This document shows positions 1 to 32,000 of a stretch of 32,000 bases of DNA, one piece after another. Positions within the stretch are counted from its first letter, which is position 1. Every line of letters begins with the position of its first letter. The stretch is from Candidatus Electrothrix yaqonensis (GTDB lineage Bacteria; Desulfobacterota; Desulfobulbia; Desulfobulbales; Desulfobulbaceae), in NCBI GenBank assembly GCA_047651235.1, contig CP178758.1, forward strand, positions 3,000,001 through 3,032,000, read 5' to 3'. Both the position numbers and the translations under genes were made by a program. The notes under the pieces were generated by a model, which searched no databases, had not been told where the DNA came from, and saw only the letters and a list, made by a program, of their open reading frames with translations.

Positions 1-374
1 TGCACGACTTTGCCGCGATCAGCCTGTCCGACCTGATGACCCCGTGGGAGCTGATAGAAAAACGTCTGCAGGCAGCGGCAATGGCCGATTTTGTCACAGT
101 GCTTTATAACCCGAAATCGAAAAAACGCACCGAACAGATTGTCCGGGCCAGAGAAATCATGCTGGAGCACAGAGACCCGCAGACTCCGGTGGGTATCGTA
201 TCCGGGGCCACCCGCCGTCACGAGGCCGTTTCTTTGACTGATTTGGACAACATGCTGTCCGGGGACATCGGGATGCAGACAACGGTGATCATCGGCAACA
301 GTGCCACTTTTGTCTTTCAGGATAAAATGGTCACCCCGCGAGGGTATTCGGCAAAATACGGCTTGGCCTGGTAA
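1..374 (+). CDS. cbiH: Precorrin-3B C17-methyltransferase (CbiH/CobJ family), C-terminal fragment; 5' end lies outside the window
   Basis: The frame is open from the window edge and reads HDFAAISLSDLMTPWELIEKRL...VTVLYNPKSKKR...PVGIV...TTVIIGNSATF. This is the typical C-terminal half of CbiH/CobJ tetrapyrrole methylases. TAA stop at 372-374. Confidence 0.85.
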   Translation, partial: HDFAAISLSDLMTPWELIEKRLQAAAMADFVTVLYNPKSKKRTEQIVRAREIMLEHRDPQTPVGIVSGATRRHEAVSLTDLDNMLSGDIGMQTTVIIGNSATFVFQDKMVTPRGYSAKYGLAW

Positions 375-466
375 TGCAGGGGCGCCCCTCTGCGTTACCG
401 AACCATTATGCCCGTTAAAAGGCATCTTCAGGAGCCGTAACTGCCTTAGCGCTGCCGCACAGACAC

Positions 467-507
467 AAAAAAAAGCCGCCGCATCCTGGAACCGGAATGA
501 CAGCGGC
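467..507 (-). terminator. Weak candidate intrinsic terminator downstream of the PIN-partner operon
   Basis: On the minus strand, GCCGC...GCGGC arms are followed by a T8 run (A8 at 467-474 on the plus strand), about 37 nt after the stop of the 62-aa ORF. The stem is short and the loop large. Confidence 0.3.
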
Positions 508-543
508 ATGGAAAAGAGTCAGCTGAGTTTTGAGCAGAAGTCA

Positions 544-732
544 TCAAGATTGCTCAACAGCCTGCAGCAGCATATCAACCGAATACTTCTTCTGCCATGC
601 CTGCCGTTCTTTCACATAGTCCCCGTACCCGTCATCAACCTTCTGAATACACTGTATAAGATTGACCACACCGAGCCTTCTGCAATAGGCATCAATCCCT
701 GCCTGCTGAACATCATTCCCGATTTTTTTCAC
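544..732 (-). CDS. Small (62 aa) PIN-associated partner protein, putative antitoxin-like component
   Basis: The ORF overlaps the PIN gene stop by 4 bp (ATGA at 729-732), implying translational coupling. From memory, the C-terminal GDYVKERQAW resembles small partners found next to this PIN subfamily. No family name can be verified here. Confidence 0.55.
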   Translation of the reverse strand: MKKIGNDVQQAGIDAYCRRLGVVNLIQCIQKVDDGYGDYVKERQAWQKKYSVDMLLQAVEQS

Positions 733-1157
733 GACATCACCTCATTCAGCCAAGTTACCGGATTATTTACCGCTATCTTCAAATCTTCAATGGTTAATGC
801 CTGCTTCAGCAGATCGTCATCCACCGTCAGAAAAACCTCTGCTCCATTTTCTGCGCAGGCCAGATGCAGGGCATCAAAAGCCTGCATCCCCTTTTTTTCC
901 AGCGCTTTTGCCCGCGATGAGACTGCACGGTCTATTTTGATGACATTGTCTGCCAGCCCGCTGACAAGCTCCAGCTTTTTCCTTCTGGCTTTATCAGGAA
1001 TGTGTTCAATCTCGAATTGCGCGATATTGTGCCAGCGCCGCTGTTCACAAAACGATAAAATCACCTTGACGGCCTCGGATTCAAGTCGGATACGACGGTC
1101 CGACTGGTCATCGAACGGTCTGTTCATACAGCAGTTATCCAGGTAGATATTCATCAT
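729..1157 (-). CDS. PIN-domain ribonuclease (VapC-like toxin family)
   Basis: 142 aa. Four acidic positions are spaced as in PIN domains: IYLDNC, LESEA, AFDALHLA, LTVDDDL. A GAGGAG RBS lies 7 nt upstream of the ATG at 1157. Confidence 0.85.
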   Translation of the reverse strand: MMNIYLDNCCMNRPFDDQSDRRIRLESEAVKVILSFCEQRRWHNIAQFEIEHIPDKARRKKLELVSGLADNVIKIDRAVSSRAKALEKKGMQAFDALHLACAENGAEVFLTVDDDLLKQALTIEDLKIAVNNPVTWLNEVMS

Positions 1158-1180
1158 AGCGAATTCTCCTCATCATATTC

Positions 1181-1300
1181 TTAGGAGTTACGCAGTTGGT
1201 TTTATAACCCGCTGATTTTGTTCAACTGACGGTTTTTGCCTCCAACAAGCGAACCTATTGTAACACTTGAGATTCTTGTTTTCAACTGCGTAACTCCTAA
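1181..1300. repeat. 120-bp element bounded by perfect 18-bp inverted repeats (MITE-like, or a 5'-UTR/operator structure)
   Basis: TTAGGAGTTACGCAGTTG (1181-1198) is the exact reverse complement of CAACTGCGTAACTCCTAA (1283-1300), with 84 nt between them. The CAACTG/CAGTTG core occurs a third time at 1223-1228. The element sits 23 nt upstream of the PIN start codon. Confidence 0.9.
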
Positions 1301-1464
1301 TTCTTTTTTTTCTGCCTGCACAGGGCTATATAAGACATCCAGGCACACTGCGTCTCACCACATTACGACCGCAACTTCTCTTTATCTTCATAAATCCAAT
1401 CCTCCACCCTCCTAAGCTTCAGCTTCTCCTTAATCTCCCTGATAGCCGTCTCTTCCTCTGAAAT

Positions 1465-2235
1465 CTACCCGGAAACAACAGAGCGGAAGTTATCAGATCG
1501 CGCCTCTCCAAGCTTGTCGTGCAGCTCATCAAGATGCCGTTCCTTATGCGCCAAAACATTATTCAGCTTATTCCGGCGTTCCTCCAGATTCCTGATGTTG
1601 GCCTCAACCTTTTCTTCCCAAGCCCGCCGCTTTCCGGCACGCTCTCGCTGATACTTTTCATATGCCTTTTGCCGCTCCGCTTTATACCTCTCCCAGCGTT
1701 GGTCCAGCAGTTCCTTGGTTTCGTTCAATGCCTCAAAGGCAAGACCCTTATCTTTGCCGAGCATGTGTTCCTTGTGCTCACGCAACATATCCCAGCCTTT
1801 TTGCAAGGCTTTGTTGCAGGCTTTCAGCTGTTCCTTCTCTTCATCAAAGGGCCCCATAATGGCATCAAGCAGCATATATACTCCGCCGGTGGCAAGAGTA
1901 AGAATGAAATCTGAAAACGCGCTGTCAACAGGCCGAGCTGCCTTGGCCTGTGATATAATCTGCTTCCCCAGCCGAGCAGACTCTTCCTTTTTCTTCTCCC
2001 ATTCCTCCTGACTTTTCGCCTGCTGTGCCTTTACCTTATCAACTGATCGCTGAAACCTATTCCAAGCCGCTTCATGTTCATTCTTAGAAGGAAAACGAAC
2101 TCCCTTGAAACTCTTTCCCGTAACCTTGATCTGCTGCCAGATTGCCTTCCAGTCCGGTTTGCTGAAATCCAATATGCTGGGCAGCATGGACTCCAGCTTT
2201 TCAATATTTTCGTTGACTTTCTTATAGTCACGCAT
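1465..2235 (-). CDS. Hypothetical coiled-coil protein (256 aa), Lys/Glu/Arg-rich
   Basis: A long ORF with heptad-like charged sequence (EEWEKKKEESARLGKQ..., RWERYKAERQKAYEKYQRERAGKRRAWEEKVEANIRNLEERRNKL). No recognisable catalytic motif. It ends at a TAG (1465-1467) that is followed by 33 further in-frame sense codons. Confidence 0.65.
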   Translation of the reverse strand: MRDYKKVNENIEKLESMLPSILDFSKPDWKAIWQQIKVTGKSFKGVRFPSKNEHEAAWNRFQRSVDKVKAQQAKSQEEWEKKKEESARLGKQIISQAKAARPVDSAFSDFILTLATGGVYMLLDAIMGPFDEEKEQLKACNKALQKGWDMLREHKEHMLGKDKGLAFEALNETKELLDQRWERYKAERQKAYEKYQRERAGKRRAWEEKVEANIRNLEERRNKLNNVLAHKERHLDELHDKLGEARSDNFRSVVSG

Positions 2236-2347
2236 TGCTGTTCACAATCAACCTTTGTCGTGTTTTTTCCTGTCTTGTCAATATCCCGCAAGGGATACTC
2301 AACAGCCCGGCAATTTATCATCAGACAACAGCTATACGAACAGACTC

Positions 2348-2923
2348 CTAATACGGCCGTTGACCGGCCATATTCCCGGCCGGAGTATACCGGCAGACCC
2401 AGATTTGTCCCTTATTGCCGCAGAATGCTGCGCCGCAGCCGACTTCCGTTGTGCTTTTCCAGACCACCTGGGTGTAATGGCCGCAGACACCGTGGCAGCT
2501 GTTGCTCGCATAATCATAATGGGTTATTTCACTGCCCCAAAAATCAACTACGTCCTGCGCTGCTATTTTCCGTACTGCCGCGCTGCCGTCGGATAGTGTC
2601 ACCGGCCCGGCATGGTAAAGGTTTTCTCCGTACTCACGGCTTATGCTGTGCTGCAATGTGCAGTTGTTTCCTGCCAGCCGATCTGCCCATTTTTGCGCAC
2701 TGCGGGCCAGTTTGTCCGACCATCTGAGGGGCGGGACACTGACCTGAGAACGCCACGTATTATGGGCTGCTGTCATGGAGGAAGGCGTAAATGACAGCCT
2801 GCCTTCTGCTATCGATACAGTTGATACTTCGGCAACCGGTTTGCTTTTCATGGTGCATCCTGTTCCTGACAGGAAAAAAAGAGCGACAATACCTGCTTTG
2901 TAACTCATCGTCTTTTTGTGCAT
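2348..2923 (-). CDS. CAP/SCP/PR-1-like domain protein, probable secreted protein or lipoprotein
   Basis: Carries the HYTQVVW signature, GENLY, and C-terminal CGAAFCGNKGQIWVCRYTPAGN, all typical of the CAP superfamily. The start is placed at MHKKTMSYKAGIVALFFLSGTGC (signal/lipobox-like) rather than the longer ORF start at 3004. Confidence 0.82.
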   Translation of the reverse strand: MHKKTMSYKAGIVALFFLSGTGCTMKSKPVAEVSTVSIAEGRLSFTPSSMTAAHNTWRSQVSVPPLRWSDKLARSAQKWADRLAGNNCTLQHSISREYGENLYHAGPVTLSDGSAAVRKIAAQDVVDFWGSEITHYDYASNSCHGVCGHYTQVVWKSTTEVGCGAAFCGNKGQIWVCRYTPAGNMAGQRPY

Positions 2924-3178
2924 AACGGCTGATTGCTGTATGATTGATCTCGTTTTCCGGGAGAGGGGATAATAACCTTTCTGTTCTGTACAATTTTCTT
3001 GCAAAAACCGTGCTGTTTATACTAAAAAATAAACTGTACCGTAACAGAAGATGGTTTCGTTTTTTCTCTTCCGCTAATAAAGATTATTTTTCTCATTTAT
3101 AAATATTTCCAGTATATTATACACAGGGAAAAAGAGAAGGATGGGTATTTTTTACCCGACAGCGGTTGCTCTGTATGA

Positions 3179-3727
3179 ATGGAGATGATATCGGTGAAGG
3201 ATAAAGACTCATTCGCCCAGACTCAATACCTCAGCATGTACTCCAGAGGGCTGCTGTACTGTCTGATTATGGGCGGCCTTCTCACCCCATTGTACGGCTG
3301 GATTGCTTTGATTATCGTTCTGTTGATCAGCTTTGTTCTCCCTTTCCCGGCCATGTACGCCACCGGGCGGATTGCTGTTTTTTTTGTCTTCCTTTACAGC
3401 GGCGGCAGCGGAACGCATACCCTGCATGATCAGCTTGCCGGTGAGGCGCAGAAAATCAGAATTCTCAAGCGGGAAAAAAACTTCACCGGCGCACTTGAGC
3501 AGGCGGCTGCGGTGCTGACCCGCAGTCCGGAGCACCCGGAAGCCCTGCTGCTCAAGATCCAGAGTCTATGTGAGGGGTTTGGAAAATACAGCGCGGCCAA
3601 TGCCTGCCTGAACAAAATCATTGCGCAGGAGGAGCCTGCTCCTGACGCAAAACTCCTGGAATGGGCAGTCTCCCTGCGCGGGGAAATTCTGCTGCGCATC
3701 CGGAAGTGGGCAGAAAAATACGGATAA
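3179..3727 (+). CDS. Hypothetical membrane protein with a helical, TPR-like C-terminal half
   Basis: 182 aa. Two hydrophobic spans (LLYCLIMGGLLTPLYGWIALIIVLLISFVLPF; RIAVFFVFLYSG) are followed by a soluble helical region. The start is uncertain, with an alternative GTG at 3194 preceded by GGAG. Confidence 0.55.
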   Translation: MEMISVKDKDSFAQTQYLSMYSRGLLYCLIMGGLLTPLYGWIALIIVLLISFVLPFPAMYATGRIAVFFVFLYSGGSGTHTLHDQLAGEAQKIRILKREKNFTGALEQAAAVLTRSPEHPEALLLKIQSLCEGFGKYSAANACLNKIIAQEEPAPDAKLLEWAVSLRGEILLRIRKWAEKYG

Positions 3728-3757
3728 AGACAGCCCGTCAGGGAAAGTTGCGTCGGA

Positions 3758-6700
3758 TCACTCCGTCCTGCTCACCGTCACCTTTCCTGCACCGGTCCTT
3801 GCCCGATACTCGGGTTTATACATGGCCTCCACCTCCACCGGGGGCAGGGTGTAGGTTCCCGGCGTGACAGCACGGACAAGGTAGGCGGCCCGGAATCTGT
3901 TTAGCTTGGAAGACCGGTTTACTTTGGGCAGCTGATCTGTCGCAAAGGCAGCCACAAAGCGGTCATCACGAGCATCCATATAGCGGGTTGCGGTGAGGTC
4001 ATCAAGCCAAGTAAAGGCATTATCTCCTTGCTCGATAGTTTTCTCGATTTCAAAGCCTGCAGGCAGCAGGTCCACCAGTAGAGCCTGGAAATCTTTGCCG
4101 CGTTCGACCTCGCCTTCCAGGGTGACCACGATCATATCTCCCTGCGTGGCCTGATCAGCAGGCAGCGGATCGCCGCCAATGCTGTACCATTGCCGCTGCA
4201 CAGTGAAAGCATTTTCAAGCGGCGGCGGTTCGTTTACCGGAGAACCCTGCACCGTGATTACGGCCCAGACCGCTGCTGTCCCTTTATTTTTGACATCGAC
4301 CGGATTGGTCAGCAGGTCCGTACCTTCCCGCTGCAGAGCAAAAAAGGCCGTATCTTTTTCGGATGATGCGGTTTTCTTTTTCCTGCCCCGTTTACCCTGA
4401 TCCGCCGGTGCAGCAGAGCTGCCGTTGCCCAAATGCAAGGCGGCCATGAACCTGTCCAGCAGGGAAGCCTTCTTTTTCTCCGGCTTTTTCTTTGGTTTTT
4501 CTTCCACATTTTCCCCGACAGGATCCCCGGCAATATCCAGATCAAGCGGGCTGCCCTTGTCCAGGGTCATGGCCGCCATGATCAGCCAAGTTTGTTCCTG
4601 GGTGGAAAGATATTGATCTTTGCCCACCAGCCGTGTCAGCTCCTGCCAAGCCGGGGCAGGATCCGCCTGCACGATTTTGGCATCTGCAATAATGCTGATC
4701 ACTGCGGCCAGATCACGCAGCCGGGAACCATAGTTTTGCCAGGAAAAAACCGATTCGGTCTGCGCGCTTTCCAGGGCGGTCTGTAGTCCTTTGACCGCAC
4801 GATTCCGATCCCCGAACAGGGCCAGGGCCCCGGCAATATGGGCCTGCGCCAGCGGAGAGGTCATCTGCTGAAACCAGGTATCAAAGAGATAGCGGGCATC
4901 TTCATGGCGCCCCTGTCCGGCACGGGCCAGAACCCAGTGGGCGTGGGCCAAGGCAGGGAGCTGCCCTTTTTCTGGGCTGTTGCTGTTTTTCACCTGATCA
5001 GTCAGCCACTGCATCCCCTTGCTGTAAAAATAATCCGATACAGCATAGCCCTTTTCTCTGGCCCGGGTGAGGAAATCCAGAGCATAGGCGGAGAGCCATG
5101 GCTCTGCTTCCCCGTACTCGGACCAGAGGCTGAAACTACCGTCCCCCCGCTGCTTCTGAAGGATCAGATCAATAGCCTCCTGCACCCTGCCGGGCAATTC
5201 TTTATCGGCCGGGTAGGCAAAGCGTTCGGCCAGCTCATTGGCATAGAGCAGGGGCATGGCCCGACTGGTCAGTTGCTCCAGACACCCGTAGGGATAGCGA
5301 TCCAGCTCGGCCAGCAGCCCGGCCACATCCAGATTGGGTGCGCTGGAGATGCTCAGGTTCACCTTGGCGGTCTCCGGAAACAGGCCACTGATTGTCTGTT
5401 TGTCCAAAGTGAGGATTTCACCGGGATCAACCCTGCGGTATTCGCGGCTCAGGACGGGCAAGTATTTGCCCCGGGTGTTGAGCGGGAAATCGCCGCTGTA
5501 GCTGTAGCCCTCCGGCCCGGTCACTTCAAGATGGAGATTGCCTTTGCCGATTCCTGTCGCCTGGACGGGAAAGTGCAGATTCTTCCGTTTCCCCGGTTCA
5601 AGCTGCACCGTCATCTGATTTTTTTCCTGTAGGGCCACAGCCCCGTCAGCCTTCCAGGTGATTTGGTATGCACCGGCCGGGCCGTCGATATTCTCCACCA
5701 GTAGCTGGATGCCGGATTGATCGCCTTGGGCCAGATAACGCGGCAGCGACGGAGACAGGACAACCGGGTCATTGACCCGGAGAGCCCGACTGGCAGAACC
5801 GAGCTTTTCTTTGGACCAGGCCACTGCCATAAGGCGCAGTCTGCCGTTGAAATCAGGAATCTCCAGTGGCACCGTGGCTATACCGTCCTTGCCGACCTGC
5901 ACTGCCCCGGAAAAAAGCGAAACAATGCGTACATTGGATTCCGGTGCCCCGCGCAGACTGTCCTCATCCGCCCCTGTGCGGAAGACTAGGGGTTTGCTGT
6001 CCGGCGGGATGATCAGCTGGCCGTACAGGTCGCGGATTTCCAGCCCTAGCTGCTGTTTATTGAAAAACCAGGCCAGCGGGTCGGGAGAGACAAAATTGGT
6101 GAGCTGGAGCACACCCTCATCCACTGCGGCCAGGGTCAGACGGACATCCTCTCCTGCTGCAGCTCCGCTCATGGCCACCGGCACCTGCAGGGTCTGGCGC
6201 GGACGAATCTGTTCCGGGGTTTTGATTTCCACGCCTAACCGCTGCTCTGCCGGATCAACATTGAGCCAGACCAGCCCCACAGCCCGGTTCGCGCCGGGCT
6301 GGTACACCGTTACCAGAGCATAGACCCCAGCTCCCCAGTCCGCCTCCACCGGGATCTCCACAGTCTGGCCGTCGTCAACCAGGGGGAAATTGCTGATCCC
6401 GTGGATCTGGCTGTTGGCCAGAACCAGACTGGCCCGCCCCGGATATGGGGAGGTGATGCTGAGTCTGGCAGTCTCTCCGACCTGATACTGCTGTTTATCC
6501 AGCTCCACCCTGACCGCGTCCGGGGTATCGCTCATACCGACCAGCTGTTCTCCGGCAGTAAAGCGGAACAGGGTCATCAGGGTATCATCCTCCCGGAACA
6601 GCTCCAGCCGGTAGTTTCCCCGGCCCACAGGCAGAGCAAGAGCGAGCGGCCCGGCCTGCTGCCAGGTCAGTTTATCCCGCAGCTCCTCATTATCCCGGAC

Positions 6701-9139
6701 AATCCGCTCATAGCCCCATTCCCCGTTTTTTCTGAACCACTGGTAATCAATGTCCTCGCGCACGAGCCGGTACTGCAGGGTGCCCTCCGGTCGGGGCTGG
6801 CCTTTGCTGTTCAGGGAAATAACGGAAAATGCAGCCCGGCTGTCCGCCGGAACCGGCTGATCCGTAAACTCCGGTTTCACGCCGAGGTATTCCGGGAGAT
6901 GGCGCACCGGCAGGTTGGTGGCCCCAGAAACAGCTCTGCCGTCAATATCCAGGACATCGGCATACACTACAGCCTTGAGCGGCTGCAGCGTGCTGGTCTG
7001 CTGTCCCTCAAGTCCGACGGCCAGGATACTGTAGCCCTGATCATCCGTGGTGGTGCCGGGAAGATCAATCGTGGCGATTCCCGGTTCTTCGCCCTGCCGA
7101 CCGAAAAAGAAATCGGCAAAATCAGCAAAGGGGTGGGGATCATAGAGCAGGCGCATCCGGGCCTGAACATTGAGTCCTGCACCTGGAGAGCCATACAGGT
7201 AATCAGCCTGCACCTCGACTTCGGCCTTATTATCTTCAGGGGTGAGAACGCCGTCAGGTTCCAGGCGGACTTCCAGGCGCGGCGGCTTGAAGGATTTGAC
7301 CTTGAAGCTGACCTGGCCGACCGGTTTTTCCTCCACATCCACGTACAGGGCAGCAGTCCAGATGCCGGAGCGGGCTGAGCCGGGCAGACTAATCCGATCC
7401 ATATAGGCACCGGAGGGGCCACGCCGGAGCAGCCGTTCAAACATAACCTTGGCGTCAGGCCCGTTGACCCGCAGGGTCAGGGGCGGGGCATCGGTTGCCC
7501 GGCCCAGCTGGTCCCGGATCAGCCCGACCAGATTGACGGATTCACCGGGCCGATAAATACCGCGCTCCGTGTAGACAAAAGCATCAATGGGGCCAGGGGC
7601 TGCACGTCCGGCCACGCCCCGGTCGCTGAGATCAAAAGGGGCCTGTTCAAGCTGGAAAAAGGTAAAGCCGTGTTCCTTGTCCGCAGCAACCAGCTGGACG
7701 GCAGCCTGTCCGCCTTTGCCCAGGAGCAGACCGGGAGCAAAGCGGACTTGGCCGTTTTCATCTGTAGTCAGCCGGGCAAGCGGACTGTTATTGCGGGCAT
7801 AGAGGATAATCTTCAGGCTGCTCAGGGGAAGGCCGGTGTGCAGGCTGCGGGCGATCACGGTCAGGCCGTCAAGGCCCTGATAGCTGGTCAGGCCGATATC
7901 GGTTTTGACCAGCCACTGGCTGGCCTGCCCCTCCCAGCGTTTCGGAGTGCTGCTGCCGTCCTCGGCCACCAGGACATACAACCCCGATGCAGCAAGGGCC
8001 TCTTCCGGCAGGACCACCGAGCTGGTTACATTTTCATCCGGCACCGAAGGGATCTCCGCCGTGCCTTCCCAGACCTGCTCGCCTACTTGCCTCCTGATCT
8101 TGTTCAGATCGTACTGATCCAGTTTATGGCGGAACTGACGGCGGACAAAATCACCGAGAATATTCCGTTCGTGGATGCGGAACAGGCGGCAGTGCACCTT
8201 GTCCACATTCACCGTGTACAGACCAATGGCCTGACTGCCCTGATCCGCCAGGATGTAGTCGTTCCGGTTAAACCGGAGCGCTGCCGGGCTGCGGCCGGTC
8301 TCAATGGTGAACGATGCGGCCTCATCCAGGACTTTGTTTTTCCCCTTCAGGCCCATGCGCAGGGTGACGTTGTAGGTGGTGCTGAAGGCTGCCCCGCCGA
8401 TGCACAGTTTTCTGTCCTCTACGGAAAAATCCGATTTCAGGGCCGGGCTGATCCGGACATAGCCATTGTAATGGACAGCATCCGGGCTGCGCAGTTCATC
8501 ATTGAACTGAATGCAGAGTTCCGGATGCCCGCTGTCCGTGTCGGCAAAGGATTTCTGCACCTTCAGCATGCGGTCTTCCGCCTGTTTGCGGCGCAGTTGT
8601 GCAAGCCGGTTCCCGCTGTCCGCCATGCCGCCGAGTTCTTCCAGCTGCTCATACACTGCTATTGCTGCAGGCGTCCAGTTGGCGTAAACGGTTGTCCGTT
8701 TTTCCAGGGCCATGCCGGTGAGCAACAGGGCCTCCTTCCTGGTTTCCTTGTCCTTGCCGGTCTGATAGGCCCGCCAACCGCTCCAGCTTGTCTCCTCCCA
8801 TTCTTCTTCGCAGGCAGCAGCCCGTGCCAGAGCAAGCCAGAACGCTCCGTCCGGCTGCAGGGTATATCGGGCTGCCTGTTTGTACAGGTGCATAATGCCG
8901 GAGCATTGGTCTGCGGCAACCATGATTGCACCGGCCTGTTCGAGAATTTCAGCCTGTTCAGGGTTGGCCTGGTTTGCCGAGGTTGCTGTCCTGTAGCCGG
9001 TTATGAATTTCCTGGTTTCTCTTTTCAGATCTGCAAGGCTGTGGTCTTCAGCTGCGGCCGGTGAGGCACCGGAAAATATGAATGCCAGAAGAACAGTGCA
9101 GAGAAGAAAAAACGGAAGGAGGGAGTGTTTCGTTTTCAT
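3758..9139 (-). CDS. Bacterial alpha-2-macroglobulin family protein with an intact thioester motif
   Basis: Very long ORF. The thioester signature is RYPYGCLEQLTSR (CLEQ encoded at 5273-5284). MG-domain-like beta-rich repeats run throughout. The start is placed at MKTKHSLLPFFLLCTVLLAFIFSGASPAAAED (signal peptide, ATG at 9139), not at 9217. Confidence 0.93.
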   Translation of the reverse strand: MKTKHSLLPFFLLCTVLLAFIFSGASPAAAEDHSLADLKRETRKFITGYRTATSANQANPEQAEILEQAGAIMVAADQCSGIMHLYKQAARYTLQPDGAFWLALARAAACEEEWEETSWSGWRAYQTGKDKETRKEALLLTGMALEKRTTVYANWTPAAIAVYEQLEELGGMADSGNRLAQLRRKQAEDRMLKVQKSFADTDSGHPELCIQFNDELRSPDAVHYNGYVRISPALKSDFSVEDRKLCIGGAAFSTTYNVTLRMGLKGKNKVLDEAASFTIETGRSPAALRFNRNDYILADQGSQAIGLYTVNVDKVHCRLFRIHERNILGDFVRRQFRHKLDQYDLNKIRRQVGEQVWEGTAEIPSVPDENVTSSVVLPEEALAASGLYVLVAEDGSSTPKRWEGQASQWLVKTDIGLTSYQGLDGLTVIARSLHTGLPLSSLKIILYARNNSPLARLTTDENGQVRFAPGLLLGKGGQAAVQLVAADKEHGFTFFQLEQAPFDLSDRGVAGRAAPGPIDAFVYTERGIYRPGESVNLVGLIRDQLGRATDAPPLTLRVNGPDAKVMFERLLRRGPSGAYMDRISLPGSARSGIWTAALYVDVEEKPVGQVSFKVKSFKPPRLEVRLEPDGVLTPEDNKAEVEVQADYLYGSPGAGLNVQARMRLLYDPHPFADFADFFFGRQGEEPGIATIDLPGTTTDDQGYSILAVGLEGQQTSTLQPLKAVVYADVLDIDGRAVSGATNLPVRHLPEYLGVKPEFTDQPVPADSRAAFSVISLNSKGQPRPEGTLQYRLVREDIDYQWFRKNGEWGYERIVRDNEELRDKLTWQQAGPLALALPVGRGNYRLELFREDDTLMTLFRFTAGEQLVGMSDTPDAVRVELDKQQYQVGETARLSITSPYPGRASLVLANSQIHGISNFPLVDDGQTVEIPVEADWGAGVYALVTVYQPGANRAVGLVWLNVDPAEQRLGVEIKTPEQIRPRQTLQVPVAMSGAAAGEDVRLTLAAVDEGVLQLTNFVSPDPLAWFFNKQQLGLEIRDLYGQLIIPPDSKPLVFRTGADEDSLRGAPESNVRIVSLFSGAVQVGKDGIATVPLEIPDFNGRLRLMAVAWSKEKLGSASRALRVNDPVVLSPSLPRYLAQGDQSGIQLLVENIDGPAGAYQITWKADGAVALQEKNQMTVQLEPGKRKNLHFPVQATGIGKGNLHLEVTGPEGYSYSGDFPLNTRGKYLPVLSREYRRVDPGEILTLDKQTISGLFPETAKVNLSISSAPNLDVAGLLAELDRYPYGCLEQLTSRAMPLLYANELAERFAYPADKELPGRVQEAIDLILQKQRGDGSFSLWSEYGEAEPWLSAYALDFLTRAREKGYAVSDYFYSKGMQWLTDQVKNSNSPEKGQLPALAHAHWVLARAGQGRHEDARYLFDTWFQQMTSPLAQAHIAGALALFGDRNRAVKGLQTALESAQTESVFSWQNYGSRLRDLAAVISIIADAKIVQADPAPAWQELTRLVGKDQYLSTQEQTWLIMAAMTLDKGSPLDLDIAGDPVGENVEEKPKKKPEKKKASLLDRFMAALHLGNGSSAAPADQGKRGRKKKTASSEKDTAFFALQREGTDLLTNPVDVKNKGTAAVWAVITVQGSPVNEPPPLENAFTVQRQWYSIGGDPLPADQATQGDMIVVTLEGEVERGKDFQALLVDLLPAGFEIEKTIEQGDNAFTWLDDLTATRYMDARDDRFVAAFATDQLPKVNRSSKLNRFRAAYLVRAVTPGTYTLPPVEVEAMYKPEYRARTGAGKVTVSRTE

Positions 9140-9232
9140 GGGCGTATCCTGCAGAAAATGTACTGCCCGGAGAGCAGTGTAACGGGAGAGTAACTGGCTG
9201 TCGCAATGTAAAAACACGGTACAGAAAGAAAG

Positions 9233-9278
9233 TCAACAGAAAAGAAAAGTTAGAGGCACAGCGCGCCGTGCCTCTAAC
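9233..9278 (-). terminator. Rho-independent terminator (minus strand)
   Basis: Perfect 11-bp stem GTTAGAGGCAC / GTGCCTCTAAC (9249-9259 / 9268-9278) with an 8-nt loop. It is followed on the minus strand by TTTTCTTTTCTGTTG. Confidence 0.65.
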
Positions 9279-9393
9279 TCCGGCTTGTTCGGCTGCAGGC
9301 AAGTCGGAAACGTTGGCGGAAAGGCGGGTCGGGGAACGGACTACTGATCAATGATGCTCAACGGGCTGCCCTTCCGTACTTTATGGCAGGCCC

Positions 9394-9422
9394 AAAAGAG
9401 AAAAAGAGAGCATCTGCTCTCC
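9394..9422 (-). terminator. Candidate rho-independent terminator of the porin gene
   Basis: On the minus strand: GGAGAGC-AGAT-GCTCTCT followed by TTTTCTCTTTT, about 140 nt after the porin stop. The stem is only 6-7 bp. Confidence 0.4.
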
Positions 9423-9558
9423 TTGCTGCCTCCTCAACAGAAGACACTGATTGCGCTGCGCTGTAAAACGCTTTCCTGATGCGGTCTTCCCGGGCGCAGA
9501 GGGCCAAACCAAACCTCGCTGGTCTGACCGATCAGGAAATACCTCTCTCATCTATGTC

Positions 9559-10698
9559 TCAGAACTTAATCCGTGCCCCGGCCATTGCAAGGGCAATCGG
9601 CTCGTAATCCGCACTGGTGCTGTCATCAAGCTCGAAATTGCGGTAGGCTGCAAACAGCTCGGTGTTGTAATCGGACAGCTTCTGGACAAACTGGACGCCG
9701 TAAGCTGTACCTTCCTCTCCGGTGTCTTGATTCTCGATATTCTCGTACACCCCGTAATCAACCGACAGGGCCGTGGAACCGAGTGAAGAGACCTTGGCCT
9801 TATAGCCGATCTTGCCGTACATGAAAGTCGGATCATCACCGCCTGCAGGCATGTCATCCAGGTCGCGGGAACCACCGGCAAGGGTGAAGTTCAGGCCGGA
9901 ACCGAACAGCACGGACGCGGAGCCGTTGATCTGACTGTAGTCCTTGCCCTCACCGGGATCAACATAGGCAAGCGCTGCTTCCAGTTTTGCTTCTCCCATT
10001 TTTCCGGAATACAGCAGAGCCGCATCAGCCCGCTCTTTTTCCCCGGCAGACACGGCGACAGTGAACCCGCCGAATGACGGAGTATCGTAACGCAGCCGGT
10101 TCCGCCTGCTCAAGCCGTCCATCTGGTTAAAGACATCTCCGACCATAATACTGCCTTCTTCAGCGTCATCTTCTGCAGCAACGGTCGCAGCGGCATCGTA
10201 AAATGCAAAACCGCCGCCGACATCGGCAACACCGGAGTTGCCGGTCAGAGCCGTACCGGAAAGATCGATCTCGGAGGTATCATCGGAAGCCATGTCGCCC
10301 CGCCCCACGTAGAGTCTGCCGAGTCCCCCATCAAAATACACTTCCATCTTGCGCTCTTTCAGCTCGCTGGAAATGCTCTCCTCGTCCATAGACACCTTAT
10401 CCGAGGGGTTCGCCTGCCACTGCACTTCGACATTGCCGCCGATGGTCAGGCTCTCGGACGCGGAAACTTTGGCCTTGAGTCCAACCCGGCTTTCCGAGTT
10501 GGTGTTGTCCGCATGAAAGAGCTTGCTGTCATCACCGTCATCAGCTACCATTACTGCCCGGTCGATGTGCCCGTACAGTTTCAGACCAACCTTGTCGTTT
10601 CCTGATTTGATCTCCAGTGCCGAGACTGCAGCAGCACTGCCGAGAAGCACCGCTCCGGTTGTCAGGGCAAGTACACCGGTTGAATAACACTTCTTCAT
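9559..10698 (-). CDS. Outer-membrane porin (Gram-negative porin superfamily)
   Basis: Signal peptide MKKCYSTGVLALTTGAVLLGSAAAVSA. Alternating beta-strand pattern that is Gly/Asp/Ser-rich, and a C-terminal ...AMAGARIKF ending in Phe. A GAGAGGAAG RBS lies before the ATG at 10698. Confidence 0.8.
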   Translation of the reverse strand: MKKCYSTGVLALTTGAVLLGSAAAVSALEIKSGNDKVGLKLYGHIDRAVMVADDGDDSKLFHADNTNSESRVGLKAKVSASESLTIGGNVEVQWQANPSDKVSMDEESISSELKERKMEVYFDGGLGRLYVGRGDMASDDTSEIDLSGTALTGNSGVADVGGGFAFYDAAATVAAEDDAEEGSIMVGDVFNQMDGLSRRNRLRYDTPSFGGFTVAVSAGEKERADAALLYSGKMGEAKLEAALAYVDPGEGKDYSQINGSASVLFGSGLNFTLAGGSRDLDDMPAGGDDPTFMYGKIGYKAKVSSLGSTALSVDYGVYENIENQDTGEEGTAYGVQFVQKLSDYNTELFAAYRNFELDDSTSADYEPIALAMAGARIKF

Positions 10699-10855
10699 CT
10701 TCTTCCTCTCTTCTTGTTTATGCAATGATTTATTTGCAGAACAGTCAGTTGTTGATATATAGACAGACGTGCTTCTACCTGAGTGTTCAACACAATTCCA
10801 CTAAAAAACAGAATTGTTAGAAGCGTATTAAGAAACCGGTAAATTTATGTTAAAC

Positions 10856-10871
10856 TGGCTGCTTCAGTGCT
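10856..10871 (+). promoter_or_regulatory. Speculative sigma-54 (-24/-12) type promoter
   Basis: TGGCtgcttcagTGCt has the GG-N10-GC spacing of TGGCACG-N4-TTGC. It lies about 230 nt upstream of the lipoprotein gene at 11099. This is a pattern match only. Confidence 0.2.
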
Positions 10872-11098
10872 GTTCAAAAAGTCCGTCGGTTTCCCCCGTT
10901 GTTCTTTACATGGCGGGAAAGTGATGGGTACTGAAAGCGTAACAGGAGGGTTGCGTTTTTCAGTTGACTTTTATATCGGTACTGTGTTCTTAAACAGAGC
11001 ATAATGAATCCCATAACAAATACCGTAAAAATCGGAACTGCGGAACTTTCTAAAAAGATCAGATAAATTTTTTTAAAGAAATATCAAGGAGAAGGAAG

Positions 11099-11683
11099 AT
11101 GAACAGCAGAAAAAACTACATGCCTGCGGTACGGAACGGAGTAATTTGTGCAGTTGTGCTGGCAGGCCTGACAGGCTGCGGTGTCAAAAGAGTGGTCATG
11201 TCTGAAAATGACCTGACTGCACCGGCCATCCATTGGGATATCCTGCATCAGGACAGCGGAGAGCACGAGATAATCAGCGGAGAGAATGAACAGACAGCTG
11301 TTCAGGAGGCCAAAGTCTATCCGATGTTCTGCAGGGCTGATGATCCTGAGGGGGTCAAGAGGGTAGAGATGAAAATCACAGCAAAATTATTCTGTCAGAG
11401 AAATACAGCGGATCCCTCTTCAGCGGATTATTATCGACATAAAGATAAAGTCCATACAGTTGTTCTGGAAAAAGGATATGAGGCGGATGAGAAGAAAACA
11501 GTTCCGGTCTCAGGTTTTGTGACCACAGACCTTAATGGAGACAACTGGAAGGGAATAGATTGTCTGCAGGGATATACCTCAAGCACAGTACAGAACTATA
11601 CCATGACGTGTACGGCTTGGAACTGGTCGGACCAGTCAGCAACCCGGTCATTAGAGGTGAAAAATTCTGCTGTTTTTGAGTAA
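11099..11683 (+). CDS. Hypothetical lipoprotein
   Basis: The lipobox VLAGLTGC follows a basic N-terminus. A strong AAGGAGAAGGAAG RBS is present. No recognisable domain. It lies 18 nt upstream of the DUF362 gene. Confidence 0.7.
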   Translation: MNSRKNYMPAVRNGVICAVVLAGLTGCGVKRVVMSENDLTAPAIHWDILHQDSGEHEIISGENEQTAVQEAKVYPMFCRADDPEGVKRVEMKITAKLFCQRNTADPSSADYYRHKDKVHTVVLEKGYEADEKKTVPVSGFVTTDLNGDNWKGIDCLQGYTSSTVQNYTMTCTAWNWSDQSATRSLEVKNSAVFE

Positions 11684-11701
11684 CTTCGGTGCCCTGAACA
11701 G

Positions 11702-12700
11702 ATGAGCGGGAACGGCCCGGAGCATCAGAAAACAGATCATGCTCCGGGAACCCGGAGCGGCGTCACGGTCGCGCTCACAGCCTGTTCCGACTATGAACCT
11801 CCTGTTCTCTTCAGGGCGCTTGAGCAGGTGCTGCAGGTCACAGAGCTGCCGGTCAGCCTGTACAACGCCAAAGTGCTTCTGAAGCCGAATCTGGTCAGCG
11901 CCAAATCCGGCCCTCTTTCCCGCACAGAAGGCGCATTGATCCTGGCGGTCGCCCAATGGTTCCTGGATCACGGGGCACAGCTCAGCATCGGAGATTCACC
12001 GGCCTTCGGCACGGCCTCTGTCGTCCTGAAAAAGCTCAATCTGACTGATGAGCTGACCGTACTCGGTGTGCAGGTACAGGATTTTACCCGAGCCGTCCAG
12101 GTTGATTTGCCTGGAGGCGCTCATGCCATGCTTGCCCGGACAGCTTTGGAATGCGACCTGCTGGTGAACCTGCCCAGAGTCAAGGCCCATGCCCAAACCC
12201 GGCTCACCTTGGCCGTGAAGAATCTTTTCGGTTGTCTTGTCGGGTTGCGTAAGGCATGGTGGCATATGGTGCACGGAGGGGGCAGGCACAGCACCGAAAA
12301 AGGGGCCGGGTTCTTCGACCGGATTGTTTGCATCCCGGCTGTTCTGCCGCCTTGTCTGAGTATTGTTGACGGCATCGTTGCCATGCACAAAACCGGGCCG
12401 GTCCACGGCAGCCCGTATCCGCTGGCCACTCTTGCCGCTTCGATCAACCCTGTGGCTGCAGACCGGGCCCTGCACGAAATTTTAGGGGTGCAGCCGGAAC
12501 ACAGCCCGGTAATGGCCGCCTGTCAGCGGGCCGCCCTGCCCGGAGCAGAGCTGTTGCAGCTTGCGTTTCCGCTCTCCGCGCCTGAAGAACTCCGGGTTCA
12601 TGATTTTCAGGTGCTTGACGAACTGCATCCTGTCCGCTTTAACCCTTTTCAGTTTTTGAAAAGCAGCATTCAACGGGCTTTTATGCATACTTTCAGATAA
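11702..12700 (+). CDS. DUF362 domain-containing protein
   Basis: 332 aa. By recall, the pattern VLLKPNLVSA...GDSPAFG...LPRVKAHAQTRLTLAVKNLFGC...IVDGIVAMHKTGPVHG is characteristic of DUF362. Confidence 0.75.
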   Translation: MSGNGPEHQKTDHAPGTRSGVTVALTACSDYEPPVLFRALEQVLQVTELPVSLYNAKVLLKPNLVSAKSGPLSRTEGALILAVAQWFLDHGAQLSIGDSPAFGTASVVLKKLNLTDELTVLGVQVQDFTRAVQVDLPGGAHAMLARTALECDLLVNLPRVKAHAQTRLTLAVKNLFGCLVGLRKAWWHMVHGGGRHSTEKGAGFFDRIVCIPAVLPPCLSIVDGIVAMHKTGPVHGSPYPLATLAASINPVAADRALHEILGVQPEHSPVMAACQRAALPGAELLQLAFPLSAPEELRVHDFQVLDELHPVRFNPFQFLKSSIQRAFMHTFR

Positions 12701-12766
12701 AATATCCCAGAACACTCCATAGCTCCCCAGGTAGTCAGACCTTTCATTCTGCCACTGAATTTTGCT

Positions 12767-13837
12767 GTGAATATACGCCGTCAGCAGGAAGAACAAGAAA
12801 AACATATTCTCTCGCCGCATGCCTGCTGCAGCAGCGAGTCGCGGGGGCGGCGCCGTGACGAGCCGCAGTGTGACCTGCGGACAGTTTTTCAGCGGGACCG
12901 GGACCGGATTATTCATTCCAAAACCTTCCGCCGCCTGAAGCATAAAACCCAGGTTTTCCTTGCTCCGGCCGGTGACCATTACCGCACCCGCCTGACCCAC
13001 GTTCTTGAAGTATCCCAGATAGCCAGAACCATCGCAGCCTGCCTGCGGCTCAACGAATATCTGGCCGAAGCCATTGCCCTGGGGCATGACCTTGGGCATA
13101 CGCCGTTCGGCCACGCAGGTGAATATTGCCTTAACAGGCTGCATCCCGGTGGATTCAGGCATTATATCCAGAGCCTGCGGGTGGTTGATTGTATCGAGGG
13201 AGACGGAAAAGGGTTAAATCTGACCTGGGAGGTACGGAACGGAATTGTCAAGCACTCCAAGGGATATAGAGACATTCTGCCGGAAAACAGCAAAGATATT
13301 CCTGCCACCCTGGAGGGTCAGGCAGTACGGGTGGCGGATATCATCGCCTATCTCAATCATGATATGGATGATGCTTTACGGGCCGGAATGATCCGAGAAA
13401 TAGACCTGCCGGAGCATCTGCGCAGGGTGGTGGGAAATAAGCCGTCCCGGCGGATTGATACAATGGTCCGTGATCTGGTCACAGAGAGTCTGCAGCATAA
13501 CGACGGACGCCTCCGCCTGAGTCCGATGATGCAGGAGGTGATCACTGACCTGCGCGGCTTTCTGTATGAAAACGTGTACCGCAATCAACGGGTGCATAAT
13601 GAATTCGAGAAGGCGCAGCATGTTATCCAGTCCCTGTACGGTTTTTTATTGGAACATGAATTCCCTGACAGCACGGGCCGTTCTTTTGTCAGGCGTCCGT
13701 CTCCCCCGATAAGGAGCGCACAGGAAAACAAACAGCTTCACCGGGTTGTCTGCGATTTTATCGCCGGGATGACCGACCGCTATGCCCTGGATCTGTACCG
13801 CCAGATTTTTATGCCCAGACCGTGGTCAGTGCTGTAA
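12767..13837 (+). CDS. dgt: dGTPase-like deoxynucleoside triphosphate triphosphohydrolase (HD domain)
   Basis: Motifs [54 protein letters not shown] and C-terminal [17 protein letters not shown] start at 12767. Confidence 0.9.
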
Positions 13838-14104
13838 TCAATTCAGATAAAGCGGTTTTTGAAACGACTTCCGATCTTTCAAGATAAAAAGCGGTTTTAA
13901 AAACCTCCGTTTCAGAATAGAGTCCTCTTCTCAATCCTCTGAATCAGAGAGGGAAGGGGGAAATTGAAGCTTCAGGACGGACAGGTATATTCAAGCAAAG
14001 GAGTAATGCTATGTTTTAGACAGGATAACCGGTTAAGTTCTGCGAGTTTTTTTCTGTCTTTTTTCAGAGAGGAAAGTTGTTTTTATAAAAAAAATGGGAG
14101 CGAA

Positions 14105-15391
14105 ATGAAATACATGAGATTTTCATACGGCACTTTGCTTGCTGTGTTTTTCTTTATGCCTGTTGTCAGCATCGCATATTCTTTTATGTCTTTTGTCAGC
14201 GTCGCATACGGTTCCATTGACCCCGACGTTGTACAGAAATTTTTTGCGAAGCATCTTGTAAGCTGCGATTATTTCGGCTATAGCGTTTCCGTATCCGGCA
14301 ATACGGCAGTAATCGGGGCTTTGGGAGACGACGACAAGGGTTCAGGTTCAGGTTCTGCGTTTGTTTTTGTCCGCAGCGGAGATACTTGGACGCAGCAGGA
14401 TAAACTTCTCCCGGAGGACGGTGCAGCAGGGGATTATTTCGGCAATAGCGTTTCTGTATCCGGAGATACGGTAGTGATAGGAGCTTGTGGTATTTGCGAA
14501 CTTTACGAACACAATGATAAGAGTTCAGGGTTCGGTTCTGTGTATGTTTTTGTCCGCAGCGGAGATGTCTGGATGCAGCAGGCTAAACTTGTCCCGGAGG
14601 ACGGCGCAGCAGGGGACAATTTCGGCAGTAGCGTTTCCGTATCCGGAGATACGGCAGTGATTGGGGCTTGGGCAGACGACGACCAGGGAGAATCATCCGG
14701 TTCTGCGTATGTTTTTGTCCGCAGCGGAAATATATGGACGCAGCAGGATAAACTTCTACCGGAGGACGGCGCAGTAGGGGACTGGTTCGGCGGGAGTGTT
14801 TCCGTATCCGGAGATATGGCAGTGATAGGGGCTTCAAGAGACGACGACCAGGGCGAATCATCCGGTTCTGCGTATGTTTTTGTCCGCAGCGGAAATATAT
14901 GGACGCAGCAGGATAGATTTGTTCCGGGGGACGGCGCAGCCTGGGACAAGTTCGGCGGGAGTGTTTCCGTATCCGGTGATACGGCAGTAATCGGGGCTTC
15001 CGGTTCTGCGTATATTTTTGTCCGCAGCGGAGATATCTGGACGGAGCAGGCTAAACTTGTCGCAGCCGGGGATAATTTCGGTAATAGCGTTTCCGTATCC
15101 GGAGATACGGCAGTGATAGGGGCTAACTATGATGACGACAAAGGCTCAGACTCAGGTTCTGCGTATGTTTTTGCCCGAGGTGGAGATGTCTGGACGGAGC
15201 AAGATAAACTTGTCCCGGAGGACGGCGCAGCTGGCGATTATTTCGGCTGGAGTGTTTCCGTATCCGGCGATACGGCAGTGATCGGGGCTTTTGCAGATGA
15301 TGATAAGGGCTTTTACTCCGGTTCTGCATATGTTTTCGGGACAAAGAGGGTAAATTTAGCTCCGATCTTTCAGTTGTTGCTTTTCAAGTAG
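14105..15391 (+). CDS. Secreted FG-GAP repeat (integrin-alpha-like) 7-bladed beta-propeller protein
   Basis: Seven repeats of D-x-FG-x-SVSVSGDTAVIGA-x2-DDD-x-G-x2-SGSAYVF-x-RSG-x2-WTQQ-x-KL-x-PEDGAAG. The start is placed at MKYMRFSYGTLLAVFFF (GGGAG RBS 5 nt upstream) rather than 13964. Confidence 0.85.
   Translation: MKYMRFSYGTLLAVFFFMPVVSIAYSFMSFVSVAYGSIDPDVVQKFFAKHLVSCDYFGYSVSVSGNTAVIGALGDDDKGSGSGSAFVFVRSGDTWTQQDKLLPEDGAAGDYFGNSVSVSGDTVVIGACGICELYEHNDKSSGFGSVYVFVRSGDVWMQQAKLVPEDGAAGDNFGSSVSVSGDTAVIGAWADDDQGESSGSAYVFVRSGNIWTQQDKLLPEDGAVGDWFGGSVSVSGDMAVIGASRDDDQGESSGSAYVFVRSGNIWTQQDRFVPGDGAAWDKFGGSVSVSGDTAVIGASGSAYIFVRSGDIWTEQAKLVAAGDNFGNSVSVSGDTAVIGANYDDDKGSDSGSAYVFARGGDVWTEQDKLVPEDGAAGDYFGWSVSVSGDTAVIGAFADDDKGFYSGSAYVFGTKRVNLAPIFQLLLFK
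14267..15340 (+). repeat. Intragenic tandem repeats (165-bp unit; variants of 183 and 126 bp) encoding the FG-GAP blades
   Basis: Unit lengths are 55, 61, 55, 55, 42 and 55 aa, plus a partial unit. The blocks starting at 14675 and 14840 are identical over about 76 nt apart from one mismatch. Confidence 0.9.
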
Positions 15392-15531
15392 AATCTGATC
15401 GTAAGCCATGCGGTTGCACCTGTTCGGAAGTACCGCCCTTCTGATTTCCATGTTGATCTGATGGAAGGACATGTATCCGGCAGGATACCCGCAAGTCCGG
15501 TCTGGTGAAGTTTTTTTGACGTGGTTCTGTA

Positions 15532-16452
15532 ATGGGGTATTCTGATATTGCGATTAAGAAACCAGCCAGAAAGAAGCATGTTTTTCAAGCAGCTTCTAAT
15601 CTGACGGACAATATTTTGAGTGTATCGACAATCTCTTTTTTTCACGGCATCTTTCTTCTTTTCGCTTTCTGTCTGCCCGCTGCCGGACAGGCAGGACAGC
15701 AGGTTAGAGCACGCCTTCTTGCTGTTGACCCGACAGCTCGTGCAGTTGTCTATTCCGGCCAGGAAAAAATGCATTTCTCGATTTCCTGGTCAGGCGGCAT
15801 CAAAATCGGTGATCTATTTATGACTGTTGAACCGGAAGCATCAGGCGACGGACTGGTCATCCGGGCCAAGGTTTCAGACCACGGCATGTTTAAATTTTTC
15901 TATCCGGTGGATGATACCTTTATCACTGCTGTCCGGGGGCCTCTGCAGCTGCCGTACCGGTATGAGGTGGATCAGCTTGAAGGCAGCATGAAGGTGCATC
16001 GACATACGACCTATGATCAGCAGAACTTCACGGTCAGGTACCGGAAAAACAAAATCCCGGCAACCGTCTATTCTGTTGCCGGACCGGTATATAACGAGTT
16101 CTCCTCATTCTTTATCACCCGTGTTCTGCGGCTGCAGGAGGGAGAAAAGCAGGTCATCCCATCGTTTGTGGATAAAAAGCGCCGTCTGGTTCCGGTAAGC
16201 GTCCTGGGAAAAGAGAAAAAAAAAACCAAGTTCGGCCCAGTCAGTACGATTAAAGTGATGCCGAAAATGAGTTTCAAGGGGTTATATGATAAAGAGGGCG
16301 ATACGGTTTTCTGGCTGACCGATGATGCCTGCCGGATTCCGGTGGAAATTAGATCAGAACTTCTTATCGGCTCACTGGTTGCTGAACTGGAAGAATATTC
16401 CAATCCTGCCTGCCGGGCTGCATTTCCTGCAGATAAAAACAGCACACCATAA
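15532..16452 (+). CDS. DUF3108 domain-containing protein (secreted/periplasmic beta-barrel-like)
   Basis: Hydrophobic signal-like segment ISFFHGIFLLFAFCLPAAGQA. By recall, the body (MHFSISWSGGIKIGDLFM..., FWLTDDACRIPVEIRSELLIGSLVAELEEY) matches the DUF3108 pattern. The exact start is uncertain. Confidence 0.6.
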   Translation: MGYSDIAIKKPARKKHVFQAASNLTDNILSVSTISFFHGIFLLFAFCLPAAGQAGQQVRARLLAVDPTARAVVYSGQEKMHFSISWSGGIKIGDLFMTVEPEASGDGLVIRAKVSDHGMFKFFYPVDDTFITAVRGPLQLPYRYEVDQLEGSMKVHRHTTYDQQNFTVRYRKNKIPATVYSVAGPVYNEFSSFFITRVLRLQEGEKQVIPSFVDKKRRLVPVSVLGKEKKKTKFGPVSTIKVMPKMSFKGLYDKEGDTVFWLTDDACRIPVEIRSELLIGSLVAELEEYSNPACRAAFPADKNSTP

Positions 16453-16467
16453 GACACCTGGCCTGAA

Positions 16468-17133
16468 ATGCTCAACAGAAAAAAAATACTTGCCGACTCT
16501 CTTTTTTTCAGCGGCATCCCGGAGCCGCTGCTGGACCGGGTTGCCGGTGTTGCTCAGGAAAAAAAATTCAGGCGGAATGAAGCGATTTTTTTTGAAGGGG
16601 ATGCAGCTGCCGGTTTCTACATGGTGGCGCAGGGCAGGGTCAGGATCTTCAAAATGTCCCTTGACGGCAAGGAACAAATCCTCCATATCTTCGGACCGGG
16701 TGAACCCTTCGGCGAGGTACCGGTTTTTCACGGCCGACCTTTTCCGGCCAACGCGGTCAGCATGGAAGACTCGGTCATGCTGTTTTTTCCCCGTCAGGAC
16801 TTTATCGATCTGCTGACCGCCGAACCGCGCCTCAGCCTGTCCATGCTGGCCGTGCTCTCCCTGCGGCTGCGCCGCTTTGCCGCCCAGATTGAAAGCCTGT
16901 CGCTCAAGGAGGTACCAGCCCGGCTTGCTGCGCATCTGGTCTATCTTGCCGGGGAGCAGGGCCGGACGGATCAGGTCACGCTGGATATCCCCAAAGGACA
17001 GCTGGCCAATCTGCTCGGCACCAGCCCGGAAACTCTGTCCAGAATTTTTGCCAGAATGAGCACAGAAGGGCTGATCCGGGTAGACGGCAGAACCATCGAA
17101 CTGTTCCGCTACGACGCGCTGGCAGAACTGTAG
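16468..17133 (+). CDS. Crp/Fnr family transcriptional regulator
   Basis: A cNMP-binding-like N-terminal domain (FFEGDAAAGFYMVAQGRVRIFKMSLDGKEQILHIFGPGEPFGE) and a C-terminal HTH (KGQLANLLGTSPETLSRIFARMSTEGLI). No N-terminal Cys cluster of true FNR. Confidence 0.9.
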   Translation: MLNRKKILADSLFFSGIPEPLLDRVAGVAQEKKFRRNEAIFFEGDAAAGFYMVAQGRVRIFKMSLDGKEQILHIFGPGEPFGEVPVFHGRPFPANAVSMEDSVMLFFPRQDFIDLLTAEPRLSLSMLAVLSLRLRRFAAQIESLSLKEVPARLAAHLVYLAGEQGRTDQVTLDIPKGQLANLLGTSPETLSRIFARMSTEGLIRVDGRTIELFRYDALAEL

Positions 17134-17188
17134 CCGCCGTCCGGGTACCAGAAATACGAAGCCTTCAGCAAACGGCTTGCTCCCCTGA

Positions 17189-18031
17189 TCAATCAGCTTC
17201 CGTATACTGCAGCAGCCACAACCGCCACTGTTCCGCATTGGCCCGGTGCAGCATCTGGATTTTTTCGGCAGGCAGGGCAGCAAGCAGGTCCGCCTCCATG
17301 CCGGGGATAAAACCGGACGCCATGTACAGGCCCGGATGCCAGAAGGCCTTGTCTGTGAACAGGCGGGTCAGCAAGCCCTTGTAGAGGTTGCTGATCACCA
17401 GATCGTAATCCTCCATATTCGGCAGTCCTTCCATCAGATCAACCTGCCGGACTGCAACGATATCGGCACAGCCGTTGCGTTCTGCGTTGGCTTGAGCCAC
17501 CTCAACAGCCAGCGGATTATTATCCAAGGCCGTCACACGACTGACGCCGAGTTTTGCCGCAGCAACAGCTAGCAGGCCGGTTCCGGTGCCCAAGTCCAGT
17601 ACGCTGTTGATCTGCATGCCGGATTCCAGGAGAAGAAGCTCCAGAGTTTCCAGGCAGAGACGGGTGGTGGCATGAAAACCGGAGCCGAAGATTACGCTCG
17701 GATCAAGGAGGATTTCTGTCCAGCCTCTCTCCTGTGTATCGGACGGTTCCCAGACAGGACGGATCTGCAGCGTTTTCGTGGCAAAGGAGGTGACCTTGAC
17801 CCCGGCTTCCCAGTCCTGATACTCCAGTTCGGCCTGATACACCACTGCAGCGCCTGTCTCCCGGCAGAGCTGGCGGACAAGTTCCTCTTTGGTCTGATGA
17901 AAAAACAGGATGGCGGTATCGTCCTCAATCCAGATGCCGAGCAGATCAGGATCGTCCATTGGCGGCAGGTCACGCTGATCCAGATAATAGACGTACAGGC
18001 GGCTGTACCCTGTATATGGCGGTCGAAGCAT
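17189..18031 (-). CDS. prmA: Ribosomal protein L11 methyltransferase-like SAM-dependent methyltransferase
   Basis: Motifs FGSGFHATTRLCLE and the SAM motif VLDLGTGTGLLAVAAAKLGVSRVTALDNNPLAVEVAQANAERNG. The start is placed at MLRPPYTGYSRLYVYY (ATG 18031), not the Cys-rich extension to 18163. Confidence 0.82.
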   Translation of the reverse strand: MLRPPYTGYSRLYVYYLDQRDLPPMDDPDLLGIWIEDDTAILFFHQTKEELVRQLCRETGAAVVYQAELEYQDWEAGVKVTSFATKTLQIRPVWEPSDTQERGWTEILLDPSVIFGSGFHATTRLCLETLELLLLESGMQINSVLDLGTGTGLLAVAAAKLGVSRVTALDNNPLAVEVAQANAERNGCADIVAVRQVDLMEGLPNMEDYDLVISNLYKGLLTRLFTDKAFWHPGLYMASGFIPGMEADLLAALPAEKIQMLHRANAEQWRLWLLQYTEAD

Positions 18032-18285
18032 ATTCTGAATGATGAATGTTTTTTCGTTGTTGCAGCAGATGGTGTTCGAGCTGATGGTACAGCAGCTGCA
18101 GACAGAATACCTGAACAGAAATTCCAAAGCCGGAAGAGTACTGCATCGGCAGAGAAAAATCACAGGGTTTCTTCAAATTACTCTGTGCAGAACAGGGACA
18201 ACATGTTAAATATATGGAGAAGAAAAGCTCCGCCCTGTCCCGGAGGTAAAGAAGTATTGTCAAGTAAACGCCCATTTCCTCCTTC

Positions 18286-19122
18286 ATGCCTGATTTTTTC
18301 AATACCTTCAGCTTTCCCCGTTCTGTCCGCTGGCAGGACTTTCTCGATATTCTGGTTGTCTCCTTTATCATCTACCGGACCATTCTGCTGATCCGGGGAA
18401 CCAGGGCCGTCCAGATGCTGGTCGGAATCCTGGTGGTCAGCTTTGTCTATTTTGTCTCTATCCAGATGGATCTGCTGACCCTGCAGCTCCTGCTCCGCTA
18501 TCTGCTGAGTTCCATTCTGCTGATCATGGTGGTGATCTTTCAGGATGACATCCGCAGGGTGCTGGCTGAAATGGGCCGGACTCCGTTTCTGAACACCCGG
18601 AAAATAGAAGCGCACGAGTTGACCGAGGTCATCTCGGCAGCAGTCTACATGGCGCGGCGACGTATCGGCGCCCTGATTATTATTGAGCAGGAGACCGGTC
18701 TGGCTGAATATATTGAATCAGGCTTTCTCCTTGACGCCAGACTGCTGCAGGAACTGCTGGTCGCCATCTTTTTTCCCATGTCGCCTATGCACGACGGCGC
18801 TGTGGTCATCCGGAAAGGGCGGATTCACTCGGCTGCCTGTCTGCTTCCCCTGTCCAAGAATCCGGACATCGACAAACGGTACGGCACACGGCACCGCGCT
18901 GCCTTAGGCCTTTCCGAAGAAACTGATGCCGTGATTATTGCCGTGTCCGAAGAAACGCAGGAAATCTCCATTGTCCATGACGGCAGCATCACGCCCATGC
19001 GCGATGAAGTTAAACTGGAGGCGCTGCTGAAGGATATGCTGCTTCTCCGGGAGAGCCGCACTTCGTTATGGAAAAGATGGCTGCCCGGCAGCGGGGCGGA
19101 CAGCAAAAAGATCCCGTCGTAA
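18286..19122 (+). CDS. cdaA: Diadenylate cyclase CdaA (membrane-anchored DAC domain)
   Basis: Three N-terminal TM helices followed by a DAC domain with GALIIIE, MHDGAVVI and YGTRHRAALGLSEETDAVIIAVSEET. Confidence 0.92.
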   Translation: MPDFFNTFSFPRSVRWQDFLDILVVSFIIYRTILLIRGTRAVQMLVGILVVSFVYFVSIQMDLLTLQLLLRYLLSSILLIMVVIFQDDIRRVLAEMGRTPFLNTRKIEAHELTEVISAAVYMARRRIGALIIIEQETGLAEYIESGFLLDARLLQELLVAIFFPMSPMHDGAVVIRKGRIHSAACLLPLSKNPDIDKRYGTRHRAALGLSEETDAVIIAVSEETQEISIVHDGSITPMRDEVKLEALLKDMLLLRESRTSLWKRWLPGSGADSKKIPS

Positions 19123-19163
19123 GCTGTAATGTTGCGTAACACTCCGTATACAGCGGACCTGCT

Positions 19164-20204
19164 ATGAATATGGATAAGCCCACACAGCACAGAATCAGCA
19201 GAAAGCACTGCCGGGACTGGATGCTGAAGCTGTTTTCCCTCTGCCTCGGGGTGCTGGTCTGGTTTCTGGTGGTCGGGACCGATCAGATGGATATGAGTAT
19301 AACCGTTCCTCTGGAAGTGCTCAATCTGCCCAAGGATCTGGTTATCTATAATCAGTACCAGAAGGAGGTGCTGGTCACTCTGCGCGGACCGCGCACGATT
19401 ATGCAGGAACTGCGGAACCGGAATACCTCTGTGCCTGTGGATCTTTCAAAAGCAAAGCCGGATACCATTGTCCTCAACACCGACAGGCTTGCAGTTCCTC
19501 TGCCCAGTGGTATCTCCATTCTGCGGATCCAGCCGGCAAGCATTACGCTGTCCATTGATCAGCTGGTTGAAAAACAGATACCCATTAGCGCAGTAACTGA
19601 CGGCGAGGTGTCTGATGGATATATGCTGAAAAATCTCACGCTTGCTCCGGACAAAATTCTGGTTTCCGGGCCGCAGAAAATTGTCAGCCGGGAAGAGGAG
19701 CTGAAAACCTATCTGATTAATTTGAACGGGCTGAGTCATTCGGCCACCTTTCCGGTCCATCTTGATCTGACCCCTGATTTCATGGAGCTGATCGGTGAAA
19801 CGACAGTGGTGGTCAAACTGACCGTGGCGGAAAAATTCGTTGAAAAGAAAATCCGCAAAATCCCGATCAACATCCGGGACACCAAGGAGGAAATCAGAGT
19901 AAAGCCGGATTCTGTTTCTGTGGTCGCCAGTATTCCTAAACCGCTGATTGAAGAAACGCCGGAGCTTGCCATGCTTTTCCGGGCTTCTGTCAGTGCCGAG
20001 GAGGAGGATACGCTGCCCTGCCTGGTGCCCGTGACAGTCAACAGTGTCAGCGTGCCGAATCACGAGCCGATCAGAATTATCTCTCAGTATCCGCTTGAGG
20101 TGGAAATCTCCGCTGTCGGAACTACCAAAAAGGAAACGAAAAAAGAGACGAAACAAGATAAACAGAAAAAGACGGAAAAAGCAGGCAAGGGCAAACAGAC
20201 CTGA
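19164..20204 (+). CDS. cdaR: CdaR (YbbR-domain) regulator of CdaA, with a Lys-rich C-terminal tail
   Basis: An N-terminal TM ([18 protein letters not shown]) is followed by repeated YbbR-like beta modules. It is positioned between cdaA and glmM. The tail reads [26 protein letters not shown]. Confidence 0.82.
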
Positions 20205-20263
20205 TCTTTCCGCACGAAACCTTATTACGCCTCATCAACTTACAGATACAGAGAATTATAATT

Positions 20264-21616
20264 ATGCGACAACTTTTCGGCACGGACGGTGTACGCGGGG
20301 TGGCCAATACCTATCCCATGACCACGGAAATAGCCATGCAGTTGGGCAGGGCCATTGCCTTTATCGTCAAGAATACAAGCAAACGGCATCATATTGTCAT
20401 AGGTAAAGATACCAGAGTCTCCGGCTACATGATCGAAAATGCACTGGCTGCAGGTATCTGTTCAATGGGGGTTGATGTGCAGCTCCTTGGGCCGTTGCCC
20501 ACACCGGGGATCGCCTTTATCACCACCTCGATGCGGGCCGACGCAGGTGTGGTCATTTCCGCCTCCCATAATCCTTTTCAGGATAACGGCATTAAAATCT
20601 TCTCCAGAGATGGTTTCAAGCTGCCCGATGAGACAGAGCTTGACATCGAGGATCTGATTTTTTCCCAGAAAATGGCAGCACTCCGTCCGGTGGCCGACCA
20701 AGTCGGCAAGGCATCCCGGATTGATGATGCCTGCGGCCGCTATATTGTTTTCCTCAAGCACACCTTCCCGGCTCAATACACTCTGGATGATTTTCATATT
20801 GTCCTGGACTGCGCCCACGGCGCCACCTACAAGGTCGCTCCCCATGTCTTCAGCGAGCTCGGTGCCAAAGTAACCTGCATCGGCGTTGAACCGGACGGCA
20901 GAAACATCAATCAGAACTGCGGCGCTCTGCATCCGGAAGTGATGGCGGAAAAGGTGAAACAGCTCGGTGCGGATATCGGTCTGGCCCTTGACGGCGACGG
21001 TGACCGGCTCATTGTCTGCGACGAAAACGGTGCTGTTGTGGACGGCGACCATATTATGGCGATCTGCGCTGCCGAGCTGATGCGCCGGAGAAAGCTGAAA
21101 AAAAAGACCTTGGTCGCCACGGTGATGAGCAATATGGGCTTGGAAAAGGTTATGCAGGAACGGGACGGCCAGCTCCTGCGCACCAAGGTGGGCGACCGGT
21201 ACGTGGTCGAAACCATGCGGGCCAAGGGCTATAATTTCGGCGGCGAACAGTCCGGCCACCTGATCTTTCTTGATCACAACACCACAGGTGACGGCATTCT
21301 TGCCGCCCTGCAGCTTCTGGCCATTATGATCAAAAAGAACAAACCTCTGTCCGAGCTGGCCGGAATCATGACCTCCTATCCCCAAGTGCTGGAAAATGTG
21401 CGTATGTCCAGCAGGATCGCACCGGAACAGATTCAGGGCTTTCCGGAGGCATTGCAGGCCGCAGAAGAACAGTTAGGAGAACGGGGCCGGATTCTGGTAC
21501 GGCCGTCAGGAACCGAACCGGTTATCCGGGTCATGGCTGAGGGGGAGGATGAGAAGGAAATCTCCTCCATTGCCCTGGACCTCTGCGATGTTATCCGGAG
21601 GGCTGACCGGATCTGA
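20264..21616 (+). CDS. glmM: Phosphoglucosamine mutase
   Basis: [15 protein letters not shown], the active-site motif [19 protein letters not shown] and GGEQSGH. 450 aa. Confidence 0.97.
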
Positions 21617-21720
21617 CTGCTCTCCTGCCGGTTCAGAGTTCAGAGCTGGCGGATCGGCGGAATTCCTCCCGGAACAGCATTGCCCTTGCTCTGCTGGCGT
21701 CTGTACGGTACATTCTCTGT

Positions 21721-23412
21721 ATGGAGACCTCAGATACCCTGCTTACCATAGACGATTTTTCTCTTTCCTTTTGTGCCGATCAGGCAAGCGGCGGCGATAT
21801 ACCGATTTTGCATAACATCAGCCTGACCGTTGAGCAGGGACAGACCCATGCTCTGGTCGGAGAGTCCGGCTCGGGAAAATCCGTCACTGCCCTGTCTGTC
21901 CTCAGACTGCTTGAGGATGTGGCCACAGTGCGGACTAAGGGGCGTATTCTGTTCAGAGGGCGGAATGTGCTGGAGCTGGACCGAAAACAGCTCAGGGCAA
22001 TGCGTGGCAATGATATCGCCATGATCTTCCAGGAACCCATGACCTCGCTCAACCCGGTGTATCCCATCGGCAGGCAGCTGGTTGAGCCGCTGCTCCTGCA
22101 TCGGAATATGGCCAGGTATGAGGCGGAAAAAACAGCGGTCCATCTGCTAGGCCGCACCGGCATCCCGGAACCGGAACAGCGGATCCGATCCTATCCCCAT
22201 CAACTGTCCGGCGGCCAGCGGCAGCGGATTATGATCGCCATGGCCCTGGCCTGCCGTCCTGCTCTGCTCATCGCGGATGAGCCGACCACGGCCCTTGATG
22301 TAACCATTCAGGCCCAGATTCTGGAGCTGATCAAGGACATTCAGCAGGAATTCAACATGGCGGTTCTGCTCATCACCCATGATCTGCCGCTGGTGCGCAA
22401 GGCTGCGGACACGGTCTCCATTATGCATCAAGGGAGGATCGTGGAGCAGAACAGCACCACGGCTCTGTTTACCGATCCGCAGGAAGACTACACCTGTAAA
22501 CTCCTGAACGCCGTGCCCAAGGATGTCCATACTCCGAGGGAGCAGGACAGTCCACTTGTCGAGATGGAGAATATCTGCTGCGAGTTTGTGGTCAGCAGAT
22601 CATGGCAGGGATGGAAAAGAACAAAGAACGTGGTCCGGGCCGTGGATCATGTGGATATTACGGTTCGTCGGGGAAGCACGTTAGGGATTATCGGTGAATC
22701 AGGTTCAGGAAAAAGCACCTTGGCCATGTGTCTGCTCAAACTGAATGCCTTTCAGGGGACTGTCCGCTATTACCCGCAAAATAACCTGCTAAAGGGAGAA
22801 GAGGACGGAAGTGATGATATGGACGTAACCCAGGGAAAACAGGAGGGGATCTTGCTTTCCAGGTTGAGCAGCCGACAGATGCGCCCGTTGCGGAAACAGA
22901 TGCAGATTGTCTTTCAGGATCCGTTTTCCTCCCTGTCCCCCCGAATGACTGTGGAGCAGATTATTGCCGAAGGGCTGCAGGTGCATAAATACGGACACAG
23001 TAGGGCCGAACGCCGCCTGCTGGTGCAGCAGGCCCTTGAGGAGGTGGAACTCGACCCGAACCTGATGGGGCGTTTTCCCCATGAGTTTTCCGGCGGCCAG
23101 CGGCAGCGGATCGCCATTGCTAGGGCAGTCATCCTCAAGCCGGAACTGCTGATTCTGGATGAACCCACCTCAGCCCTGGATACCACCATCCAGGCCCAGA
23201 TTATCGCCCTGCTCAGGCGGCTGCAGCAGCGGCATAACATGACCTACATCTTTATCACCCACGATCTCCGGGTGCTGCGCTCTCTGGCCGACGAGCTGGT
23301 GGTTATGCGGCAAGGGAAAATCGTTGAACAGGGCCGGGCTGACCGGATTTTTACCCGGCCTGAGCAGGCGTACACCAAACAGCTTCTGCAGGCCGCGTTT
23401 TATGCGGAGTGA
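21721..23412 (+). CDS. ABC transporter ATP-binding protein with two fused NBDs (Dpp/Opp/YejF-like)
   Basis: Two Walker A motifs (GESGSGKS twice), two signature motifs ([16 protein letters not shown]) and two Walker B motifs ([24 protein letters not shown]). No permease or binding-protein gene is adjacent. Confidence 0.92.
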
Positions 23413-23440
23413 CCTACAGGATTGTCATGTTATCCTGCAA

Positions 23441-23467
23441 GGGCGAATCTTGTATTCGCCCTTTTTT
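23441..23467 (+). terminator. Rho-independent terminator of the ABC ATPase gene, formed by a REP-like hairpin
   Basis: GGGCGAAT-CTTGT-ATTCGCCC followed by TTTTTT, 29 nt after the stop at 23412. The same hairpin recurs at 23757-23777. Confidence 0.8.
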
Positions 23468-23484
23468 ACTATTGAACATCCTTC

Positions 23485-23880
23485 ATGAAATACGATCCGA
23501 ATATCCATCATCGCCGTGCTGTCCGGTTGCAGGGGTATGATTATTCCGGGGCGGATGCATATTTCATCACCATCTGCAGCAAAAATCGGGAATGCCTGTT
23601 CGGTGACGTTGTGAAAGGGGAAATGCAATTGAATGATGCGGGGCGGATGATTCAGGCTGTCTGGAACAATCTGCCGACCAGATTTGACAATATGAAATTA
23701 GACGCATTTGTTATTATGCCCAATCATGTCCACGGGATTGTTATTTTATCCTGTAGGGGCGAATCTTGTATTCGCCCTCAATCATCTGCGAACCAGGGCG
23801 ATCACAAGGATCGCCCCTACGGAGCCTTGCCGCATTCAATCGGACGTCTTGTCCACGTCCGATGGGAATCGGATCAATGA
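23485..23880 (+). pseudogene. REP-associated tyrosine transposase (RAYT / IS200-like Y1, COG1943-type), C-terminally truncated remnant
   Basis: The N-terminus MKYDPNIHHRRAVRLQGYDYSGADAYFITICSKNRECLFG...FVIMPNHVHGIVIL (HUH motif HVH) matches the family by recall. The ORF stops after about 131 aa, before the C-terminal region that carries the catalytic Tyr. An alternative frame stays open to 23902. Confidence 0.7.
23753..23820. repeat. REPIN-like doublet of inverted REP hairpins inside the RAYT reading frame
   Basis: Hairpin 1 is GGGCGAAT-CTTGT-ATTCGCCC (23757-23777). Hairpin 2 is GGGCGATC-ACAAG-GATCGCCC (23796-23816). The two loops are reverse complements of each other. The outer GTAGGGGCG and CGCCCCTAC also pair. 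Confidence 0.85.
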
Positions 23881-23916
23881 ATCCCTGCCTGCGTTCTGTT
23901 GAGCAGACCATTTGAA

Positions 23917-24405
23917 ATGACGCCGGATAAACTCATCACCCTCCTCAGCCTTGAGCCGCACCTCACTGAAGGCGGCTATTTCCGCAGAACCTACGAGTCC
24001 GACCTGCATTGCGACACAGACAACGGCAGCAGGATGCTGCTGACCTCCATATACTATATGCTGACGCAGGATAATCCGGGCGGATTCCTGCATAAAAATA
24101 AATCGGATATCATCCATTATCATCACCTCGGTGCAGCCATCAAATACACCATTGTTTCCCCGGACGGGGTGCTTTCCGAAAAAATTCTCGGTCCGAATAT
24201 CAGCGACGGCGAGACCCTGCAGTTGCTGGTGCCGGGCGGCTGGTGGAAGGCATCACGGCTGTATGCCGGTGAATATGGCCTGATCAGCGAGGCCGTCTCA
24301 CCGGGTTTTGAATACGCAGATAACGAAATTGCCACCGAGGAATTTGTCCGGCAAAATTTCCCGGACATCAAACTGCTGCTGGATGCCTTTATTAAACGGG
24401 ATTAA
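23917..24405 (+). CDS. Cupin superfamily protein (DUF985-like)
   Basis: L.L.PHLTEGGYFRRTY near the N-terminus, followed by IYYML....FLHKNKSDIIHYHHLG and LVPGGWWKA. This is the typical DUF985 cupin layout by recall. The ATG at 23917 is preferred over the TTG at 23899. Confidence 0.72.
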   Translation: MTPDKLITLLSLEPHLTEGGYFRRTYESDLHCDTDNGSRMLLTSIYYMLTQDNPGGFLHKNKSDIIHYHHLGAAIKYTIVSPDGVLSEKILGPNISDGETLQLLVPGGWWKASRLYAGEYGLISEAVSPGFEYADNEIATEEFVRQNFPDIKLLLDAFIKRD

Positions 24406-24417
24406 AAATAAAAAAAC

Positions 24418-25242
24418 ATGGATAAACAATTCGTTATCTTTTTATTCTGTCTCTTTTCCTTCAGTTCTGTTGCTAAGGCTGAAAATCCGCCTGAAATGTT
24501 CCTCGGCGTGTTGTGGGCACAGGCATCAGCGGAATGGAATATGGCGGCAGAGCAGGCCTATTATCTCGCCACGTTAAATCTGGAAAAAGCTCTGAATGAT
24601 CCTTCCTGGACAGCAGCGCTGGAACAACAGGGCGATTTTCACAGCTTACCGCCTGCCGTCATTGTTGATGTTGACGAAACTGTGCTGGATAATTCTCCCT
24701 TTGCGGCCAGATTAGTGCAGGCCGGAAAGGAGTATGACCCGAAAGCATGGGAAAACTGGCTCAGGGAATCCGCTGCAGCAGCCATACCGGGTGCGGTCTC
24801 CTTTATCCGCTCTGCCAAGGAAAAGGGCATCGCGATATTTTATGTGACAAATAGAGAACTGGAAGCCGCTACCGTAAAAAATATCAGGACAGTAATTGAT
24901 CCGGATGTCACCGCTGATCAGGTGCTCTGTAAAAAAGAGCGGCCGGAATGGCGTTCCGATAAAACGTCACGAAGATCATTCATTGCAGAAAGATTTCGGA
25001 TACTCCTGCTGGTCGGTGATGATTATAATGACTTTACTTTCTTGGGAAAGATTAGTCCTGCTGATCGAATAAATGCGGCGAAAACGCACCGACAGTATTG
25101 GGGTAGAAAATGGATTCTGCTCAGCAATCCCGTACATGGTAGCTGGAAGACAGCATTGTATGGACACGATTACAGTCTGACGGATCACGACAGATTAAAG
25201 AAGAAATATCAGCTGCTCCGTACACAAGGCGTTGCCCGATAA
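24418..25242 (+). CDS. Secreted class C acid phosphatase / 5'-nucleotidase, e(P4)-like HAD family
   Basis: Signal peptide MDKQFVIFLFCLFSFSSVAKA. HAD motif I VVDVDETVLDNSPF, then FYVTNRE, and motif IV VGDDYNDF. Confidence 0.82.
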   Translation: MDKQFVIFLFCLFSFSSVAKAENPPEMFLGVLWAQASAEWNMAAEQAYYLATLNLEKALNDPSWTAALEQQGDFHSLPPAVIVDVDETVLDNSPFAARLVQAGKEYDPKAWENWLRESAAAAIPGAVSFIRSAKEKGIAIFYVTNRELEAATVKNIRTVIDPDVTADQVLCKKERPEWRSDKTSRRSFIAERFRILLLVGDDYNDFTFLGKISPADRINAAKTHRQYWGRKWILLSNPVHGSWKTALYGHDYSLTDHDRLKKKYQLLRTQGVAR

Positions 25243-25297
25243 TTGGCAAGCCTGTTTGTTCCGAAACATTCTACTAATTCTATCCCGCAAAACAACC

Positions 25298-26349
25298 ATG
25301 AACGAAGCCAGATTACTTGACGCAAATATCAACCGTTCCGCCGAAGGGCTGCGGGTGCTGGAGGATATTGCCCGGTTCAGTCTTGAAAATCAGGAGCTTT
25401 CCTCTGCCATCCGCAGCCTGCGCCACAGAGTGCGGGAGCTGTTCCGGGGCCGGGAGCATACCCTGTTGGCTGCACGGGATGCAGCTGCCGATGTGGGACA
25501 GATAACTTCCCATCAGGACAGTAGTATCTCGGATCAGCGGCAGGGCCTGAAAGATACAGTGCTGTCCAACTTCAAGCGGGTCCAGGAAGCAGCCAGAACC
25601 ATAGAGGAGCTTCTGAAAACCAAGGGAGAATACCGCAAAGGCAAGAGCATTGAGCAGCTGCGTTTTTCCGTGTATGAACTTGAAGTCGAACTGATGTCGC
25701 TGTTCAACCGCAAATTGCCTGCCGGGATCTACGGTATTCTGGGCGAGAAATTTTCCCTGGGCCGGAGTAATGTGGAAGTTGCCCAGCAGATGGTGGAGGC
25801 CGGAGTGGCTGTGCTCCAGTACCGGGAAAAGCTCAAGGACAAGAGCATCAAAACGATGTATGAAGAATGTCTGGCCATCCGGCAGATCACCCAAGAGGCA
25901 GGCGTACCGTTCATTATTAACGACTATGCCGATATCGCCCTGATGGTCGGGGCCGACGGTATGCATCAGGGCCAGGATGATCTGCCGATCAGGGAACTGC
26001 GCACAATCGCGCCGGGGATGCTCATCGGCTGTTCCACCCATTCACCGGAACAGGCGCAGCAGGCCATTCAGGACGGGGCGGACTATATCGGGGTTGGGCC
26101 TCTTTTCAGTACCCGGACCAAGGAGGATGTCTGTGCAGCAGTGGGGCTAGAGTATCTGGACTATGTGGTCAGCAATCTTGCCGTCCCCTTTGTTGCCATC
26201 GGCGGGATCAAGCGGGACAATCTGCCCCAGGTGCTGGCACGGGGGGCAAAGACCGTCTGTCTGGTAACCGAAATTATCGGGGCCGAGAATATCGGACAAC
26301 GAATCAGAGAAATTCAGGAAATCATCAAGATCAATTCAGGAGAACAGAC

Positions 26350-26353
<4 letters not shown>
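25298..26353 (+). CDS. thiE: Thiamine-phosphate synthase with a ~150-aa N-terminal extension
   Basis: The C-terminal half (YGILGE...VLQYREK...[26 protein letters not shown]...GCSTHS...[15 protein letters not shown]...VAIGGI) is classic ThiE. The start is placed at [13 protein letters not shown] (ATG 25298). The ORF could extend to 25232. Confidence 0.88.
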
Positions 26354-27627
<1,274 letters not shown>

Positions 27628-27646
27628 AATGTAAAACCCGGCTGCC

Positions 27647-27680
27647 TGCTGCTTCGGCCGCCTCATCCGTCGAAGCAGCA
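27647..27680. terminator. Hairpin between convergent thiC and the AT-rich cassette; possible bidirectional terminator
   Basis: Perfect 10-bp arms TGCTGCTTCG / CGAAGCAGCA with a 14-nt loop, 20 nt after the thiC stop. No clean T-tract on either side. Confidence 0.35.
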
Positions 27681-27772
27681 TGACTTACAATCCGCCTAAT
27701 TGCTCCCTTCCGCAAATGTCGGCTCCCGCCAGAAATCCCTTCTGTCGTAGAAACAGACGCAGTCGATCAGCC

Positions 27773-28087
27773 TTACTGTTTCTGACAATACGTAATCCAC
27801 TCCTTAAGTGCCTCCAATACAACCTGATAATCCACGATGACCGGGGTGAGTTCATCGCCTTCATACAGGCAGTCGAGAAAAAGACCTTCAGGTTGACATT
27901 CAAAAACATAGCCGTTGCCGGTACCTTCACATTGTTCTTTCCCGTCGTTAAGATAGGCTTGGATATTCGTTATGAGCTCCAGAGCATATTCCGGTGAATT
28001 CTGCACATCCAAGGTTAAAAATCCGTGTAACGTCTGATGTCCGGGGTCGTTGTTCGTATAACCGGACCAGCTGAATTTTTTTTTCAT
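27773..28087 (-). CDS. Small acidic cytoplasmic protein, candidate immunity/partner of the upstream EndoU-like protein
   Basis: 104 aa with no signal peptide and roughly 16 D/E versus 6 K/R. Its start overlaps the upstream stop (ATGA at 28084-28087). The codon composition is AT-rich. Confidence 0.6.
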   Translation of the reverse strand: MKKKFSWSGYTNNDPGHQTLHGFLTLDVQNSPEYALELITNIQAYLNDGKEQCEGTGNGYVFECQPEGLFLDCLYEGDELTPVIVDYQVVLEALKEWITYCQKQ

Positions 28088-28626
28088 TGCACAGGAAACC
28101 CGGTGTTGATGCTGTGGTTATCCTTCCCTGGAGCGGAAGCTATGGTAAATGCCTTGCCATTCTTCTCAGTGCAGTAGGAAGATACATCACCGTCGGACGG
28201 AGCACTGGGGCCGCAGTTTGCCCATGCCGGGGAGCTGCATTTGTCGGTAGAATGTTTAACGGAGTAGACCACAGAATTATTCACCTGCTCCATAGAACAT
28301 GTATTCGGGAACATGGTCGATATCGTTTTTGTTGCTTTCTCACCATGTATATCGAGCTTGATTTTTCTGAGCGTATAGATACCAGATACACTGCAAGTTC
28401 CTTCGTATGACAGGACAGTTGTCGGCTTTTCCCCGCCAGACATAGAGTGAAAACCTACAGCCCTGCCTTTCCGGTTTATTTCTCCGCAAAAAATATGATG
28501 CTGGTTTACCTCATAATTATCGACCTTTTTCCATTTATTCAACGTTGAACAATCAATACCGGCCGCTATGGCACTGGAAGCGTAAAGAGCTGTTGCAGCA
28601 AAGACAGTTACAGTGAAAATACGCAT
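28084..28626 (-). CDS. Secreted Cys-rich protein with an EndoU/XendoU-like nuclease motif (candidate RNase toxin)
   Basis: Signal peptide MRIFTVTVFAATALYASSAIAAG. HHIFCGEINRKGRAVGFHS fits the EndoU H-x-F-x-G-E...G-F-H catalytic signature. STMFPNTCSMEQV and the C-terminal INTGFPVQ resemble bacterial EndoU toxin domains. A GGAGGA RBS lies 5 nt upstream. Confidence 0.6.
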   Translation of the reverse strand: MRIFTVTVFAATALYASSAIAAGIDCSTLNKWKKVDNYEVNQHHIFCGEINRKGRAVGFHSMSGGEKPTTVLSYEGTCSVSGIYTLRKIKLDIHGEKATKTISTMFPNTCSMEQVNNSVVYSVKHSTDKCSSPAWANCGPSAPSDGDVSSYCTEKNGKAFTIASAPGKDNHSINTGFPVQ

Positions 28627-28714
28627 TGTTTCCTCCGAATATTTATTCTTGTTTTATAGACCAGTTATTAAGCTTGTCCTTAATTTTTTCTATAAAATTC
28701 GGTGTATTCAGCTC

Positions 28715-28801
28715 CTACAGCCAATAGCGTGCCACGACTTCCTGTTCTTCTTCAGGAAATCTGGATGCCATTTCAAAGAGTTTCTCCATAACAGCAATCA
28801 T
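28715..28801 (-). CDS. Mini-ORF (28 aa) heading the cassette; antitoxin-N-terminus-like, possibly a decayed gene
   Basis: GAGAAGGAGAAGC-ATG RBS. The peptide is MIAVMEKLFEMASRFPEEEQEVVARYWL, followed by a TAG. A further 23 in-frame sense codons run to a TAA at 28645-28647, just before the RBS of the next gene. Confidence 0.3.
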   Translation of the reverse strand: MIAVMEKLFEMASRFPEEEQEVVARYWL

Positions 28802-28945
28802 GCTTCTCCTTCTCACTACAGTGTGGAATACAAAAGCTCTTCCGCTAAATAGAATCCCATCATGCCGATATATCTAGTTTATCCTGTTCTGGCTATAAAA
28901 TCTAACGTTTTTCTTTCCGGAACAAGCGGTTCAACAGTAGCGGCA

Positions 28946-28988
28946 AAGAAAAAAAACGCCCAGCCCCGGCAAGGATGCCAAGGCCAGG
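28946..28988 (-). terminator. Rho-independent terminator of aspS
   Basis: On the minus strand: CCTGGCCTTGGCA-TCCT-TGCCGGGGCTGGG (a ~13-bp stem including G:U pairs), followed by CG-TTTTTTTT-CTTT. It begins about 25 nt after the aspS stop. Confidence 0.7.
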
Positions 28989-29012
28989 AGGCGGAAAGAC
29001 AGGCAGTGCGGC

Positions 29013-30797
29013 TTAATCTTCCTTCCAGTCGGGTCGAAGATGCAGCTCGGTGAGCTGCTTGCGCTCAACCGGGGAAGGTGCCTCGGTGAGCGGGCAGGTG
29101 GCCTTCTGGGTCTTGGGAAAGGCGATCACGTCCCGGATGGAGCTGGAGCCGGTGAGGAGCATCATCAGGCGGTCGAGGCCGAAGGCGATGCCGCCGTGCG
29201 GGGGCGCGCCGTATTCCAAAGCGCGGAGCAGGAAGCCGAACTTCTCCTCCGCCTCTTCCGCACCGATACCCAGCACCTTCAGCAGCCGCGCCTGCACCTC
29301 CGGGTTGTGGATACGGATGGAGCCGCCGCCGATCTCGTTGCCGTTCAAAACCAGATCATAGGCCCGGCTGCGCACCTTGAGCGGTTCGCTTTCGAGCAGG
29401 TCAAGGTCTTCCTCAAAGGGCGCGGTAAAGGGGTGGTGCAGGGCAGCGTGGCGTTTGCGGTCTTCATCATATTCCACCAAGGGAAAGTCGGTGATCCAGA
29501 GGAAGTTAAAAACCGATTCGTTCGCCAGCTTAAGGCGGCGGGCCAGCTCCAGACGCAGCTCGGCCAACACCTGATGGACCACAGCCGAGCTGTCCGCGCC
29601 GAACAGGATCAGGTCGCCCGGCTCCGCGTCTAGGGCATCGCGCATGGCCGCAATCTCGGCCTCGCTGAAGAACTTGGTGATGGGCGACTGCCACCCGTCC
29701 TCCTTGACCTTGATCCAGGCCATGCCCTTGGCTCCGAAATTGCCCGCGTAATCGGTCAGATCGTCCAAGTCTTTGCGCGAAAAGGTGCCGCAGCCCTTGG
29801 CGTTGATCGCCTTGACCACGCCGCCGTTGTCAATGACCGTGTTAAAGACCTTGAAGCCGCAGCCGCGCAAGGTCTCGGTCAGATCAGTCAGCTCCAGACC
29901 AAAGCGGGTGTCGGGCCGGTCCGTGCCGAAGCGGGCCACGGCTTCCTGATAGGTCATGCGGGCAAAGGGAGGGGTCAGCTCAATGCCGCGCGTCTCAGCA
30001 AAGACCCGCTTGACCATGCCCTCGCTAACAGCAATGACATCGTCCTCGCCGACAAAACTCAGCTCCATATCGATCTGGGTGAATTCGGGCTGGCGGTCGG
30101 CCCGCAGGTCTTCGTCGCGGAAGCACTTGACGATCTGAAAGTAGCGTTCCATGCCGCCCATCATCAGGAGCTGCTTGAAGAGCTGCGGCGACTGCGGCAG
30201 GGCGAAAAAACGGCCCGCGTTGACCCGGCTGGGCACCAGATAATCCCGCGCTCCTTCCGGGGTGGAGCGGGTGAGCATGGGCGTTTCCACTTCAAGGAAG
30301 TCGTTTTCGCTCAGATAGTTGCGCACAGCCTGTGCCGCCTTGTGGCGCATGATCAGGTTGCTGGCGATTTCCGGCCGCCGTAAATCGAGATAACGGTATT
30401 GGAGGCGGATGTTGTCCGATACCTCGCTGTCCTCGTCCAGCGGGAAGGGCGGGGTTTTGCTGGTGTTAAGGATGCGCAGCTCGCTGACCAGCACCTCGAT
30501 CTCGCCGGTCTGCAGCTTGGGGTTGGCCATGTCGCCGGGCCGGGCCTCAACCTTGCCTTTGATTGCCAGAACCCACTCAGAGCGGAGCTGGTGCGCCTTG
30601 GCGTGCGGCTCAGGATTTATTTCCGGGTTGAAGACCACCTGAGTGATGCCTTGGCGGTCGCGAAGGTCGATGAAAATAACCCCGCCGTGGTCGCGACGGC
30701 GAAGAACCCAGCCCATAAGGACGACGTCCTGATCCAGGTTGTCCAGGCCGAGGGTATTGCAGTCATGTGTGCGCCGCAGCGCTCCCATTGATTCCAT
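29013..30797 (-). CDS. aspS: Aspartate--tRNA ligase (bacterial type)
   Basis: 594 aa with [55 protein letters not shown] and GIAFGLDRL class II motifs. Confidence 0.97.
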
Positions 30798-30833
30798 GTG
30801 TGTCTCTTTTTATGCGGAAAAGTTTAAAACAAC

Positions 30834-30861
30834 GTAGGGGTGGTTCGCGAACCGTCCTTAC
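30834..30861. repeat. REP-like palindrome at the aspS / AT-rich islet junction
   Basis: GTAGGGGTGGTTCG|CGAACCGTCCTTAC contains a central perfect 12-bp palindrome GGTTCGCGAACC. The arms extend to 14 bp if G:U pairs are allowed. It shares the GTAGGGG head with the REP unit at 23753. Confidence 0.7.
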
Positions 30862-30879
30862 ACAGGATGTTTTTATCTA

Positions 30880-31611
30880 TTATAGAGAAATGATTCTTCT
30901 CTCTTCTTGTATTGAGCACGTGTTATGCACATTACTTATTGTCGTACTTAACGGGCCATTCGGTAAAGTATAGATTCTCAATTTCAAGGCTAACGCAATT
31001 ATTATTCCAGCCATGTATGCAATCAATGTAAGATATGCAATAAGATATCCAACTCCTATTTTCTGATATATAAAATATGCTCCCTGCCAAGTAGAAAATC
31101 CTGTTAACATAAACAGGCAAGGGATAAGAATCAGGTTATCTCTTAAACTGATTATGTTCTCAATTCTGTTTCCTTCATGATCGTTTTCACCTCCATAAAC
31201 TTTTGGACACACCCTATGCTCCCAAGATAGCGAATTATTCCTGGTTAATATATTGATCTTTTTCTCTAAGTTTCCAAGATGATTTCCTATTGCAAATACA
31301 TGAAATATATCATTGAGTGGAAATGTTATCGTGAGCAGCAATACAGGGGTAAAAGCAACAAAAAATATATTTATGATATTTTCAGCATTCGCTCTTAAAA
31401 CTCCTGTTTTTACCGGGTTACCTACCGAATTTATAACATCCTGCAGACTTAAACCGTTAAAAGCGAGGATAAGGGAACCGACTGCCGTAATATAGGTGAG
31501 ATAATTATGGTACTTTCTAATTCCCTCCTTGTGAATGAGTTTTTCATTCCACAAGTTATTATATTCCTGAATCAGAATATATTCCTGAATCAGAATTTCA
31601 TCAGCATCCAT
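30880..31611 (-). CDS. Hypothetical multi-pass membrane protein (243 aa) encoded in very AT-rich DNA
   Basis: The start is placed at MDADEILIQEY (GAGGAAG RBS, ATG 31611). About four hydrophobic spans are present: LTYITAVGSLILAF, IINIFFVAFTPVLLLTITF, LILIPCLFMLTGF and VGYLIAYLTLIAYMAGIIIALAL. The upstream extension to 31821 overlaps the DUF2283 gene and is GC-normal, so it is probably not translated. Confidence 0.62.
   Translation of the reverse strand: MDADEILIQEYILIQEYNNLWNEKLIHKEGIRKYHNYLTYITAVGSLILAFNGLSLQDVINSVGNPVKTGVLRANAENIINIFFVAFTPVLLLTITFPLNDIFHVFAIGNHLGNLEKKINILTRNNSLSWEHRVCPKVYGGENDHEGNRIENIISLRDNLILIPCLFMLTGFSTWQGAYFIYQKIGVGYLIAYLTLIAYMAGIIIALALKLRIYTLPNGPLSTTISNVHNTCSIQEERRIISL
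31561..31596. repeat. Perfect 18-bp tandem duplication inside the membrane-protein gene
   Basis: ATATTCCTGAATCAGAAT occurs twice in tandem (31561-31578 and 31579-31596), encoding ILIQEY-ILIQEY on the minus strand. Confidence 0.95.
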
Positions 31612-31723
31612 TTTTTCTTCCTCTAATTCAATCAGATAATGAGCGTCAAAAACCCCTTGCCGGATAATCATGCCGCCTGAAAAAGCATGGTGGAAAGCTC
31701 CTCTTTGCTGGCCCGCGCCGAGA

Positions 31724-31957
31724 TCAAATGATCTCCGCCTGTCCACTGACCTGCGCAGCCCGAAACGGCATTTCCTGATAAGAAAATTCCCATAACCCGG
31801 TATCGGCTTTGGCGTGCTCAACGGTCATACTGACGATATTCCCGTTCTCATCAAGGTCAACACAAATATTCTCGTTGAGTTCTCGTGTTTCAACGATCTC
31901 TTTCTTCGTAAATTCAATCAGGGCGGTATCTGTATCGGAAAAACACTTCACTTTCAT
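31724..31957 (-). CDS. DUF2283 domain-containing protein (small antitoxin-like partner)
   Basis: 77 aa. MKVKCFSDTDTALIEF...VDLDENGNIVSMTVEHA fits the DUF2283 pattern (Y/F-D-x-x-x-D-x-L-x-I ... D-x-D-x-x-G-x-I-V-G-I-E-I). A GGAGG RBS lies inside the end of the upstream ORF. Confidence 0.78.
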   Translation of the reverse strand: MKVKCFSDTDTALIEFTKKEIVETRELNENICVDLDENGNIVSMTVEHAKADTGLWEFSYQEMPFRAAQVSGQAEII

Positions 31958-31960
31958 GAC

Positions 31961-32000
31961 TCATTCCTCCTGATTTACCATCGCCACCAGCAGTTCCACC
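31961..32000 (-). CDS. 3' end of an unidentified upstream gene in the same operon as DUF2283
   Basis: The open frame reaches the window edge and reads ...VELLVAMVNQEE, then TGA (31961-31963), 3 nt before the DUF2283 ATG. It is too short to identify. Confidence 0.3.
   Translation of the reverse strand, partial: VELLVAMVNQEE

Follow-up and report, generated by a model that had tools for sequence, protein, structure and literature searches.

Barnase and barstar of Bacillus amyloliquefaciens are the classical precedent for an exported RNase with a cytoplasmic inhibitor, and barnase has no Cys. The Tox-Barnase/Imm-Barstar pairing is listed with a Sec/T2SS route (PMC3482391), and in Gram-positive bacteria the Abp systems (AbpT/AbpP/AbpI) combine RNase toxins exported through Sec with an immunity protein in the cytoplasm (PMC12582261). 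EndoU nucleases are marked by the catalytic signature H, H, [SNT], [SNT] (PMC3482391) and by a His-His-Lys triad (PMC9086364). In the Tox-EndoU polymorphic toxins (Zhang et al. 2011, 2012) the nuclease forms the C-terminus of a large protein that also has trafficking domains (CdiA, Rhs, PAAR, LXG, MafB-N and similar). The immunity gene follows it directly, and the EndoU immunity families listed are SUKH, SuFu and Imm28. The CdiA-CT/CdiI pair of E. coli STEC_O31 (PDB 5HKQ) is an EndoU anticodon nuclease toxin with its immunity protein, in which a large CdiA, delivered by CdiB and with a cytoplasm-entry domain, carries the toxin at its C-terminal tip. Secreted stand-alone EndoU proteins of bacteria have also been predicted, with Sec/T2SS as the commonest export route (PMC3113570, PMC3482391).

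We analysed a 32,000-nt stretch of DNA (the window) from a cable bacterium, which hosts a two-gene cassette of 0.86 kb where an EndoU gene is followed by a gene for a small acidic partner. In architecture the cassette resembles barnase/barstar, namely a small basic BECR-class RNase with a predicted Sec signal, an acidic and putatively cytoplasmic protector of ~90-110 aa, and no delivery domain. This likeness is architectural only, as neither protein has a Pfam barnase or barstar match; the nuclease is of the EndoU type (His-His-Lys, 6-7 Cys), and the predicted fold of the partner is UPF0231/YacL-like (alpha-alpha-beta4-alpha) and not that of barstar. With CdiA-CT/CdiI of STEC_O31 the cassette shares an EndoU nuclease, His-His-Lys(-Thr) and an immunity-type gene of ~105-120 aa directly downstream, but sequence similarity is undetectable for either protein and the cassette nuclease carries only a signal peptide. 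The toxin domain family and the position of the downstream gene are also those of the Tox-EndoU polymorphic toxins, whereas the nuclease has only 180 aa with no N-terminal trafficking or repeat domains, and UPF0231 is not among their listed immunity families. Abp is similar in having a BECR RNase with a Sec signal peptide that is released to the medium and a cytoplasmic immunity gene downstream; however, AbpT carries a BetaH domain for entry and depends on a serine protease secreted along with it, both of which are absent here, and the hosts of the cassette are Gram-negative.

The locus and the EndoU nuclease

Both genes are on the reverse strand. The ORF at 28084..28626 (stop codon included, start codon ATG at 28626) codes for the stand-alone EndoU RNase precursor of 180 aa and is 100% identical to an NCBI 'EndoU domain-containing protein' of Candidatus Electrothrix sp. 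YB6, while the ORF at 27773..28087 codes for the 104-aa partner, which is identical to 'hypothetical protein ACL93V_14130' of the same organism. A Shine-Dalgarno sequence, GGAGG (28632..28636, reverse strand), can be read 5 nt 5′ of the EndoU ATG, and an ATGA overlap (28084..28087, reverse strand) of the EndoU TGA stop with the partner ATG start couples the two genes. Both ORFs are real genes, chance ORFs being excluded by their recurrence elsewhere and by the dN/dS of the partner (see below). The cassette is located in a low-GC islet (27640..28950; GC 39-51% against ~60% in the flanks), delimited by the composition profile, the Pfam matches of the flank genes and the limits of homology, between the 3′ ends of thiC (26350-27627, forward strand) and aspS (29013-30797, reverse strand). 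On two related contigs (L008 and L009) the homology ends ~15 nt beyond the two genes. A sequence scan found a terminator-like hairpin with a T-run at the aspS end, on the upstream edge of the islet (28959..28988, reverse strand). Within the islet an Rfam search found no RNA elements, a repeat search found no att-like boundaries and a promoter scan gave background level only; the fold of the 3′ intergenic region is insignificant (z=-0.8). The window holds no T5SS, T6SS or T7SS gene, nor any other secretion-system gene.

The Pfam profile EndoU_bacteria (PF14436) matches the nuclease with E=4e-14 and 53.5 bits (cut-off 25.3) over profile positions 5-128 of 129, and also matches 21 of the 21 family members scanned. 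It is the only Pfam domain in the protein, with no delivery domain. The protein contains the motifs HHIFCGEINRKGRAVGFHS, MFPNTCSMEQV and INTGFPVQ. The first of these is the putative catalytic His-His segment (aa 43-61; 28444..28500, reverse strand), of which H44 and H60 are invariant in the EndoU-family alignments A2 and A8. K100-T-I-S103 (28318..28329, reverse strand), in the conserved K..S(S/T)MFP motif, supplies a Lys and a Ser that are candidates for catalysis: K100 is conserved over A2 and A8 and invariant in the former, S103 is invariant in both, and the analogous K261/T262 are active-site residues of CdiA-CT STECO31 (PMC9086364, Table 1). The fourth signature residue would be T175 (28102..28104, reverse strand) in the C-terminal INTGFP motif, also invariant in A2 and A8. 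With H44, H60, K100, S103 and T175, both the H, H, [SNT], [SNT] signature and the His-His-Lys triad are present. The AF2 model of the nuclease, built from an alignment of 7 sequences, is mediocre (pLDDT 75) and Foldseek matched it to no EndoU structure in the PDB, so the two-subdomain alpha/beta EndoU fold is supported by the HMM and the motifs only. Sequence searches of the PDB with the single sequences, the profiles A2, A3, A4 and A8, and E. coli YacL found no relatives of the nuclease or the partner, and NCBIfam, PADLOC and PHROGs searches of the cassette gave nothing useful. By its HMM match and signature residues the protein is an EndoU-family RNase, its activity being predicted.

A Sec signal peptide is predicted at aa 1-21 (28564..28626, reverse strand), where the N-terminus MRIFTVTVFAATALYASSAIA, followed by AG, starts with a basic n-region, continues with a hydrophobic core and closes with an A-x-A site, cleavage falling after AIA. 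It may be noted that this call is a rule-based reading of the sequence; in every homologue examined there is a similar hydrophobic N-terminus, which ends just ahead of (G/Q/E)-I-D-C, the conserved residues that open the domain. The window protein is made up of a signal peptide and one domain, and the homologues with a clear start (~60) all have ~165-215 aa, the start being undefined in a few longer ORFs. A lipoprotein was considered and rejected, as there is no lipobox ahead of C26 (G-I-D-C). All 7 Cys (C26, C47, C78, C110, C130, C138 and C152) are past the cleavage site, and 4-6 Cys are conserved across the family. C26, C47, C110 and C152 are almost invariant in the alignments, and C130 and C138 are missing jointly in one clade, the pattern expected of a disulfide pair. 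The preliminary description of this DNA had claimed two overlapping ORFs, the first of them a signal-peptide protein with 7 Cys in its mature part, the EndoU catalytic signature, FP..CS.EQV and a terminal TGFP, standing alone with no delivery domain; all of these are found as claimed, and the HMM match adds to them.

The acidic partner

The partner has a net charge of -10 and a pI of 4.3, and neither a hydrophobic N-terminus nor a signal peptide, which agrees with the earlier account of its length, charge, lack of a signal and ATGA overlap. Comparison with an 86%-identical homologue gives a dN/dS of 0.065/0.51 = 0.13, showing purifying selection. The AF2 model is confident (pLDDT 93), and its top match by Foldseek among 350,542 PDB chains is 5hkq_I, the CdiI of E. 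coli STEC_O31, which is the immunity protein in the only EndoU CDI toxin complex. The match is weak (E=0.17, probability 0.75, TM 0.50/0.45, rmsd 5.3 A). The computational checks proposed in the preliminary description either favoured its reading or gave no information, and none went against it; those by structure gave an EndoU immunity protein as the top, weak match of the partner and no EndoU match for the nuclease. Pfam, NCBIfam, PADLOC and PDB sequence searches link the partner to no known immunity family, and neither Pfam nor the model shows a DNA-binding domain. From its charge, its synteny, the model with its fold match, the profile results and the dN/dS, we consider that the partner is probably an intracellular inhibitor of the EndoU nuclease.

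The partner is also distantly related to YacL, an uncharacterised protein of E. coli, through a homology that is transitive and at the superfamily level by profile comparison. PF06062 (UPF0231/YacL) has no direct match to the window partner at E<=1, and the close-family partner profile A3 gives no significant match to E. coli YacL. When A3 is used as the query of a one-step profile search, it finds P0050, P0053 and P0066 (E=3e-12, 7e-12 and 9e-10), whose PF06062 scores are 30.4, 34.6 and 52.6 bits (cut-off 25), and 89 of 132 hits match PF06062 at E<=0.01. An alignment that holds both the partner family and UPF0231 matches E. coli YacL with 96% hhalign probability. EndoU-linked relatives, among them P0050 from Nitrosovibrio tenuis, carry the UPF0231 annotation themselves. 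Size and acidity are common to YacL (E. coli b0119) and the partner; the setting differs, as no EndoU gene accompanies E. coli yacL, whose neighbours are acnB and speD.

Occurrence of the pair in other bacteria

A homologue of the partner is present directly 3′ of a stand-alone EndoU gene with a signal peptide in ~60 independent loci whose upstream DNA is long enough. These loci belong to Nitrosomonas, Thalassolituus/Oceanospirillaceae, Vibrio cholerae, Celerinatantimonas, Chromatiales, MAGs of Gamma- and Alphaproteobacteria, and metagenomes. The partner was found in 6 of 7 EndoU-centred matches and the EndoU gene in 44 of the 51 metagenome loci centred on the partner, the upstream DNA being shorter than 350 nt in 5 of the 7 exceptions, and both genes occur in all 9 genome loci. 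In the case of the EndoU homologue P0006, the gene that follows 3′ codes for 176 aa and is unrelated to the partner family. A 4-nt overlap is seen in 14 of 31 metagenomic pairs, the others having an 8-nt overlap or short gaps, and the flanking genes vary from locus to locus. The pairwise identities of nuclease and partner correlate (r=0.89, Mantel p=0.001, 37 pairs), and their charges are opposite, with a median pI of 9.0 and net charge of +5 for the mature EndoU against 4.6 and -8 for the partner. The pairing is therefore not due to chance, and the synteny bears out the toxin/immunity-like geometry proposed in the preliminary description, the immunity function itself being predicted.

The distribution is patchy and island-like. 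Some copies (Vibrio, Celerinatantimonas) are at prophage ends, but the cassette is absent from the IMG/VR viral contigs, INPHARED phages and PLSDB plasmids, so these prophage contexts do not generalise. In one clade the EndoU gene is the last in an operon for an ABC importer of the opp/dpp type, and at one locus (L035) it overlaps an SBP_bac_5 gene by 4 nt. We saw no cassette polymorphism or polyimmunity array.

Possible roles of the pair

We infer export, disulfides, RNase activity, binding with inhibition, and a biological target for the pair in the following scheme, which follows the logic of barnase/barstar and which, on the analysis above, we consider reasonably likely. The two-gene module would move horizontally between hosts. 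Its nuclease, a metal-independent EndoU-family RNase with a His-His-Lys active site, would be carried by its Sec signal peptide across the inner membrane in an unfolded state, be cut after AIA21 and fold outside the cytoplasm, where the six conserved Cys probably give three disulfides. The partner, whose translation would be coupled to that of the nuclease through the ATGA overlap, would stay in the cytoplasm as a safety inhibitor, bind the basic nuclease and block its RNA-binding face, thereby neutralising enzyme that has folded before export or that re-enters the cell. The use of the exported nuclease would most likely be antagonistic, as an RNase toxin that diffuses or is released from the periplasm, with digestion of extracellular RNA as the main alternative role. 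No cell-entry domain is visible in the nuclease, which counts against the toxin reading, and a disulfide-dependent nuclease might be inactive in the reducing cytoplasm, weakening the need for an inhibitor. The weak 5hkq_I match, the P0006 locus with its other gene, and the relative YacL, which binds RNA polymerase/NusG (PMC8196013) and has no EndoU neighbour in E. coli, also speak against the scheme. A cytoplasmic protector for an exported enzyme had earlier been called a puzzle; it ceases to be one in view of barnase/barstar and the Abp RNase toxins (PMC3482391, PMC12582261).

The digestion of extracellular RNA may be stated more broadly as a nutritional or housekeeping exo-RNase, like RNase I or barnase, which scavenges nucleotides and phosphate, targets no other cell and has the partner only as a safety inhibitor. 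This we hold to be rather unlikely. The lack of a receptor-binding or translocation domain in Pfam, a disulfide-rich build that fits a long-lived extracellular enzyme, and the importer operon with the SBP_bac_5 overlap at L035 would all suit it, but the operon linkage is limited to one clade, and the patchy spread, the prophage-end copies and the low-GC islet look more conflict-like than metabolic. Tight co-divergence with a dedicated inhibitor is likewise typical of toxin/immunity pairs.

The same co-divergence with one enzyme, together with the strict adjacency and translational coupling, makes it improbable that the partner is no inhibitor at all and acts as a YacL-like RNA-polymerase-associated regulator or as a chaperone for export, holding the precursor in a secretion-competent state. 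Such a role could draw on the retrieval of bona fide UPF0231/YacL proteins by the family profile, on the binding of RNA polymerase and NusG by E. coli YacL (PMC8196013) and on the missing match of the window partner to curated immunity families; however, the charge of the partner complements that of the enzyme, its best structural match, although weak, is an EndoU immunity protein, and Sec substrates normally use SecB or SRP and not dedicated chaperones. We regard it as very improbable that the pair acts in the cytoplasm as a type II toxin-antitoxin module or one for abortive infection, in which case the hydrophobic N-terminus would be no functional signal peptide. An overlapping two-gene operon of a BECR fold class RNase with a small acidic neutraliser, found at times in prophages, has that general appearance, but members throughout the family retain the N-terminal signal-peptide architecture together with 4-6 conserved Cys, the toxin gene comes first whereas the antitoxin is usually encoded first, the partner has no DNA-binding domain, PADLOC gives no hits and the viral, phage and plasmid collections lack the cassette.

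As to novelty, the preliminary description had suggested an undescribed minimal secreted RNase system. The conserved EndoU-partner pair and the UPF0231/YacL membership of the partner appear undescribed in the literature searched, but the stand-alone secreted EndoU had been noted before (PMC3113570, PMC3482391). If the partner does inhibit the nuclease, it would be a new immunity family for EndoU toxins beside the SUKH, SuFu, Imm28 and CdiI types, and would give the first mechanistic lead for UPF0231/YacL, which is conserved in E. coli and many Proteobacteria and has no known function. The 0.86-kb cassette would then be a minimal RNase weapon or exo-enzyme with no delivery machine, moving among lineages as distant as cable bacteria, nitrifiers, marine oil-degraders and the prophages of Vibrio cholerae. 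Going further, we tentatively put forward, as a possibility on the doubtful side, that UPF0231 as a whole is an RNase-immunity family and that the pair represents an unrecognised and widespread class of Sec-exported, disulfide-locked EndoU enzymes with UPF0231/YacL neutralisers. YacL itself would then be a domesticated or orphan relative that binds RNA polymerase through the same acidic, nucleic-acid-mimicking surface, and the pair would be a bacterial counterpart to vertebrate RNase A and ribonuclease inhibitor. The features compared in that reading are a secreted, Cys-rich enzyme, His-His-Lys and a cytosolic inhibitor. An evolutionary link between RNase A and bacterial EndoU has been proposed (PMC7297114), for which a secreted disulfide-rich EndoU makes a useful comparison.

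The gene pair and its islet

The minus strand of the window carries an EndoU nuclease gene of 180 aa (28084-28626) and a partner gene of 104 aa (27773-28087), matching the preliminary description in coordinates and lengths, and the partner indeed starts inside the nuclease stop codon, the ATGA overlap being seen in the sequence. A Shine-Dalgarno GGAGG is read 5 nt ahead of the nuclease ATG. For each of the two proteins the MAG of a cable bacterium, Candidatus Electrothrix sp. YB6, has an annotated counterpart with 100% identity, named in GenBank 'EndoU domain-containing protein' and 'hypothetical protein', respectively. The pair lies in an islet of ~1.3 kb (39-51% GC versus ~60% on either side in the composition profile) between thiC (26350-27627) and aspS (29013-30797), whose 3′ ends converge on it. 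The remaining window is housekeeping in nature (alpha-2-macroglobulin, cdaA/ybbR/glmM, thiamine genes, ABC ATPases), and no T5SS, T6SS, T7SS or Rhs genes were found in it. The alpha-2-macroglobulin, a bacterial protein of 1819 aa with MG, bait-region and TED domains (3758-9217, minus strand), is ordinary and unrelated to the pair.

It may be noted that a small ORF (28715-28816, minus strand), which has a GAAGGAG ribosome-binding site to itself and encodes MIAVMEKLFEMASRFPEEEQEVVARYWL, is broken by an in-frame TAG, past which it stays in frame to about 28643, closing with ...ELNTPNFIEKIKDKLNNWSIKQE and a stop 16 nt before the EndoU start. A Pfam search gave no significant match, and the ORF could be what is left of a small gene that arrived with the islet. 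Across aspS there is a second low-GC patch (30880-31821, minus strand, 34-40% GC) with a 313-aa ORF that has hydrophobic segments and no match in a Pfam search, so that aspS is bordered by two foreign-looking islets.

Nuclease family, predicted signal peptide and cysteines

The EndoU identity proposed earlier holds: the Pfam model EndoU_bacteria is matched across its whole length (53.5 bits, cut-off 25.3, E=4e-14), as it is in 21 of 21 relatives scanned (top score E=2.5e-24). In the alignments H44, H60, S103 and T175 are invariant family-wide and K100 is conserved; these residues fit the EndoU signature H, H, [SNT], [SNT] (PMC3482391) as well as the His-His-Lys triad described for EndoU toxins of bacteria (PMC9086364), in line with the signature claimed before. 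The AF2 model of the nuclease is moderate (pLDDT 75, alignment of 7 sequences) and a structure search with it found no neighbour, so the fold assignment is supported by the HMM and the motifs. The claimed Sec signal peptide is likewise predicted here, the N-terminus MRIFTVTVFAATALYASSAIA/AG having n-, h- and c-regions and no lipobox, and every homologue has an equivalent signal-peptide-like N-terminus that stops a few residues ahead of a conserved (G/Q/E)-I-D-C. The main clade keeps six cysteines (C26, C47, C110, C130, C138, C152), a 4-Cys clade has lost C130 and C138 together, and C78 is confined to the Electrothrix-like lineage; an extracytoplasmic disulfide-bonded enzyme would be expected to show such a pattern. 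Disulfides are not obligatory for the family, since a small Cys-free clade (loci L087 874-1398, L088 2858-3916, L090 3393-3896) retains both the hydrophobic N-terminus and the downstream partner.

Linkage and relatives of the partner

Synteny was checked from both sides. A partner homologue is directly downstream of the nuclease gene in 6 of 7 homologues, including those of Vibrio cholerae and Celerinatantimonas, and from the partner side a stand-alone signal-peptide EndoU gene of 167-192 aa is directly upstream in all contexts examined (Nitrosomonas, Oceanospirillaceae/Thalassolituus, Chromatiales, Gamma- and Alphaproteobacteria MAGs). When metagenomes were scanned with a distant subgroup of partners as the seed, the EndoU gene lay upstream in 44 of 51 loci, 5 of the remaining 7 having <350 nt of upstream DNA. 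The 4-nt ATGA overlap recurs in 14 of 31 metagenomic pairs, with short gaps elsewhere and an 8-nt overlap in the Vibrio and Celerinatantimonas pairs. Over 37 pairs the pairwise identities of nuclease and partner are correlated (r=0.89, Mantel p=0.001), the mature nucleases being basic (median pI 9.0, net +5) and the partners acidic (median pI 4.6, net -8). One EndoU homologue (P0006) has no UPF0231-like partner; an unrelated 176-aa protein encoded ~100 nt downstream (L006 5614-6144, L007 1075-1605), with no Pfam match and, set against the partner family, an hhalign probability of 0.1%, is a possible alternative immunity protein.

The window partner is acidic as described (pI 4.3, net charge -10), has no signal peptide, and is without a match in Pfam, NCBIfam, PADLOC or PHROGs. 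Its dN/dS of 0.13 against an 86%-identical homologue indicates purifying selection. The AF2 model is confident (pLDDT 93, pTM 0.87), with two helices, then a four-stranded sheet, then a C-terminal helix. Among 350,542 PDB chains its top match, a weak one (E=0.17, TM 0.50), is 5hkq_I, the chain of the immunity protein CdiI in its complex with the E. coli STEC_O31 EndoU CDI toxin, and the resemblance of the model is suggestive. To our knowledge this is the sole EndoU CDI toxin-immunity complex in the PDB (cf. PMC9086364, Table 1). An exhaustive one-step profile search with the partner's near relatives gave 275 cluster representatives. Of the 132 short hits, 89 matched UPF0231, the Pfam family to which E. 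coli YacL belongs, and several passed its curated cut-off (P0066 52.6 bits, P0053 34.6, P0050 30.4); the EndoU-linked members include some that do so, namely the P0050 type (Nitrosovibrio tenuis) and its 70-82% relatives L040-L045. A family-spanning alignment reached an hhalign probability of 96% against E. coli YacL; the near relatives alone gave no match in profile comparison. YacL binds RNA polymerase and NusG and is without known function (PMC8196013). No EndoU gene was found beside yacL at the E. coli locus. The gene adjoining yacL (L034 389-751) is speD (S-adenosylmethionine decarboxylase), and an AdoMet_dc gene also follows the partner homologue nearest to that of the window (L009 543-881), probably by coincidence. 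The profile search also returned size variants (P0083 186 aa, P0089 201 aa, P0113 250 aa), P0083 being a tandem duplication of the partner domain and other members bearing N- or C-terminal extensions; very long repetitive proteins (P0040, P0042, P0048, others) look like spurious repeat matches.

The EndoU annotation is already known from GenBank, secreted EndoU proteins of bacteria that stand alone had been pointed out by 2011 (PMC3113570), and the catalogued EndoU immunity families are SUKH, SuFu and Imm28 (PMC3482391). Within the literature searched, in which no paper was found to tie UPF0231 to EndoU, the conserved two-gene module appears new, as do its breadth (~60 loci in several proteobacterial classes and Desulfobacterota) and the placement of the partner in the UPF0231/YacL superfamily, along with its weak structural resemblance to CdiI. 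The main upside would be a first functional lead for YacL; further, a secreted Cys-rich bacterial EndoU would parallel RNase A and its inhibitor (PMC7297114).

Proposed mode of action and genomic contexts

Nuclease activity, export and partner binding are predictions, and by analogy the pair most likely follows barnase/barstar logic. The precursor would be exported through Sec, cleaved after A21 and folded with disulfides outside the cytoplasm into an active metal-independent RNase, while the co-translated acidic partner would remain cytoplasmic and capture any nuclease molecules that had folded ahead of export or come back in, masking their basic RNA-binding face. Chains pass through Sec unfolded, so the complex would not be co-exportable, which is consistent with a partner lacking a signal peptide. 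A cytoplasmic protector for an exported enzyme had been presented as a puzzle; the arrangement stands, but it is not puzzling, being known from Tox-Barnase/Imm-Barstar with Sec export (PMC3482391) and from the Abp RNase toxins, for which Sec export and cytoplasmic immunity were shown experimentally (PMC12582261). It is less likely that the partner is a YacL-like regulator or a chaperone, or that the pair is a cytoplasmic TA or Abi module.

The role is less certain than the mechanism. The surroundings of the pair vary by locus: in Vibrio and Celerinatantimonas it sits at P2-like prophage ends, and other copies adjoin an RND efflux operon, ribosomal protein genes or an opp-type ABC importer. In comparison with its two closest contigs, the window loses nucleotide homology ~15 nt beyond the two genes, so that the moving unit is the pair alone. 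Scavenging of RNA is a living alternative, as the nuclease is without any entry domain and one clade links its gene to the operon of an ABC importer; however, we favour an antagonistic exotoxin, since the pair moves like an island, occupies prophage cargo positions and co-diverges tightly.

The Celerinatantimonas cassette lies among genes for P2 gpU, gpD, an integrase and an HTH protein (L003 1-10561), and that of V. cholerae among those for Phage_Tail_Tip, an M23 peptidase and a 4182-aa Eco57I/SNF2/LPD39 polyvalent protein (L001 1-10579). This suggests carriage as prophage cargo; nonetheless the pair is absent from the IMG/VR, phage (INPHARED) and plasmid collections searched. In the 4-Cys clade (L004 1-5504, L006 405-5516, L035 2838-4993) the nuclease gene comes after an ABC importer of the opp/dpp type, or after the SBP_bac_5 gene for its binding protein, with which it overlaps by 4 nt in L035. 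The arrangement hints that the nuclease may be expressed together with an uptake system of the periplasm.
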